A stretch of 64,000 nt of DNA from Candidatus Omnitrophota bacterium (GCA_028712175.1 JAQTQQ010000004.1:2180-66179); one strand, 5' to 3'. Shown: positions 1-64,000, numbered from the stretch's first letter. Notes: generated by a model not told the origin, from the sequence alone. A program made the numbers and translations.

Positions 1-796
1 ATTTCTCCACTAATTCAAACGGTATTTTAACCATGCCTAATTTTATTTCCGGTTTCGCTTGGCCGTGAAAATCCGAACCTCCGGTAATCAAAAGATTAAG
101 CCGCCTGGCTAAATCCAGATAAAAATTAACCATGGATTGCGAATGTTCGGGGTAATATACCTCTAATCCCTCCAGCCCATCATTTACAAATTCAGCGACC
201 AAAGCATCATCATGCAATATATAGGGGTGTGCCAAAACAGCTACCCCTCCTGCGTCATTAATTATTTTTATTGCTTCGCGGGGCGAAAGCCGAAAGCCTA
301 AAACATAAGCTGGAGAGCTATCACCGATATATTTAAAGAAGGCTTCAGAAACGGAATTTACATGCCCGTCTTTGACCAGCGCCCGGGCAATATGCATTCT
401 GCCAACTGTGGCAGTTCCGGAAATATTAAATACGGTTTCCGGATTAAGCTTTATCCCCAACCCCTCTAAATTATGTATTATTTTATAGGCCCGGCTGATG
501 CGATTTTGCTGCAATAATTTTAATGTTTCAAGCAAGGCATTATTCTTATAATCCAAGAAATACCCCAATATATGGACTTCTCGGTTTTCATGCTGGGCAG
601 TTAATTCGATGCCGGGAATAATTTCTAAATCCGTGCCTTGAGCCGATTCATTCGCCTGAGCAATAGCCTCAACGGTATCATGGTCAACTATGGCAATTGC
701 GGAAAGCTTGCGCTTAACTCCTTCTTTGACCAGTTCTTTAGGCGTACATGTGCCGTCGCTGGCCAAAGAATGCACGTGCAAATCAGCGTATCTCAC
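1..796 (-). CDS. PHP-domain phosphoesterase (TrpH/YciV-like), 3' end outside the window. GTG start overlaps the nusB stop in a GTGA arrangement.
   Basis: The reverse translation reads VRYADLHVHSLASDGT...IVDHDT...HPY, the typical PHP metal-binding His/Asp motifs. The start is coupled to the nusB stop. Confidence 0.7.
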   Translation of the reverse strand, partial: MRYADLHVHSLASDGTCTPKELVKEGVKRKLSAIAIVDHDTVEAIAQANESAQGTDLEIIPGIELTAQHENREVHILGYFLDYKNNALLETLKLLQQNRISRAYKIIHNLEGLGIKLNPETVFNISGTATVGRMHIARALVKDGHVNSVSEAFFKYIGDSSPAYVLGFRLSPREAIKIINDAGGVAVLAHPYILHDDALVAEFVNDGLEGLEVYYPEHSQSMVNFYLDLARRLNLLITGGSDFHGQAKPEIKLGMVKIPFELVEK

Positions 797-1209
797 TTTT
801 CTTTCTCAATCTTTATCTGATCCAATATGGCATTGACAAATTTACCGGATTCCAATCCGGAATATTTTTTTGCCAATTCAACTGCCTCATTAATCGCTAC
901 TTTGGGCGGAATATCCTGACGAAATAAAAGTTCAAAACAACCCAAACGCATGATATTGCGATCCACAAAAGCCATACGGTCAAGCTGCCAATTCGCAGCG
1001 TATTTGCTGATTTTTTTATCAATCTCCTCTATATGCTCCACCACCCCTTGAAGAAGCTGCGCAGAAAAATCCTTAAGCTCTTCGGAATCAGCCTGTCTTT
1101 CGCTATTATCCCAGAAACTTTTCAAGACCTCCTGATGGCAGAGGCGGGTAATGTCCACTTGATAGAGCATCTGCAATACATATTCTCTTGCCTTAGTCCT
1201 TTTTCTCAT
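793..1209 (-). CDS. nusB: Transcription antitermination factor NusB
   Basis: 138 aa. MRKRTKAREYVLQMLYQVD... is a characteristic NusB N-terminus, and the gene sits downstream of ribH as in many bacteria. Confidence 0.9.
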   Translation of the reverse strand: MRKRTKAREYVLQMLYQVDITRLCHQEVLKSFWDNSERQADSEELKDFSAQLLQGVVEHIEEIDKKISKYAANWQLDRMAFVDRNIMRLGCFELLFRQDIPPKVAINEAVELAKKYSGLESGKFVNAILDQIKIEKEK

Positions 1210-1216
1210 AAAATTA

Positions 1217-1684
1217 TTATTTTAACTGGCCTGATAAATTGACCATTTCAATTGCAGAAAGTGCCGCATCCCTGCCTTTATTACCGTCTTTTGAACCTGC
1301 CCGTTCTACAGCCTGTTCAATGCTATCAGCCGTAATTATGCCAAATATAACCGGCACACCGCTATCCAAAGAAACTTTGGCTACGCCCTTAGCGGCTTCC
1401 GATGCGATATAATCAAAATGCGGAGTGGCGCCGCGAATAACCGTGCCCAAACAGATTACTGCATCAAATGTTTTAGATTTGGCCATTTTCTGAGCCGCCA
1501 ATGGAATTTCAAATGCGCCGGGAACCCAGGCTACCGTAATATTCTTATCCTCTGCACCATGCCTTAGCAAGGTATCAATACAGCCGCTCACTAATTCTTT
1601 GGTCATCATATCATTAAAACGCGAAGCCACCAAGCCAAAGCTTTGGCCTTTTACTAAGAGTTTACCTTCGAGCACTTTTACCAT
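1217..1684 (-). CDS. ribH: 6,7-dimethyl-8-ribityllumazine synthase
   Basis: 155 aa matching the lumazine synthase fold, with the GAFEIP-like motif. A strong SD (aaggagg) precedes the ATG. Confidence 0.92.
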
Positions 1685-1698
1685 AACTTCCTCCTTGT

Positions 1699-2907
1699 TT
1701 AAAGTTTGAGATGATGCCCCATTTTTTCTTTTTTTGTTTTTAAGTACCTGTAATTCTCGCTGTTTGGCTGAATCTCCAAAGGCAGGCGCTCTAAAACCTT
1801 AAGGCCATAGCCCTCTAAGCCAATAATCTTACGCGGATTATTAGTCAATAGCCTTATCCCCTTAACCCCTAAGTCTACAAGAATCTGGGCACCGATACCA
1901 TAATCACGCAAATCAACCTTATGGCCTAATGCCTCGTTAGCTTCTACCGTATCCATACCTTTATCCTGAAGTTTATATGCGCGGATCTTTTCAACTAAAC
2001 CAATTCCGCGCCCTTCTTGTTTCATATAAAGGATAACCCCTTTCTTTTCTGCGGCGATTATCTGCATGGCTTTCTCCAGTTGCCTGCCGCAATCACAACG
2101 CAATGAACCGAAGACATCTCCGGTTAAGCATTCAGAATGTACGCGCACCAATACCGATTCATCTTTCCAGCTGCCCATACACAAAACTATATGCGTCTGA
2201 TCAGAAGTCGTATCCCTATAGATGACTAATTTAAATTCTCCGAATTTTGTCGGCAGCTTAGTTTCAACTACTGCCTCAACTAATTTTTCGCTTCTGCGGC
2301 GGTATTCTATAAGGCTGGCAATACTGCAAATCTTTAATGAGTGTTTCTTTGCAAATTCAAGAAGATTCGCAAGGCGGGCCATACTGCCATCATCATTCAT
2401 AATCTCACAAATTACCCCCGCCGGATAACATCCTGCAAGACGCATTAAATCAAGACTTGCTTCAGTATGTCCTGCCCTAACCAAAACTCCGCCGCGCCGG
2501 CAGCGCAAAGGAAAAATATGCCCTGGGCGCAGGAGGTCTTCTGGTTTAGTATCTTGGCTAATTAAAATTTCAATTGTTCTAGCCCTATCGGCAGCAGAGA
2601 TACCCGTACTTATTCCGCGCGCCGCATCAACTGAAATCATCCATGCAGTCTTAAAAGGATCTTCTTTATGGGGCTGCAGGGTATTTTTAAGCATAGGATC
2701 AAGTTCCAGAAAACGCAAGCGCTCTTCTTCCATAGGAACACAAATAAGCCCGCGTCCAAATTTAGCCATAAAATTTATATCTTCGGGCCTGACGCCTGAA
2801 GCCGCCATAACCAGATCACCTTCATTCTCACGGTCCTCATCGTCAACGACAATTACCATTTTGCCGTTTTTTAAGTCTTCTACAATTTCTGGAATTGTGT
2901 TAAACAT
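1699..2907 (-). CDS. ribBA: Bifunctional 3,4-dihydroxy-2-butanone-4-phosphate synthase / GTP cyclohydrolase II
   Basis: DHBP synthase and GTP cyclohydrolase II motifs are present (CxxGxxxC ... [10 protein letters not shown]). The start was placed at the internal ATG (MFNTIPE), which has a GGAGAG SD. The longer ORF call would run into the riboswitch terminator. Confidence 0.9.
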
Positions 2908-2961
2908 GGCTCTCCTATACCCTCCGGGTGCATCCGCGCAGATCCCTAAAACGCAGGGTAT

Positions 2962-2993
2962 TAAAAAATAAGCCCGAAATAAACTCTTCGGGC
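2962..2993 (-). terminator. Intrinsic terminator hairpin of the FMN riboswitch expression platform
   Basis: On the minus strand the sequence gcccgaagagtttatttcgggc forms a 7-bp GC-rich stem. It is followed by TTATTTTTT, and lies between the aptamer and the ribBA start. Confidence 0.6.
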
Positions 2994-3039
2994 AATTTGC
3001 TATTTTCACCAGGAATCACCGGCGAATCCGCGGCTATTT

Positions 3040-3165
3040 ACAGCGGTAATCTTCTTCCATCTGGACTTTACACCCTAACCAACTTTAAAATGGGTGCCCG
3101 TTTTATTACGGAACCATCGGCCCTGGAATTTCACCAGATCTGTCCGCCATTGAATCAGTGGCGGA
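3040..3165 (-). ncRNA. FMN riboswitch (RFN element) aptamer
   Basis: The minus strand contains GGUGAAAUUCCAGGGCCGAUGGU ... AAAGUCCAGAUGGAAGAAG. This matches the conserved RFN cores (GGUGAAAUUCC; CCGxCGGU; AAAGUCUGGAUGGGAGAAGG) and has P1 pairing AUCUGG/CCAGAU. It lies upstream of ribBA. Confidence 0.75.
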
Positions 3166-3279
3166 CTCGCGGGCTTTTACAACTTAACCATATTTTTGGT
3201 TTATTGTGCTCTACCGCCGGTAAGGATTTACACCTTGCCCTGAAGATTAACTGAAATTATTTTACCAGAGAAACTAAAC

Positions 3280-3308
3280 TTGTCAATACAATTAAAATGG
3301 GCTATAAT
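3280..3308 (+). promoter_or_regulatory. Sigma70-type promoter, TTGTCA-17nt-TATAAT
   Basis: -35 TTGTCA at 3280-3285, a 17-nt spacer, and -10 TATAAT at 3303-3308. It is divergent from the riboswitch/rib operon. Confidence 0.5.
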
Positions 3309-3315
3309 ATTTTAC

Positions 3316-3792
3316 GTGGTTACAAAAATTCTAAAACAAATCCATCGCACGCTTCTAACCCGTCAAAAAACCGTATCTCTTGCTGAATCCTGCACCGGAG
3401 GCATAATTAGCAGCCTATTAACCAGTCAATCAGGCTCCTCCGGATACTTTCTTTCAGGGGTAGTTGCCTATAGCAACAAATCAAAAGAGCTGCTTTTAGG
3501 CATCCCGGAAAAAACAATTGTCAAATATGGCGCAGTATCAGAAAAAATCGCCAAATTAATGGCAGAAAACATCCGCAAGAAAACAAATGCCGACTTCGGC
3601 TTAAGCGTTACAGGGCTGGCAGGACCATCAGGAGCTAATAAAAATAAACCCGTAGGAACTGTTTTTATCAGCCTTTCCGATGAAAACAGGAATATCTGCC
3701 GAAAATTCTCTTTTTCGGGTAGCCGCCAGAGTATTCGCAAGAAATCTGCCCAAGAAGCCTTAAAACTACTATGCGCGCATTTATCGCGATAA
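3316..3792 (+). CDS. pncC: CinA C-terminal domain protein (NMN amidohydrolase PncC-like)
   Basis: Carries the ...SLAESCTGG... motif typical of CinA-C. The ORF track begins at TTG 3280, which coincides with the -35 hexamer, so the start was set at the in-frame GTG 3316 just downstream of the predicted TSS. That start is uncertain. Confidence 0.7.
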   Translation: MVTKILKQIHRTLLTRQKTVSLAESCTGGIISSLLTSQSGSSGYFLSGVVAYSNKSKELLLGIPEKTIVKYGAVSEKIAKLMAENIRKKTNADFGLSVTGLAGPSGANKNKPVGTVFISLSDENRNICRKFSFSGSRQSIRKKSAQEALKLLCAHLSR

Positions 3793-4343
3793 CCCTACCG
3801 GCAGAGATCCAAAAAGCTGTTGCCATATTACAGGATGAATTAAAAACCGGACTGCCTAAAATCAGCTGGATTGAACCGGGCAACTTGCATATCACCTTAA
3901 AATTCCTTGGTGAAATATCAGACGGACAGCTAAACAATATTAAGCAGATAATCGCAGAAATCTCAAAGAAAACTACCCAATTTCAAATAAAACTTGATAA
4001 ATTCGGCGTTTTCCCTGACATATCTGGGCCGCGGATAATTTGGATAGGCACAAATAATACGTTTACGGAAATAAAAAAAATTGCTGAACAATTAGAACTA
4101 AAAATTGAGAAATTAGGAGCCGCTAAAGAAACCCGCGCATTTTCTATTCATCTAACTATTGGCCGGATAAAAACCGATGTTAAACTCGAAAATCTGGAAA
4201 AAATACTTAATAAAGCAGGCAAAAATTTGATTAATAAAAACCTTGAATTTGTTGCCCAGGGGATCACCTTATTTAAAAGCAGGCTTGATAAGGCGGGTGC
4301 GGTTTATACTGTTTTAAAACAAGCTAATTTTAAAACTACCTGA
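3771..4343 (+). CDS. thpR: RNA 2',3'-cyclic phosphodiesterase (2'-5' RNA ligase family, ThpR/LigT)
   Basis: 190 aa. Two H-x-T/S-x motifs are present (HITLKF and HLTIGR). Confidence 0.8.
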   Translation: MRAFIAITLPAEIQKAVAILQDELKTGLPKISWIEPGNLHITLKFLGEISDGQLNNIKQIIAEISKKTTQFQIKLDKFGVFPDISGPRIIWIGTNNTFTEIKKIAEQLELKIEKLGAAKETRAFSIHLTIGRIKTDVKLENLEKILNKAGKNLINKNLEFVAQGITLFKSRLDKAGAVYTVLKQANFKTT

Positions 4344-4783
4344 AGGACAATATTCGTGTAGATCCCTGCGATTAAATCATCTCCCATTATACCGGCTGCT
4401 CCGCGCATATGCTGCAATCTCTCTGCGGGAAAAGGTTTAAGTGTATCAAGTATACGAAAAATAATAAAACCCAGGATAACAACCTTTAAATCGAGCGGCA
4501 TAAAACTGTAGGCAACAAGCATTCCCATAACTTCGTCAATAACCACCCGGCTGGGATCTTTTTTATTCAAAAGCCTCTCCATCCTTCCGCTGGTTAATAA
4601 CCCTAAGAGAATTATACAAAGAATGCTTAAAAAGTAAACCGCAGAATCAGCTCTCTTAATTAAATAAAATAAACCGGCTCCCACCATGCTCCCGAATGTC
4701 CCGGGTACAAACGGTAAATAACCGATAAAAAAAACAGAGGATATTATTTTGCTCAAAAAATCAAGAAAAGCTCCGGACTTCAT
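4304..4783 (-). CDS. pgpA: Phosphatidylglycerophosphatase A
   Basis: 159 aa membrane protein with PgpA motifs (FGSxxG, DEVxG, GIMxDDxxAG). Confidence 0.8.
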   Translation of the reverse strand: MKSGAFLDFLSKIISSVFFIGYLPFVPGTFGSMVGAGLFYLIKRADSAVYFLSILCIILLGLLTSGRMERLLNKKDPSRVVIDEVMGMLVAYSFMPLDLKVVILGFIIFRILDTLKPFPAERLQHMRGAAGIMGDDLIAGIYTNIVLQVVLKLACFKTV

Positions 4784-5358
4784 AAGCGGGTAATGACTTT
4801 ACGATTCTCCCATAGGTATGATAAACCGGAATAAAGCGTTAAGCCTACGGTCGTAAGCATGAGAAAGAATATTCCCTGCCTGAAAACTTTTTCCCACGCA
4901 GGATTCCAGGTATAATATTTAAGTATAATCTCTTTAAGCACGATAAAACCTAAGATAGTAAATATCACGGTCATCTGCAAAGCTGTCTTATGCTTTCCGG
5001 CCCGAGCGGCAGACAATACTTTACCTTTATTTAAGGCAAACAGGCGCAAAGATGTGATTAAAATCTCCCGTGAAACAATTATTACAAACATCCAGGCATC
5101 GATCAACTGCAGCTGGACAAATGCCGCAAAAGCCGCCAAAACCAGTATCTTATCGGCAATGGGATCCATAAGCCTGCCGAAATCCGTAACCATATTTCTG
5201 CGCTGGGCTACTATTCCGTCGAATAAATCCGATAAAGCCGCAAGGACAAAAACCACTAAACTAATTACCTTGGGCCAAAGCCCATGGCAAAATAAAAAGA
5301 ACATAAAAACAAAGGTCAATAATATACGCGACATTGTCAGGCGATTAGCAAGATTCAT
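4780..5358 (-). CDS. pgsA: CDP-diacylglycerol--glycerol-3-phosphate 3-phosphatidyltransferase
   Basis: CDP-alcohol phosphatidyltransferase motif DxxDGxxAR...G...DPxxDK, as in LSDLFDGIVAQRRN...DPIADK. Confidence 0.85.
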   Translation of the reverse strand: MNLANRLTMSRILLTFVFMFFLFCHGLWPKVISLVVFVLAALSDLFDGIVAQRRNMVTDFGRLMDPIADKILVLAAFAAFVQLQLIDAWMFVIIVSREILITSLRLFALNKGKVLSAARAGKHKTALQMTVIFTILGFIVLKEIILKYYTWNPAWEKVFRQGIFFLMLTTVGLTLYSGLSYLWENRKVITRL

Positions 5359-6602
5359 AGGACTGGCTCCCCCACTAAGTCATACTCTAAAGTATCCGTA
5401 ATTTTTACCCGGGCAAATTTACCTATTTTTAGCGCTTTTCTTGTATTTATAAAAACACTGCCGTCTACTTCCGGGGCATCTGCCTGAAGCCGCCCGGCAT
5501 ATCCGCTGCCATGTTTTTCCTCAACCAAAACAGGAATAATTGTTCCGAGAAAATTAGAGTTCAATTCCGCGGCAATTTTCTGCTGCGCAGACATAATAAT
5601 GTCGAACCTTTCTTGTTTTATTTTTTCAGGTACTTGGCCTTTAAAGTTATAGGCGGGAGTATCCTCTTCCCTTGAATAAATAAAGGCGCCCAACCTATCA
5701 AACTTTATTTGCTTTACAAACTCAAGCAGTTCGTTAAATTCTTTATCTGTTTCCGAAGGAAAACCTACGATGATTGAAGTCCGCAAAGTAATTTCCGGTA
5801 TAATCTTTTTGATTTTATTAATTAACGCAAAAATTTCATCTTTATTTACCCGCCTATTCATAAGCTTTAGTATACGGTTATTTATATGCTGCATGGGTAA
5901 ATCGATATATTTACATATCTGTTTCTCTGCTGCGATTAAATCAAGCAGTTCAGTATTGACCCTCTCGGGATTCAAGTATAAAAGCCGAATCCATGCAATA
6001 TCAGGCGCGTTACTGATTATTTTCTTTAAGATTCCAGCTAACCCGCTTTTACCTGAGAAATCCATCCCAAAACCAGTAATATCCTGTCCGATTATATTTA
6101 ATTCTGAGATTTTCTCTTTATTGAAACGCCTGACTTTAGCAATTATCGTTTTCTCATCAAGGCTTTTAAGCGTGCCTTTAATTTTAGGGATTACGCAATA
6201 ACTGCAATTATTAACACAACCCTCGCATATTTTTAAATAAGCATAATGTCCAGGGGTAAGCGCAAACCTTTTTAACTCATGGTTTAATTCCGGCGAACCT
6301 ACAAACGCATCGACCTCAGGCAGCTGTTTTCTCAGGTTTTTATAACGCTGAGCCAAACAGCCATAAACGATCAATTTCTTAAGCCTGCCCTGTTTTTTTA
6401 ATTCAATTAAATCAAGGATGGCATCAATAGACTCGCGTTTGGCTTCCTGGATAAAAGCACAGGTATTTATTAACGCAATATCAGCTTCCTCCATGTTTTC
6501 AACAATAGAATAACCTTTGAAATTAAGGCGGCCTGCTAACGCCTCACTATCAACCAGATTTCTTGGGCACCCTAAAGTCAGTATCCCTAATTTTTGTTTC
6601 AT
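5355..6602 (-). CDS. rimO: Ribosomal protein S12 methylthiotransferase RimO (radical SAM MTTase)
   Basis: Has the MTTase N-terminal domain (GCPRNLVDSE), a radical SAM CxxxCxxC (CSYCVIP), and a C-terminal TRAM domain ending EYDLVGEPV like RimO. Confidence 0.8.
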   Translation of the reverse strand: MKQKLGILTLGCPRNLVDSEALAGRLNFKGYSIVENMEEADIALINTCAFIQEAKRESIDAILDLIELKKQGRLKKLIVYGCLAQRYKNLRKQLPEVDAFVGSPELNHELKRFALTPGHYAYLKICEGCVNNCSYCVIPKIKGTLKSLDEKTIIAKVRRFNKEKISELNIIGQDITGFGMDFSGKSGLAGILKKIISNAPDIAWIRLLYLNPERVNTELLDLIAAEKQICKYIDLPMQHINNRILKLMNRRVNKDEIFALINKIKKIIPEITLRTSIIVGFPSETDKEFNELLEFVKQIKFDRLGAFIYSREEDTPAYNFKGQVPEKIKQERFDIIMSAQQKIAAELNSNFLGTIIPVLVEEKHGSGYAGRLQADAPEVDGSVFINTRKALKIGKFARVKITDTLEYDLVGEPVL

Positions 6603-7408
6603 CGGGATATCTTTAAGCCATCTTTATTGATAATAATATTCTTTAGAGGCTTACCGCGCCGGCCGAGATTATCAAAACGCTGGTCATTAACCTGAAGCTC
6701 TACCGCGCCGGCATCACCCAAAGATAATTCAACTTTTTCACGGGCATGCCAGGTTTCGCTCCTTCCGCGGGCGAGCACGCCGTGAAAAATAACCTTACCA
6801 TCAACCTTAGCAGATATCCAGGATTTGCTACGAGCAAATATCCCCAAGGTAAAACCTTCTGTCAGGTCTTTTTTAATATTAGCTTGCTTAGCCTTGGGCT
6901 GCTGCTTTAAAGCAACCTTTGGCGCAAGAGAAGCGGCAGGTATCAGCGCCTTAACTTTTTCTATATGGGCCCTACGCCTGGAAGAAATAAATTTAATCAG
7001 ATTCACTCCCAAGAATATAATAATTACGGCAAAAACCGCAAAAACAATTATCTTTTTAAAATTAGCCGAAGGCCTTAACGAAACCAACTTTACCGAAGCA
7101 TCTTTTATAAATGATGCTTTTTTTTCAACCCTCTCCCCTATAGGCCTGCCGACAGTAGCATTTAATACCGGCTTATGCGCCACCTCAGAGCAGGCGCCAA
7201 TGAACTCTTTAGCATCAAGCCCTAAAGCGGCACAATAAATCTTAATAAAACCTTTAAGATAGATCGGGCTTAAATCCGAAATACTATCACCTTCAATCGC
7301 ACGTAAAACATTAAGGTGGATTTTGGTTTTTTTCTGAATATCCTCTAAACTCAACCCTCTTTCCTGACGGGTCTTCTTTAGCCTGGATCCTGCTGTCTCA
7401 ATACTCAC
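6599..7408 (-). CDS. rodZ: RodZ-like cytoskeleton protein (HTH_XRE N-terminus, TM, DUF4115 C-terminus)
   Basis: An N-terminal HTH (GLSLEDIQKKTKIHLNVLRAIE), a single TM segment, and a C-terminal beta-rich domain. Confidence 0.65.
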   Translation of the reverse strand: MSIETAGSRLKKTRQERGLSLEDIQKKTKIHLNVLRAIEGDSISDLSPIYLKGFIKIYCAALGLDAKEFIGACSEVAHKPVLNATVGRPIGERVEKKASFIKDASVKLVSLRPSANFKKIIVFAVFAVIIIFLGVNLIKFISSRRRAHIEKVKALIPAASLAPKVALKQQPKAKQANIKKDLTEGFTLGIFARSKSWISAKVDGKVIFHGVLARGRSETWHAREKVELSLGDAGAVELQVNDQRFDNLGRRGKPLKNIIINKDGLKISR

Positions 7409-9588
7409 GGTTTCTCCATCTTTCCACCTGTAGTTAAATCCTTAAGCCAAGCCTGACGATCAACTAAAATTTTACGCGGTTTACTGCCCTCAAACTGTCC
7501 GACAAGGCCTTCTGTTTCCATGGTATCAATAATCCTCGCAGCCCGGGTATAACCTAAGCGCATCCGCCTTTGTAATATAGAAACCGAAGCTTGGTTGCTT
7601 TCCATAATTACACGTACCGCTTCATCATAAAGCTCATCTTTCTCGCCGCCGCCAGACAAACTATTCTTTTGCTGCTCTTTAAGAATCTGGTCATCATAAA
7701 TGGGTTCACCTTGAGCTTTAATAAACTCTACCACTTTTTCGATCTCTGAATCCTTGACCAAAGCTCCCTGGATACGGATAAGATCCTCTTTACCGGGCTG
7801 CAAAAATAACATGTCGCCTTTACCCAATAAAGTCTCTGCACCATTCATATCCAATACGGTACGCGAATCAACCTTAGAGGCTACCTTAAAAGATACTCGG
7901 GCAGGCAAATTTGCTTTTATTACTCCGGTAATTACGTCCACGCTTGGCCGTTGCGTAGCCAGAATCAAATGTATGCCTACGGCGCGTGACAACTGTGCAA
8001 GGCGCGTAATTGCATTTTCAATCTGGTCGCGTGCGACACTCATTAAATCCGCAAATTCATCCACGATAACTATAATATAGGGAATTTTCTCCTGCTTCTC
8101 GTTATAAGCCTCAATATTCCTTGCCCCTGCCTTAGATAAAAGCACATAACGTGACTCCATTTCTGAAACTACCCAATTAAGGGCAACTGCCGCTTTCTTG
8201 GCATCCGTGACTACCGGGCACAATAAATGCGGTAAACCGTTAAAAGGCATAAGCTCGACCATTTTGGGGTCAATCATCAGGAATTTTAAATCATTGGGTG
8301 ACTCTCTAAAAAGCAAAGATAGTATACAGGTATTAACGCACACGGTCTTACCTGATCCGGTAGTTCCGGCAATTAATAAATGCGGCATATCGTCCAAATC
8401 TCCAAACACGGAGCGGCCGGTTATATCTTTGCCTAGAGCTATTGTCAAAGCTGACTTCTGCTTATGATACTCCGGAGATACGAGCAGATCCCTGATACAC
8501 ACTAAAGAACTCTGTAAATTAGGCACCTCAACCCCTACCCTGCCTTTACCCGGAATAGGAGCAATAATCCTTATTGACTGGGCTTTAATTGCTAAAGCAA
8601 TATCGTCACTTAAAGCCTCGATACGGTTAATTTTAACCCCCGGAGCAGGTTCAAGTTCATAACGGGTAATTACGGGACCGCGGATGATATCTGTAACCTT
8701 GGCCGAAATACCAAAATCCTCCAGGGTATCTTCTAATGTCCGGGCGCAAGCCTCAAGGTCCTCTTTCATCTGCCTAGTATCGGAGGCAGGCGGCTCATCT
8801 AACAGATCTATAGAGGGCAGATGATAATCTCCGATTTTTAACTCGCCGGTTTTCAACTTAATCTCTTGCGCAACCGGTTTCGTTTTAATCTGAATCTTCG
8901 GCTTGGAAAGAACCGGCTGCGGCATAAATATTTTAGGTTTTGACAGGCCTGGCTCGCTTTCCTGTTTCTTGGCAAGAGAATTATTAATAAGGCTCGGTTT
9001 AACCCTTACCGGCGTAGACTTTCTTGCACTATGAAAGTTTGATAAGCCGAAAAACACGGATTTCATTTTTTCGATCGTTTTAAGAAAAAGCGAAGAAATG
9101 AGGATTTCCGTAACTAACGCAAGAGAAAGGATTGCAAAGGTAATAAAAATAATAAACCCGCCCAACCGGCTAAAATATGTAGTTATAAAGTTAGAGGTAA
9201 GCGCCCCTAAAAACCCGGAGGTTTGAAACCTTAAAGGCTCATTGCTTAGATTAAACATACCAATAAACGAGCTTATTGAGGCAAGCAGGACAAACATCCC
9301 CAGAATACGAGGGATACTCAAATAAGGCTTATCCTGGCGAAAATATTTTACACCAAGCGCAATAACTAGGAACGGAATGATAAAACTAGAGATATTACCG
9401 AAAAGAAAAATAAGAAACCCGGCTAGATAAGCACCGAAAACTCCGAGCAGATTTTTTGGGGGAAAATTTGGGTGAGAAGTATAGAAAACTAAGTCAAGAC
9501 GGTCAAAACGGATAAGGCTGGCCAAAACCATCAGCCCTAACGCTACTAGAATAACGCCTTTAACCTCATTTATTCTTCTTTCTCTCAC
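7405..9588 (-). CDS. ftsK: DNA translocase FtsK/SpoIIIE
   Basis: 727 aa with N-terminal TM segments, a Walker A motif (GTTGSGKT), and a C-terminal gamma wHTH domain. Confidence 0.9.
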   Translation of the reverse strand: MRERRINEVKGVILVALGLMVLASLIRFDRLDLVFYTSHPNFPPKNLLGVFGAYLAGFLIFLFGNISSFIIPFLVIALGVKYFRQDKPYLSIPRILGMFVLLASISSFIGMFNLSNEPLRFQTSGFLGALTSNFITTYFSRLGGFIIFITFAILSLALVTEILISSLFLKTIEKMKSVFFGLSNFHSARKSTPVRVKPSLINNSLAKKQESEPGLSKPKIFMPQPVLSKPKIQIKTKPVAQEIKLKTGELKIGDYHLPSIDLLDEPPASDTRQMKEDLEACARTLEDTLEDFGISAKVTDIIRGPVITRYELEPAPGVKINRIEALSDDIALAIKAQSIRIIAPIPGKGRVGVEVPNLQSSLVCIRDLLVSPEYHKQKSALTIALGKDITGRSVFGDLDDMPHLLIAGTTGSGKTVCVNTCILSLLFRESPNDLKFLMIDPKMVELMPFNGLPHLLCPVVTDAKKAAVALNWVVSEMESRYVLLSKAGARNIEAYNEKQEKIPYIIVIVDEFADLMSVARDQIENAITRLAQLSRAVGIHLILATQRPSVDVITGVIKANLPARVSFKVASKVDSRTVLDMNGAETLLGKGDMLFLQPGKEDLIRIQGALVKDSEIEKVVEFIKAQGEPIYDDQILKEQQKNSLSGGGEKDELYDEAVRVIMESNQASVSILQRRMRLGYTRAARIIDTMETEGLVGQFEGSKPRKILVDRQAWLKDLTTGGKMEKP

Positions 9589-9608
9589 TTCTAGAATGGA
9601 CTTATTTT

Positions 9609-11687
9609 TTAAGCTGCTTCAGCCTGTTTCTTGCTTAAATTAATTCTTCCTAACTCATCTATGCCAATAACTTTAACCTTGAATTCGTCTCCGACTTTAA
9701 CAAGATCATCAATCTTCTTAACAAAAGTACTGGACAATTCAGAAACATGCACTAACCCTTCTTTACGCGGAGCTATCTCAACAAAAGCGCCAAATTGCAT
9801 AATCCGCTTAACTTTGCCGAAGTAAATTCTGCCTACCTCTACATCCTCAGTGATTGCCTTGATCATTTTAATGGCAGCAACTGATTTCTCAGCATCGATT
9901 GAGCCGACCAAGACCGTACCGTCGTCCTTTATATCTATACTCGCTCCGGTAGCGGCGATTATAGCTTTAATCGTTTTCCCTCCGGGGCCGATAAGCTCCC
10001 CGATTTTTTCAGTATTGATTTTTAAAACATCAATGCGCGGAGCAAAACTAGAAAGTTCCTCTCGCGGGGTGCCTAAAGCCATGCTCATTTTATCTAAAAT
10101 AAACAGCCTGCCTTCCTTAGATTGAGCAAGGCATTCCTTAAGCAACTCCAGGGAAATACCGTCGATCTTAAGGTCTAGCTGAACCGCGGTAACCCCTGTA
10201 CGCGTTCCGGCAACTTTAAAATCCATATCTCCAAAGTGGTCTTCCAGCCCGGCAATATCCGTAAGGATCACCGTTTTATTGCCTTCTTTAACCAAACCTA
10301 AAGCAACCCCGCCAACAGCATCCCTGATAGGAACACCAGCATCCATCAATGAAAGGGTCGCCGCACAAACCGATGCCATAGAGCTGGATCCATTAGATTC
10401 TAAAATTTCAGAAACTACCCTAATTGTATAAGGAAACTTTTCTTTTGTCGGCATCACCGCAAGCAAAGCCTTCTCTGCTAGGGCCCCATGGCCAATTTCA
10501 CGCCTACCGGGTGAACGCACAGGCCGGGTTTCACCGACGCTAAAAGAAGGAAAATTATAATGCAACATGAACGATTTCTTCTTTTCTCCGTCCAAAGCCT
10601 CTATTAGCTGTTCATCTTCACCGGTACCTAAAGTGGTTATAGCCATGCTCTGAGTTTGTCCTCGAGTAAAAAGGCTTGAGCCATGGGTACGCGGAAGCAC
10701 AGAAACTTCACATGCAATTGGGCGGATTTCTTTAAAAGAACGCCCGTCAATACGGATATTATCATCAAGGATCATTTTACGAACCTGCTTCTTTTCAACT
10801 TCATGCAACCCGGTACAAATATCAGGCGCCAAGAACCCTTCACTAGTAAGCTGCACTTCCAATTCTTTTGTCAATAAAGCCACTGCCTCTTCACGCTCTT
10901 CTTTTTTGCTTAATTTATATACTTCAGCCAATTTTTCGCGGGAAAGCAACTCAATCTTCTGCATTAGGTCTAAATCAATCAACTTAAGCTCGACATTTGC
11001 TTTAGGCTTACCATAAAGGCGGGCAAATTCATTCTGCATTTCAAGAATAGGCCTTAAGCTGTCCGCTCCGAACTGGACCGCTTCAAGGTAAATTTCTTCG
11101 GAAACTTCCTTAGCTTTTGATTCAAGCATAACTACGCCATTTTTATTACAGGCAACCACAACTTCTAAATCTGAACTTTCAATCTCGGCATAAGTAGGAT
11201 TAAGGACAAACTCATTATTTATCCTGGCTACCCGGCAGCTAACTAAGGGGCCGTTAAAAGGGATATCCGATATGGACAGGGCAGCGCTGGCGCCGATTAA
11301 TGCCAAAACATTCGGATCATTCTCTCCGTCGCTTGACAAAACGATAGCCATCACTTGGACTTCATGTAAGAATCCCTCCGGGAACAAAGGCCTTATCGGA
11401 CGATCAATAAGGCGTGAACCCAGTATTTCATTCTCAGAAGGCCTGCCTTCGCGCTTAAAGAAACCCCCGGGGATCCTTCCGGCCGCATATGTTTTCTCCT
11501 GATATTCAACAGTTAAAGGAAAAAAATCCTGCCCCTCCCTTATTTCGCGGGACATGCAAGCAGTAACTAAAATAACGGTTGATCCGTAGGTAACCGTAAC
11601 CGAACCGTTAGCCTGCTTTGCAATTTTACCTGTTTCTATGATAAGGTCATTTTTCCCAAATTTAATTTTTAAACTTTTATTCTGCAT
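9609..11687 (-). CDS. pnp: Polyribonucleotide nucleotidyltransferase (PNPase)
   Basis: 692 aa with two RNase PH domains, KH and S1 domains. Sits downstream of rpsO. Confidence 0.95.
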   Translation of the reverse strand: MQNKSLKIKFGKNDLIIETGKIAKQANGSVTVTYGSTVILVTACMSREIREGQDFFPLTVEYQEKTYAAGRIPGGFFKREGRPSENEILGSRLIDRPIRPLFPEGFLHEVQVMAIVLSSDGENDPNVLALIGASAALSISDIPFNGPLVSCRVARINNEFVLNPTYAEIESSDLEVVVACNKNGVVMLESKAKEVSEEIYLEAVQFGADSLRPILEMQNEFARLYGKPKANVELKLIDLDLMQKIELLSREKLAEVYKLSKKEEREEAVALLTKELEVQLTSEGFLAPDICTGLHEVEKKQVRKMILDDNIRIDGRSFKEIRPIACEVSVLPRTHGSSLFTRGQTQSMAITTLGTGEDEQLIEALDGEKKKSFMLHYNFPSFSVGETRPVRSPGRREIGHGALAEKALLAVMPTKEKFPYTIRVVSEILESNGSSSMASVCAATLSLMDAGVPIRDAVGGVALGLVKEGNKTVILTDIAGLEDHFGDMDFKVAGTRTGVTAVQLDLKIDGISLELLKECLAQSKEGRLFILDKMSMALGTPREELSSFAPRIDVLKINTEKIGELIGPGGKTIKAIIAATGASIDIKDDGTVLVGSIDAEKSVAAIKMIKAITEDVEVGRIYFGKVKRIMQFGAFVEIAPRKEGLVHVSELSSTFVKKIDDLVKVGDEFKVKVIGIDELGRINLSKKQAEAA

Positions 11688-11728
11688 GAAGTCACTCTTT
11701 CCTTTTCTGAATTTAACCTTGCGGAGTA

Positions 11729-11998
11729 TTACTTCCTCAAGCTAAGTTTTCCAAGAATCTTTTCGTACTTCTTCATATCCTTATCCTTGAGGTATTTGAG
11801 GAGTCTGCGGCGCCTACTTACTAAAAGAAGCAACCCGCGGCGAGAATGAAGATCTTTCTTATGTGATTTAAAGTGCTCCCCTAGATCGTTGATCCTCTCG
11901 GTTAAAATTGCTATCTGGACCTCGGCAGACCCAGTATCCCTGGAATGCACTTTAAAATCATCGATTAATTTTGCCTTTTGTTCCTTTGCCAAAACCAA
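11729..11998 (-). CDS. rpsO: 30S ribosomal protein S15
   Basis: 89 aa S15 sequence with a TTG start and a GGAGG SD. Confidence 0.92.
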
Positions 11999-12023
11999 AT
12001 CTCTACCTCCTTTTTTCTTAACG

Positions 12024-12052
12024 ATTATACGGTAATTAATTTAACAAGTCAA
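12024..12052 (-). promoter_or_regulatory. Sigma70-type promoter TTGACT-17nt-TATAAT for rpsO-pnp
   Basis: On the minus strand, TTGACT (12052-12047), a 17-nt spacer, then TATAAT (12029-12024). It is upstream of the rpsO SD and start. Confidence 0.6.
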
Positions 12053-12091
12053 TAATTTCTTTACCATTAATATGTTACCACAAGAAAATAT

Positions 12092-12505
12092 TTATGCAAC
12101 TTCAATTTCGCGGATTTTCCTGCGCACAAATTTCTTTTCTGCATGCCTGCGCTTTTCTTCAAGTATCCTTTTTTTCAGCCCTTTAGGCTTGAGGCGATTC
12201 CTGCGCATAACCTTGGCCTTAAATGACTGATTGGCCAAATTATCCTGCTGGATTTTATTAGCAATTTTACTTAAAAGGATATGCCGGGCTAAAGACCGGT
12301 TTAGGAGCTGGGAACGCTGGCGCTGGCATTTTACCTCTATTCCGGTAGGCAGGTGTTTTAGATATACGCAAGTAGAAGTTTTATTAACATTCTGGCCTCC
12401 CGGGCCGCTTGAACGTATAAAACTCTCTACAATGTCCTCTTCACGCACGCCTAAAAGAGCCATCCTATTTTCTAAGGTTACTGTTTTTACCGGTAGAGGC
12501 AACAT
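12092..12505 (-). CDS. arfB: Alternative ribosome-rescue factor ArfB (peptidyl-tRNA hydrolase, GGQ protein)
   Basis: 137 aa with a GGQ motif (SSGPGGQNVNKT) and a basic C-terminal tail. Confidence 0.85.
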   Translation of the reverse strand: MLPLPVKTVTLENRMALLGVREEDIVESFIRSSGPGGQNVNKTSTCVYLKHLPTGIEVKCQRQRSQLLNRSLARHILLSKIANKIQQDNLANQSFKAKVMRRNRLKPKGLKKRILEEKRRHAEKKFVRRKIREIEVA

Positions 12506-12506
12506 A

Positions 12507-13169
12507 TCAGGATTTTTCCTCCATCTCTAAATCGATATTTCTGATCAAATTGTCCAGATCTTTAATTAAAGACACAGAAAGTATCTTTAACGTGCTAACC
12601 TCTGTTTTAAGCGAACGCAGCTGGCCGAGAAGTCTTTTTAATGCCGAAAACCTCTTTTTTTCCTGTATCTGGTCGCTATCCAGCTCCTGCCTCTGCCGGA
12701 TGATCACCCCTAAATTTTTCTTAACTTCAGCGGCGTCTTTTCCTTTTTCAAATATTTCTTTTTTTAAATTTCGGTAGTCTTCTTCATCCAGACCTTTTTT
12801 ATTCTTTGCCTGGCGCAGGATATCAACCGACTCATAACTGGGAATACTGGCCGGTTTTGCCGCATCGGCATAATCATCTTTTAAATATTGCGGCTCTTCC
12901 TTTTCCAGAAAATAATATGATTTAAGCAGCTTCATTGCAGTTTGTTTGCGTATGCCTATCTCGCGGCTGACATAAACATCAAAATTGAGATAACCCCATT
13001 CTTTATACATTTTGTCTTTATAAACCGAGTACAAAGAACGCCCTAATTCAATCCAAGAGCACTTAAAGTTTTTTGCGCTTTCAAGGACATGATAACGTAA
13101 AGATTTTATATCTAAGGCTTCCATTTTCTCTTCAATACTTCTTAATGATTTAGGCCTGGTTTCCTGCAT
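12507..13169 (-). CDS. Hypothetical protein with a charged, lysine/glutamate-rich C-terminus and a possible N-terminal HTH
   Basis: 220 aa with no recognised family. The segment YLNFDVYVSREIGIRKQTAMKLL looks HTH-like. It is tightly coupled upstream of arfB. Confidence 0.5.
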   Translation of the reverse strand: MQETRPKSLRSIEEKMEALDIKSLRYHVLESAKNFKCSWIELGRSLYSVYKDKMYKEWGYLNFDVYVSREIGIRKQTAMKLLKSYYFLEKEEPQYLKDDYADAAKPASIPSYESVDILRQAKNKKGLDEEDYRNLKKEIFEKGKDAAEVKKNLGVIIRQRQELDSDQIQEKKRFSALKRLLGQLRSLKTEVSTLKILSVSLIKDLDNLIRNIDLEMEEKS

Positions 13170-13181
13170 CTGCTTATTCTC

Positions 13182-14246
13182 CTATTTACCGAAGATTTTC
13201 TTTAATTCCTTGCCCATCTCTTTATACTTATCGATGGCAGTTGTCACTTTATCAACCAACTGTTCCGGGGATTGATTTACCAAATTTTTCATAGCCGCTT
13301 TTAATATCACAGGCTTTATTTTCTCAAGGCTTAAATCCGGGTTATTAAGCTTGGTGTCAATTTTAAACTCAAGGCGCAAATTTCCGTTTTCGTCCGTAAA
13401 CAGGTCCAAGGCATTATCCGCCAGATTAAGAGAAGCAGGCTCAGGGCCTTCGGCTTTTTCATAAATCAGATTGGAAAGAGTAAAGTCGGTAACAATCTGC
13501 AAATCATTTTTCTTTGCCTTAAAAACAGAACTTAGATTAAGCAAGCCCGAGGCAAGTTTTTTATTTGATATAAAATCTCCGTAGTAAGGGGCAAAATTAA
13601 CCACATTCAGGTTTTTAACCTTAAAATCTGCATCCATATCCTGCGCCGGATAATCCAGCTGTCCGTCAAATACAATGCTACCAAAAGGCAAAAGGCGCGA
13701 ATTAACAAGCTCTGCTCTTAAACTAAAATTCGCAGCCAAGGAGGCAATGGGCAGGGTAACTTTGGATATTTTTATATTCAGTTTATCTAAAATTATCTGG
13801 AGGCCTTCGGGCGCAATTTTTTTATCCGTAAAAATTATCTTTCCGTTCTGCACCCTAAGGCTGGTTAAATAAACCGCGGGGCTCTTGCCTTTTTGTTCTA
13901 AAGACGGGAGGTTTAATTTTCCATCGGCTAACTGCACGAGATTAATTACCGGATCGACAACAGTCAAGCCGTGAATAACTATTTTGCCAAATAACAAACC
14001 TATTAAATTAGGGGATAAAGATACCCTCTTAATACTGGCAAAGTCCCCTATCTCTAATCTTTCAAGGTTAATTGTAAAAGGAAGAGTCAGGCTTACCTTG
14101 CTAAGGCTGGCTTTAAGCTTTAGATTCTGCTCGATCTGGGTTTCGATGATCCGGGGAGCAAATATTGCGAACAAAATATTGGCTGCAAGAAATACCGTTA
14201 AAAAAAAGACAAGGATCCAAGTTATTACTTTAAATTTTTTCTTCAT
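13182..14246 (-). CDS. AsmA-family / DUF748-like membrane-anchored protein
   Basis: An N-terminal TM anchor followed by a repetitive beta-rich domain resembling AsmA-like proteins. No closer assignment was possible. Confidence 0.5.
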   Translation of the reverse strand: MKKKFKVITWILVFFLTVFLAANILFAIFAPRIIETQIEQNLKLKASLSKVSLTLPFTINLERLEIGDFASIKRVSLSPNLIGLLFGKIVIHGLTVVDPVINLVQLADGKLNLPSLEQKGKSPAVYLTSLRVQNGKIIFTDKKIAPEGLQIILDKLNIKISKVTLPIASLAANFSLRAELVNSRLLPFGSIVFDGQLDYPAQDMDADFKVKNLNVVNFAPYYGDFISNKKLASGLLNLSSVFKAKKNDLQIVTDFTLSNLIYEKAEGPEPASLNLADNALDLFTDENGNLRLEFKIDTKLNNPDLSLEKIKPVILKAAMKNLVNQSPEQLVDKVTTAIDKYKEMGKELKKIFGK

Positions 14247-14251
14247 TAATT

Positions 14252-14974
14252 TTAGAGGAGTAACGCTTCTTCTATTTTTGAACGGACAGTGTCTCTAAGC
14301 AGGGCAAAATCTCCAGGGCTAAACCCATCCGTTGCTACCTCCGGCAGTACTCTTACCGAAGCCGCAACCGTCGTTTTAAAAACCCAGCTACCCTTAGGAA
14401 TTGCTTCCTGCGTTCCCTTGATACAAATCGGAAGGATTGGTTTTTTCTCCTTAATTGCAAGTTTAAATGCCCCGTTCTGGTATTCGCCCATCTGATCATT
14501 GCTGCTGCGGGTGCCTTCAGGAAAAAATAATACCGACATATCTTTGTGCAGCCAATCGCTTGCCTCTTGGTAAATTTTTTTAATACTGGTAAAATCACCG
14601 CGGGTAAGCTTTATGTGTTTAATCAGGCTTAAACACCAGCCGATAAAAGGTACCTTGAATAAACTCGCTTTAGCTACCCATTTAAACTGCGCCTTAATCT
14701 GATAAAGCACCACAATATCGGCCATACTCTGATGGTTAGCGATAATAACGTAGGTTTTCTTATGATCAATATTCTTCAGGCCTTCTACTTTTACGCGCCA
14801 GAAAGGATTTAAACCGATTACGGCATCTGACCACCAAAAACACTGCCTATGGGTAACCTTCTTTTTCTTATCGAAAGGAAAAAGCAGAATGGTTAAAACC
14901 AAAACCGCAAAAAATAAGAGAATCGTCAGTAAAACACTGCCAATCCATATAAATATAGAAATAATTGCCTTCAT
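14252..14974 (-). CDS. plsC: 1-acyl-sn-glycerol-3-phosphate acyltransferase
   Basis: HxxxxD motif (NHQSMAD) and an FPEGTRS motif, with an N-terminal TM segment. Confidence 0.8.
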   Translation of the reverse strand: MKAIISIFIWIGSVLLTILLFFAVLVLTILLFPFDKKKKVTHRQCFWWSDAVIGLNPFWRVKVEGLKNIDHKKTYVIIANHQSMADIVVLYQIKAQFKWVAKASLFKVPFIGWCLSLIKHIKLTRGDFTSIKKIYQEASDWLHKDMSVLFFPEGTRSSNDQMGEYQNGAFKLAIKEKKPILPICIKGTQEAIPKGSWVFKTTVAASVRVLPEVATDGFSPGDFALLRDTVRSKIEEALLL

Positions 14975-14985
14975 ACTCTACTTTA

Positions 14986-15014
14986 ACTTTAATCCAAATA
15001 ACAGGGGTTGTCAA
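14986..15014 (-). promoter_or_regulatory. Sigma70-type promoter TTGACA-17nt-TAAAGT, short leader
   Basis: On the minus strand, TTGACA (15014-15009), a 17-nt spacer, then TAAAGT (14991-14986). The ATG is only about 11 nt downstream of the -10. Confidence 0.45.
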
Positions 15015-15020
15015 CTTTTA

Positions 15021-17933
15021 TTAACGGATTACGGCAAAAGGGCAAATCTGATTATAGGCGCAATAAGTGCAGGCCTTATATTCGGGCTTAGCAGGATAAT
15101 CCTGCTTGCGGATACCTCCAGAAACAATAAGAATATCTTCTTTTACTTCATCCAGATTATCCTCGGTAAGCTTGTGGCTGCCGATAATCCCTGATTCCAA
15201 AAAATACAGCTCCACTGCAACAGGTAAAACTCCAAATATATACTGATAAGCCAAGGCATAAAGCCGAAGCTGTTTATTTTCCTTAACCCGCTTATCCGCA
15301 TCCTTCTGCGTTTTAATTTCGGAGGTTTTAAAATCCATGATTACTGCCCCATCATCACGCATATCTATACGGTCAAACCTACCGGTAATTTTATTATTAC
15401 CGATTACAAAAGAAAAATCTTTTTCAATGAATTTTGGTTTGAAAGCACGCCTTTCTTCGTCCCTATAAAATCTGGATAGCGCCTGACTTCCTATGCGAAA
15501 ACGCTCTTCCTGATGATTAGCATCTAAAAACCCCTGCGGGTCAAAGTTAGCTTCAAAACAATCCAAGAGCTCATCCTCGGCCACTTTATCCCCATTAAGC
15601 TTGCGCAACAAATACCGGCTAACGGCTTCATGCATTGCCCGGCCATAAATAACCGTATGATGCTCCATAATTGGCACGCGCAGGATATTCACATATCTAT
15701 ATTTTAAAGGACAGGTCAAATAATCATCGATTTGATAATAACTTAAAGTGACGAGCTTGTCCGCAGGAATCTCCTGAAGGGCCGGCTTAGGCAATTCTTT
15801 AACCGGCGCAAAACGCCGAATGCTTTCAATCGCGGCGGTTTTCTTCTTTTCAATCTCTTCCATGGATTTAGTGCCTAAAGCTTCCAAAATAAATTGGCTG
15901 GGCTTGCGCAGGCGCTTTCCGCCATAATCTTCGGCGCTGGTCAAATACAGCTCTGACTTGGCGCGCGTTAAACCGACATAAAAAAGGCGGCGTTCCTCCT
16001 GTAAATGAAAATCCCCGCTGGGAAGAACCTCCTTGATCAAAATATCAGGAAGTTCGATTTGCTGTGAACGCCTGGGAACCGGAAACTTCCCCTGCACAAG
16101 GCTGACTAAAAATACTACCCTGAATTCAAGGCCTTTAGCCTTATGTATGGTTAAAATATTTACCGCGTCCTGATCCATATCTGCCTCAACCGTAGGAGGA
16201 TCGTCTCCCGAATCAATCAATAGGTTAAGATGCCTGATAAAACTGATCACCCGGTCCTCTTTAGCAATAAGCTCAAAATCGCGCACCTGGTTAAAAAACT
16301 TAGCGATATTCTGGATCTTATTTTCTTTCTCAAGGCTTGGGTCATGCGTCAGATATCTAAGGTAACCCGTATCAGTCAGAAAACTATAAAGCAGCCTGCC
16401 GGTTGTTTCATCGCGGGAAACCTGCAGAAATTTCTCAATATCTAAAACCAACTGTTCTATTTTTTTCTTAGTCTCATCTTTTATCTGGCTTAGCTCCGGA
16501 ATATTTTCTAAATCTCCAAACACGGAATAAAGTGAGCGATTTCTACGCCGGGCAAAATGGCTGCACAGCGACAGGTCAACCAGGTCTACTTTATAAATTT
16601 CGGAACTTACCAAATAATATAAACTTAATGAATCTGAAGGATTGGCAATTACACGTAAAAAGTTAATACACAACTTAACCTCGCCTCTGCCATACAGCCC
16701 CTGATTACCGCTAAATTGCCACGGAATACTCAACATATTTAATGACTGAATAAAACTCATAGCGTCGGAATTAGAACGCACAAGAATAGCAAAATCCCTA
16801 TACTTATACTTACCTAAACTTACTTTATCTTGTATAATCTTACTTACATTATCAGCTTCGGCAGAATGCGTATCAAAGTGCAAATGAACGGGATTTGGGC
16901 CTCCACCGGTCAGGCCGATAAGATGCTTATTGATCTTTGCTTTTATCTCAAAACGTTCAGGGTTATTGTGCTGGATTAGCTGATAGCTGCTATCCAGTAT
17001 CGGTTGGGTGGAACGGTAGTTTTTAATTAAAGTAATCTTCTCCGCCTTAGGGTACTCCTCGATAAAGTTTAAGACATTACTATAAGCAGCCCCTCGCCAG
17101 CGGTAAATACACTGGTCATCATCGGCAACTACGGTAATATTTTTAATCGAACCAGCAAGAAGTTTTACAATTTGGAATTGCGCAAAATTCGTATCCTGAA
17201 ATTCATCTACTAAAATGTATTTAAATTGTTTTTGATAATTCTTCAGGACCAACGGATGCTGGCGCAAGAGCTGCAGGCTTAAATAAAATTGATTGCCGAA
17301 ATCAATCAACCCTTCTTTGGCTAAAAGCTCCTGATATTTAAGATAAGCAGCCGCTACCTCCATCTGCTGCAATGCCAGCTCCTCATTAGCCTTATCAAAC
17401 GGCTTATTTTTCGCTTCAACCATAAAATCCTGTGCGTATCTTAAATATTCTTTGGCTGAAATATCCTCATCTTTAGCGCGGCTAAAAAATGAGATAAGCG
17501 CTTCGATAAAACGCGTGGGTTCTGCTAAGGGGCGGTAATAGGTAAGTGAAAATTCGAACAGATGCTCGCGGAAGAATACTGCGGCTTCGGCTTGAGTGAG
17601 TACTTTAAAATCAGGATTAAGCCCGGCGACTAAGGCATTCTCGCGCAAAAGGCGGTCTCCAAAAGCATGAAATGTAGAGATCCAGATATCGGTATAACCA
17701 TAAGGCATCAGGATATCCACTCTCTCCTGCATTTCTTTAGCTGCCTTATCGGTAAAAGTAAGCGCCAAGATTTCATCGGTTTTAGCTAAATCCTGATTAA
17801 TCAGCCAGGCAATACGCTGGGTAATTACCCGGGTCTTACCGGTTCCGGCTCCGGCAATAATTAAAAGAGGCCCATCGCCGAAAGTGACCGCGTTAATTTG
17901 CTCTTTGTTTAAACCTTCTAATACTTTATTCAT
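15021..17933 (-). CDS. UvrD/PcrA-family SF1 helicase fused to a C-terminal PD-(D/E)XK Cas4/AddB-like Fe-S nuclease domain
   Basis: 970 aa with Walker A GAGTGKT and a DEFQDTN motif. The C-terminal nuclease domain has a four-Cys signature (CPLKY ... CTYCAYNQICPF). Confidence 0.8.
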   Translation of the reverse strand: MNKVLEGLNKEQINAVTFGDGPLLIIAGAGTGKTRVITQRIAWLINQDLAKTDEILALTFTDKAAKEMQERVDILMPYGYTDIWISTFHAFGDRLLRENALVAGLNPDFKVLTQAEAAVFFREHLFEFSLTYYRPLAEPTRFIEALISFFSRAKDEDISAKEYLRYAQDFMVEAKNKPFDKANEELALQQMEVAAAYLKYQELLAKEGLIDFGNQFYLSLQLLRQHPLVLKNYQKQFKYILVDEFQDTNFAQFQIVKLLAGSIKNITVVADDDQCIYRWRGAAYSNVLNFIEEYPKAEKITLIKNYRSTQPILDSSYQLIQHNNPERFEIKAKINKHLIGLTGGGPNPVHLHFDTHSAEADNVSKIIQDKVSLGKYKYRDFAILVRSNSDAMSFIQSLNMLSIPWQFSGNQGLYGRGEVKLCINFLRVIANPSDSLSLYYLVSSEIYKVDLVDLSLCSHFARRRNRSLYSVFGDLENIPELSQIKDETKKKIEQLVLDIEKFLQVSRDETTGRLLYSFLTDTGYLRYLTHDPSLEKENKIQNIAKFFNQVRDFELIAKEDRVISFIRHLNLLIDSGDDPPTVEADMDQDAVNILTIHKAKGLEFRVVFLVSLVQGKFPVPRRSQQIELPDILIKEVLPSGDFHLQEERRLFYVGLTRAKSELYLTSAEDYGGKRLRKPSQFILEALGTKSMEEIEKKKTAAIESIRRFAPVKELPKPALQEIPADKLVTLSYYQIDDYLTCPLKYRYVNILRVPIMEHHTVIYGRAMHEAVSRYLLRKLNGDKVAEDELLDCFEANFDPQGFLDANHQEERFRIGSQALSRFYRDEERRAFKPKFIEKDFSFVIGNNKITGRFDRIDMRDDGAVIMDFKTSEIKTQKDADKRVKENKQLRLYALAYQYIFGVLPVAVELYFLESGIIGSHKLTEDNLDEVKEDILIVSGGIRKQDYPAKPEYKACTYCAYNQICPFAVIR

Positions 17934-17957
17934 AGTTTAATTCTTAAAAATCGGTTT

Positions 17958-18074
17958 TAGCTATTAGCTCGTAGCTATTAGCTCTTAGAAAAACATTGTT
18001 TACAGCAAAATAAGGTTAAAAGGCTAAACAGAAAACACTTGGTTTCTAGCTCTTAGCTCATAGCTAAGAGCTAA
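17958..18074. repeat. Modular intergenic palindromic repeat, copy A (heptad arm, core1, core2, inverted heptad arm)
   Basis: Left arm TAGCTAT/TAGCTCG/TAGCTAT/TAGCTCT heptads, then core1 aaaaacattgtttacagcaaaataagg, core2 aaggctaaacagaaaacacttggtttc, and a palindromic right arm agctcttagctcatagctaagagct. Copy B at 18265-18430 has a near-identical layout. Confidence 0.7.
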
Positions 18075-18264
18075 ATCCCATCAACAGTACAAACGCTGCT
18101 AATATTGCTAATATTGCAATAATGAATACAATCTTATGCTTCGGGTATCGCAACCTGCCCATGAAACCAACACTACGATTTAAGCTCTCTCCGCAGAAAA
18201 TGCAAAACAACGCCTCATCATCATATATCGGCTGTTTGCAATGGGGACATGTGTATGCGCTCAT
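18064..18264 (-). CDS. Small zinc-ribbon membrane protein (CPHC...CIFC plus C-terminal TM helix)
   Basis: 66 aa with two CxxC pairs and a hydrophobic C-terminus. There is no clear SD. The stop and last codons lie inside repeat arm R1, and the start abuts repeat copy B. Confidence 0.45.
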   Translation of the reverse strand: MSAYTCPHCKQPIYDDEALFCIFCGESLNRSVGFMGRLRYPKHKIVFIIAILAILAAFVLLMGFSS

Positions 18265-18430
18265 ATTAGCTCTTAGCTCTTAGAAAAACATTGTTTACAG
18301 CAAAATAAGGGTCGCTAGACTATAGTCGATGGTCGATAAAATCTGGCCTCCATAAATTCATGCACAAAAGGCTAAGGCAGAAAACACTCGGTTTCTAGCT
18401 TTTAGCTCATAGCTACGAGCTAAGAGCTAA
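18265..18430. repeat. Modular intergenic palindromic repeat, copy B (as copy A, plus an inserted GACTATAGTC palindrome module)
   Basis: core1 is identical to copy A (27/27) and core2 is about 90% identical. The insert is gtcgctagactatagtcgatggtcgataaaatc, carrying the perfect 10-bp palindrome GACTATAGTC. The right arm is agcttttagctcatagctacgagctaagagct. Confidence 0.7.
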
Positions 18431-18442
18431 TTATATTCTATC

Positions 18443-18470
18443 TTGACAATGCCTGAATTTCAAGTATACT
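18443..18470 (+). promoter_or_regulatory. Sigma70-type promoter TTGACA-16nt-TATACT for rpmB
   Basis: -35 TTGACA at 18443-18448 and -10 TATACT at 18465-18470. It is followed by the SD GAAGGAG and the ATG at 18499. Confidence 0.6.
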
Positions 18471-18498
18471 TATTAAACTTAAATGAAGGAGAAATCAA

Positions 18499-18753
18499 AT
18501 GTTAAAAGAATGCGTAATCTGCAAAAAAGGTGCACTTCAAGGGAAAGTATTATCCAGAAAGGGCCAATATAAAGCTAAAGGCGGTACAGGTTCAAAGATT
18601 GCCCGCTGGAGCAAGCGTAAATTTCTGCCTAATCTACAAAAGGTAAATATGGTGGTCGAGGGAACTTCCAAGAGGGTCTTTATCTGCGCCAAATGCATTA
18701 AAAAAGGCGATTTCAAAAAAGCAGTCCCCAGAAAACCTAGACCCACTACTTAA
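18499..18753 (+). CDS. rpmB: 50S ribosomal protein L28 (Zn-ribbon C+ form)
   Basis: 84 aa matching the L28 pattern CxICxKG ... RxFxPNLQ ... CAKCxKxG. Has a strong SD. Confidence 0.85.
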   Translation: MLKECVICKKGALQGKVLSRKGQYKAKGGTGSKIARWSKRKFLPNLQKVNMVVEGTSKRVFICAKCIKKGDFKKAVPRKPRPTT

Positions 18754-20434
18754 AAAATATATCTTTGGCCTCAAGGATTATTGATTCTTCCCTGCGCCAG
18801 CTGTCTATTTTTGGCGTATAAATAAGATCAAAAAATTCTGCCTGCAGCAGGCTCTCTCTTAAACCACTCATACCAAAAGCAATAACCTGCCAAGTAGTAG
18901 CTCCATCGGTTGCCCAAAACTTTAGTGTCCCGCGATTTAAAAGCTGTATTTCTCCTTTTAGCTTTAAAGAACGCGTATAAAATAAAGGTTCGGGATTTTC
19001 CATGCCAAACGGTTCTAAAAGCTCTAATTCTTTAACCAAACCTTCATTTAATTCGGCAAAACTAATTTCCAAATCAATATCCTTACTGGGGAGCAAATCC
19101 TCCAAAGTTAATCTGTCGCTGGCCAGCCTGTTGATACTCTTCCTAAAATCATCAATATTATCTTTGGTAATTAATAAACCTGCGGCATGAGCGTGGCCTC
19201 CAAAACTGTTTAAGAGCTCCTTACAATCGAGAAGTGCATTAAAAAGATGGAAATTCTTAATTGAACGCGCCGAACCCTTGCATAACTCTTCACTTAAAGA
19301 GATCACTATTGCCGGACGGTAAAATCTGTCGGCAAGTTTAGAGGCAACAATGCCTAAAACACCCTGATGCCAATCTTCTTTGGCAATTACAATTACTTTA
19401 TGGTCTTTAAAATTAACCTGTGCGTTAATCAATTGTTCCGCTTCTTCTAAAATCTTGCCTTCGATCTTCTGGCGCTGGCGATTTAGCTGTTCTAATTCTC
19501 TGGATAAATTTTGCGCCTCTGCCTCACTCCGGCTCATCAATAATTTTAATGACACCTCAGCGCTAGAGATCCTGCCGGCTGCATTCAAGCGGGGGGCAAT
19601 AATAAAACTTACATAAGTAGAATTAAACTTCTTATTTTCAATGCCTGCATTTTCAATTATAGCGCGCAGACCCCATCTTTTGGTTTCCGGCAGCCTCAAC
19701 AAACCTTCTTTGGCGATAATCCGGTTTTCACCGGTTAAAGGCACACTATCTGCGATTGTACCTAAAGTTACCAAATCCAGATCATCGGGCAACAAAGAAC
19801 CTGACAGGCCTTGAGCAAATTTATAAGCCACCCCCACCCCGGCTAACTCCCTGTAAGGATAAGTTGAATGTTTTACTTTTGGATTAATAATACAGGATGC
19901 CCCTGGCAAATTTGAATTCTGCGGCTCATGATGATCCGTAATAATCACGTCAATATTTGCCCGTCTTAAAGCCTCTATCTCTTTATGGTTGGTTATACCG
20001 CAGTCAGCAGTAACCATAAGCTTAACATGGTTTTTCACAGCAAAATCAACAATATCTTGATTTAACCCGTAACCTTCGGTAATCCTATGGGGGATATGGT
20101 GTAGAACAACTAAACCTATCGCCTCAAGCCTATTTTTAAGCAAAACTGTACTAGTAATCCCATCCACATCATAGTCTCCAAAAACCATTACTTTTTCATT
20201 ATTAGCCTCTGCCTTTTTAACCAAGCTGATTGCCTTAGGCATATCCGTGAATAGGTGCGGGCTAAATAAATCTGCGATTGAAGGTTTTAGAAACTTTTCT
20301 GCTTGAGCTGCGGTAATTATCTTGCGGTTAATCAAGATCTGGGCCAGTATTTTTGAAATACCTAATTCTTTTGCAAATTGATTCTGCAGGGAAACATGCG
20401 GGGCGGCTATTCGTAAGATTGTGTGACTGGACAT
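18746..20434 (-). CDS. recJ: Single-stranded-DNA-specific exonuclease RecJ
   Basis: 562 aa with DHH motifs (DYDVDGITS, ITDHHEP) and a DHHA1 domain. Confidence 0.9.
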   Translation of the reverse strand: MSSHTILRIAAPHVSLQNQFAKELGISKILAQILINRKIITAAQAEKFLKPSIADLFSPHLFTDMPKAISLVKKAEANNEKVMVFGDYDVDGITSTVLLKNRLEAIGLVVLHHIPHRITEGYGLNQDIVDFAVKNHVKLMVTADCGITNHKEIEALRRANIDVIITDHHEPQNSNLPGASCIINPKVKHSTYPYRELAGVGVAYKFAQGLSGSLLPDDLDLVTLGTIADSVPLTGENRIIAKEGLLRLPETKRWGLRAIIENAGIENKKFNSTYVSFIIAPRLNAAGRISSAEVSLKLLMSRSEAEAQNLSRELEQLNRQRQKIEGKILEEAEQLINAQVNFKDHKVIVIAKEDWHQGVLGIVASKLADRFYRPAIVISLSEELCKGSARSIKNFHLFNALLDCKELLNSFGGHAHAAGLLITKDNIDDFRKSINRLASDRLTLEDLLPSKDIDLEISFAELNEGLVKELELLEPFGMENPEPLFYTRSLKLKGEIQLLNRGTLKFWATDGATTWQVIAFGMSGLRESLLQAEFFDLIYTPKIDSWRREESIILEAKDIFFK

Positions 20435-22075
20435 TTACATCTTCTCAGGTTGGGCTATCCCTAACAACTCTAATCCGCAGGATAAAACAATTTTTGTACC
20501 TGTAATCAAGGCAACCCGGGCGCAAGTTAAAACATCACTCTGACCCAAAACACGGTGCAGATCATAAAACTTATGGAAACTTTCTGAAAGTTCCTGTAGA
20601 TATACCGTAAGCATGTAGGGATCGCAAGTAACCAAGCAAATATTAAGGACTGCCTCAAATTCAAGCATTTTCTTAATAAGGCCCAGCTCTTCTTTTTCTT
20701 TAAGCACAGAAAGGTCTAAACCTTCCATGCCTGCGGCAGGCGGACTGCTGCGTAATATACTGCAAATACGCGCATGCGCATACTGCACATAATATACGGG
20801 ATTTTCGGCACTCTGTTTTTTGGCTACTTCAAGGTCAAAATCCAAGTGGCTTGAAGTGCGGCGCATCAAAAAGAAAAACCTTGCGGCATCTTTTCCCACC
20901 TCATCTAAAACTTCCCGTAAAGTTATATACTGGCCGCGCCGGGTAGACATTTGCACTTCTTGGCCGTAGCGAAAAATAGTAGCTAATTGGACAATAACTA
21001 CGGACAAATCATCCTTATTATGCCCAAATGCCTCAATCGAAGCTTTAATACGGTTAATATACCCATGATGATCCGGGCCCCAAAGATTAATCAGCCAGCT
21101 GTAACCACGATCAAACTTGTCCTGATGATAAGCAATATCCGGAGCCAGGTATGTCTGACTTCCATCGCTCTTAATAATCACCCGGTCTTTATCGTCGCCA
21201 AATACGGTTGATTTAAACCAAAGCGCCCCATCCTGTTCATATAAGAATTCTTTTTGCTTTAATTGCTCAAATGCTTTCTCAACCTTGCCACTTTTAGCCA
21301 GCGCTTTTTGTGAATACCAACAATCAAATTTAACCCCAAAATCATCCAGCTCCTGTTTAATAATTTTAAGGATGTACCCGGAAGCAAAATCACCCAAATC
21401 TTCTTCTTTGATTCCCTTAGCTTGCGCTTCCTGGGCAATGTCTTTGATATAATCGCCCTGATAATAGTTCTCAGGAAACTCTGTCGTTTCACCTTGTAAT
21501 TCTTTAAGCCTAAGCTGGACTGACTTACCTAAAATATTTATCTGGTTACCCTCATCGTTTAAATAATATTCGCGCGAAACCTGAAAATTTAGAAAATCCA
21601 AGATACTGGCAAGACAATCACCAACCGCTGCCTGACGGGCATGGGCAACCGACAAAGAACCGGTAGGGTTAGCGCTGACAAATTCAATTAGAACCTTCCT
21701 GGTACCTCCTAAATCCGCCTTTAATGCCTCTTTGCCTACTGCAATTATCTTACGCAGTTTCTCATAAAAATAATCCTCTTTAAGATAAAAATTTATAAAA
21801 CCTGCCCCCTCTACTTTTACTTTAGTAACCAATTCTTTTAATCCTGTCTTAGCTATTTCCTTCTGGATAAACTCAACTAACCGGCTAGCAATGACCCTAG
21901 GCTGCTGTTTTAACTCTTTACTTAATTTTAAGGCAATATTAGTGGTAAAATCACCAAAACGCTTATCCGTAGGAAGATCCATTAAAATCGCTTCTTGGCC
22001 ATCCTTAAGGTAGCCTAAGTGCCTAAGAGCTGCGCCCACTAAATCAATAAGCTCTTTTGTAATATCGTTCGTCAT
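20435..22075 (-). CDS. argS: Arginyl-tRNA synthetase
   Basis: 546 aa with a class I ArgRS catalytic core and a DALR anticodon-binding domain. Confidence 0.92.
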   Translation of the reverse strand: MTNDITKELIDLVGAALRHLGYLKDGQEAILMDLPTDKRFGDFTTNIALKLSKELKQQPRVIASRLVEFIQKEIAKTGLKELVTKVKVEGAGFINFYLKEDYFYEKLRKIIAVGKEALKADLGGTRKVLIEFVSANPTGSLSVAHARQAAVGDCLASILDFLNFQVSREYYLNDEGNQINILGKSVQLRLKELQGETTEFPENYYQGDYIKDIAQEAQAKGIKEEDLGDFASGYILKIIKQELDDFGVKFDCWYSQKALAKSGKVEKAFEQLKQKEFLYEQDGALWFKSTVFGDDKDRVIIKSDGSQTYLAPDIAYHQDKFDRGYSWLINLWGPDHHGYINRIKASIEAFGHNKDDLSVVIVQLATIFRYGQEVQMSTRRGQYITLREVLDEVGKDAARFFFLMRRTSSHLDFDLEVAKKQSAENPVYYVQYAHARICSILRSSPPAAGMEGLDLSVLKEKEELGLIKKMLEFEAVLNICLVTCDPYMLTVYLQELSESFHKFYDLHRVLGQSDVLTCARVALITGTKIVLSCGLELLGIAQPEKM

Positions 22076-22114
22076 TTTAAAGTTTTAAGAAACGGTTGGT
22101 GCAGATTGGGTAAG

Positions 22115-22471
22115 CTATTTTTTAGGAGTTCCCACTCTTACTCTTTTAGCATCGGACCAGAGCCCCTCTAAAGAATAAAACTCTCTCACAGGTTTATAAA
22201 ACGAATGGGCTATCACAGAAACATAATCAAGGGCTATCCACCCTGATTCGTCGTTCGGAGAAACCTTAGAGAGAGATTTTATTTTTTTTATTTCAAGGTC
22301 ATCCTTGATCGCCTGAGCTATCGCAGTAGCCTGCCTTAAAGAATTACCGCTTGCAATAACAAAATAATCGCAAAACCCGGCAACCTTGGAAACATCGAGA
22401 ATAACAACCTGCTCGGCTTTTTTAGACTTAGCAACCCAAGCAATGCGTTGCGCTAAAGTTTTCGAGTCTAT
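22115..22471 (-). CDS. rsfS: Ribosomal silencing factor RsfS (Iojap family). Has no ATG/GTG/TTG start, so an AUA start is proposed.
   Basis: The reverse translation reads IDSKTLAQRIAWVAKSKKAEQVVILDV...SGWIALDY...SLEGLW, a full-length RsfS with no Met anywhere. AGGAG sits 6 nt upstream of ATA, and an in-frame stop lies immediately upstream. Confidence 0.7.
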   Translation of the reverse strand: MDSKTLAQRIAWVAKSKKAEQVVILDVSKVAGFCDYFVIASGNSLRQATAIAQAIKDDLEIKKIKSLSKVSPNDESGWIALDYVSVIAHSFYKPVREFYSLEGLWSDAKRVRVGTPKK

Positions 22472-22498
22472 TTTCTACTCCTATCTAAAGAAGACCGT

Positions 22499-22648
22499 TT
22501 ATTTCTTTCCTAAGATCTTATACATTCCGGTTCCGCATTCCGGACACTTGCCTTTCATTGCCGCGCGGCCATTTTTCATAGTAACTTTCTGTTCATCCTT
22601 CATAGATTTCTTACCTTTACATTTTACGCAATATCCTGTTTCTGCCAT
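22499..22648 (-). CDS. 49-aa zinc-ribbon microprotein (CxxC...CxxC), conserved-hypothetical type
   Basis: MAETGYCVKCKGKKSMKDEQKVTMKNGRAAMKGKCPECGTGMYKILGKK. GGAGG lies 6 nt upstream of the ATG. It is missing from the ORF track because it is under 60 aa. Confidence 0.6.
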   Translation of the reverse strand: MAETGYCVKCKGKKSMKDEQKVTMKNGRAAMKGKCPECGTGMYKILGKK

Positions 22649-22723
22649 TTGATTCCTCCTTTTTATACCACAAGATCGTTCTGATTATAAATAATTTTAA
22701 CACAGGTTAATTTCGATGTCAAT

Positions 22724-23728
22724 TTATTTGCTCATGCATTTTCTCGCAGAGTATTTTTCTTCTATCTCCCCGACAATTTCTTCAATCAGGTCCTCCAGTG
22801 TCACCAGGCCCAAGGCCTTTCTGTCTCTGTCTACGACAATAGCTATCTGCATTTTCTCCGCCTGGAATCTTTTTAGAAGGTCATTTACCCGCGTTGAGCT
22901 AGAAACAAAACAGGCATCATGAAGAAGGTCCTGCAACAAAAACAGGCTTTTTTCGCGTAATATGTAAAGCAGGTCCTGGGCATAGACTATCCCTACAATA
23001 TTATCCTTATTGCCCTTATAAACCGGAAGACGGGCATGGCCCTCCTCAACAAATATATTTAAAAGATTATCCGAATTAGTATTTATATCAACGGCAACGA
23101 TCTTTTCCTTAGGCACCATTATCTCCAATAGCTGGGTATCGCCAAATTCAAAGATGCGGTGGAGCATCATGCGCTGGTCCTCGCTTAAAAACCCCTCCTG
23201 CTGGCCAAGCTCAATCATTATTTTTAATTCTTCTTCTGTAATTAAGGGCGACTTCTTAGAAACGCTTAAACCAAAAATTCTTAAAATAAAATTGCTAATC
23301 CCGATAAGAAATATATTCAAAGGTTTAAAAATCACAAGGGCCAACCGCATCAGCGGAGCGGTAATAAGGACCATCTTTTCCGTATGCTTAGAGGCGAGTA
23401 TCTTGGGGGTTATTTCGCAGAAAATAAGCAAAACCATTGTAATTACAAACGTAGAGATAATAACCCCCCATTTATAACCGTAAATCTGGACGAAAATACC
23501 GGTTACAATCGATGAGATGGCTATATTCGTAAGATTGTTTCCGATCAATATGGCAGCGATTACTTTATCCAGCTTAGTTACCAATCGCTGTACGCCGTGG
23601 GCGCCCTTGACCCCTTTTTGCAGCATATGGTGCAACCGAACCTTGCTCAAACCGATTATCGATGTCTCTGAGGCTGAGAAAAGGAAAGACAAGACCAGAA
23701 GAATCAGTAAAATCAACAATAATAACAT
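22724..23728 (-). CDS. DUF21-CBS pair membrane protein (CNNM/TlyC/CorC hemolysin-like family)
   Basis: An N-terminal 4-TM DUF21 domain followed by a tandem CBS pair. Confidence 0.75.
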   Translation of the reverse strand: MLLLLILLILLVLSFLFSASETSIIGLSKVRLHHMLQKGVKGAHGVQRLVTKLDKVIAAILIGNNLTNIAISSIVTGIFVQIYGYKWGVIISTFVITMVLLIFCEITPKILASKHTEKMVLITAPLMRLALVIFKPLNIFLIGISNFILRIFGLSVSKKSPLITEEELKIMIELGQQEGFLSEDQRMMLHRIFEFGDTQLLEIMVPKEKIVAVDINTNSDNLLNIFVEEGHARLPVYKGNKDNIVGIVYAQDLLYILREKSLFLLQDLLHDACFVSSSTRVNDLLKRFQAEKMQIAIVVDRDRKALGLVTLEDLIEEIVGEIEEKYSARKCMSK

Positions 23729-23730
23729 TT

Positions 23731-24999
23731 TTATCCTAAATTAAGTTTCTCATAGATACTTCCTTCAAGCTTACCAAGCGGGCCGATTAAAGCCAGATTA
23801 ATCGCTTTATTATTAAATAATCCGGCGGCAACCTGACGTATATCCTCCAAACTTACCTTGTTAACTTCTTTAATAACCTGCTGAAGAGTATATACTTTAT
23901 CTAAGCAGGCAACGCTCTCGCCCATCCAAAGCATATACTCCATGGTATCCTCTAAAGCTAAAGCCAGTTGGCCCAGATAAAATTCTTTTGCGCGCCTGAA
24001 TTCATCAATGGGCAGGAGAGCTTTTTTAGTCTTACCCAATTCCCTAAATATCAAACTTAAAGCATCTTCTACTTTAGAATTATCGATCCCCGCGTGCACA
24101 AGAAAAGCCCCGGTATCGGTAAAACGCTTAAGAGCGGAACCAATCTCATAAGCTAAGCCTCTTTTCTCCCTGACTTCATTAAAAAGCCTGCTGGACATAT
24201 TTGCGCCCAAGATTATATGCAATATTGACTGCGCATGCCTTAAAGGGTGATCCCGCTTTAAGGCATGAAAACCCAAAGCCATATGCGTCTGTTCGGTTTC
24301 CTTATGGAAGATTTTTAACTGCGGCCTATCTTGGTTTTCCCTTACCGGGGTAAATTCATTAAATTTAGCTTCTTTCTGTAATGAAAAAATGGAGGAAGCA
24401 TTTTTAACCAAGAGATCATGGTCAACCAAGCCTGCTGCGCTAATTACGATATTAGGGGCGGTGTAATGCCTGGACTGGTAATTTTTCAAACTTTGGCGGT
24501 TAATCTTCGTTACCGAATCAACCGTGCCGATTATCGGAGCACCCAGGGCCTGTTTTGGCCAAAGCAGTTCATCCAGCAGCTCATAAACATAGCTCTGCGG
24601 GAGATCTCTATACATCTTAAGCTCTTCTAAGATAACCGTTCTTTCTTTATCAATATCCGCCTGCTTGAGACATGGATACGCTACTATATCGGACAAAATA
24701 TCCAAAGAAGATGCTAAATACCGTTTGGGGATTTTAACCAGGTAACAGGTCAGTTCTTCGGAAGTAAAACCATTTAATGAGCCTCCGACCCCTTCAATTA
24801 ATTCCTTTATAGCACGGCAGGAATATTTCGCACTGCCCTTAAAAAGAAGATGCTCTAAAAAATGCGAGATCCCCTTCTGGTCAGCTGTTTCGTAACGTCC
24901 GCCAATCTTAATCCATATCCCCAAAGATGCTGATTGCACGCCGCTATTACGTTTTGAAACTATTCTTAAGCCGTTACTTAATTTGGTCTTTTTATACAT
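23731..24999 (-). CDS. M16-family zinc peptidase (pitrilysin-like)
   Basis: Inverted zincin motif HxxEH (SHFLEHLLFKGS). The start was set at the internal ATG (MYKKTKL), which has an AGGAG SD, and it overlaps the trpA stop by 8 nt. Confidence 0.8.
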   Translation of the reverse strand: MYKKTKLSNGLRIVSKRNSGVQSASLGIWIKIGGRYETADQKGISHFLEHLLFKGSAKYSCRAIKELIEGVGGSLNGFTSEELTCYLVKIPKRYLASSLDILSDIVAYPCLKQADIDKERTVILEELKMYRDLPQSYVYELLDELLWPKQALGAPIIGTVDSVTKINRQSLKNYQSRHYTAPNIVISAAGLVDHDLLVKNASSIFSLQKEAKFNEFTPVRENQDRPQLKIFHKETEQTHMALGFHALKRDHPLRHAQSILHIILGANMSSRLFNEVREKRGLAYEIGSALKRFTDTGAFLVHAGIDNSKVEDALSLIFRELGKTKKALLPIDEFRRAKEFYLGQLALALEDTMEYMLWMGESVACLDKVYTLQQVIKEVNKVSLEDIRQVAAGLFNNKAINLALIGPLGKLEGSIYEKLNLG

Positions 25000-25777
25000 T
25001 AAGGCTCCTGACAAACTTAGCCACCCTTTCAACCATACTGCGGCTGCCGAGATTCTTCCTAATTTTATCAACAATTGCACTGCCGATAATTACTCCGTCT
25101 GAAAATTTAGAGGCCTCTTGAGCCTGTTGCGCTCCAGAAATACCAAAACCAACACAAACAGGCAAAGAGGTAAACTTTTTAATCTTAGCAAGGTTGGTTT
25201 TTAAATCAGCGCTTAGATTATTACGCTTACCGGTTACCCCGGTTAATGAAACATAGTAAATAAAACCTTTTGCTTTTTTTGATATTGCTTTAATCCGCTC
25301 GCCTGAGCTAGTCGGCGCAATAAAACAAATGTTAATAAGCCCTGATTTATCCGCATAACGGATAAACTCCCTTGCCTCTTCCGGCGGCAAGTCCGGAACA
25401 ATAATCCCGTCAACTCCTGAAATTACAGCTTGATCAACAAATTCTTTCTCTCCAAAACGAAAAATAGGATTATAATAAGTCATCAGGCATATCGGGATAC
25501 CGGTACTCTTACGCAATTTCTTTACTAAATTTAGGATCTTCTGCAGATTAACCCCTTTTTTAAGGGAATATGCCGAGGCTTCCTGAATAACCGGGCCATC
25601 AGCTAATGGATCAGAAAAAGGCACGCCTAATTCAATTATATCTACCCCGCTCTTTTCAAAGCTTAAGACAAGCCTGGCTGTCGCAGGTAAATCCGGAAAA
25701 CCCGCGGTTATAAAAGCTATAAGGGCTTTTTTATTCCGTTTCTTCAATAGTACAAATTTTTCCTTAATACGATTCAT
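24992..25777 (-). CDS. trpA: Tryptophan synthase alpha chain
   Basis: 261 aa TrpA TIM barrel. Confidence 0.9.
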
Positions 25778-26936
25778 GTAAATCCTTATCCCCTCTTCCG
25801 GAAAGACAAACTATAACTACCGCTTTCTTAAAATATTTAGCTGACTTTTTTAAATAAGCAATGGCATGTGCGGATTCTAATGCAGGAATAATTCCTTCAA
25901 CTTGTGATAACAGCCTAAACCCATCCATAGCCTCTTTATCGGTAATTGCCACATAATCAGCCCTTTTTATTTCTTTGTAATAAGCATGCTCCGGTCCCAC
26001 CCCCGGATAATCAAGGCCCGCGGCAACTGAATGGGCATTTTTGATCTGGCCGAATTTATCCTCCAAAATCTTTGATTTAGAACCATGCAGTACCCCGACC
26101 GAACCTGCCTCAAGGCTTGCCGAATGTTTCCCGCTTGATAACCCCAAGCCTGCGGCTTCAACTCCGATCATCTTTACCGTTGAATCATTAAAAAAAGGAT
26201 GGAATAAACCTATGGCATTGCTTCCGCCTCCGACACAAGCCACTAAATAATCAGGAAGACGGTTTTCCTTATTTAAAATCTGCCCCCTTGCCTCGCGGCC
26301 AATCACAGATTGAAAATTACGCACCATCTCAGGATAAGGATGCGGCCCGGCCACCGTTCCGATAACATAATAAGTGCTGCGCACGTTAGTAACCCAATCA
26401 CGCAAAGCTTCGGTCATCGCATCTTTTAGAGTCTGCGTTCCGCTTTTTACGCTGATGACTCTTGCGCCCAATAACCTCATGCGCATAACATTCAAGGCCT
26501 GGCGGCCAATATCTTCCTGGCCCATATATATGTCACATTTTAAACCGAATAAAGCTGCAACAGTTGCAGTAGCAACTCCATGCTGGCCTGCCCCAGTTTC
26601 CGCAATTAACCTTTTTTTGCCCATTTTAACCGCCAAAAGCACCTGACCTAAGGTATTATTGATTTTATGAGAACCGGTATGCAGCAAGTCTTCCCGTTTT
26701 AAATAAATCTTCATTATCCCTAAATGGCGGCTTAAGTTTTTAGCCAGATATAATGCCGTAGGCCTGCCTGCGTATTCACGCAACAAAAAGGAAAACTCTT
26801 TAGCAAACTCCTTGTTCTCTTTTGCCTCTAAATATTCTTTTTCCAATTCATCAAGGGCATAAATTAACGTCTCGGGGACGAACCTGCCGCCAAATTCCCC
26901 AAAATGCCCTGTTCTATCCGGCACCCTGTTATTCAT
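25764..26936 (-). CDS. trpB: Tryptophan synthase beta chain
   Basis: 390 aa PLP enzyme with the HTGSHKINN motif. Confidence 0.95.
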
Positions 26937-27547
26937 CTAGAAACCTCTTTCATGAATTCCTTTATTTTTTTATGATTTTTTTTACCGGGCTCATCTTCCA
27001 AACTGCTTGATACATCTACCCAGCCGGGTTTTAATAATTTGACTGCCCTTGCTACATTAGAAGAAGTTAAACCTCCCGATAAAAACATAATAGGAGTTAT
27101 TTTACCTAGATACGCAAGCATTTTCCAGTTAAATCTTTTCCCCGTACCGCCTAATTGATTATTCGAGAAGCTATCAAATAAATAGGCAAAGGTATTATAC
27201 TTGGATACCCCGTGGAGATCTTCTTTTCTGCTTATTCTAAAAGCCTTAATTACCTTATATCCTTTAAATTTGCGGCAATATGCTGGGGACTCCTGGCCGT
27301 GAAACTGCAGCATATCTAAATTACACTGGCTGGCAATTTTTTTTACTCTCGAAACGGGTTCATCAGCAAAAACTCCTACCCGCTTGATTTTCTTCGGTAA
27401 AATCAGGGATATCTTTCTTGCCGCGCTCGGGCTTATATAGCGCGGGCTTTTTTTATAAAAAACAAATCCTAATGCATCTGCGCCTTCAAAATAACATACA
27501 AGGGCATCTTCTAAATTAGTTACTCCGCATATTTTAACTTTTATCAT
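26933..27547 (-). CDS. trpF: Phosphoribosylanthranilate isomerase
   Basis: 204 aa beginning [10 protein letters not shown]. Confidence 0.85.
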
Positions 27548-27550
27548 CTT

Positions 27551-27680
27551 TGGCCAAAGGTCGAAAGACTAAAGTCTAAAAATTCATCTCTAGCCTAGGC
27601 TTTGTGCGCCCTTTTAGGCTTGCAACTTTAGTCTTTAAATTATACATGGTTTTCTACGATTCACGAACTAAGAACTAATT
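27551..27680. repeat. Modular intergenic palindromic repeat, copy D (long imperfect hairpin plus CGAACTA heptads abutting the trpC stop)
   Basis: Contains ggtcgaaagactaaagtc. The 11-bp inverted repeat aagactaaagt (27565-27575) / actttagtctt (27625-27635) flanks the ctagcctagg palindrome. The heptads cgattca/cgaacta/agaacta end exactly at the trpC stop codon. Confidence 0.65.
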
Positions 27681-28467
27681 ACCACCCCATAACCTGGCTT
27701 ACTTTACTTTTTATATCGTCAGACTGCATAAAAACCGTCCCGATCAAAACCGCGCTTGCCCCAAGAATCTTTAAGAATAAAACATCCTGAGAATTTTTAA
27801 TCCCGCTTTCTACAACCACTATTTTATCTTTAGGGATTAATGTAAATAATTTTTCGGTAGTCTTGAAATCAACCTCCAGTGTTTTTAAATTACGGTTATT
27901 TATCCCGATCACGGGGATTTTCAGGCTAAGTGCCTTCTTTAATTCTTTTTCATCGTGCACCTCAACCAGATAATCAAGGCCCAAACTATCGGCAATCTGC
28001 ATAAATTCCGCTAACTTTTCTTTGGTTAGGAGGCCGGCAATTAATAAAATTGCATCAGCGCCTAAGTAACGCGACTCATAAACCTGGTAGCTCTCTAAAA
28101 TAAAATCTTTCCTTAATACCGGTCCGCTAAATACATTTTTTACCTCACTTAGATAAGCGGGATTACCTGCGAAGAAATCTTCTTCGGTTAGCACAGAAAC
28201 TGCCTGAGCGCCAGCTTCCTGATAGGCCATGGCGACTTCTCTTAAATTTAAATTCTGGCGGATCACTCCCGCTGAAGGCGAAGACTGCTTAATTTCAGCA
28301 ATCAGAGCGATTTGACGCGGCTTACCGATTATTTCCCTAAACGGGCGCGTTGGCGGCAGATCTTTTAATTTCGCTTTCAGGCCATCCTCGTTTAGCTGCT
28401 GTTTGGCTAAAATAATTCTTTCCTTCTTTTTTGCGACAATCTTCTTTAAAATATCGGTTTTTACCAT
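27679..28467 (-). CDS. trpC: Indole-3-glycerol phosphate synthase
   Basis: 262 aa IGPS. Confidence 0.9.
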   Translation of the reverse strand: MVKTDILKKIVAKKKERIILAKQQLNEDGLKAKLKDLPPTRPFREIIGKPRQIALIAEIKQSSPSAGVIRQNLNLREVAMAYQEAGAQAVSVLTEEDFFAGNPAYLSEVKNVFSGPVLRKDFILESYQVYESRYLGADAILLIAGLLTKEKLAEFMQIADSLGLDYLVEVHDEKELKKALSLKIPVIGINNRNLKTLEVDFKTTEKLFTLIPKDKIVVVESGIKNSQDVLFLKILGASAVLIGTVFMQSDDIKSKVSQVMGW

Positions 28468-28473
28468 TTTTTC

Positions 28474-29478
28474 TTAAGAATACTCCTTTAATAACTGAAG
28501 TTTTTTCAATGCCTGGGCTGAATCAATTGATTCTTTTGCAAGGATTAATCCTTCGCTGATTGTTTTAGCTTTATCTGCTGCATAAATTGCACCGGCAGCG
28601 TTGAATAAAACGATATCCCGTCTCGGGCCGCTTTTTCCTGCGAGCACCTCTTGAGCTATATTGACATTGTCGGCTACCGAACCTCCTAATAAATCCTCCG
28701 GTGAGGATGTCTTTAAACCAAACTCCTGCGGAGAAATATCATATTCTTTCAATACCCCATTATTCATCTCAACAACATATGTTTTGCCGGTAGTCGTTAT
28801 CTCATCAAGGCCATCTGAACCATGAACTACTAAAATATGTTTTGAACCTAAATTATATAATACTTGCGCAAGAGGCAAAGCCCATTCCTTAGAATACACG
28901 CCGATTAATTGATTAGTTGCCCGCGCAGGATTAATCAAGGGGCCCAAAATATTAAATATGGTCTTCTGGGCAATTTGCTTCCGGGCGGGCAGCACAAAAC
29001 GCATTGCCGGATGCAGGTTTGGAGCGAACAAAAAAGCAATCCCTATCTCCTGAAGGCATTTCTTAATTTTCTCCCTATCCATATTAATATTAACGCCCAA
29101 AGCCTCTAAGATATCAGCGCTGCCGCATTTACTCGATACTGAACGGTTACCGTGTTTGGCCACCGTAACCCCGGCACCGCTTGCTACAAAAGCGGTAATT
29201 GTCGAAATATTAAAGGAACCTTTCTTGTCCCCGCCGGTTCCGCAGGTATCTAAAATGTTTGGCCGGTCGACGACAATCGGCTCAACGTATTTAAGCATTA
29301 CGTTCACGGCCGCAGTTAATTCGGCGACAGTCTGCCCCTTATCGTTTAAAGAAGTTAAAAAAGCAACAATATCCGCGGTATCAACATGCCCGCTTAAAAT
29401 CTCCCGCATTACCTGCTGCATTTGAAGATCAGTTAAATCTTTTTTATTAGCCAACTGGGCGATTAGGTCCTTGATCAT
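28474..29478 (-). CDS. trpD: Anthranilate phosphoribosyltransferase
   Basis: 334 aa with the GTGGD motif. Confidence 0.9.
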   Translation of the reverse strand: MIKDLIAQLANKKDLTDLQMQQVMREILSGHVDTADIVAFLTSLNDKGQTVAELTAAVNVMLKYVEPIVVDRPNILDTCGTGGDKKGSFNISTITAFVASGAGVTVAKHGNRSVSSKCGSADILEALGVNINMDREKIKKCLQEIGIAFLFAPNLHPAMRFVLPARKQIAQKTIFNILGPLINPARATNQLIGVYSKEWALPLAQVLYNLGSKHILVVHGSDGLDEITTTGKTYVVEMNNGVLKEYDISPQEFGLKTSSPEDLLGGSVADNVNIAQEVLAGKSGPRRDIVLFNAAGAIYAADKAKTISEGLILAKESIDSAQALKKLQLLKEYS

Positions 29479-30041
29479 TTTATTTGAATGAAATTATCTA
29501 AAATCTGTTTCCCGCTTTTAGTAAGTATTGATTCAGGATGAAACTGCACTCCCCAAATAGGATACTCTTTATGTTTTAACCCCATAATTTCATTTTCATC
29601 AGTGTAGGCGGTTATCTCAAGAGATGAAGGCAGGCTTTTTTTGTCCACTAATAACGAGTGGTAACGCGTAGCCAGAAATGGACTCGGAATATTTTTAAAG
29701 ATGTCTTTCTTATTATGATAAATCTTGGAGGTTTTTCCATGCATTAGCTTTTTTGCCTGAATGATTTTGGCTCCGAAATAATAACCTATTGCCTGATGCC
29801 CCAAACAAACCCCTAAAATAGGGATTTTCCCGAGAAAGCTGCCTATGACTTCACATGAGATACCGGCGTCTTCCGGCCTACCCGGGCCCGGAGATATAAC
29901 AATTTTTTCCGGATCAAGTTTTTTAATATCCCCGACAGTCAACGCATCATTGCGGTAGACCAGAATCTTCTCCCCTAATTCTCCCAAATACTGCACAAGG
30001 TTATAGGTGAATGAGTCGTAGTTATCAATCATTAATATCAT
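29475..30041 (-). CDS. trpG: Anthranilate synthase component II / glutamine amidotransferase (TrpG/PabA type)
   Basis: 188 aa class I GATase with catalytic Cys (GVCLGHQ) and His. Confidence 0.85.
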   Translation of the reverse strand: MILMIDNYDSFTYNLVQYLGELGEKILVYRNDALTVGDIKKLDPEKIVISPGPGRPEDAGISCEVIGSFLGKIPILGVCLGHQAIGYYFGAKIIQAKKLMHGKTSKIYHNKKDIFKNIPSPFLATRYHSLLVDKKSLPSSLEITAYTDENEIMGLKHKEYPIWGVQFHPESILTKSGKQILDNFIQIK

Positions 30042-30060
30042 TTAAATCTCCCCAAAGAAT

Positions 30061-30150
30061 GGCCGATAGACTATGGACCATAGTCGATAAAACCAGTTCC
30101 TAACTCTTGACTCGCAGCCCGTAGGAAAACCTACGAACTAAGAACTTATT
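30061..30150. repeat. Modular intergenic palindromic repeat, copy C (GACTATGG-a-CCATAGTC module, hairpin, and CGAACTA heptads abutting the murA stop)
   Basis: ggccgatagactatggaccatagtcgataaaacc is a homolog of the copy B insert. It is followed by the cgtaggaaaacctacg hairpin and the heptads acgaact/aagaact, which end at the murA stop codon. Confidence 0.65.
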
Positions 30151-31408
30151 CTTTTTCTCTCCACACCTTCGCGCCTAAGTTAATTAATTTATCCTCGATA
30201 AACTCATAACCGCGCTCTAAATGATAAATCCTTGAAATAGAAGTTTTGCCGCGTGCGGCTAGGCCGGCTAAAACTAAACCTGCTGAGGCACGCAAATCGC
30301 TTGCCATAACCGGAGCACCGCTTAAATTCCTCACCCCTTCTACTATTGCATGCGGCCCCTCTCTTTGAATATGGGCCCCCATACGGTTAAGCTCGGACAC
30401 ATGCATAAACCTGTCGGGATAGATTTTCTCGGTGATCACACTTATGCCTTCGGCAACCGACATCAGGCTCATTATCTGCGCCTGCATATCCGTAGGGAAT
30501 CCCGGATAGGGAAGCGTAGTAATATTAATCGCCTTTAGCCTTTTATTACCCTTAACACGCAAAGATCCCTCGCTGCGCTTAATGTGGGCGCCGGCTTCAT
30601 CTAATTTGTCAAGTAAAGCACCCAAATGTTGATATTGGATATTTTTAATTAAGACATCCCCCGCGGTGATTAGCGCGGCTAAAATCAATGTGCCTGCTTC
30701 AATGCGGTCAGAAATTATCGAATGCATTGCGCCGTGCAAATGCTTCACGCCTTCGATTTCAATTACCGGAGTGCCATGACCTTTAATCTTAGCGCCCATC
30801 TTAATCAAAAATTCCGCTAAATCCACCACTTCCGGCTCACAAGCCGCAGACTCTATTACGGTCTTGCCGTTAGCTAAAACCGCAGCCATCATGACATTAT
30901 CAGTAGCTAAGACCGAAGAACCATAAACCCCGCCTAAATAGATATAGGCGCCGCGCAATTTATTAGCTTTAGCCACCACATAACCCGAATCAATGCTAAT
31001 ATCGGCACCCAAGGCCTTGATGCCTTTTAAATGCAGGTCAACGGGGCGCACTCCGATGATGCATCCTCCTGGGAGAGAAACTTTTGCTTTTTTTAATTTA
31101 CCTAAAAGCGGCCCCAAAACACAGAATGAAGCGCGCATAGTAGAAACCAGTTTGTATTCGGCAATGTAATTTTCCGCTTTGCCCGAACAAATACTAACCC
31201 TGCCTTTGTCAAACTCGGCAATTTTACCCAATGAGCGCAAAATTTTAAGCATACTATTAGTATCCCGCAGGCATGGCACGCCCTTAATAACGCATGGCTC
31301 ATTAGTAAGCAGGGTTGCTGCCAGTATCGGTAACACTGCATTCTTTGCCCCGGAGGCCGTAACCTCTCCCTGTAATCTTGCCCCGCCTTCAATAATTAAT
31401 TTATCCAT
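30146..31408 (-). CDS. murA: UDP-N-acetylglucosamine 1-carboxyvinyltransferase
   Basis: 420 aa EPT fold with a conserved active-site Cys region. Confidence 0.95.
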   Translation of the reverse strand: MDKLIIEGGARLQGEVTASGAKNAVLPILAATLLTNEPCVIKGVPCLRDTNSMLKILRSLGKIAEFDKGRVSICSGKAENYIAEYKLVSTMRASFCVLGPLLGKLKKAKVSLPGGCIIGVRPVDLHLKGIKALGADISIDSGYVVAKANKLRGAYIYLGGVYGSSVLATDNVMMAAVLANGKTVIESAACEPEVVDLAEFLIKMGAKIKGHGTPVIEIEGVKHLHGAMHSIISDRIEAGTLILAALITAGDVLIKNIQYQHLGALLDKLDEAGAHIKRSEGSLRVKGNKRLKAINITTLPYPGFPTDMQAQIMSLMSVAEGISVITEKIYPDRFMHVSELNRMGAHIQREGPHAIVEGVRNLSGAPVMASDLRASAGLVLAGLAARGKTSISRIYHLERGYEFIEDKLINLGAKVWREKE

Positions 31409-31409
31409 A

Positions 31410-32198
31410 TCAAGAAATCCTTTTTTTACCTGTTACGACCCGCTCAATATTATTATAATCATTAATTACCCTTATATCATGAAAATTCTCCTTTAAAAGC
31501 ATGGAGCTAACCGGGCCAGACTGCATAATCCCCACCTCAAAGGCTAAAAGCCCGTTATCATGCAAATAAACCGGAGCCTCAATAACTATTCGGCGGTAAA
31601 AATCCAATCCATCGATTCCCGCTTCTAAGGCCTGAACCGGTTCAAAGGATATTTCTTTGGCTAAAGCACTAAGTTGATTAACTGGAATATAAGGCGGATT
31701 ACTGATGATTAAATCAAATTTCTCTTCCGAACCCTTTAAAACACTGAAAATATCCGTATTCAAAAATTTAATATCCACATTATTAAAGCGGGCATTTTCT
31801 CTGGCTAGCTGCAAAGCTTGTTTCGATATGTCAGTCGCCCATACGATTGATTGCGGTAATGCTTTAGCTATTGCCACAGCAATACAACCTGAACCTGTTC
31901 CCAGGTCAAGGACCTTCGGGCAAGCAGTATTCATTGTTTTTAATTCCTCTATCGCTGCTTGAACCAGGATTTCCGTTTCCGCACGGGGGATCAACGCGCG
32001 CCTGTCAACCTTAAACTCATAACCCATAAAATTACTCGAGCCCAGGATATATTGCAGCGGCTCACCGGCAATCCTGCGCTTTAATATTTTAGAGATTAAA
32101 ACAGACCGATATTTGCCTAAAGTGGAATCTTTATTTATATACAGAGACAATCTGTCGCAATTTAAAACATGAGTCAATACTAATTCGGCCTCATTCAT
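31410..32198 (-). CDS. prmC: Release factor glutamine N5-methyltransferase PrmC (HemK)
   Basis: Has an NPPY motif and an SAM-binding LDLGTGSG motif, and sits downstream of prfA. Confidence 0.88.
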
Positions 32199-33258
32199 TC
32201 ATTTGGCCCCTCTTATCTGATTCTGCCTTTAACAGGGCCTCGAAAAGCTCCTCCATCTGCCCCTCAAGAATTGCCTCTAACTGATGCGAAGTAAAATTAA
32301 TCCTATGGTCAGTAACCCTGCGGTCAGGAAAATTATAAGTACGGATTTTTTCGCTCCTGTCGCCGGTACCGATCTGGATCTTTCTGGCGCTGGATTGTTT
32401 TCTTACCTCTGCCTCGATTTTTGCTTCTAAAATACGCGCGCGCAAAACCCTCATTGCCTTGGCCCTATTCTTGATCTGCGAACGTTCATCCTGGCAGGCA
32501 ACCACTGTTCCGGTTGGTATATGCGTTATCCTGACCGCTGAATCGGTTTTCTGCATATGCTGCCCTCCGGGCCCGCTTGAACGGTAAGTATCAATCCTCA
32601 AATCCTTCGGTTCAATAATCAAATCGACCTCTTCCGGCTCTACCAATACCGCAACCGTCGCCGTAGAAGTATGGATTCTTCCCTGCGCTTCAGTTGCCGG
32701 AACCCTTTGCACGCGGTGTACTCCGCTTTCAAATTTAAGCAAGCGGAAGGAATCTTTGCCTTTTACGCCAAAAACAATTTCTTTAATACCCCCGGCTTCA
32801 TTGACGCTGCTTGACATAGGTTCAATCACCCAACCCTTTGCCGCTGCAAATTTTGAATACATCCGGTAAAGATCGGCCGCGAATAGGCCTGCCTCATCTC
32901 CACCCGTACCTTGCCTGATTTCGATAATACAATTACGGCCGGCATCCTTATCCTCGCCAGCCATTATTTTTCTCAACTTTAGTTCAATCTCTGTCTTTTT
33001 TGCTTCCAGATCCTTAAATTCCTCTTCTGCTAACTCGAGGAACTCCTTGTCATCTTTTTCGCCTGGCGCTATCTCAAGATCCTTTGCCTGCTTAACCAAG
33101 TTCTTATACTCAGCCAACAGCATAACGGTCTCTTTAATATCAGAAAGCTCCTTAGCCAGCTTATTATACTGATCCCTATCGGCAATCTGTTCATGGCTGG
33201 CCAAAAGATGCTCAAGCTCTGCATAACGCGCAACTAGTTTCTCTAATTGTTCAAACAT
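32191..33258 (-). CDS. prfA: Peptide chain release factor 1
   Basis: 355 aa with GGQ and PxT-type motifs. Confidence 0.95.
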
Positions 33259-33303
33259 ATCAGTTAGTTTGATTCAACCTTATCCTAAATCTTAAAATTG
33301 GCT

Positions 33304-33507
33304 TTACTTATTTTTCCCATATTTCTTCATGAACTTATCCACGCGTCCGGCAGAATCTACCAACTTCTGCTTTCCGGTAAAAAACGGATGGCATTTCGAA
33401 CAAATTTCAACGCGGATACTTGGCTTAGTCGACCGGGTATGCACTGTCTCACCGCAAGCGCAGACAATCGTGCTCTCTTTGTAATTAGGATGAACTTTGT
33501 CTTTCAT
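33304..33507 (-). CDS. rpmE: 50S ribosomal protein L31 (Zn-ribbon C+ form)
   Basis: MKDKVHPNY...CxCG...CSKCHPF. The start was set at the ATG that has AAGGAG 8 nt upstream. The ORF track's GTG at 33516 would add only 3 aa. Confidence 0.85.
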
Positions 33508-33525
33508 TTTACTCACTCCTTTTTA

Positions 33526-34785
33526 TTATTTCTGGTTCATACTGTTTAAGAATTCTTCGTTATTCTTGGTTTTACTTAATTTTTCGATCAATAGCTCCAT
33601 CGCCTCTACGTTATTTAATTCGTTCAATACTTTCCTTAAGATCCATGTCTTCTGCAGCACATCCGGTTTAACTAAAAGTTCTTCGTGGCGGGTATTAGAA
33701 CGCTTAATATCTATTGCCGGATATATTCTGCGTTGGAAGAGATTGCGGTCAAGCTGAGTTTCCATATTTCCCGTACCCTTAAACTCTTCGAAGATAACTT
33801 CATCCATGCGGCTTCCGGTATCGACTAACGCCGTTGCGATGATTGTCAGGCTTCCGCCTTCATCTACGGCGCGCGCCGCGCCAAAAAACCTTTTTGGTTT
33901 CTGGAGGGCGTTAGAATCAATGCCGCCCGAAAGTACTTTGCCGCTATGGGGCACGACCGAGTTATAGGCGCGGGCAAGGCGGGTTATACTATCCAAAAGA
34001 ACAACTACATCGCGTTTATGCTCAACCAGGCGCTTTGCTTTTTCTAAAACTATCTCAGCAACCTGAACATGGCGTTCCGGCGGCTCATCAAAAGTAGAGG
34101 AGATTACCTCTCCCTTAACATTGCGCTGCATATCCGTAACTTCCTCCGGGCGCTCATCAATAAGCAAAACGATAAGAATTACATCCGGATTATTGGTAGT
34201 AATGGCGTTAGCAATCTTCTGCAATAGAACTGTTTTTCCACTATAGGGCTGAGCAACAATTAAACCGCGCTGCCCCCGGCCGATAGGAGTTAACAAGCTC
34301 ATAATGCGCATAGATATCTCATCGGGCTTTGTTTCCATATTAAACGCCGCGCGGGGATAAACCGGAGTAAGGTTATCAAAAAGGACTTTTTCTTTTACCT
34401 CCTCGGGATTTTCAAAGTTCACCGCCTCAACCTTAAGCAAAGCAAAATATTTTTCACCCTCTTTGGGCGGACGGATCTGCCCGCTCACTGTATCTCCCGT
34501 ACGCAATTCAAACTTTCTAATCTGCGAGGGTGAAATATAAATATCATCAGGGCAAGGTAAATAATTATAATTCGGGCTTCTTAGAAAACCAAAACCTTCG
34601 GGGAGTATTTCAAGCACACCTTCACCGAACATCAGCCCTTCTTTTTCTGCCTGAGCCTGAAGTATTTTAAAAATCAGGTCCTGTTTCTTTAAGCCGCTTG
34701 TACCGTTTGCATTTAACTCTCTGGCAAGCTTGTTTAATTCGCTGATCTTCATGTCTTTAAGATTCTTAATATCTAACTTTTCCAC
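33526..34785 (-). CDS. rho: Transcription termination factor Rho
   Basis: 419 aa with an N-terminal OB/RNA-binding domain and a RecA-like ATPase domain containing a Walker A motif. Confidence 0.95.
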
Positions 34786-35381
34786 AACTTCCTCCTTATT
34801 TCGGAAACCTGTTTTTCGGTTTTTCTGATTTGTCCGCTATTATCTATAATAAAATCCGCAAAACGTAATTTTTCCTTTTGCGAAATCTGGGATTTCATCC
34901 TCATCACAATATCTTCCTTTCTAAACACCCCTCTCTGCATGAGGCGCTGGATCTGCTGTTGCCTTTGGGTTGTAACTACAACTAATTTATCGACTATTTT
35001 TCTTAAACCCGCCTCAATAATTAAGGCCGCGTCTAAAACTATTATTTTCTTATCTGATTTCTTAATAAGCCGTTTAATTTCCTTGATTAACGCAGGATGG
35101 ATTATTTTATTAAGCCTGTTTAACGCTGAACTGTCGGCAAAAACTATTCTTCCCAATTTCTTCCGATCTATACGTTTATCAGGCTTAAGAATTCCCTCTC
35201 CAAAAGCCGCTTTGACCTTTTCATAAATTCTCCTGTTTTTCGCCAAAAACATGCGGGCAATTACATCAGCATCGATTAAAAGGGAATCCCTTGTTTTAAA
35301 CATCTTAGAGACCGTACTTTTACCGCAGGCAATATTGCCGGTAATCCCCAAAACAAATTTAGCGCGCCCTTGCTTTTGCAT
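34773..35381 (-). CDS. coaE: Dephospho-CoA kinase
   Basis: Walker A motif [12 protein letters not shown]. Confidence 0.85.
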
Positions 35382-36747
35382 ATAGTTTAATATATTTACC
35401 GGCAGAAATACTCCAGGAGAAATTACAATTCATGGCATTGGTCATAAGGCAAGCCCATTTGGCCTTATTTTTAAAAACTAACAGGGCATGGTCAAGGGCC
35501 CTCAATAGCCCATCTTTGGAATAATCGGAGAAAAGAAAACCGTTTTTCGCATTTATAGTATCATTCAGGCCTCCGGTCTTAAAAACCAGAGGTATAGTGC
35601 CGTAACGCAAACTTATTAATTGCCCGAGCCCGCAAGGCTCATATTTGGACGGCATAAGAAAAATATCGCTTCCGGCATAGATCTTGTGCGCCAGAGGATC
35701 GTCAAACTTTAAATTTAAAGAAATAACCCCGGGGTATTTCTCGGATGCGTTTTTTAGAATCTGATGGTATTTTAAATCTCCAGTCCCTAAAATGACCAAC
35801 TGCAATCCCATCTTGCAAAGCTTGCTTAGGGCTTCAGCAAGAACATCAAAACCCTTCTGCTCGGCTAAGCGCGAAACGATACCTAAAACAGGGATATCTT
35901 TATTCAACGGCAACCCGCACCTTTTTTGTAAATCCTCTTTATTAAAAACCTTGCTTTCTAAAGTCTCCGCGGAAAAATTCTGAATAATAAATTTATCCAC
36001 CATAGGATCCCAAACAGAATAATCCAGCCCGTTTAGTATTCCACTTAAAACCTCTTTTCGCTCCCTTAAAAGGCCGTCTAAACCAAAACCAAAATCCTTG
36101 GTCTGTATCTCTTTGGCATAAGTAGGGCTTACGGTGTTAATAAAATCTGAAAAGATTATCCCGCCTTTAAGCAGATTAACCTTACCGTAGAATTCAAGAC
36201 CGTTAATACCGAATAAATCCCAGCTAAGACCAAGCTTGGCAAATTTTTCCTTCTCAAAAATACCCTGGTATCCGGTATTATGGATAGTCAAAACACATTT
36301 CATTCTGCTGTAAAAACCTTTAGCCGCATAGATGTTCTTTAAATAAACGGGAATGAGGCTTGCCTGCCAGTCATGCAGGTGCAGAATATCGGCAGGATAA
36401 TTGATTTCTTTCAATAGGTCAAGGGCCCTGCGGCAAAAAAATGAAAATCGTTCCAAGTTATCTTTGTAATCTCCATTCTTATCCCCGTATAAACCATCAC
36501 GGGCAAAATATGAGCTGTTTTCTATAAAATAGACCTTGAGATCCTTTCCGATAACTGAAAACGATATATCTTCAGAAACCCTGTTAATCTTAAATTTGGA
36601 ATCCGTGACACATTTATAGCGCGGCATAATAACAATTACCTCTTGGCCGCAATATTGAAGCGCTAAAGGCAGAGCGCCAACCACATCCGCAAGCCCTCCT
36701 GTTTTTGCAAAAGGCAAGACTTCAGAAGCCAGCACAGCTATCTTCAT
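35359..36747 (-). CDS. glgA: Glycogen synthase (ADP-glucose type, GT5)
   Basis: MKIAVLASEVLPFAKTGGLADVV..., the KTGGL motif typical of GlgA. Confidence 0.9.
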   Translation of the reverse strand: MKIAVLASEVLPFAKTGGLADVVGALPLALQYCGQEVIVIMPRYKCVTDSKFKINRVSEDISFSVIGKDLKVYFIENSSYFARDGLYGDKNGDYKDNLERFSFFCRRALDLLKEINYPADILHLHDWQASLIPVYLKNIYAAKGFYSRMKCVLTIHNTGYQGIFEKEKFAKLGLSWDLFGINGLEFYGKVNLLKGGIIFSDFINTVSPTYAKEIQTKDFGFGLDGLLRERKEVLSGILNGLDYSVWDPMVDKFIIQNFSAETLESKVFNKEDLQKRCGLPLNKDIPVLGIVSRLAEQKGFDVLAEALSKLCKMGLQLVILGTGDLKYHQILKNASEKYPGVISLNLKFDDPLAHKIYAGSDIFLMPSKYEPCGLGQLISLRYGTIPLVFKTGGLNDTINAKNGFLFSDYSKDGLLRALDHALLVFKNKAKWACLMTNAMNCNFSWSISAGKYIKLYAKARAR

Positions 36748-39302
36748 TGTCCAACCTCCTTAGGAGTTAAACTTGACATCTTAAGCCAATTAGGGCCTTT
36801 TTTTATATCTATCTTTATCGGGACATCAAACTTTACAACATTCTCCATTCTGTCTTTTACCAAAGAACAGAGCACATTCAATTCATCCGATGGTAAATCA
36901 AAAACCAGCTCATCATGGATCTGTAAAATCATTTTAGCTTTTAAGCCTTTTATCTTAATCCCTGCGGATATATTAATCATCGCCAATTTAATCAAATCGC
37001 TGGCTGTGCCCTGAATGGGAGTATTTACCGCCTGACGCTCGGCAAATTGCCTAATTCCAATATTTTTATTATTAATCTCCGGGATATACCTTCTCCTTCC
37101 CAGGAGAGTAGTAACAAAACCTTGCTCTTGGGCCTTTTTAATCTGCGAATCGATATATTCTTTTACCTTGGGGTAACGCAGGAAATATGCATCGATAAAA
37201 TCCTGGGCTTGATTTACAGAAATACCCAAATCTTTGCTTAAACCGTATGCGCTCTGGCCGTAAATAATCCCGAAATTTACCCTTTTAGCTACTTCGCGCA
37301 TATCATCATTAACCTCTCTCTCGGTAATATTATAAATTAAAGAAGCGGTCAAGCGGTGCACATCCTGATCAAGGCTAAACGCTTTAACCAGCGTATTATC
37401 CCCTGATAAATGCGCAAGCACCCTTAATTCTATTTGAGAATAATCGCAGGACAATAGACAGCTATCCTTGTCCGATGCAATAATCGCCTGCCTAATTTTA
37501 CTGCCGATATCGGTTTTAACGGGAATATTCTGCAGATTAGGATTACTTGAGCTAAGCCGGCCTGTTTCGGTTCCCGTCTGGTTGAAAGATGTATGCACTC
37601 TTTGGGTCTTCTGGTCCGCTAATTTAGGCAAAGCATCGACATAAGTATTCTTTAATTTGGTCAGCTGCCTGTATTCCAATAAAAAAGCGGGGAGCGCATG
37701 CCTATCCTGCAGGCGCTTTAATACTTCTTCATCCGTAGATGGGCCGGTCTTAGTCTTCTTAATTACAGGCAACTTAAGCTTTTCGAATAAAACACTCCCT
37801 AGCTGTTTCGGAGAATTGATATTAAACTGCGTATCGGCTGCTTCATAAATATCCGAAACTAATTTTATTAACCTCTTTTCTATCTCGCCCGAAAGCTCTT
37901 TAAGAAAAACCAAATCCAGTTTTATTCCGTCGATCTCCATCTGAGCCAATATGCTAACCAAAGGCATCTCAAGCTCGGTAAATAATTTAATTAGCCCCTT
38001 TTCCAGCAAGGCTGCATTTAATACGGGTTTTAATTTAAGCACAAGGGCCAAGGTATCCAAGGTGTTCAATGAACCTTCCCGGATAAAATCGCCTAAGTTC
38101 TCCAATGCCAGATCCACAGGCGAATAACTTGCCCGCGATGGATTTAATAAATAGGCTGCGATCATAGTATCAAAATCCGCACCATTTAATTCCAGGCCTT
38201 CCTTAAAAAGCAAAACCTTTAATTTCTTAAGGTCGTGTCCGGTTTTCTTTATTTTTTCATCAGCGATAACAGTTTTTATGCATTCTTTGGCGGATTGAGC
38301 ATTAAAGATTTTACCTTCGATCGCAAAATAAAGTTCATTAACACCCGAACCGAAAATAGCGATCTCTTCAGCATGATTCATTAAATTTTTCAACTCCGTT
38401 TGGCTGCAATAAAACAAATTGGCCTTAATATCTTTATCATCTGAAGTACCAAGATCGCCTAATAGCTTTTTAAATTCTAACCTTTTAAATATCTTTGATA
38501 ACCCCGCTATATCCGGCGTGCCAACCTTAGCCTCTTTCAAATTAAGCTCTATCCCTACTTCTTGATTTAGGCTGATAAGCTCTTTGTTCAATCTTATCCG
38601 CTCAAGATTATCGGATATCGACTCTCTTATTCTCTCAGGTACAACCTTTGCGATATTTTCCATTAATTTTTCCAAAGAGCCGAATTCAATGATAAGCTTT
38701 TTCGCTGTTTTATCTCCTATGCCGGGCACTCCCGGAATATTATCCGCATCATCACCCATAAGAGCAATAATGTCCGGCACCCTTTCAGGAGAAACCCCAA
38801 AATACTCCCTAACTTTATCTAAATCGTAAAGCGTGCCCTCGTCCTTATAGGGATTAAAAACCGAGACATATTTATCCACTAATTGCAGAATATCTTTATC
38901 GCTGCTTACTATTGTCACGGGGATCTTTTTTTTAGCGCCAGACCTGGAAAGCTGGGCGATTATATCATCAGCCTCAAAACCGGGCTTCTCGAAAATAGGT
39001 ATACCGTAGGCAGAAATAATCTCCTTAATTATAGGAATCTGGCTAACCAGACCGTCGGGCATGGCGCGCCTTTGCATCTTATATTGCGCAAGCTTTTCCT
39101 GCCGGAACGTCTTTCGCGAAACATCAAAACAACAGGCCAGATAATCCGGTTTTTTCTCTTTTAATATCTTATTAAGGATGTTGACAAACCCGTAGACCGC
39201 GTTTGTCTCCTGCCCACGGGATGTCCTTAAATCCTTTAAAGCATAGTAAGCCCGATAGCAAAATGCATTCGCGTCAATAAGGAATAAACTTTTCTCAGCC
39301 AT
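36744..39302 (-). CDS. polA: DNA polymerase I
   Basis: 852 aa with a 5'-3' exonuclease domain, an exonuclease-like middle domain, and a family A polymerase domain. Confidence 0.95.
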   Translation of the reverse strand: MAEKSLFLIDANAFCYRAYYALKDLRTSRGQETNAVYGFVNILNKILKEKKPDYLACCFDVSRKTFRQEKLAQYKMQRRAMPDGLVSQIPIIKEIISAYGIPIFEKPGFEADDIIAQLSRSGAKKKIPVTIVSSDKDILQLVDKYVSVFNPYKDEGTLYDLDKVREYFGVSPERVPDIIALMGDDADNIPGVPGIGDKTAKKLIIEFGSLEKLMENIAKVVPERIRESISDNLERIRLNKELISLNQEVGIELNLKEAKVGTPDIAGLSKIFKRLEFKKLLGDLGTSDDKDIKANLFYCSQTELKNLMNHAEEIAIFGSGVNELYFAIEGKIFNAQSAKECIKTVIADEKIKKTGHDLKKLKVLLFKEGLELNGADFDTMIAAYLLNPSRASYSPVDLALENLGDFIREGSLNTLDTLALVLKLKPVLNAALLEKGLIKLFTELEMPLVSILAQMEIDGIKLDLVFLKELSGEIEKRLIKLVSDIYEAADTQFNINSPKQLGSVLFEKLKLPVIKKTKTGPSTDEEVLKRLQDRHALPAFLLEYRQLTKLKNTYVDALPKLADQKTQRVHTSFNQTGTETGRLSSSNPNLQNIPVKTDIGSKIRQAIIASDKDSCLLSCDYSQIELRVLAHLSGDNTLVKAFSLDQDVHRLTASLIYNITEREVNDDMREVAKRVNFGIIYGQSAYGLSKDLGISVNQAQDFIDAYFLRYPKVKEYIDSQIKKAQEQGFVTTLLGRRRYIPEINNKNIGIRQFAERQAVNTPIQGTASDLIKLAMINISAGIKIKGLKAKMILQIHDELVFDLPSDELNVLCSLVKDRMENVVKFDVPIKIDIKKGPNWLKMSSLTPKEVGQ

Positions 39303-39355
39303 TAATCAACTATAAAAGGAATTCAATATAAGGAAAGATATTTTGCGGTACGCTT

Positions 39356-40114
39356 CTATCGCGACAAAGCTCTCAACCCTGCCTTTTCAATGAATGCTTC
39401 GATCTCTTCATTGTCTGGCTCCAGCTGCTGTGCATCCAGAGCCAGCTTAATTGCCAAAGCAAGATCCCCATCATTAAAACTTTGCCTGGCTTTCTTGAAA
39501 TAATCGCGGGCCTGCTCCTTATCTTCTTTGAACGTGGATTTTCTTACTGTAACATCTTCCATAAGATCGAGGACTTCTTCTTCTCGCTGATCAGCAAATA
39601 CGCTATCGCTTAGGACTGAACGGATATCTTTCAGCCGATTAGCTGCCTTCAGCGCCCAAGGATCATCCGGAGAACCTAAAGCTGACCTTTTAGCCCAATA
39701 AAACTCTGCTTTCTTTAAATTACGCTTATTTTCATAAAAAAATGCCAGGTTAGTATAGGCACTTAAATAAGCGGGGTCTATTTTTATCGCCCTTAAATAA
39801 TTCTCTTCAGCCTTATCAAGATCTCCTTGGGCTTCGTAAATAACCCCCAAATCATTATAAGCAACGGCATAATTAGGGTCTAAAGCAACTGCCTTCTGAT
39901 ACCACCCCTTGGCTTCGGATAAATTACCAATAGCTTGATGCCTAGCCCCTTCTTCTCTGTATTTATGGGCTTGCGATTCTAAAGTATAGGGATGGTCTTC
40001 AGCCGCTTTAGGCTTAACAGGAGCCCCTTTGGCAAAGAGCGAATCCGCAAAACAGAAAACGCATAATATTGTAGCTATGATAATTAAGTATTTGGGCAGG
40101 ATATCTCTATTCAT
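39356..40114 (-). CDS. Secreted TPR-repeat protein
   Basis: A signal peptide / N-terminal TM segment followed by multiple TPR units. Confidence 0.7.
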   Translation of the reverse strand: MNRDILPKYLIIIATILCVFCFADSLFAKGAPVKPKAAEDHPYTLESQAHKYREEGARHQAIGNLSEAKGWYQKAVALDPNYAVAYNDLGVIYEAQGDLDKAEENYLRAIKIDPAYLSAYTNLAFFYENKRNLKKAEFYWAKRSALGSPDDPWALKAANRLKDIRSVLSDSVFADQREEEVLDLMEDVTVRKSTFKEDKEQARDYFKKARQSFNDGDLALAIKLALDAQQLEPDNEEIEAFIEKAGLRALSR

Positions 40115-40124
40115 TTATGAAAAT

Positions 40125-40153
40125 ATTATACACATTTAAAACATAGACGTCAA
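40125..40153 (-). promoter_or_regulatory. Sigma70-type promoter TTGACG-17nt-TATAAT, near-leaderless
   Basis: On the minus strand, TTGACG (40153-40148), a 17-nt spacer, then TATAAT (40130-40125). The ATG is 10 nt after the -10. Confidence 0.55.
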
Positions 40154-40159
40154 GAAAAA

Positions 40160-42721
40160 TTAAATAATCGGATCCATGGTCAATGCCGGATGGGCCACTT
40201 TATGCAAAAAGACTAAAAGCTCTTCGGAGCTTGTCGCAACCGCCTCATCGGCAATCTTATCCAATAAGTCCGGCTGATTAATTTCGTTTGCCCTTTCCTT
40301 TAGCTTATCGCCTAAAATGTTTTTTAATTCTTTAGGCATCCAGACGACCCTGGCCAACCCGCCTTCAGCTGAAATAAATTTCCTGCTTAAAATATATAAT
40401 TTGCCCACCCCTAAAAATCCGGGCGTCTGCACGCCCCCCCCGACTGAACCGGCTAAAGTAGTAAAGCTCATTCCTGAAGGAGTCATGCCGGAATAATCCC
40501 GATGCACTATCATTACCCCGTTAGCTTCAGGGATAATCGCCACTATGCATTCAAAGCATCCGCAGGAAGACTGCGGCCCGTCCATCATCGAATAGATACT
40601 GACTGCCTCAATAGTATGATTGGATTTCTGCTCAACAAACTCGTTTACATTATCCCATTGGCCGAGCCTTGCATCCAAAAGATTTCCTTTGAGAACAGGC
40701 TGATTCGGCCCGGTAGGCGTAATTTCAAAAGAAGCCTTGGCGTCAAGCCAGGAATATGCACCACATAACCCTAAACGCTCCGGAGTAACAATACAAACAT
40801 GATTCGGCGCAAAAGACTGACAGAGCAGGCAAGAATAAAAAGTATCCACGCTTTCATCAGTCATTCCGGCAATCCTCTCATCACGCTCATTATATGCTTT
40901 TTGCGCAGCCAGCGAAAGCTTCTGGACATCCTCTTGGTTCGTATAAAGCTTAACCTGAATTTTATCCACAATAGCGCTATATTCCTGATGCAACATAGCA
41001 TGCAAAATTACCCCTAGATGCCTAAGCCGAAAACCTTTATTAAAAGCATCTTTTGAAATCCGAATCCAAACCATATCGCGTTGCCCCATATGCATAAGCC
41101 CCATTGCATAATTTATAAAACGATGGATCTGGCGCTCTAATATCGGTTCAAAATCTCTTTGCATTTTGCGCCCAAAAACACTGACCATAATTGCCAAAGG
41201 CAGTGATTTAGCATCTTGGCTTAATTGATCTATATCACGGCCGATTAATTCCACTCTTCCGTCGCTAACATTTGCCTCATCCTCAATGGACAAAAGTTCG
41301 ACAGCCGCGCTTGCCTTGCCTCCGAACTCAACAGCCAGCTGCTCCTTACGCACACGCTCACCTTCAAATGCTGCGGCATAAGGCACAGGGACTGCAACTT
41401 CAGAGATCTTAGCTTTAATTCCCCGCGTCAGGATACACTTAGAAGGAAGCTTCTCGTAATCTTTTTCCGTAACCAAAGCTTCAAATAATGTGGTATCTAT
41501 TTTAGCTAACTGCGGAAGATCTAAATCGGAGATTATTGGCAGTCCAAAAGCAAGGGCGCCTAAACCGGTCGCTACCAAAAGCTCATCAACATGGCTAAGC
41601 AGGAGCACAAACGCAGGCACCCGGTCGCGGACATAATCCGCAGCCTTTTCCCATTGACCCGGCTTAATCCCTCCGTAAATCAATGGCGCGCGTACTGCAA
41701 AATTTATGGCGTAAATAGCAGAAAGATAATCATCGCCTAAAGGAACAATATAATTTTCTAACCCTATCCCTATACCCTTATTTTCAAGTTGCTGCCTAAA
41801 ACTTCTGTCACCCGCACTTCCTGCCAGCAGACTGACAATGCCCTTAGACTGAAAACTACGGATGAGATACAGGGCCGTTTTTTCATCTTTAGCCGGGCCC
41901 AAAATTACAGCAATCCCGGATATCCTGCCGTCAACTAATTGCAGGCCGAGTGAACGCAGAATTTTATCCGGAAGAAAACCCAGCCCTTCTTTAGGGTGCT
42001 GGTGATTTAATACCGCTAACGCGGCTAAGATCTCCTCGCAAATCAAAGTGCCAATACCTTTATTTAGCATGCCGGCTAAAGAATTAACCGTAAGCCCGCC
42101 GGAAGCTGCCTTATTATTAACTAAACCTTCAGCTTGATAAAAAACATCCGAGCAATCTTTAAGTGTTTTTACTTCAACATTCAGAAGCGCATTAATTAAA
42201 GGCAGGTAATAATTTGTTTCGCCAAATTCAATCTTGGCACTTTCGCCATTTTGGGCTATTGCGCTATCCAAAGCTTGCCGCGTAAAGAGCAATGCGCTAT
42301 CGGCGCCCTTTGTCCCAAGCTCTATTAATAATTTATCCAAACCTTCGCTCACAGTTTTCTTTTTAAGGTTACCGGCTATTTCTTTATCAATAAAAATAAC
42401 CAGGCAGGCGCCGATGGCCTTACCATCCTTTAATTTAACCGCCTCTGCCCTGCCTTCGCCGACAATCTCCTTGATCTGACTATTGATAACTTCAATATCT
42501 TCGGGCAATTCTGCGGTAATTTGGTCTTTGATTAAAAGCTTAAGGCCGACTTTGTATTTTTCATGAATTAATCTAGCTAAGTCAATTGCTGACTCCGCCG
42601 GACCCTCAATACAAACAGTATCATTGATAAGATAATCCTCTAACTTTTTAAAATCATCATCGGAACTTATTAAAATTACCCCTTTTTTCCTGGCCCCGGG
42701 TATCTGCGGTAAATTCCCCAT
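40160..42721 (-). CDS. acsB: Acetyl-CoA synthase (CODH/ACS A-cluster subunit AcsB/CdhC-type) with a roughly 110-aa N-terminal extension
   Basis: A-cluster ligand pattern CxxCx8Cx9C followed by the bridging C-G-C (SSCGCFE). Similarity to Moorella-type AcsB runs along the full length. Confidence 0.85.
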   Translation of the reverse strand: MGNLPQIPGARKKGVILISSDDDFKKLEDYLINDTVCIEGPAESAIDLARLIHEKYKVGLKLLIKDQITAELPEDIEVINSQIKEIVGEGRAEAVKLKDGKAIGACLVIFIDKEIAGNLKKKTVSEGLDKLLIELGTKGADSALLFTRQALDSAIAQNGESAKIEFGETNYYLPLINALLNVEVKTLKDCSDVFYQAEGLVNNKAASGGLTVNSLAGMLNKGIGTLICEEILAALAVLNHQHPKEGLGFLPDKILRSLGLQLVDGRISGIAVILGPAKDEKTALYLIRSFQSKGIVSLLAGSAGDRSFRQQLENKGIGIGLENYIVPLGDDYLSAIYAINFAVRAPLIYGGIKPGQWEKAADYVRDRVPAFVLLLSHVDELLVATGLGALAFGLPIISDLDLPQLAKIDTTLFEALVTEKDYEKLPSKCILTRGIKAKISEVAVPVPYAAAFEGERVRKEQLAVEFGGKASAAVELLSIEDEANVSDGRVELIGRDIDQLSQDAKSLPLAIMVSVFGRKMQRDFEPILERQIHRFINYAMGLMHMGQRDMVWIRISKDAFNKGFRLRHLGVILHAMLHQEYSAIVDKIQVKLYTNQEDVQKLSLAAQKAYNERDERIAGMTDESVDTFYSCLLCQSFAPNHVCIVTPERLGLCGAYSWLDAKASFEITPTGPNQPVLKGNLLDARLGQWDNVNEFVEQKSNHTIEAVSIYSMMDGPQSSCGCFECIVAIIPEANGVMIVHRDYSGMTPSGMSFTTLAGSVGGGVQTPGFLGVGKLYILSRKFISAEGGLARVVWMPKELKNILGDKLKERANEINQPDLLDKIADEAVATSSEELLVFLHKVAHPALTMDPII

Positions 42722-43591
42722 TTATAACCCGCTTGCCTCTAGAACCGCAGGCACCAGTTTATTCCAGCCGATTGGCATAATATGAACCCCTTGGCAATAA
42801 GGTTTTAATTTCTTAATCAAAGAGCTGGCAATTTCTATAGAAGTAGCTGCCTTATCCTTACTCTCCTGCATTTCTTTAATTAAATTATCCGGGACAAAAA
42901 TTCCTGCTACATTTTTATTCATAAAATTAGCCATAGCCGAAGATTTTAATAAAACAATACCTGCTATAACCGGAATTTTAATATGCTTAATCTTAGAAAT
43001 AAAATTATCAAAAATTTTTTCGTCAAAAATAGCCTGTGTTTGAAAAAATTCAGCCCCTGCGGCTATTTTTTTCTCCATTTTCATAATCTGAGGTTCCAGC
43101 GGCTCTGAATTAGGATTGACTACTGCGCCAAGGCAGAATTTAGGGAATATGCCCGCCAATTTATTTCCGTTCATGTCCTGGCCGGTTTCTAGTTTTCTGG
43201 CAACTTGGAGTAACTGAACCGAGTCCAAATCGAAAACCGGTTTTGCCTGCGGATGGTCTCCTTTAATCGGATGGTCGCCGGTAGTAATCAATATATTTTC
43301 CAATCCTAATGCGGCGGCAGAAAGCAAATCTGACTGCAGGGCAAGCCGGTTGCGGTCACGGCAGGTAAGCTGATAAATCGATTCAAAACCTTTTTGCTTA
43401 AGCAGATAACTCACCGCCAAAGACCCTAAACGCATTACTGAACTTTGTAAATCCGTAACGTTAATCGCATCTACTTTTGCGCGAATAAGCTCAGCCTCAT
43501 CCAGTAATTTCTTTACTTCGATCCCCTTATCCGGGCCGCTCTCCGAAGTAATTATAAATTTCCCTGACTGTATTTTTTCTTTAAATATCAT
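42722..43591 (-). CDS. metF: 5,10-methylenetetrahydrofolate reductase
   Basis: 289 aa MTHFR TIM barrel, adjacent to acsB. Confidence 0.8.
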   Translation of the reverse strand: MIFKEKIQSGKFIITSESGPDKGIEVKKLLDEAELIRAKVDAINVTDLQSSVMRLGSLAVSYLLKQKGFESIYQLTCRDRNRLALQSDLLSAAALGLENILITTGDHPIKGDHPQAKPVFDLDSVQLLQVARKLETGQDMNGNKLAGIFPKFCLGAVVNPNSEPLEPQIMKMEKKIAAGAEFFQTQAIFDEKIFDNFISKIKHIKIPVIAGIVLLKSSAMANFMNKNVAGIFVPDNLIKEMQESKDKAATSIEIASSLIKKLKPYCQGVHIMPIGWNKLVPAVLEASGL

Positions 43592-43605
43592 GTTTTCTTA
43601 GATTA

Positions 43606-43690
43606 AGGGTTGATAACCTATGGGCGATGGCCGAGAAAACCGAAGGTTTTATGAACTTTGCCTATAGTCTTTCGACCAATAAATTATTCC
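43606..43690. repeat. Modular intergenic palindromic repeat, copy E (inverted orientation)
   Basis: The reverse complement ggtcgaaagactatagg matches the copy B/C/D modules. There is also an aaaacc-gaa-ggtttt hairpin at 43636-43650. Confidence 0.55.
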
Positions 43691-43777
43691 AGAATTCCGG
43701 TTTCTATAGCAAACTTTGCGCTAACATCTAACAACCTAAATAACTATAAACAATCTTATTGACTCGAAACGTAAAGC

Positions 43778-44620
43778 TTATTGTTGAAGTTTAGCTGCCT
43801 CGACTAGGTTACGCATCAAGATAACTACCGTAAGCGGACCCACCCCTCCCGGAACAGGAGTGATATAGCTAGCGCGTTTTTCTGCTGCTTGAAACCCCAC
43901 ATCACCGACAATTTTACCGTTAGCACGATTTATTCCCACATCCACTACAATAGCGCCTTTCTTAATCCATTCACCATTAATTATACCGGCCTGTCCTACG
44001 GCCGAAATAAGCAAATCTGCTTTGCGCACATGCTCTTTCAGTTTTCCTGCTTTGCTTGTCCCGATATGACAAATAGTAACGGTGGCCAGTCTTTCCAATA
44101 AAAGCAAGGCAAGAGGCTTACCCACAATCTCGCTAGAACCAACCACTACCGTTTCTTTGCCGCACAAGTCTATGCCTGTTGAATTCAATAACTCCATTAC
44201 CGCGCTGGCCGTACAAGTAGCGGCCCGGTTATTGCCGAAAATCACATGCCCCATATTTAAAGGATGCATCCCTTCCGCATCCTTTTGCGCAGAAATTACT
44301 TCGCTTATTTTTCTATAATCCATCTGGGGACCAAGCGGCGTTTGCACAATAATTCCGTTAACAGTTTTATCTGCATTAAGCTTGTTGATGAGATCTATTA
44401 ATACATTCTCGGTAATATTGTCGTTTAACTTATACAGCCTATAGGCTATGCCGAGGCTTGCTGCGGTTTTTTCCTGAGAAGATACATAGCTGGCTGCGCC
44501 AAGATTATTCCCGACTAATATGCTGGCAAGCACCGGGGCCTGTTTTAAATTTTGTACGCTAAGCCTGATCGCTTCTTTTATTTTTTCAGCTACGGGTTTA
44601 CCTTCTAGTAATTTTGCCAA
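43778..44620 (-). CDS. folD: Bifunctional methylene-THF dehydrogenase / methenyl-THF cyclohydrolase
   Basis: 280 aa FolD. Confidence 0.92.
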   Translation of the reverse strand: MAKLLEGKPVAEKIKEAIRLSVQNLKQAPVLASILVGNNLGAASYVSSQEKTAASLGIAYRLYKLNDNITENVLIDLINKLNADKTVNGIIVQTPLGPQMDYRKISEVISAQKDAEGMHPLNMGHVIFGNNRAATCTASAVMELLNSTGIDLCGKETVVVGSSEIVGKPLALLLLERLATVTICHIGTSKAGKLKEHVRKADLLISAVGQAGIINGEWIKKGAIVVDVGINRANGKIVGDVGFQAAEKRASYITPVPGGVGPLTVVILMRNLVEAAKLQQ

Positions 44621-45161
44621 AGCCGTCCTCCGTATTTTTACGGATCCTTTTAATAATCTTATCCATCTGATTCAATTCTTTTTTTACACCTTGAGCTAAT
44701 TTTTTATCTCCCAGGCTCTGCAAATTTACCTCTACATTAAAACGTGCACAAACAAAAGCCGATTCCAACAAAACTGCTGCTGCCGCGACATCGCTTAACA
44801 AAGCCACATTACCCTTCTTAAGCAAAGGCGGGCATAATTTAGCTGCCCGGGCACAAAGGCGGCTAAGCATAAATGGCACATCCATTGCCTTTCTGATATC
44901 CCTGCTCTGATAGGCCTCTACATCCAAATCCACCAAATCAAGGAAATCATTCTTTAATTGCTCGGATTCAACCAAAACATCTTTTAACTCGGCTTCAAAC
45001 ACAGCATACTTGAGCTTACCTAAGGTAAAGTTGACAACCATGCTGATAAGGCTTGCGGCCATTGCCGCGTTTAAAGCTGCGGCAGAACCGCCTCCGGGAG
45101 CAGGAAGCCTTGCAGAAAGATCATCCAGGTATTTAGCCAGACTTTGAGTTTTATATTTCAT
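44598..45161 (-). CDS. fchA: Methenyltetrahydrofolate cyclohydrolase / formiminotransferase-cyclodeaminase domain protein
   Basis: PAPGGGSAAAL motif of the cyclodeaminase/FchA family. Confidence 0.75.
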   Translation of the reverse strand: MKYKTQSLAKYLDDLSARLPAPGGGSAAALNAAMAASLISMVVNFTLGKLKYAVFEAELKDVLVESEQLKNDFLDLVDLDVEAYQSRDIRKAMDVPFMLSRLCARAAKLCPPLLKKGNVALLSDVAAAAVLLESAFVCARFNVEVNLQSLGDKKLAQGVKKELNQMDKIIKRIRKNTEDGFGKITRR

Positions 45162-45165
45162 GGTT

Positions 45166-45546
45166 TTAAATTGTAAGATTTTCGTTTAATTCAAAGGCAT
45201 TTTTTATTAAGGATACCTCGGCTTTATTATTCCTATATAAAATTGATAATACATCAAAACGAGCCGGATGCTTCAAAAGATTATTAAGCTTCAAATAACA
45301 AACAGCTGCTTTTGCAATATTGCTCTGCTTCTTAAATGAAACGGCCTCAGATGGTTCACCTAGACAAAGAGAATGCCTGCCTTTGACCTCCACAAAACAG
45401 ATTGACTCTTTATCCCTTGCAATTATATCAATTTCCCCAAACCTGGTCCTATAATTTATTTGGAGGATTTTATAGCCTTGTGATCTTAAAAATTCTGCCG
45501 CTTCTTTCTCGCTGGCCTTTCCGAATTCTATGTGTTCTCCAGGCAC
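45166..45546 (-). CDS. yraN: YraN-family (UPF0102) endonuclease
   Basis: 126 aa with a PD-(D/E)XK-like core (GEIDIIA...VEVK). Confidence 0.75.
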   Translation of the reverse strand: MPGEHIEFGKASEKEAAEFLRSQGYKILQINYRTRFGEIDIIARDKESICFVEVKGRHSLCLGEPSEAVSFKKQSNIAKAAVCYLKLNNLLKHPARFDVLSILYRNNKAEVSLIKNAFELNENLTI

Positions 45547-46142
45547 CTTAAAAAGCTCTTTCTATGAATTCCCAAAGCCCCCATTTCTTTTAAAGCATTG
45601 CGATGCTCTTCTGTCGGGTATCCCTTGTGCCTGATAAAACCGTATTGCGGATAGATTTTATCATAAGCATCCATAATTTTATCCCTGTGTACTTTGGCGA
45701 CTATGGAAGCTGCGGCAATACTCAAAGACTTGCCGTCTCCCCTGATAATACTCTGGTAAGGAAAATTCAACTTTAGGCGTAAATTACCGTCAATAAGCAC
45801 AAATACACGTTTTAACTCAGCAGGCTTCAGCTGTTTAGCAAGTTTAGCTACTGACTTTTGCATGGCTAAAATTGTAGCCTGCAGGATATTGATCCGGTCA
45901 ATCTGTTTATGGCTAACTTGAGTTACCGCGTATATGGATTTGTTTCTTATCTCGGAAAAAGCGTTTTTTCTTCTTAAAGGGGTTAATTTCTTGGAATCAT
46001 CAATACGATTATAAAAACTAAAACTATTCAGGAGTACCGCTGCGGCTACTACCGGCCCGGCTAACGGTCCTCTGCCGGCTTCATCTACTCCGATAACCAA
46101 ATCAAAACCTTTAATTTTTAGTTTTCTTTCGTATGCCAGCAC
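45528..46142 (-). CDS. rnhB: Ribonuclease HII
   Basis: 204 aa with the GVDEAGRGP motif. Confidence 0.9.
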   Translation of the reverse strand: MLAYERKLKIKGFDLVIGVDEAGRGPLAGPVVAAAVLLNSFSFYNRIDDSKKLTPLRRKNAFSEIRNKSIYAVTQVSHKQIDRINILQATILAMQKSVAKLAKQLKPAELKRVFVLIDGNLRLKLNFPYQSIIRGDGKSLSIAAASIVAKVHRDKIMDAYDKIYPQYGFIRHKGYPTEEHRNALKEMGALGIHRKSFLRCLENT

Positions 46143-46498
46143 TAACTTGATTGCTCTTCTCTGCTTTCTATCTTGGTTGCATGTTTTCCGACTTTGCTGC
46201 GCAAGTAATAAAGCTTAGACCGCTTGACCTTGCCGGAACGGATAAGTTCAATACGCTCGATAACCGGTGAATAAAGCGGGAATACACGCTCAATACCTTC
46301 GCCGAAGGAAACTTTTCTCACTGTAAAATTTATTTTGGTACCCGAGCCTTTTCTGGCAATCACTACACCCTCAAAAGGATGCAGGCGGAATTTATCTGGA
46401 CCTTCCGGGATCCTGGTGAGAACCTTTACGGTATCTCCGACATTAAAAGCAGGCATCTCTTTCTTGGTAAATCCTGCCTCGATTGATTTTATGTCCAT
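46142..46498 (-). CDS. rplS: 50S ribosomal protein L19
   Basis: 118 aa L19. Confidence 0.92.
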   Translation of the reverse strand: MDIKSIEAGFTKKEMPAFNVGDTVKVLTRIPEGPDKFRLHPFEGVVIARKGSGTKINFTVRKVSFGEGIERVFPLYSPVIERIELIRSGKVKRSKLYYLRSKVGKHATKIESREEQSS

Positions 46499-46562
46499 TG
46501 TTACTGCTCCTTTCTGTTGCTTTTACTTTTTGATTAATCCTAATCTTAAAACGATAAAATCT

Positions 46563-49344
<2,782 letters not shown>

Positions 49345-49360
49345 TTTTATAATTAAGACA

Positions 49361-49420
49361 TAGGAAAAAGAGGACGTTTCTATTTATTTTAAGTATCGGC
49401 TACGATAAATAGAAACGTCC
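49361..49420 (-). terminator. Rho-independent terminator (16-bp perfect inverted repeat plus T-run)
   Basis: ggacgtttctatttat (49372-49387) and ataaatagaaacgtcc (49405-49420) with a 17-nt loop. On the minus strand it is followed by TCTTTTTCC, and it sits between the GHL10 gene stop and the queA start. Confidence 0.6.
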
Positions 49421-49440
49421 CGATTTTACCTTTTCTAATT

Positions 49441-50628
49441 TTAATTTAGGTAGCCGATTATCTGATCGGTCAAATCATCAATAGAAAAGAATACCACTCC
49501 ATCGGCCAACAAATCAGTAACCATGCGGTATTGATTAAAAAACAGGTCAGGTTTATTTTTCATCAAAAATAATCCTATACCGATATAAACCTTGCCCTTA
49601 CCTCTGTGCCCAAGAGCAGATTTAACTATTCTCTTGGCAAATTGGTTATCTTTGGTGTATGCCATCAATACAACATAATCAATAAGACCGTCCTCAAGCC
49701 ACGCCGACCAATCTTGGAATGCATTAGCATATGCACGCTCAATTAAAGAGATGACTGCGCAAGAAACTAAAAGGTTCGGGGATTTTACCTTAACTAAACT
49801 TGCAATCTTACGCACCAATTCCGTAAGCTGCTGGCGCTTCCAATTATCCCAAGCTAAGTATTCATCTTCATTATTCAAGGTATCTAAACTATTTAACCCG
49901 GTCTTATCTTTAAAACGTTCCACGTTTTTTACCCCGTAACCATAAGTTAAGCCAAATTTATTAAATCTTGTCCCCGGGACAAACGGGACAGGCGAAGGGT
50001 AACGCAGGTAATCCAGGTGAATCCCGCTGATTAGCGGATAACGGTTAATAATTTCATTGATGATCGTCAGGATATATTCCTCTACCCTGGGATCTCCAGG
50101 CTCTAAAAATATCATATCCTCTCTTAAATAATATTTGTCTATTTCCATATTTGATGCAACTTTTGAAGGCCTTTGGTATTGATCGCGGGTTAAAATGGAA
50201 TTGCCGTATTTAGTTAAAATACTGGCCTTATCATTATTGCCCAAGCTTAAAACATTTACCCATGCAAAAACATTTATATTATTTTCCTGAGCCTCCCTCA
50301 ACAATAGGTCCAGCGTGTCTAAACCGGCGGCTTTAACCATCTGGTCATATTTGGACCTATCACAAATCTTAGAATCATAATAAGCATTACCTGATTGAAA
50401 AATTTGCAGATAAATCTCATTTATTTTCGCCTTCTTGCATGTTGCTATCAAGTTATGCACCCCTTCTTTTGAATAAAGCGTCTTTTTAGCAGAAAATACT
50501 GATACCCAAACACCGCGCCTGGGTTCGTTTTTTAAAGATGGGGTTTTATCTTCGGCCGACAAAGAATCAAACCCGAGCGAGCAAAGCAAAAATAAAACCA
50601 GTATTTTAAAAATAAACTTACTTTTCAT
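49441..50628 (-). CDS. Glycoside-hydrolase-like GHL10 (DUF187) family lipoprotein
   Basis: A signal peptide / lipobox-like N-terminus and a TIM-barrel-like DUF187 core (GVWV...EIYLQIF...). Confidence 0.6.
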   Translation of the reverse strand: MKSKFIFKILVLFLLCSLGFDSLSAEDKTPSLKNEPRRGVWVSVFSAKKTLYSKEGVHNLIATCKKAKINEIYLQIFQSGNAYYDSKICDRSKYDQMVKAAGLDTLDLLLREAQENNINVFAWVNVLSLGNNDKASILTKYGNSILTRDQYQRPSKVASNMEIDKYYLREDMIFLEPGDPRVEEYILTIINEIINRYPLISGIHLDYLRYPSPVPFVPGTRFNKFGLTYGYGVKNVERFKDKTGLNSLDTLNNEDEYLAWDNWKRQQLTELVRKIASLVKVKSPNLLVSCAVISLIERAYANAFQDWSAWLEDGLIDYVVLMAYTKDNQFAKRIVKSALGHRGKGKVYIGIGLFLMKNKPDLFFNQYRMVTDLLADGVVFFSIDDLTDQIIGYLN

Positions 50629-51143
50629 TTTTTAATGGAATATTTACAACCGCAATATTTCTGCCGATAAATTTTTAGCTCCTTGGCTTCTATTTGTGCC
50701 TGATTAAAACCAACGCGAAAATCCTCATAATAGAAATCCACGCCTGCTTCTCTGGCAACCTGGCCACCACAATCCTTAAGAAGCTCATGATCCTGATAAG
50801 GGCTGACTAATAAAGTGGTACTAAATGCTTTAAACCCGTTAGTTTTGGCAAACTCAGCTGTTTTCTTAAGGCGCAGCATAAAACAAATTGCGCAGCGTGC
50901 ATGCGGCCCCTGATTACAGGTGATTGCATGAAAATAATCCGCAGGCTCATAATCGGGGTATTCCACATCAATCTTTAAATGTTTGCCAACTACGCCTAAG
51001 GCCGATTTACGACGAATATATTCCTCTGACGGATAAATATTAGGGTTATAATAAAAACCCTTAATTCTAAATTTTTTCTTATTTAAACTGCTAAACGGAT
51101 AAATTAAGCAGGGTGCGCAACATATATGTAGTAGGATATCCAT
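50625..51143 (-). CDS. queH: Epoxyqueuosine reductase QueH (DUF208)
   Basis: CCAPC motif plus additional Cys/His ligands. It is near tgt and queA. Confidence 0.8.
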   Translation of the reverse strand: MDILLHICCAPCLIYPFSSLNKKKFRIKGFYYNPNIYPSEEYIRRKSALGVVGKHLKIDVEYPDYEPADYFHAITCNQGPHARCAICFMLRLKKTAEFAKTNGFKAFSTTLLVSPYQDHELLKDCGGQVAREAGVDFYYEDFRVGFNQAQIEAKELKIYRQKYCGCKYSIKK

Positions 51144-51155
51144 AAATTTAGAGGC

Positions 51156-52208
51156 CTAAAAGATCTCTTCCTGCTGCTCTTTATTGAATTTCAAACCAAA
51201 ATGTTCAAAGGCCTTTTTGGTGACAATCCTGCCGCGTGAGGTGCGTTTTAAATAACCGGCCTTTAAAAGATACGGTTCTACGGTATCTGCAATAGTATCT
51301 ACTTCTTCATTGAGGCTGGCAGCCAAAGATTCTATGCCCACCGGCCCACCGCCAAAAGATTCAAGAATTAACTTTAGGACTTTACGGTCCAAGTCGTCAA
51401 AACCCGCCTGGTCTATCCCCAGGTCGTTAAGAATCTTGGAAGCCAAAAGAGAATCAACTTTCTCTATTTTTAATACTTGAGCATGATCCCGCACCCTCCG
51501 CAGGAGGCGGTTAGCAACCCGCGGGGTGCCTCTTGAACGCTTGGCAATCTCTAAAGCAGCATCATCATTAATCTGTATCGAAAGCAACTTGCTTGAGTTA
51601 TTTATTATTTTAGCCAACTCTTCGATTTTATAAAAATCCAGGTTATAAAATATCCCGAATCTTGCCCGAAGCGGCGCTGCCAGTAGGCCTGTACGCGTAG
51701 TCGCTCCGATTAAAGTAAAAGGCTTAAGGTTAAACTTAATAGTTTTAGCGTAAGGCCCTTTGTCAATTACAAAATCAATTTGGAAGCTTTCCATTGCAGG
51801 ATACAAAAATTCTTCCACTACCTTAGACATCCTATGTATTTCATCGATAAAAAGAATGTCCCCTTTTTCCAAATTAGTAAGTATCCCGATTAAATCCCCG
51901 GCCCGCTCAATCGCCGGCCCGCTGGTTGCGGTAATCTTTGCCGACATCTCATGCGAAATAATATGAGATAATGAAGTTTTACCTAACCCCGGAGGCCCGC
52001 TTAAAAGAACATGCTCCAGCGGCTCTTTTCTCTGCTTAGTTGCCTGAATAGCTATTTTTAAATTGTCGATAATATCCCTATGCCCGACAAATTCGCTGAA
52101 TTTTTTCGGCCTCAAGGATATATTTAAGACAACATCTTCCTCGGACTCCTTTATGTCGGAAATAACCGGATTAGCCTTCAGCAGGGTGCGCCTGGTCTCT
52201 TCGCTCAT
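51156..52208 (-). CDS. ruvB: Holliday junction branch-migration ATPase RuvB
   Basis: 350 aa AAA+ protein with GPPGLGKT. Confidence 0.95.
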   Translation of the reverse strand: MSEETRRTLLKANPVISDIKESEEDVVLNISLRPKKFSEFVGHRDIIDNLKIAIQATKQRKEPLEHVLLSGPPGLGKTSLSHIISHEMSAKITATSGPAIERAGDLIGILTNLEKGDILFIDEIHRMSKVVEEFLYPAMESFQIDFVIDKGPYAKTIKFNLKPFTLIGATTRTGLLAAPLRARFGIFYNLDFYKIEELAKIINNSSKLLSIQINDDAALEIAKRSRGTPRVANRLLRRVRDHAQVLKIEKVDSLLASKILNDLGIDQAGFDDLDRKVLKLILESFGGGPVGIESLAASLNEEVDTIADTVEPYLLKAGYLKRTSRGRIVTKKAFEHFGLKFNKEQQEEIF

Positions 52209-52941
52209 AGGGTATGATATTATCCTTATTCCTTACTATAATTATATCCTCAAATGCTGCGTCCTGACGGGCAATAATCTCCTTCATTTTCGCCAGCTCT
52301 AAAATCGCAAGAAAAATTACAATTATTTCTGTCTTGCTCTTTGATTTTACAAATAAAGCCGAAAGCTTGATCTCTGACTCAACTAACAACAGATGTAAAA
52401 TATCATGCACCTTCTGCTCAACCGTAAACTGATCCTTAACCACTTCATAAAAAACCTCCCGAGGCACATCTTTTAACGCCCGGGAGAATGCACTAATTAA
52501 ATCAAAAATGCTTGCCTCAAAATAAACCTCCTCTTTATCCTGGCTATCCGGGATTCCTTGAGGGGATTCGGCTTTAGGGCGTTTAAAAACCTCTTGCTGA
52601 CTAGTTTCTCTTTCTTTCAAGCTTTCTGCAATCTGCTTAAATTTCTCATACTCAAGCAGCTTCTTAACCAATTCCGCCCGCGGGTCCTCTTCTTCCTGCG
52701 CAGCCAGCTCTTCTGCCGGCAAAAGCATTTTGGATTTTATTTGCATAAGCGTAGCCGCCATTACTAAAAAATCTCCCACGATGTTTAAATCCAAAAGCTG
52801 CATAAAATTGATATATTCTAAATACTGTTGAGTAACTTTGGCAATCGGAATATCATAAATATTAAGGTGGTCTTTTTTTACCAAATACAATAGCAGGTCT
52901 AAAGGCCCCTCAAACATATCTAAGCGTATTTTATAATTCAT
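52171..52941 (-). CDS. scpA: Segregation and condensation protein A
   Basis: 256 aa kleisin beginning FEGPLDLLLYLVKK. Confidence 0.85.
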   Translation of the reverse strand: MNYKIRLDMFEGPLDLLLYLVKKDHLNIYDIPIAKVTQQYLEYINFMQLLDLNIVGDFLVMAATLMQIKSKMLLPAEELAAQEEEDPRAELVKKLLEYEKFKQIAESLKERETSQQEVFKRPKAESPQGIPDSQDKEEVYFEASIFDLISAFSRALKDVPREVFYEVVKDQFTVEQKVHDILHLLLVESEIKLSALFVKSKSKTEIIVIFLAILELAKMKEIIARQDAAFEDIIIVRNKDNIIPYERRDQAHPAEG

Positions 52942-53926
52942 ACCAGACCTTAAGTATCCCCTTTACCTGAGCAATTGTTTTTTTAGCCAATTCAGAAGCG
53001 CCCGAGTTTCCTTTAAATAATATCTCCTGAATATACTTTTTGTCTTTTAACAGCTCCTGTCTTTTTTCCTGAATAGGAGCCAGCAGACTAACTAACTTAT
53101 CAGCTAATTCTTTTTTGCATTCCGTGCAGCCAATCTTAGATTTAGAACAACGCTCATACACCTCTTTCTCCATATTGGGGAAAAATACCATATAATAGCA
53201 GCAAACATTGCATTTATGCGGATGGCCAGAGTCGGTTATGCGGATACGTTTGGGATCCGTAATCATACTCTGCACTTTTTTCCGGATGACCTGCGGCTCT
53301 TCGGATAAAGCTATATAATTATTATAGCTTTTACTCATCTTTCTTCCGTCTAAGCCCAAAAGGCGGTTTGTTTTAGTAAGCAGGGCCTTTGGCTCAAGCA
53401 AGCAATCCGTCTTATAAAGATTATTAAATTTACGCACAATCTGGCGCGCCAGTTCTAAATGCGGCAATTGATCCTCTCCTACAGGCACAGTATCCGCTTT
53501 ATAAAGCAGGATATCGGCGGCTTGTAAAACCGGATAACCCAAAAAGGCATAAGTGCTTAAATCGCGGTTTAATACTTCGCGCAACTGTTCTTTATAAGTA
53601 GGGCAACGCTCAAGAAGCCCTAGCGGCGTAATCAAAGAAAGAATAAAGTAAAGCTCCAGATGTTCGGGTATTTGCGACTGGATAAAAATATTAGATTTAT
53701 TAGGATCGACCCCGCAGGCAAGCCAATCAATAACATTATCTAAAATGTTTTCTTTGATGTTGCCCGGATTTTCATATTCCGACATAAGCGCATGCCAATC
53801 CGCAACCATAAAAAAACAATCGTATTCATCTTGGAGGCTTGTCCAATTAGATAAAGCACCGACTAAATGGCCCAAATGCAATTTCCCCGTGGGGCGCATT
53901 CCGCTTAATATACGTTTTTTAGTCAT
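52931..53926 (-). CDS. trpS: Tryptophanyl-tRNA synthetase
   Basis: HIGH-like (GKLHLGH) and KMSKS motifs. Confidence 0.92.
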   Translation of the reverse strand: MTKKRILSGMRPTGKLHLGHLVGALSNWTSLQDEYDCFFMVADWHALMSEYENPGNIKENILDNVIDWLACGVDPNKSNIFIQSQIPEHLELYFILSLITPLGLLERCPTYKEQLREVLNRDLSTYAFLGYPVLQAADILLYKADTVPVGEDQLPHLELARQIVRKFNNLYKTDCLLEPKALLTKTNRLLGLDGRKMSKSYNNYIALSEEPQVIRKKVQSMITDPKRIRITDSGHPHKCNVCCYYMVFFPNMEKEVYERCSKSKIGCTECKKELADKLVSLLAPIQEKRQELLKDKKYIQEILFKGNSGASELAKKTIAQVKGILKVWYEL

Positions 53927-53936
53927 ATTTTACCTA

Positions 53937-56123
53937 TTAAAGTTTTCTGGCTATCTTTTCTATATCGTAAGCCTCGACAACATCGCCTTCCATTAGCTGG
54001 TCAAAACCGCCTATAGCTATACCGCATTCAAACCCTTCGCCAACCTCACGCACATCATCTTTAAAGCGTTTTAAGCTTGAAAGCTTGCCTTCAAAGGCTA
54101 CCGCGCCGTTACGCATTACCGTGACCATACAATTACGGTTGATCTTGCCTTTAATTACCATGCAGCCGGCGATTATGCCGGATCGGGAGAGCTTGAACAT
54201 TTTTCTTACTTCTGCTTTTCCTAAAAATACTTTTTTTAATCTGGGGCTGAGCATACCTTCTACAGCCGCCCTTATGTCATTAGCCAGCTCATAAATGATG
54301 CTATATGTTTTCACTTCTACGCCTTCTTTAGAAATTAACTCCTTGGCAGGCTCATCGGCAGAAACATTAAATCCTAAAATCAAAGCGTCCGAAGCCATTG
54401 CCAAAACAACATCAGAAGTATTAATGTTTCCTGCGCCCATATGGATTACACTTACCTTTATCTCGGAAACATTCAATTTATCCAAAGTATCCTTGATTGC
54501 CTCAAGCGAACCCTGCACATCAGCCTTAATAATTAATTTTATCTCTTTAATCTGCCCTTCGGCAATCTGCGTGTGCAAATCTTCAAGGCTGACTCTTTTT
54601 ACCTCTTTTACCTGCCGCTGCTTCTCTTTCTCTATGCGCGCTTCTATTAAGCTTTTAGCCTGTTTTTCATCCTCAATCACAAAGAATTGTTCTCCTACAT
54701 TAGGAATACCGCTTATCCCCAAAACCTCAACAGGGGTAGCAGGACCAACGGCCGTCACCCCCTGCAAACGGTCATTAAGCATTGCGCGGATCTTACCGTA
54801 TAAATTACCCACGATTATATTTTGATTAAGGCGCAATGTACCATTTTGCACAAGAAGGGTAGATACCGGGCCTCTCCCCTTAGCCATCCTTGCTTCTATA
54901 ACTACACCGCTTGCTAGACGGTCGGGATTTGCTTTTAACTCCATAATCTCCGCCTGAAGCAAAATCATTTCAAGTAAGTTGTCTATACCCTGTCCTGTCT
55001 TAGCAGAAACCGGGACGGTAATAGTTTTTCCGCCCCAGTCTTCAGAGGTCAAGCCCGCTTCTTGTAATTGTTTTTTTACCATATCAATGTTTACCTGCGG
55101 CTTATCTATTTTATTTATCGCAACAATAAGTGCAACACCGGCAGCGCGCGCATGGTCAATTGCCTCTTTAGTCTGCGGCATAATCCCATCATCAGCAGCT
55201 ACAACTAAAACCACGATATCTGTTATACGTGCACCTCTTGCGCGCATCGCCGTAAACGCCTCATGGCCCGGAGTATCTAAAAAGGTGATCTCTCCCTGGG
55301 GGAGGCTGACACGATAAGCGCCGATATGCTGAGTGATCCCGCCATGTTCGGCTTCGGTAACTTTCGTTTTACGTATAGCATCAAGCAAGGAAGTTTTACC
55401 ATGGTCAACATGCCCCATAAAAGTAACTATGGGCGAGCGTTTTTTAAGTCTCGCCGGCGAGTCTATTTTCTTATGCTCCTCTAAAGCTATCTCTTCTGCA
55501 TCAGGGGCTTTTCTAATCCTAAAATTATATTTTAAACACAGTTTATTTAAAGTAGGCTCATCCAAAGTTTGATTGATACCGATCATCACCCCCATACCCA
55601 TAAGATGCTTAATAAGAACCGATGACTTCTCTTGTAATTTTATTGCCAAGTCTTTTACCGTAATAGGAAGCTCGAGCTCAATTTCCTTATGCACAGACAC
55701 AACAGCGGCAACCTCAGGTTTTTTCTCAAACAACGGCTCAGGCGACTTCAGGATATCCCTGCTTTTGTCCGTCTCATGCGGCTTAGCTATAGATACATGC
55801 GCCTGTTTAGAAGAAACCTCCGGCCTATGAACAGGCTTAATTACAGGCGCAGGTTTAACTACAGGCTTTAGTTCATGCTTGACTTCTATTTTAACTTCGA
55901 CCTTCGGTTCACGTTTTATTATTACAGGTTTTACCTCTCTCTTTATTTTCTTTACCGCATCAGCCTTTGGCTTAAGCGGAGGTTTAGATTTTATAACTCG
56001 TGCCCTAACAGCAACCTTTTTGGGTTTTTGTTCGGACTGAGCAGCCGGCGCGCGTTTGGCCGAAGCTGCTTTGGGTTTAGTTATTTTCTTTACGGCTATT
56101 TTCTCTTTTTTTACCTTAGGCAT
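53937..56123 (-). CDS. infB: Translation initiation factor IF-2
   Basis: 728 aa with a K/P-rich N-terminus and a GTPase domain (GHVDHGKT). Confidence 0.95.
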   Translation of the reverse strand: MPKVKKEKIAVKKITKPKAASAKRAPAAQSEQKPKKVAVRARVIKSKPPLKPKADAVKKIKREVKPVIIKREPKVEVKIEVKHELKPVVKPAPVIKPVHRPEVSSKQAHVSIAKPHETDKSRDILKSPEPLFEKKPEVAAVVSVHKEIELELPITVKDLAIKLQEKSSVLIKHLMGMGVMIGINQTLDEPTLNKLCLKYNFRIRKAPDAEEIALEEHKKIDSPARLKKRSPIVTFMGHVDHGKTSLLDAIRKTKVTEAEHGGITQHIGAYRVSLPQGEITFLDTPGHEAFTAMRARGARITDIVVLVVAADDGIMPQTKEAIDHARAAGVALIVAINKIDKPQVNIDMVKKQLQEAGLTSEDWGGKTITVPVSAKTGQGIDNLLEMILLQAEIMELKANPDRLASGVVIEARMAKGRGPVSTLLVQNGTLRLNQNIIVGNLYGKIRAMLNDRLQGVTAVGPATPVEVLGISGIPNVGEQFFVIEDEKQAKSLIEARIEKEKQRQVKEVKRVSLEDLHTQIAEGQIKEIKLIIKADVQGSLEAIKDTLDKLNVSEIKVSVIHMGAGNINTSDVVLAMASDALILGFNVSADEPAKELISKEGVEVKTYSIIYELANDIRAAVEGMLSPRLKKVFLGKAEVRKMFKLSRSGIIAGCMVIKGKINRNCMVTVMRNGAVAFEGKLSSLKRFKDDVREVGEGFECGIAIGGFDQLMEGDVVEAYDIEKIARKL

Positions 56124-56150
56124 AAATTCTCCGTCTTATATTAGAAAAGA

Positions 56151-57413
56151 TTATAATAGTTTCTTTGCTTCGGCAATGATATTGGCTGCCTTCTTTTCTC
56201 CAATACCCTTAATCTTTATAAGCCCTTCGACTTTGGCTTTAATTATATCATCAATGCACTTAATCCCCTCTGCATTTAAACTTTCAATAATCTTTGCGCC
56301 GACCCCTGAAAGAAGTTCTAAAGAAAGCTCTTCCTTTTTCGCTGCTTTTTTGCTTTCTTTTTTAACAGCCTTTTTTGTTTTCTTTGCCTTAGGTTTTTCT
56401 TCGGCCTCGCCTTCTTTTCCTTCGCCAAGAGGGGATTTTTCTTCTGCCTTTCCGCCTAAAGCCTCAGCGGCAATCATACTCTTAGTCCGAATATCCAATT
56501 CCCAGCCAACAAGCCTAGAAGCCAAGCGTACATTCTGGCCGTGCTTCCCTATACTTAAAGAAAGCTGATCATCATCAACAACCACCTCAGCCTTATTTTT
56601 CTCCCTGTCTAGTTTTATCTCTGAAATCTTAGCCGGGGAAAGAGCGGCTTTTATATATTCACGCAAATCATCATTGAAACGCACAATATCGATTTTCTCC
56701 CCCTGCAATTCATTGACAATATTTCTCACACGATTTCCCCGCATACCAACGCAGGCGCCCACAGCGTCTACTTTTTCATTCTTTGAATAAACTGAAATCT
56801 TGGTGCGCTCGCCGGCTTGACGAGTTATGCCTTTAATCTCGACTATCCCTTCATAAATCTCAGGGACCTCTAGTTCAAATAGCTCTTTAACCAGATTAGG
56901 ATGCGCGCGCGATAAAATAATCTGCGGCCCCTTAGTATCCTTCTTTACCTCCACGACATATGCACGGATACGCTGCCCCTGCTTAAATTCTTCCTTCGGG
57001 GACTGTTCACGCTTAAGTAAAATTCCTTCTGCTTTACCCAGCAAGTCAACGATGACATTCCCTTTTTCGAAACGGTAAACCGTACCGCTGACAATTTCTC
57101 CCACGCGGCTTTGGAACTCTCCAAAGACCACATCCTTTTCCGCCTCGCGCATCTTCTGGATAATCACCTGTCTGGCGGTAGATGCGGCAATACGGCCAAA
57201 ATCTATGTTGGTAAACGGCTCATTGTTACGAAAAGCCCGAATTTCTCCGGTTACACGGTCAATCTTAACGCTAAATTCCTCATCAGGCTTTAAATCTATC
57301 ACTCTTTTGGCAGCGCTAAGCATGGCGCTTTCTACCGCCTCAAGCATAATTTCTTTTTTAATTCCTTTTTCACGTTCAATCTGCTCAATAATCGCTAATA
57401 ATTCCTGACTCAT
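56151..57413 (-). CDS. nusA: Transcription termination/antitermination factor NusA (with a K/E-rich linker before the C-terminal HhH)
   Basis: 420 aa with NusA N-terminal, S1 and KH domains and a C-terminal HhH. Confidence 0.92.
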   Translation of the reverse strand: MSQELLAIIEQIEREKGIKKEIMLEAVESAMLSAAKRVIDLKPDEEFSVKIDRVTGEIRAFRNNEPFTNIDFGRIAASTARQVIIQKMREAEKDVVFGEFQSRVGEIVSGTVYRFEKGNVIVDLLGKAEGILLKREQSPKEEFKQGQRIRAYVVEVKKDTKGPQIILSRAHPNLVKELFELEVPEIYEGIVEIKGITRQAGERTKISVYSKNEKVDAVGACVGMRGNRVRNIVNELQGEKIDIVRFNDDLREYIKAALSPAKISEIKLDREKNKAEVVVDDDQLSLSIGKHGQNVRLASRLVGWELDIRTKSMIAAEALGGKAEEKSPLGEGKEGEAEEKPKAKKTKKAVKKESKKAAKKEELSLELLSGVGAKIIESLNAEGIKCIDDIIKAKVEGLIKIKGIGEKKAANIIAEAKKLL

Positions 57414-57428
57414 TTTTTTATTCTCCGG

Positions 57429-57893
57429 TTATTTGTTTATTACTAATTGTGCTTTGTTTATCTTTGTTAACGGGATTTCTATAATTTTCTCGGCGCTTTG
57501 AATAAATACGCATGCCTCATCGGCTTTAGCGACTACCCCCTGCCATTGGCATTTACCGTCTATAAAATCATTAAGAAAAAATACTACTTCCCTGTTTAAA
57601 CACCTTAAAAAATCTTTTTTCCTCTTAAGAGAGCGATCTAACCCCGGAGACGAAACTTCAAGGATATATTCGCAAGGAATTATATTTTTTTCATCTAACA
57701 ATTCCCCAAGCCGGCGGTTAAGCATGGCGCATTCATCCAATGTTATGCCATCCTGCGGATAATCTGCCAAAATTCTTATAATTAATTTTCTTCCTTCCTG
57801 CCGGCAAATTAAATCAATAAGCTCAACATTGGCAGAAGCAAAACATGGAAGAATAAGATACTCCAATTCCTTGATCAAGCTTTCTTTAATCAA
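57429..57893 (-). CDS. rimP: Ribosome maturation factor RimP
   Basis: 154 aa in the conserved position upstream of nusA. Confidence 0.85.
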   Translation of the reverse strand: MIKESLIKELEYLILPCFASANVELIDLICRQEGRKLIIRILADYPQDGITLDECAMLNRRLGELLDEKNIIPCEYILEVSSPGLDRSLKRKKDFLRCLNREVVFFLNDFIDGKCQWQGVVAKADEACVFIQSAEKIIEIPLTKINKAQLVINK

Positions 57894-57906
57894 AAAATCA
57901 CCTTCT

Positions 57907-59136
57907 TTAAAAATCTTGGCTTCTATAACCGGATACCTTGTTCAGTTTATTATAAAAATTCGGCTTTACCTTTGCGGGTTTAAGGGCCCCGGACTCTTCA
58001 TCAAAAACGAAAATATCCTGCATAGAATATTCTTTTGATTTTAAGACCTCGCTAATCTGAGTGACCCGGCGCCTGCCATCCGGAAACCGGGTTAAATAAA
58101 CAACCAGGTCTACTGCCCCGATAATCTGCCTTCTTGCAACTTCACCGGACATATTACTGCTTCCCATCAAGGCCAGTATTTCAAGACGATCCAGGGCTTC
58201 CGAAGGAGAGCTGGCATGAAGAGTAGTCATTGATCCTTCATGGCCCGTGCTCATCGCCTGAATCATGTCTAAAACTTCCCCTCCTCTTACCTCGCCGGCA
58301 ATAATCCTGTCTGGACGCATATGCAAGGCATTTTTAAACAAATCTCTTATACTTATTTCACCCTTGCCCTCAATATTAAAAGGCCGCGTTTCCATTGGCA
58401 CAGTATGTTTTCTTGAAATGATTAACTCACGGGTATCCTCAATGGTAATCAATCTTTCATTCTCGGGAATAAAATCAATTAAGGCATTCAAAAATGTTGT
58501 TTTACCAGTGCCCGCGCCTCCGGAAATCAATATATTCATCCGGGAAATTACACATGCCTTCAAGAATTCGGCGGCGGAAGAATTAAGGCTGCCCAACTTA
58601 ATAAGGTCGTCCATACGCAAAACATTATAGGAAAATTTCCTGATAGTCAATAACGGGCCTATCCTCGAAACCGGACTCCTGACTATATTAACACGCGAAC
58701 CGTCATTAAGCCGGGCGTCTACAAAAGGCTCAAATTCCGAGATCCTTCTGCCTACGGGCGAAATTATCTTTTCGATAAGATAGGAGACCTGGGCTTCATC
58801 ATTAAAAGTAATATCAGTGAGTTCTAGATTACCTTTGCGCTCAACATAAACCTGATGCGGGCCATTAATCATAATCTCGGTAACCCCATCGTCTTTAAGC
58901 AATTTCTCAATCGGACCAAAACCAAGAAAATAAGTTATTACTTCGCTTAGCAGTTCTTCCTGCTCATGGCGGTTAAGACTAATTTTATTCTCCCTAATAA
59001 CCGACCTAAAGGCAGCCTCTATTGTACGTTGAAATAGCGAGCGGTCCTCTTTGCCATAATTGGCTCTAAGCTCATCCTCGCGGAATCTCAATTTATCCAA
59101 TATGTCTTCTTTTACAGCCTGCAGGTGTTCGTTCAT
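57907..59136 (-). CDS. CpaF/TadA-family (VirB11-like) secretion ATPase, paralog 1
   Basis: 409 aa with Walker A GGAGTGKTT and Asp/His boxes typical of type II/IV secretion ATPases. Confidence 0.8.
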   Translation of the reverse strand: MNEHLQAVKEDILDKLRFREDELRANYGKEDRSLFQRTIEAAFRSVIRENKISLNRHEQEELLSEVITYFLGFGPIEKLLKDDGVTEIMINGPHQVYVERKGNLELTDITFNDEAQVSYLIEKIISPVGRRISEFEPFVDARLNDGSRVNIVRSPVSRIGPLLTIRKFSYNVLRMDDLIKLGSLNSSAAEFLKACVISRMNILISGGAGTGKTTFLNALIDFIPENERLITIEDTRELIISRKHTVPMETRPFNIEGKGEISIRDLFKNALHMRPDRIIAGEVRGGEVLDMIQAMSTGHEGSMTTLHASSPSEALDRLEILALMGSSNMSGEVARRQIIGAVDLVVYLTRFPDGRRRVTQISEVLKSKEYSMQDIFVFDEESGALKPAKVKPNFYNKLNKVSGYRSQDF

Positions 59137-59152
59137 AGCCCTTCTTTCTGCC

Positions 59153-60400
59153 TTATACCTTAAAAGCTAATTGCGTAATTGATTTCAATACCTCATCCTT
59201 TGATAAGAGAAGGGTTTCTCTGGACTTACGAACCCTTAATTCTATCTTTTTTTCTTCAATACTTTTTTTACCAATTATAATACTAAGCGGTATACCGGTC
59301 AAATCGGCATCTTTGAATTTTACCCCGGCACGCTCATCCCTGTCATCCAGCAGCACTGAAAACCCCGCGGAACTAATCTGTTTATAAAAATCCTGCGCCT
59401 CTTGCATAACCGCATGGTTAGTTACATCTAAGGGCAGGATTATAATCTGGAAAGGGGCGATTTCCCTAGGCCAGATCATTCCGTCAGCATCGTTATTCTG
59501 CTCAATTACCGCAGAGATCAAACGCGAAACACCAATACCATAACAACCCATAACTACCGGCCTAAGCGCGCCGGTAACATCGGCAAAATTTGCCTGCATT
59601 GCCTGGCTGTATTTTAAACCCAGTTTAAATATATGGCCTACTTCAATAGTATTGACTTTATCCATCTTAGCCTGACATTTAGGGCAGGAATTTTCTTCCT
59701 TAAAAGCCAGGGCCAAATTGCATTTTGGGCAACACAACACCACATCTTCACCAAGCAGAGCAGAAACCATAAACTCATGAGAGAGTTTACCGCCCATCAC
59801 ACCGGAATCGGCTTCGGTAATCAAAGTTTCCAAACCGCATCTGGAAAATATCCTCTTATACGCTTCATACATTAATTGATAATTTTTATCCAAACCCGCT
59901 TCATCCTGATCAAAGCTGTATGCGTCCTTCATAATAAATTCACAAGCGCGGATCAGGCCAAAACGCGGACGGATCTCATCGCGAAACTTTGTCTGTATCT
60001 GGTATAGAATTAAAGGCAGCTGCCTGTAGCTTGATATATTATTTTTCACTAAATCCGTAATTATCTCTTCATGCGTAGGCCCAAGGGCAATCTCCCTTCC
60101 GCGGCGGTCTTTAAGCCTTAGCATTACTTCACCCAGGTCTTTGTCGCGCCCTGTTTTCTGCCAAAGTTCGAGCGGATGCAAAGCCGGTAAGAGTAATTCG
60201 CTTGCACCGCAGGCATTCATCTCCTGGCGGATGATCACCTGAATTCTTTCTAAAACCCTGAGACCTAAAGGAAGATAAGTATAAGCCCCTGCCATAAGCA
60301 TGCGGATAAATCCCGCACGCAGCAACAATTGATGGCTTTTCGACTCTGCCTCTTTAGGTATCTCTTTCAGTGTTGGAATAAACGCTTTTGACCAAAACAT
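59153..60400 (-). CDS. proS: Prolyl-tRNA synthetase, bacterial-type core without the INS editing domain and with a Cys4 mini-insertion
   Basis: 415 aa with class II motifs and a C-terminal anticodon-binding domain. Where INS would be there is CCPKC...CPKC. Confidence 0.85.
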   Translation of the reverse strand: MFWSKAFIPTLKEIPKEAESKSHQLLLRAGFIRMLMAGAYTYLPLGLRVLERIQVIIRQEMNACGASELLLPALHPLELWQKTGRDKDLGEVMLRLKDRRGREIALGPTHEEIITDLVKNNISSYRQLPLILYQIQTKFRDEIRPRFGLIRACEFIMKDAYSFDQDEAGLDKNYQLMYEAYKRIFSRCGLETLITEADSGVMGGKLSHEFMVSALLGEDVVLCCPKCNLALAFKEENSCPKCQAKMDKVNTIEVGHIFKLGLKYSQAMQANFADVTGALRPVVMGCYGIGVSRLISAVIEQNNDADGMIWPREIAPFQIIILPLDVTNHAVMQEAQDFYKQISSAGFSVLLDDRDERAGVKFKDADLTGIPLSIIIGKKSIEEKKIELRVRKSRETLLLSKDEVLKSITQLAFKV

Positions 60401-60401
60401 A

Positions 60402-61664
60402 TTAATCCTTTTTAAAAATTTCTTTAGATAAACTCACTCCTCTTTTTGCAAATAACGGATAGAATGCCGGCTCCACACCGGTAGTCTTAAAAACACCATA
60501 AACCTTGCCGTCTTCAACAACATTACTAATCTCGTAGTAGAAAATATCCTCCAGATTCACCCATCCGTTTTTTAACCCGTTGACCTGGGTAATGCGGGTA
60601 ATCTTACGCGATCCGTCAGCAAGCTGGTCCTGCTGGATAATTAAATGAAGGCTTGCCGCAATCTGGCGGTGTATTGCCTCTAAGGTTATCGGTATACCGG
60701 ACATAAGGATCATTGTCTCCAGGCGATGCAAAACCTCCGAAGGAGTATTTGCATGAATAACTGAAAGTGCCCCGTTGTGGCCCGAACACATTGCCTGAAG
60801 CATATCCAAGGCTTCTGCCCCTCTGATCTCCCCCAAAATAATCCTTTGAGGCCGCATACGCAGGGTATTGCGAAAAATATCCCTGATAGTAATTTCGCCT
60901 TTCCCTTCAATATTAGCCGGTTTTGTTTCAAGCCTGACGACATGGTCCTGGGCCAGGTGCAATTCAGCCGTATCTTCAATAGTAATCGTACGTTCGTCAT
61001 TACCGATATACCCGGAAAGTACCCCTACGGTAGTAGTTTTGCCGCTTCCGGTAGCGCCCGCAAAAACCATATTTACTTTGCCCTTAATGCATGCTATCAG
61101 AAAATCCGCCATCCTTCTGTCAAAAGTGCCTAATTCAATAAGGTCCTCGGCCTTTACGATTTTCTTAAGGAATTTACGTATGGTTATTGTCGGCCCGTCT
61201 AAAGCAAGCGGCGGGATAATGATGTTTACACGCGAACCATCCTGAAGGCAGACATCCGTATAGGGAGATAGCTCGTCAACCCTTCTCCTTGTAGGAGCCA
61301 AAATCTTCTGTACGATATACATCAGCTGCTGGTCGCTATCGAACTTAATATTTGTCAGTATTTTCTTTCCGTGCTTCTCTACATATACGTTCTGCGTACC
61401 ATTAATCATGATTTCCGTGATATCAGGGTCCATCATCAGCTTTTCAATGGGGCCGAACCCTGAAAATTCATCAACTAACTCGTTAATGATGTTATCTCTC
61501 TCTTCCTGCTTGAGCGGGCCGCGCGGCTGGCTTAAGATCCCCTCGAGGATATTCCTAACTACTGAAGCCACCTCAACTTTATCCCCGGAACTCTTTTGTA
61601 AAATATAGCTGTATTTTGCAATAAAATCTTCGCGTACCCTGCTTTTTAATGTCTGATGGCCCAT
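60402..61664 (-). CDS. CpaF/TadA-family (VirB11-like) secretion ATPase, paralog 2
   Basis: 420 aa with Walker A GATGSGKTT. It is clearly homologous to paralog 1 but divergent. Confidence 0.8.
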   Translation of the reverse strand: MGHQTLKSRVREDFIAKYSYILQKSSGDKVEVASVVRNILEGILSQPRGPLKQEERDNIINELVDEFSGFGPIEKLMMDPDITEIMINGTQNVYVEKHGKKILTNIKFDSDQQLMYIVQKILAPTRRRVDELSPYTDVCLQDGSRVNIIIPPLALDGPTITIRKFLKKIVKAEDLIELGTFDRRMADFLIACIKGKVNMVFAGATGSGKTTTVGVLSGYIGNDERTITIEDTAELHLAQDHVVRLETKPANIEGKGEITIRDIFRNTLRMRPQRIILGEIRGAEALDMLQAMCSGHNGALSVIHANTPSEVLHRLETMILMSGIPITLEAIHRQIAASLHLIIQQDQLADGSRKITRITQVNGLKNGWVNLEDIFYYEISNVVEDGKVYGVFKTTGVEPAFYPLFAKRGVSLSKEIFKKD

Positions 61665-61665
61665 A

Positions 61666-62745
61666 TCATCTCCTTAATTTAACCTCACGCAATAAAATAC
61701 GCACACAATCTTTTGCTAATACTTTCTTAACAATCTTGCCGCGCGAAAATAGCATTCCTTCGTTTTTACCGAAAGCAACTCCTAAATCTGCGCCTTTTGC
61801 TTCTTGCGGGCCGTTAACCACGCAACCCATTACCGCTATTTTCAAAGGATCTTGAGATCTTTTGCGTTTCCAGCCGGCCAACTCATTTTCTAATTCTTTA
61901 ACTATTTTTATCAGGTCTACTTCGCAGCGTCCGCAAGTAGGACAACTGATTATCTGAACGCCACAACTGTAGAAACCCAATGATTCCAATATGCATTTGG
62001 CTGCTTTTACCTCTTCTACCGGGTTATCCGTAAGGGACACCCTTATTGTATCACCAATACCCTCCAGTAGTAAAGCGCCTATTGCGACGCTAGACTTAAT
62101 AATACCGCTATAAGGGGAACCGGTGGCTGTAACCCCCAAGTGCAGCGGGTATTCGCAGAGGGATGCTATCTTACGATAGCTCTCAACTGTGTCCAAAACA
62201 TTGTTAGCTTTAAGCGAAATTACTATATTATTAAACTTTTGCTTCTCAATAAACTTCACATAACCTAAACAGGCAGCCACAAGCTTATCAGTCATTGAAG
62301 ATCTCTTCGGCCCTGTGTCTTTTACCGAACCGCTATTTAGCCCGATACGTAAAGGGATCTTGGCTGTTTTTAAGGCAGAGATTACCGCACTAATCTCTGC
62401 AGGCTTATCGATATTCCCCGGGTTCAGCCTAATCTTATCAACCCCGTTTTCGATAGCAGTAAGTGCCAAACGATAAGAAAAATGGATATCCGCAACCAAC
62501 GGAATTTTGGCATGAGCCTTAATTTTCTTTAAAGCCGCGCCGTCGGACGGGTCTTTAATCGCAAGGCGCACAATTTGACAACCTGCCTCTTCTAATTGTT
62601 TAATCTGCCTGAGAGTACCTTCAATATCCGAGGTTTTAGTCTTAGTCATTGATTGGATGGCAACCGGATTACCCGCTCCGATTAAGAGATTGCCTATTTT
62701 GATACCTCTGGATTTCCTTCTCTTTATTTCCATATTATTTGACAA
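61666..62745 (-). CDS. ispG: 4-hydroxy-3-methylbut-2-enyl diphosphate synthase
   Basis: 359 aa GcpE with C-terminal Fe-S cysteines (CPTCGRC). Confidence 0.92.
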   Translation of the reverse strand: MSNNMEIKRRKSRGIKIGNLLIGAGNPVAIQSMTKTKTSDIEGTLRQIKQLEEAGCQIVRLAIKDPSDGAALKKIKAHAKIPLVADIHFSYRLALTAIENGVDKIRLNPGNIDKPAEISAVISALKTAKIPLRIGLNSGSVKDTGPKRSSMTDKLVAACLGYVKFIEKQKFNNIVISLKANNVLDTVESYRKIASLCEYPLHLGVTATGSPYSGIIKSSVAIGALLLEGIGDTIRVSLTDNPVEEVKAAKCILESLGFYSCGVQIISCPTCGRCEVDLIKIVKELENELAGWKRKRSQDPLKIAVMGCVVNGPQEAKGADLGVAFGKNEGMLFSRGKIVKKVLAKDCVRILLREVKLRR

Positions 62746-63817
62746 ACAACTTACTAAGCTTATCTCCGTATAGCCTCAATATATCATTGTAAGTAACGAA
62801 TACTGCCAAGGAGATCATCAGCGTAAAACCGATATTATTAACTACCGCTTCCGTTTTAATTCCCAGGGCTTTCTTCCTCAGCTTCTCTAGGCCCAATAAA
62901 AACAGGTGCCCGCCATCCAAAATAGGCAAAGGCAGAAGATTAAATATCGCAAGGCTGACGCTTAATACTGCAATCAGGTGCAATACCGCAATTAATCCTA
63001 ACTTTGCCGCTTTAGAAGTAATAAAAAATATTCCCAGCGGCCCGGTCATCGATTCGCGCATTGACATCCTGCCGCTGACTAAACCCCAGAGCCCTTCATA
63101 GGTCATAATAGTTAAATTAACGGTTTTCTTGACCGCCAGATACGCTGACTCAAAGAAACCATGCCTTACCTCAACTATTTCATCAAAAGGAGAAATACCA
63201 ATGATCCCTAAAGCGCGCTTTTTGCCTAGCTGATCATCAAAAACCTTGTCTTTAATCAAAACGTCGAATTTCAATTCTTTATTGTTCCGCAAAACCGTTA
63301 AGGCAACGCTTGGCTTTGTTTTGCTCTCCTGAATCTTACGCTGAAGCTCCTCCCAAAAATCTACCTTTTTTCCGTCAACCAAAATAATTTTATCTCCAAC
63401 TGTAAGCCCCGCTTCCTTGGCGCCATAACCATCAATCAATCCGCCGACTTTTGAAGTAAGGCTGGGATAACCTATAAAAAGAATAAACCAGAAAAATAAA
63501 AACCCCAGGAGATAATTTAACAACGGGCCAAAGAAAATAATCTGGAATCTTCTTCCCGGGGCTTTTGAAAAATATTCATAATCAGCCCCCTTATATTCCG
63601 ACTGGCTGTCACCTGCCATTTTAACATATCCGCCTAAAGGGATAAGGCTTATACTATATTCGGTATCTCCCACTTTCTTTTTAAAAATCTGGGGGCCAAA
63701 CCCCAAAGAAAACTGCTCAACGCGCACCCCATTCCTGCGCGCGGCAATAAAATGTCCGAATTCATGCACAATAATAAGCAGGCTTAAAATTAATATAAAA
63801 ATAAATATCGGGATCAT
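62735..63817 (-). CDS. rseP: RIP metalloprotease RseP (site-2 protease)
   Basis: HEFGHF motif, a PDZ domain and multiple TM segments. Confidence 0.85.
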   Translation of the reverse strand: MIPIFIFILILSLLIIVHEFGHFIAARRNGVRVEQFSLGFGPQIFKKKVGDTEYSISLIPLGGYVKMAGDSQSEYKGADYEYFSKAPGRRFQIIFFGPLLNYLLGFLFFWFILFIGYPSLTSKVGGLIDGYGAKEAGLTVGDKIILVDGKKVDFWEELQRKIQESKTKPSVALTVLRNNKELKFDVLIKDKVFDDQLGKKRALGIIGISPFDEIVEVRHGFFESAYLAVKKTVNLTIMTYEGLWGLVSGRMSMRESMTGPLGIFFITSKAAKLGLIAVLHLIAVLSVSLAIFNLLPLPILDGGHLFLLGLEKLRKKALGIKTEAVVNNIGFTLMISLAVFVTYNDILRLYGDKLSKLFVK

Positions 63818-63831
63818 TTTCTAACTTAAGG

Positions 63832-64000
63832 TTAATGTACCAAGCGCATAGCTTCTTCTCTGGCCCAAGCATCGGCAAAAATTATATCCCTCAGGCTGGG
63901 GTTAACTTTATTTTCATGGCGCCGCATTACCTTCTCCACTATTTTAGGTATGGTTAAGAAATTTATTTTTCTGTTTAAGAAACTGTTAACACTCTCCTCA
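63832..64000 (-). CDS. dxr: 1-deoxy-D-xylulose 5-phosphate reductoisomerase, C-terminal fragment (5' end outside the window)
   Basis: The reverse translation ends ...PSLRDIIFADAWAREEAMRLVH*, which matches the Dxr C-terminus. The order dxr-rseP-ispG is conserved synteny. Confidence 0.7.
   Translation of the reverse strand, partial: EESVNSFLNRKINFLTIPKIVEKVMRRHENKVNPSLRDIIFADAWAREEAMRLVH

What the first reader, a model, noticed from the sequence alone, without database searches (positions are those of the whole stretch)
57907..61664. Two divergent CpaF/TadA-type ATPase paralogs bracket proS inside the dxr-rseP-ispG ... rimP-nusA-infB housekeeping block, with no other pilus or secretion genes nearby
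Both proteins (409 and 420 aa) have the full VirB11/CpaF ATPase signature, but they are clearly different from each other (GGAGTGKTT versus GATGSGKTT, with divergent N-domains). No TadB/TadC platform, pilin, prepilin peptidase or secretin genes were found in the window; the adjacent genes are proS and rimP/ispG. The pair may form a hetero-oligomeric motor whose partners are encoded elsewhere. Alternatively they may have been recruited to a non-pilus function.
Basis: partly seen in the sequence, partly recalled or inferred. Interest (0 to 1): 0.6.

Follow-up and report, generated by a model that had tools for sequence, protein, structure and literature searches.

The report
Paired finger-deficient CpaF pilus ATPases
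Two intact pilus-motor ATPase genes flank proS in a housekeeping operon across the phylum Omnitrophota, and each lacks a different one of the arginine fingers conserved in other CpaF motors, so they probably work as a pair rather than as ordinary single motors.

Summary
ORFs 57907-59136(-) (A, 409 aa) and 60402-61664(-) (B, 420 aa) are intact CpaF-family ATPases, 41% identical, on either side of proS. The 64-kb window holds no TadB/C or pilin genes.

The organism is an Omnitrophota MAG. ispG-B-proS-rimP-nusA-infB is conserved in about 28 Omnitrophota loci, spanning at least two classes. A lies between proS and rimP in only a subset of them.

Neither gene is decaying (dN/dS 0.10 for A, 0.03 for B). 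They are not recent duplicates.

- **B** groups with "CpaF2", the second ATPase gene of Omnitrophota Tad-like loci (RcpC-secretin-TadZ::CpaF-CpaF2-Flp pilins). It shares the derived residues V216, non-Arg217, A282 and V380 with CpaF2.
- **B** lacks the cis arginine finger R217 (Caulobacter numbering). It has C, S or A there.
- **A** has an invariant His (126 of 126 sequences) in place of the trans finger R347. That Arg is reported to be conserved in all type-IV-filament ATPases.
- All other catalytic residues are kept in both.

Best reading: these are specialised, cooperating motors of a dispersed multi-ATPase Tad-like machine, possibly a mixed A3B3 ring. No interaction has been shown, and no platform genes were located. 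This is a new variant of a known kind. Interest 0.6.

The parts
60402..61664 (-). ATPase B, 420 aa. A CpaF-family ATPase of the 'CpaF2 type', with class-I architecture (three-helix bundle, NTD, C-terminal ATPase domain). It is the syntenic insertion between ispG and proS seen across Omnitrophota.
   Evidence: PF00437 E 1e-54. Caulobacter CpaF E 9.9e-104, aligned over 30-403 of B and 108-482 of CpaF. The ispG-B-proS order recurs in about 28 loci. B clade monophyletic in 58/60 NJ bootstraps; B plus CpaF2 in 48/60. dN/dS 0.03 against L005, with dS saturated.
61248..61250 (-). Codon TGC = Cys139 of B, at the position of the cis (NTD) arginine finger R217 of Caulobacter CpaF.
   Evidence: The B clade has C 56%, S 31%, A 9% here. 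Arg occupies this position in 99-100% of the A clade, the TadZ::CpaF fusions and 52 CpaFs from other phyla. CpaF2 has Cys in 4 of 4 sequences.
60858..60860 (-). Codon CGT = Arg269 of B, the retained trans arginine finger (R347 of Caulobacter CpaF).
   Evidence: Arg in 100% of 148 B-clade sequences.
61038..61040 (-). Walker A lysine K209 of B, within GATGSGKTT. The G282A change in this motif is shared with CpaF2.
59153..60400 (-). proS, a short 415-aa ProRS without the INS editing domain. It separates B from A and anchors the synteny.
   Evidence: NCBIfam PRK09194 at 592.7 bits, matched in two stretches that skip the insertion; PF00587 plus PF03129. ProRS is 400-459 aa in all Omnitrophota loci examined.
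57907..59136 (-). ATPase A, 409 aa. A CpaF-family ATPase of the 'H347 type'. It is present between proS and rimP in only a subset of Omnitrophota.
   Evidence: PF00437 E 2.5e-52. Caulobacter CpaF E 1.9e-96. Orthologues are 57-89% identical and all named ones are Omnitrophota. A is present in the window, L002-5, L009, L028, L085-90. It is absent (proS abuts rimP) in L006, L008, L010-L027 and L030. dN/dS 0.10.
58321..58323 (-). Codon CAT = His272 of A, at the position of the trans arginine finger R347 of Caulobacter CpaF (motif NALHMRPDR).
   Evidence: His in 126 of 126 A-clade sequences and in the divergent L028 copy. Arg in 100% of B, CpaF2, TadZ::CpaF and 52 CpaFs from other phyla. PMC12019362 reports that R347 is conserved in all TFF ATPases. 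Only 5 of 166 CpaF modules among the nearest 150 cluster representatives have His here.
58693..58713 (-). Codons for Arg142 through Arg148 of A, the retained cis arginine fingers (R217 and R223).
   Evidence: R217 is 99% and R223 is 100% conserved in the A clade.
58501..58503 (-). Walker A lysine K212 of A, within GGAGTGKTT.
61666..62745 (-). ispG (GcpE), the upstream synteny anchor. Its stop codon is 1 nt from the start of B.
   Evidence: PF04551 E 1.8e-130. Synteny.
57429..57893 (-). rimP, the downstream synteny anchor, followed by nusA and infB.
   Evidence: PF02576 plus PF17384. Synteny.

Best explanation
A and B are specialised, non-redundant members of the CpaF/TadA family of hexameric type-IV-filament motor ATPases. 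They belong to a multi-ATPase Tad-like pilus system whose genes are scattered over the Omnitrophota chromosome.

B is the relocated version of 'CpaF2', the second ATPase gene of Omnitrophota Tad-like loci (RcpC-secretin-TadZ::CpaF-CpaF2-Flp pilins). It is found across the phylum. B has lost the cis arginine finger (Caulobacter R217; Cys139 here) and keeps the trans finger (R347; Arg269 here). A is a separate, patchily retained lineage. It keeps both cis fingers (Arg142, Arg148) and has an invariant His (His272) in place of the trans finger.

Favoured mechanism: A and B are neighbours in one mixed ring, for example A3B3.
- ATP sites on A would be complete: A's own R217 and R223, plus B's R347 in trans.
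- ATP sites on B would be doubly weakened: Cys at 217, plus A's His in trans.
- This gives alternating strong and weak sites. The pattern would match the predicted trimer-of-heterodimers TadB-TadC platform.

Embedding both genes in the tightly packed ispG-proS-rimP-nusA-infB string would give constitutive, stoichiometric co-expression.

Shown: family membership, intactness and purifying selection, synteny across the phylum, the finger pattern, and the kinship of B with CpaF2.

Inferred: the physical A-B contact, the ring stoichiometry, use of a TadB/C platform and Flp pilins encoded elsewhere, and co-transcription.
For: - Family: PF00437 matches, and Caulobacter CpaF is by far the best solved relative.
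- Catalytic residues: Walker A Lys and Thr, Asp-box Glu, Walker B Glu and both His-box His are 93-100% conserved in 126 A-clade and 148 B-clade sequences.
- Selection: dN/dS 0.10 for A and 0.03 for B.
- Synteny: ispG-B-proS-rimP occurs in about 28 Omnitrophota loci. These include members of Velamenicoccia and Gorgyraia.
- Pairing: every A-type gene seen has a second finger-deficient ATPase within one gene. B-proS-A occurs in 8 lineages, and L001 has A in tandem with a 449-aa ATPase that has Glu at 217 and keeps R347.
- Complementary fingers: in all 8 A/B pairs, B lacks R217 and keeps R347, while A keeps R217 and has H347.
- Geometry: in CpaF, R217 and R223 act on the ATP of their own chain, and R347 acts on the ATP of the adjacent chain (PMC12019362).
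- B-CpaF2 kinship: shared derived residues V216, non-Arg217, A282 and V380; NJ bootstrap 48/60; reciprocal best BLAST hits.
- Co-occurrence: chromosome CP070807.1 carries B at ispG-proS, plus a RcpC-secretin-TadZ::CpaF locus whose CpaF2 is truncated to 212 aa.
- Precedents: a Tad-like machine can be split over two loci, as in the M. xanthus Kil system (PMC8460266). Natural single polypeptides with 2-4 tandem CpaF modules exist, several with one finger-altered module, so mixed rings are physically plausible.
Against: - No interaction data exist, and no multimer model could be run.
- B keeps the catalytic Glu and all nucleotide-binding residues at 100%. That is not what a purely non-catalytic site would predict.
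- His at 347 is invariant in A rather than drifting, and it recurs in three unrelated CpaF lineages. It may therefore be a working alternative finger.
- A gained Arg at position 311, next to the Asp-box Glu (87% of the clade). B gained Arg at position 204 (95%). Either change might compensate in cis.
- B occurs without A next to it in most Omnitrophota loci. Any A-B ring is therefore not universal; in those genomes the partner would have to be TadZ::CpaF, or there is none.
- One divergent A-type representative (P0371) lacks both R217 and R347.
- CpaF works with C2 symmetry (2 ATP, 2 ADP, 2 apo), which does not map simply onto an A3B3 ring.
- No T2SSF gene was found near any Omnitrophota cpaF-type gene.
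- Seymour et al. report that most Gorgyraia, which do carry B, lack TadBC/RcpA.
Confidence: 0.4

Rival explanations
1. Division of labour between separate homohexamers. A6 and B6, together with TadZ::CpaF where it is present, would engage the same platform in turn. This would resemble PilB/PilT/PilU in type IVa pili, with one ring for extension and one for retraction or assistance. The finger changes would tune ATPase rate rather than mark a shared ring.
For: - All Omnitrophota CpaF types lack R387, a residue important for retraction in Caulobacter. R387 is Arg in 98% of CpaFs from other phyla, but L/S in A, Q/S/E in B, Q in CpaF2 and H in TadZ::CpaF (bioRxiv 10.64898/2026.02.24.707734). A single bifunctional motor may therefore not suffice.
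- A has deletions and only 33% consensus identity on the C-terminal (retraction) face, against 47% for B. This resembles the 'single-orientation' CpaFs described in that preprint.
- CpaF2 lacks the N-terminal three-helix bundle, as PilT lacks N1.
- B retains every catalytic residue.
- B is often present without A beside it.
- H347 recurs in other lineages, and the cis gains R311 (A) and R204 (B) could compensate.
Against: - The R347 equivalent is reported to be conserved in all TFF ATPases, and mutating it in PilT abolishes twitching. An A6 ring would lack it at every site.
- The strict complementarity of the losses in all 8 pairs, and the A-plus-X tandem in L001, are left as coincidence.
- Neither protein resembles PilT (TIGR01420 scores 58 and 49 bits against a cut-off of 319).
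Confidence: 0.3
2. Non-pilus function. One or both ATPases have been recruited to some other membrane or nucleic-acid process, such as secretion or anchoring of the giant proteins typical of Omnitrophota, DNA uptake, or a housekeeping role linked to the surrounding translation and isoprenoid genes. They would act without a TadB/C platform.
For: - B is fixed inside a housekeeping operon across the phylum, and no Tad gene lies within 10 kb in about 38 loci.
- B occurs in Gorgyraia (GWA2_41_15 = L015), a class reported to mostly lack TadBC/RcpA.
- The alpha5-loop8 motif predicted to contact the platform is only 41-45% consensus-like in A and B, against 67% in TadZ::CpaF and 73% in other phyla.
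- In L001 the A-type pair sits beside dnaX-recR.
- Giant-protein loci in Omnitrophota are often flanked by pilus or secretion genes (bioRxiv 10.64898/2026.06.07.730766).
Against: - Both proteins are far closer to bona fide CpaF than to any other branch of the superfamily.
- B's nearest relative is encoded inside Tad-like loci, next to secretin and Flp pilin genes.
- The pore loop is well conserved (75-82%).
- Gene position in a conserved ancient gene string (uppS-cdsA-dxr-rseP-proS-rimP-nusA-infB, known from Firmicutes; from my own knowledge) does not imply a shared function.
- Tad-like loci of Omnitrophota also lack nearby T2SSF genes, so the absence of neighbours carries little weight in this phylum.
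Confidence: 0.17
3. Redundant or decaying duplicates. One copy is the working Tad ATPase, and the other is a relic hitch-hiking in a highly expressed operon.
For: - A is dispensable in many lineages; proS abuts rimP in about 20 loci.
- Each protein has lost a conserved finger.
Against: - Both ORFs are full length, with dN/dS of 0.10 and 0.03.
- Catalytic motifs are about 100% conserved over more than 120 orthologues each.
- A and B are not sister lineages (0/60 bootstraps), so they are not a recent duplication.
- His347 is invariant, which indicates selection.
Confidence: 0.03

Closest known systems
Caulobacter crescentus CpaF / Aggregatibacter TadA (single bifunctional Tad pilus motor; PDB 8RJF, 8RKD, 9E24)
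   Same: - Same family and domain order: three-helix bundle, NTD, C-terminal ATPase domain. Like TadA, A and B have the class-I architecture with no N-terminal disordered region.
- E-values of 1e-96 and 1e-104, with 44-51% identity to CpaFs of many phyla.
- Walker A/B, Asp box, His box, pore-loop Glu and R223 are conserved.
   Different: - Two (or three) paralogues instead of one.
- A has His in place of the trans finger R347.
- B has Cys or Ser in place of the cis finger R217.
- Both lack R387, a residue important for retraction in Caulobacter.
- A has deletions on the C-terminal face.
- The genes are not next to tadZ, tadB or tadC; they sit in a housekeeping operon.
Omnitrophota Tad-like loci: rotamase lipoprotein-RcpC-secretin-TadZ::CpaF-CpaF2-HTH protein-Flp pilin array (L078, L094-96, L114-116)
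   Same: - B shares with CpaF2 the residues V216, C217, A282 (GATGSGKT) and V380, and the retained R347.
- They are reciprocal best hits outside their own clades.
- Both systems use two ATPases.
   Different: - B is only 45-50% identical to CpaF2.
- B has an N-terminal bundle region that CpaF2 (about 354 aa) lacks.
- B is encoded at ispG-proS.
- Its neighbour here is A (H347) rather than the canonical, finger-complete TadZ::CpaF fusion.
PilB / PilT / PilU of type IVa pili (separate extension and retraction ATPases; PilU depends on PilT)
   Same: Several paralogous PilT/VirB11-like hexameric ATPases serve one machine, and some are encoded away from the structural genes.
   Different: - A and B are CpaF-type, not PilT-type or PilB-type. 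TIGR01420 and TIGR02538 scores are far below their cut-offs.
- The AIRNLIRE motif was not tested.
- The R347-equivalent finger is kept in PilT.
Myxococcus xanthus Kil system (Tad-like, contact-dependent killing)
   Same: - A Tad-like machine whose parts are split between distant loci.
- Associated with a predatory lifestyle, as proposed for Velamenicoccia.
   Different: Kil uses a single FHA-fused ATPase, and its platform genes are known. No platform genes were located here.
Hetero-hexameric P-loop rings with alternating catalytic and non-catalytic sites (F1/V1 alpha3beta3; from my own knowledge)
   Same: The logic of complementary degeneration: one subunit donates the trans arginine finger to the neighbour's catalytic site, while its own site is weakened.
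   Different: - A different fold family.
- The arrangement here is only inferred from sequence.
- B retains its catalytic Glu.

Membership tests
CpaF/TadA family (PilT/VirB11-like type-IV-filament ATPases, Pfam T2SSE) | T2SSE domain above the Pfam gathering score | tested here: met
   A 178.2 bits and B 186.1 bits, against a cut-off of 24.9.
CpaF/TadA family (PilT/VirB11-like type-IV-filament ATPases, Pfam T2SSE) | Closer to CpaF than to FlaI, GspE2, VirB11, PilT or PilB | tested here: met
   PDB search: CpaF E 1e-96 and 1e-104; the next best (archaeal GspE2, FlaI, VirB11) score 1e-42 to 1e-25. A and B are 44-51% identical to CpaFs that sit in canonical tad loci of many phyla.
CpaF/TadA family (PilT/VirB11-like type-IV-filament ATPases, Pfam T2SSE) | Walker A, Asp box, Walker B and His box | tested here: met
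   K287, T288, E312, E357, H374 and H382 equivalents are 93-100% conserved in the A and B clades.
CpaF/TadA family (PilT/VirB11-like type-IV-filament ATPases, Pfam T2SSE) | Three arginine fingers: R217 and R223 in cis, R347 in trans | tested here: not met
   A has H at 347 (126 of 126). B has C, S or A at 217. R223 is kept in both.
CpaF/TadA family (PilT/VirB11-like type-IV-filament ATPases, Pfam T2SSE) | Encoded beside the tadB/tadC (T2SSF) platform genes and tadZ | tested here: not met
   No T2SSF hit in the window or in about 38 Omnitrophota loci. The same HMM finds TadB/C in 48 of 52 loci from other phyla.
CpaF/TadA family (PilT/VirB11-like type-IV-filament ATPases, Pfam T2SSE) | Drives assembly of a Flp-type pilus through a TadB/C platform | not testable with these tools
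   The rest of this genome could not be read. Only about 1.6 kb beyond one end of the window was retrieved.
Bifunctional (dual-orientation) CpaF as defined by Whitfield et al. 2026 | Conserved C-terminal face: P386/R387, beta13-beta14 turn, C-terminal motif | tested here: not met
   R387 is Ser in both window proteins (clade consensus L in A, Q in B). A has deletions at about Cc 441 and 452-462. The DG.R turn is kept in both.
NCBIfam TIGR03819 (TadA family conjugal transfer-associated ATPase) | Score above the curated cut-off of 373.15 bits | tested here: not met
   A 315.5 bits and B 280.9 bits. This is the best NCBIfam hit for both but is below the cut-off.
VirB11/TrbB, FlaI, PilT/PilU, GspE/PilB subfamilies | Score above the respective curated cut-offs | tested here: not met
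   All are below their cut-offs, for example VirB11 228/196 against 250, FlaI 196/182 against 550, and PilT 58/49 against 319.
Omnitrophota 'CpaF2-type' second Tad ATPase (defined in this work) | Derived residues V216, non-Arg217, A282 and V380 with R347 retained; groups with CpaF2 | tested here: met
   Applies to B only. Residues; NJ bootstrap 48/60; best BLAST hits. A does not qualify.
Hetero-hexameric ring ATPase | Direct A-B contact within one ring | not testable with these tools
   Only indirect evidence is available: complementary fingers, conserved pairing, and natural tandem CpaF fusions.

The most novel reading that the evidence does not exclude
A and B form an obligate mixed ring, for example A3B3. 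This would be the first hetero-hexameric PilT/VirB11-like motor. Complete ATP sites (on A, completed in trans by B's Arg269) would alternate with weakened regulatory sites (on B). The ring would be matched subunit-for-subunit to a (TadB-TadC)3 platform. It would have evolved by stepwise complementary loss of arginine fingers in a phylum of ultra-small, host-dependent bacteria.
Probability: 0.3. Interest if true: 0.8.

Novelty: new variant of a known kind. Interest (0 to 1): 0.6.

Why it matters
Tad pili are the textbook case of a type-IV filament driven by one bifunctional ATPase. How a single unidirectional motor reverses is an active question (three structural or mechanistic papers between 2024 and 2026).

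This phylum has replaced the single motor with two or three specialised CpaF paralogues.
- One paralogue lacks the cis finger.
- One replaces the trans finger, which is reported to be invariant across all type-IV-filament ATPases, with His.
- All of them lack the arginine (R387) whose loss blocks visible pilus retraction in Caulobacter.

That amounts to a natural mutagenesis experiment on the motor cycle. The prediction is cheap to test: express A, B and A+B in E. coli, then measure oligomeric state and ATPase activity with finger and Walker mutants.

It also bears on Omnitrophota biology. Tad-like machines are the proposed attachment or predation apparatus of these uncultured nanobacteria. 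The motor genes were not part of the published census, which counted TadB, TadC and RcpA. B is a near-universal, operon-embedded marker. It may show that the machine, or a derivative of it, is more widespread in the phylum than that census suggests.

Tried and rejected
1. Reading the rest of this genome for tadB/C, pilins or TadZ::CpaF. The contig is 241 kb in one source, but only window-encoded proteins can be looked up. The two end genes yielded about 1.6 kb of new sequence and no pilus genes.

2. Using the per-genome tables of Seymour et al. to score Tad genes against B. The stored supplement is truncated to two genomes for KO data. Only the taxonomy of four reference MAGs was usable.

3. 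Looking for divergent TadB/C in Omnitrophota Tad-like loci.
- The 336- and 337-aa proteins after CpaF2 in L115 have only an N-terminal signal-like hydrophobic segment and no further membrane spans, so they are not platform proteins.
- The conserved ~480-aa HTH protein has no membrane spans.
- No T2SSF signal appeared even with HMMER filters switched off.

4. A and B as a recent tandem-type duplication: rejected. An exclusive A+B clade appears in 0 of 60 bootstraps, and each is as close to CpaFs of other phyla as to the other.

5. Pseudogene or decay: rejected.

6. PINA-like Holliday-junction ATPase, suggested by ruvB, recR and dnaX nearby: rejected. The scores are only 22-32 bits against a cut-off of 800.

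7. Promoter and terminator scan. Nothing exceeded the shuffled expectation, so operon status rests on the gene spacing alone.

8. Asking whether B differs between genomes with and without A beside it. It does not differ at positions 204, 217 or 347.

9. Representative-library search. It gave no taxonomy or genomic context. It was useful only for estimating how rare H347 is and for revealing the tandem CpaF fusions.

10. No structure prediction was run. Only monomers can be modelled and coordinates are not returned, so it could not test the ring hypothesis.

Full report
**1. What is in the window**

The two ORFs exist exactly as described. 57907-59136(-) encodes 409 aa ('A') and 60402-61664(-) encodes 420 aa ('B'). 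Both match Pfam T2SSE (E 2.5e-52 and 1e-54). Their best solved relative by a wide margin is the Caulobacter Tad motor CpaF (E 1.9e-96 and 9.9e-104). Archaeal GspE2, FlaI and VirB11 follow at 1e-42 to 1e-25. No NCBIfam subfamily cut-off is reached; the best hit is TIGR03819 at 315 and 281 bits against a cut-off of 373. A and B are 41% identical.

The gene order on the minus strand is rseP, ispG, B, proS, A, rimP, nusA, infB, trpS, scpA, ruvB. Spacers from rseP through rimP are -11 to +17 nt. A consensus scan found no excess of promoter-like or terminator-like sites.

The other ORFs of at least 100 aa in the window were translated, and all are housekeeping genes. A T2SSF (TadB/C) HMM found nothing in any frame of the window. 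I built that HMM from the ORFs that follow cpaF in other phyla and verified it against Pfam. A motif scan found no Flp-like or prepilin-like ORF.

**2. Whose genome it is, and how general the arrangement is**

A is 100% identical to a protein that NCBI names 'CpaF family protein [Candidatus Omnitrophica bacterium]'. All named relatives of A (57-89% identity) and B (63-90% identity) are Omnitrophota.

A scan of one genome per species returned about 25 Omnitrophota loci with a B orthologue (48-87% identity). In every one long enough to judge, the order is rseP-ispG-B-proS-rimP-nusA-infB. According to the taxonomy table of Seymour et al. 2023, these include three Velamenicoccia (UBA6253, UBA6233, Gygaella obscura) and one Gorgyraia (GWA2_41_15). 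B is thus a deep syntenic fixture across the phylum.

A is different. It lies between proS and rimP in the window, L002-5, L009, L028 and L085-90. In L006, L008, L010-L027 and L030, proS abuts rimP (gaps of -40 to +71 nt, 122 nt in L027), even in close relatives of the window organism. In one 1.19-Mb contig (L001) an A-type gene (62% identity) sits elsewhere. There it is in tandem with a very divergent 449-aa T2SSE ATPase ('X') and is followed by dnaX-recR.

**3. Neither copy is decaying, and they are not recent duplicates**

Against the L005 orthologues, dN/dS is 0.10 for A and 0.03 for B, with dS saturated for B.

In a neighbour-joining tree of 135 sequences, support over 60 bootstrap replicates was as follows:

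| Grouping | Bootstraps |
|---|---|
| B clade monophyletic | 58/60 |
| A and B as exclusive sisters | 0/60 |

Each of A and B is 44-51% identical to CpaFs from Chloroflexota, Bacillota, Verrucomicrobiota and other phyla. That is more than their identity to each other.

**4. Where B comes from**

Some Omnitrophota carry a Tad-like locus with the order: rotamase-type lipoprotein, RcpC/CpaB, secretin, a 722-743-aa TadZ::CpaF fusion, a short second ATPase of about 354 aa ('CpaF2'), a conserved ~480-aa HTH protein, an array of Flp-like pilin genes, and TadE/G (L078, L094-96, L115).

CpaF2 is the sister of the B clade in 48 of 60 bootstraps. Its best hits outside its own group are B proteins.

More tellingly, B and CpaF2 share substitutions at positions that are 100% invariant in 52 CpaFs from other phyla:
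- A216V
- R217C
- G282A, which turns GGTGSGKT into GATGSGKT
- T380V

Other Tad-like loci lack CpaF2 (L040, L073, L116). In the complete chromosome CP070807.1, the locus-encoded CpaF2 is cut to 212 aa and ends at the His box. The same chromosome carries an intact B at ispG-proS (L026 and L114). I conclude that B is a CpaF2-type ATPase that has moved into the housekeeping operon. By descent it is therefore a component of the Tad-like system.

**5. The unexpected part: complementary arginine-finger changes**

I aligned 126 A-clade sequences, 148 B-clade sequences, 4 CpaF2, 5 TadZ::CpaF and 52 CpaFs from other phyla to residues 108-482 of Caulobacter CpaF. That sequence was recovered from the PDB alignment.

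The catalytic residues K287, T288, E312, E357, H374 and H382 are 93-100% conserved in every group. Two of the three arginine fingers are not:

| Position (Caulobacter numbering) | A clade | B clade | CpaF2 | TadZ::CpaF | Other phyla |
|---|---|---|---|---|---|
| R217 (cis finger) | Arg 99% | C 56%, S 31%, A 9% (Cys139, window 61248-61250) | Cys 100% | Arg 100% | Arg 100% |
| R347 (trans finger) | His 126/126 (His272, window 58321-58323; also the divergent L028 copy) | Arg 100% | Arg 100% | Arg 100% | Arg 100% |

According to Yen et al. 2025 (PMC12019362), R217 and R223 on the NTD act on the ATP bound by their own chain. R347 on helix alpha-9 reaches the gamma-phosphate of the ATP bound by the adjacent chain. 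The same paper reports that R347 or its equivalent is conserved in all type-IV-filament ATPases, and that mutating the equivalent residue in PilT abolishes twitching.

Three further observations fit this pattern.
- In all eight B-proS-A loci, B lacks R217 and keeps R347, while A keeps R217 and has H347.
- The partner X in L001 has Glu at 217 and keeps R347.
- His at 347 is rare. It occurs in 5 of 166 CpaF modules in the 150 nearest 50%-identity cluster representatives.

**6. Mechanistic reading**

If A and B alternate in one ring, every site on A is complete: its own R142 and R148, plus B's R269 in trans. Every site on B is doubly weakened: C139, plus A's H272.

This arrangement also explains the order of events. 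CpaF2 and B lost the cis finger first, while the partner TadZ::CpaF remained fully canonical. The trans finger of the neighbour that feeds this weakened site was then free to change, as seen in A. B's own trans finger, which feeds the good site, stays at 100% Arg.

The predicted TadB/TadC platform is a trimer of heterodimers in which each subunit touches one CpaF monomer. An A3B3 ring would match that arrangement.

Natural polypeptides with two to four tandem CpaF modules exist, and several have one finger-altered or degenerate module. Mixed CpaF rings are therefore physically plausible.

I rate this reading at 0.4 overall. The strict obligate A3B3 form is rated 0.3.

**7. Why not higher**

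- Nothing shows that A and B touch.
- B keeps its catalytic Glu and all nucleotide-binding residues. That suits an active enzyme better than a regulatory site.
- His347 is invariant in A rather than drifting. It has also arisen in three unrelated CpaF lineages (P0413, P0431, P0467), so it may be a functional alternative.
- A has gained Arg next to the Asp-box Glu (A311R, 87% of the clade). B has gained G204R (95%). Either might compensate in cis.
- One divergent A-type representative lacks both fingers (P0371).
- B is usually found without A beside it.
- CpaF cycles with C2 symmetry, which does not map simply onto an A3B3 ring.

The main rival (0.3) is a division of labour between separate homohexamers, as with PilB/PilT/PilU.
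- All Omnitrophota CpaF types lack R387. Loss of this residue blocks visible pilus retraction in Caulobacter, and it is Arg in 98% of CpaFs from other phyla.
- A has deletions on the C-terminal 'retraction' face and only 33% consensus identity there. B has 47%.
- CpaF2 lacks the N-terminal bundle, as PilT lacks N1.

**8. Is it a pilus motor at all?**

No T2SSF gene lies within 10 kb of any Omnitrophota cpaF-type gene, including those inside Tad-like loci. The corresponding figure for other phyla is 48 of 52. In this phylum, gene neighbourhood therefore says little either way.

The M. xanthus Kil machine shows that a Tad-like apparatus can be split over distant loci. Seymour et al. found two or three of TadB, TadC and RcpA in 74 of 116 Velamenicoccia species. 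They were missing in some Profunditerraquicolaceae, which is the family of the window's nearest named relative, and in most Gorgyraia. B is nevertheless present in a Gorgyraia genome (L015).

The alpha5-loop8 motif predicted to contact the platform is less conserved in A and B (41-45% consensus identity) than in TadZ::CpaF (67%). I therefore keep a non-pilus or derived function at 0.17. I could not read the rest of this genome to settle the question.

**9. Comparison with what is known, and verdict**

The proteins are members of the CpaF/TadA family by domain content, by closest relatives and by catalytic motifs. They fail three features of the canonical single Tad motor: the full set of arginine fingers, the R387 C-terminal face, and linkage to tadZ/tadB/tadC.

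I found no paper that mentions the ispG-cpaF-proS synteny, two-ATPase Tad-like loci, or finger-deficient CpaFs. The published Omnitrophota analyses counted TadB, TadC and RcpA and did not analyse the ATPases.

This is a new variant of a known kind, not a new kind of system. It would interest specialists because it gives a natural, testable dissection of the Tad motor cycle and a near-universal marker gene in an uncultured phylum. Interest 0.6.

Noticed in passing
L114 12236-12871 (CP070807.1, about 1.44 Mb) and L026: In one complete Omnitrophota chromosome, the CpaF2 gene of the Tad-like locus is truncated to 212 aa and ends right after the His box. An intact B-type paralogue sits at ispG-proS in the same chromosome. 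This looks like functional replacement caught in progress.
   Followed up: partly
L078 12555-14000; L094 11607-13052; L096 3159-4598; L115 15560-16999: A conserved soluble protein of about 480 aa sits between CpaF2 and the Flp pilin array in every Omnitrophota Tad-like locus. It has an N-terminal HTH (only a weak PF01498 hit) and no membrane spans. Its role is unknown, and no T2SSF gene lies nearby.
   Followed up: partly
P0361-P0369, P0372, P0373, P0376, P0492 (representative library): Single polypeptides carry two to four tandem CpaF modules; P0361, for example, has three complete modules in 1156 aa. In several, one module has altered fingers or catalytic residues: P0362 module 2 has H347, P0368 module 2 has Q223 and Y347, and P0376 module 2 has lost the Walker Lys and Walker B Glu. 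Their organisms are unknown.
   Followed up: partly
window 59153-60400 (-), and proS in all Omnitrophota loci: ProRS is short (400-459 aa). It matches the bacterial-type model in two stretches that skip the INS editing domain, so cis-editing of Ala-tRNAPro would be absent.
   Followed up: no
L001 11270-12619: A very divergent 449-aa T2SSE ATPase sits in tandem with an A-type gene and upstream of dnaX-recR. It is 33-36% identical to A and B. It has a pore-loop deletion, has lost the first His-box His, has Glu at the R217 position and keeps R347.
   Followed up: partly
window 40160-45161 (-): An 853-aa AcsB-like (acetyl-CoA synthase) protein with a long N-terminal extension lies next to metF-like, folD and fchA-like genes. 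This is a Wood-Ljungdahl methyl-branch cluster inside the housekeeping stretch.
   Followed up: no
L116 12266-13344: In a Tad-like locus without CpaF2, the TadZ::CpaF gene is followed by two small proteins with prepilin-type N-termini (GLTIVEVLL and GAFTISEALI) and by a 1074-aa protein. L114 has an 1809-aa protein at the equivalent place.
   Followed up: no
precomputed Pfam column: The newer Pfam family PF27713 ('UCP018868') hits A-type proteins and TadZ::CpaF fusions, and hits B-type proteins only weakly. It is absent from the local Pfam copy, so I could not establish what region it covers.
   Followed up: no
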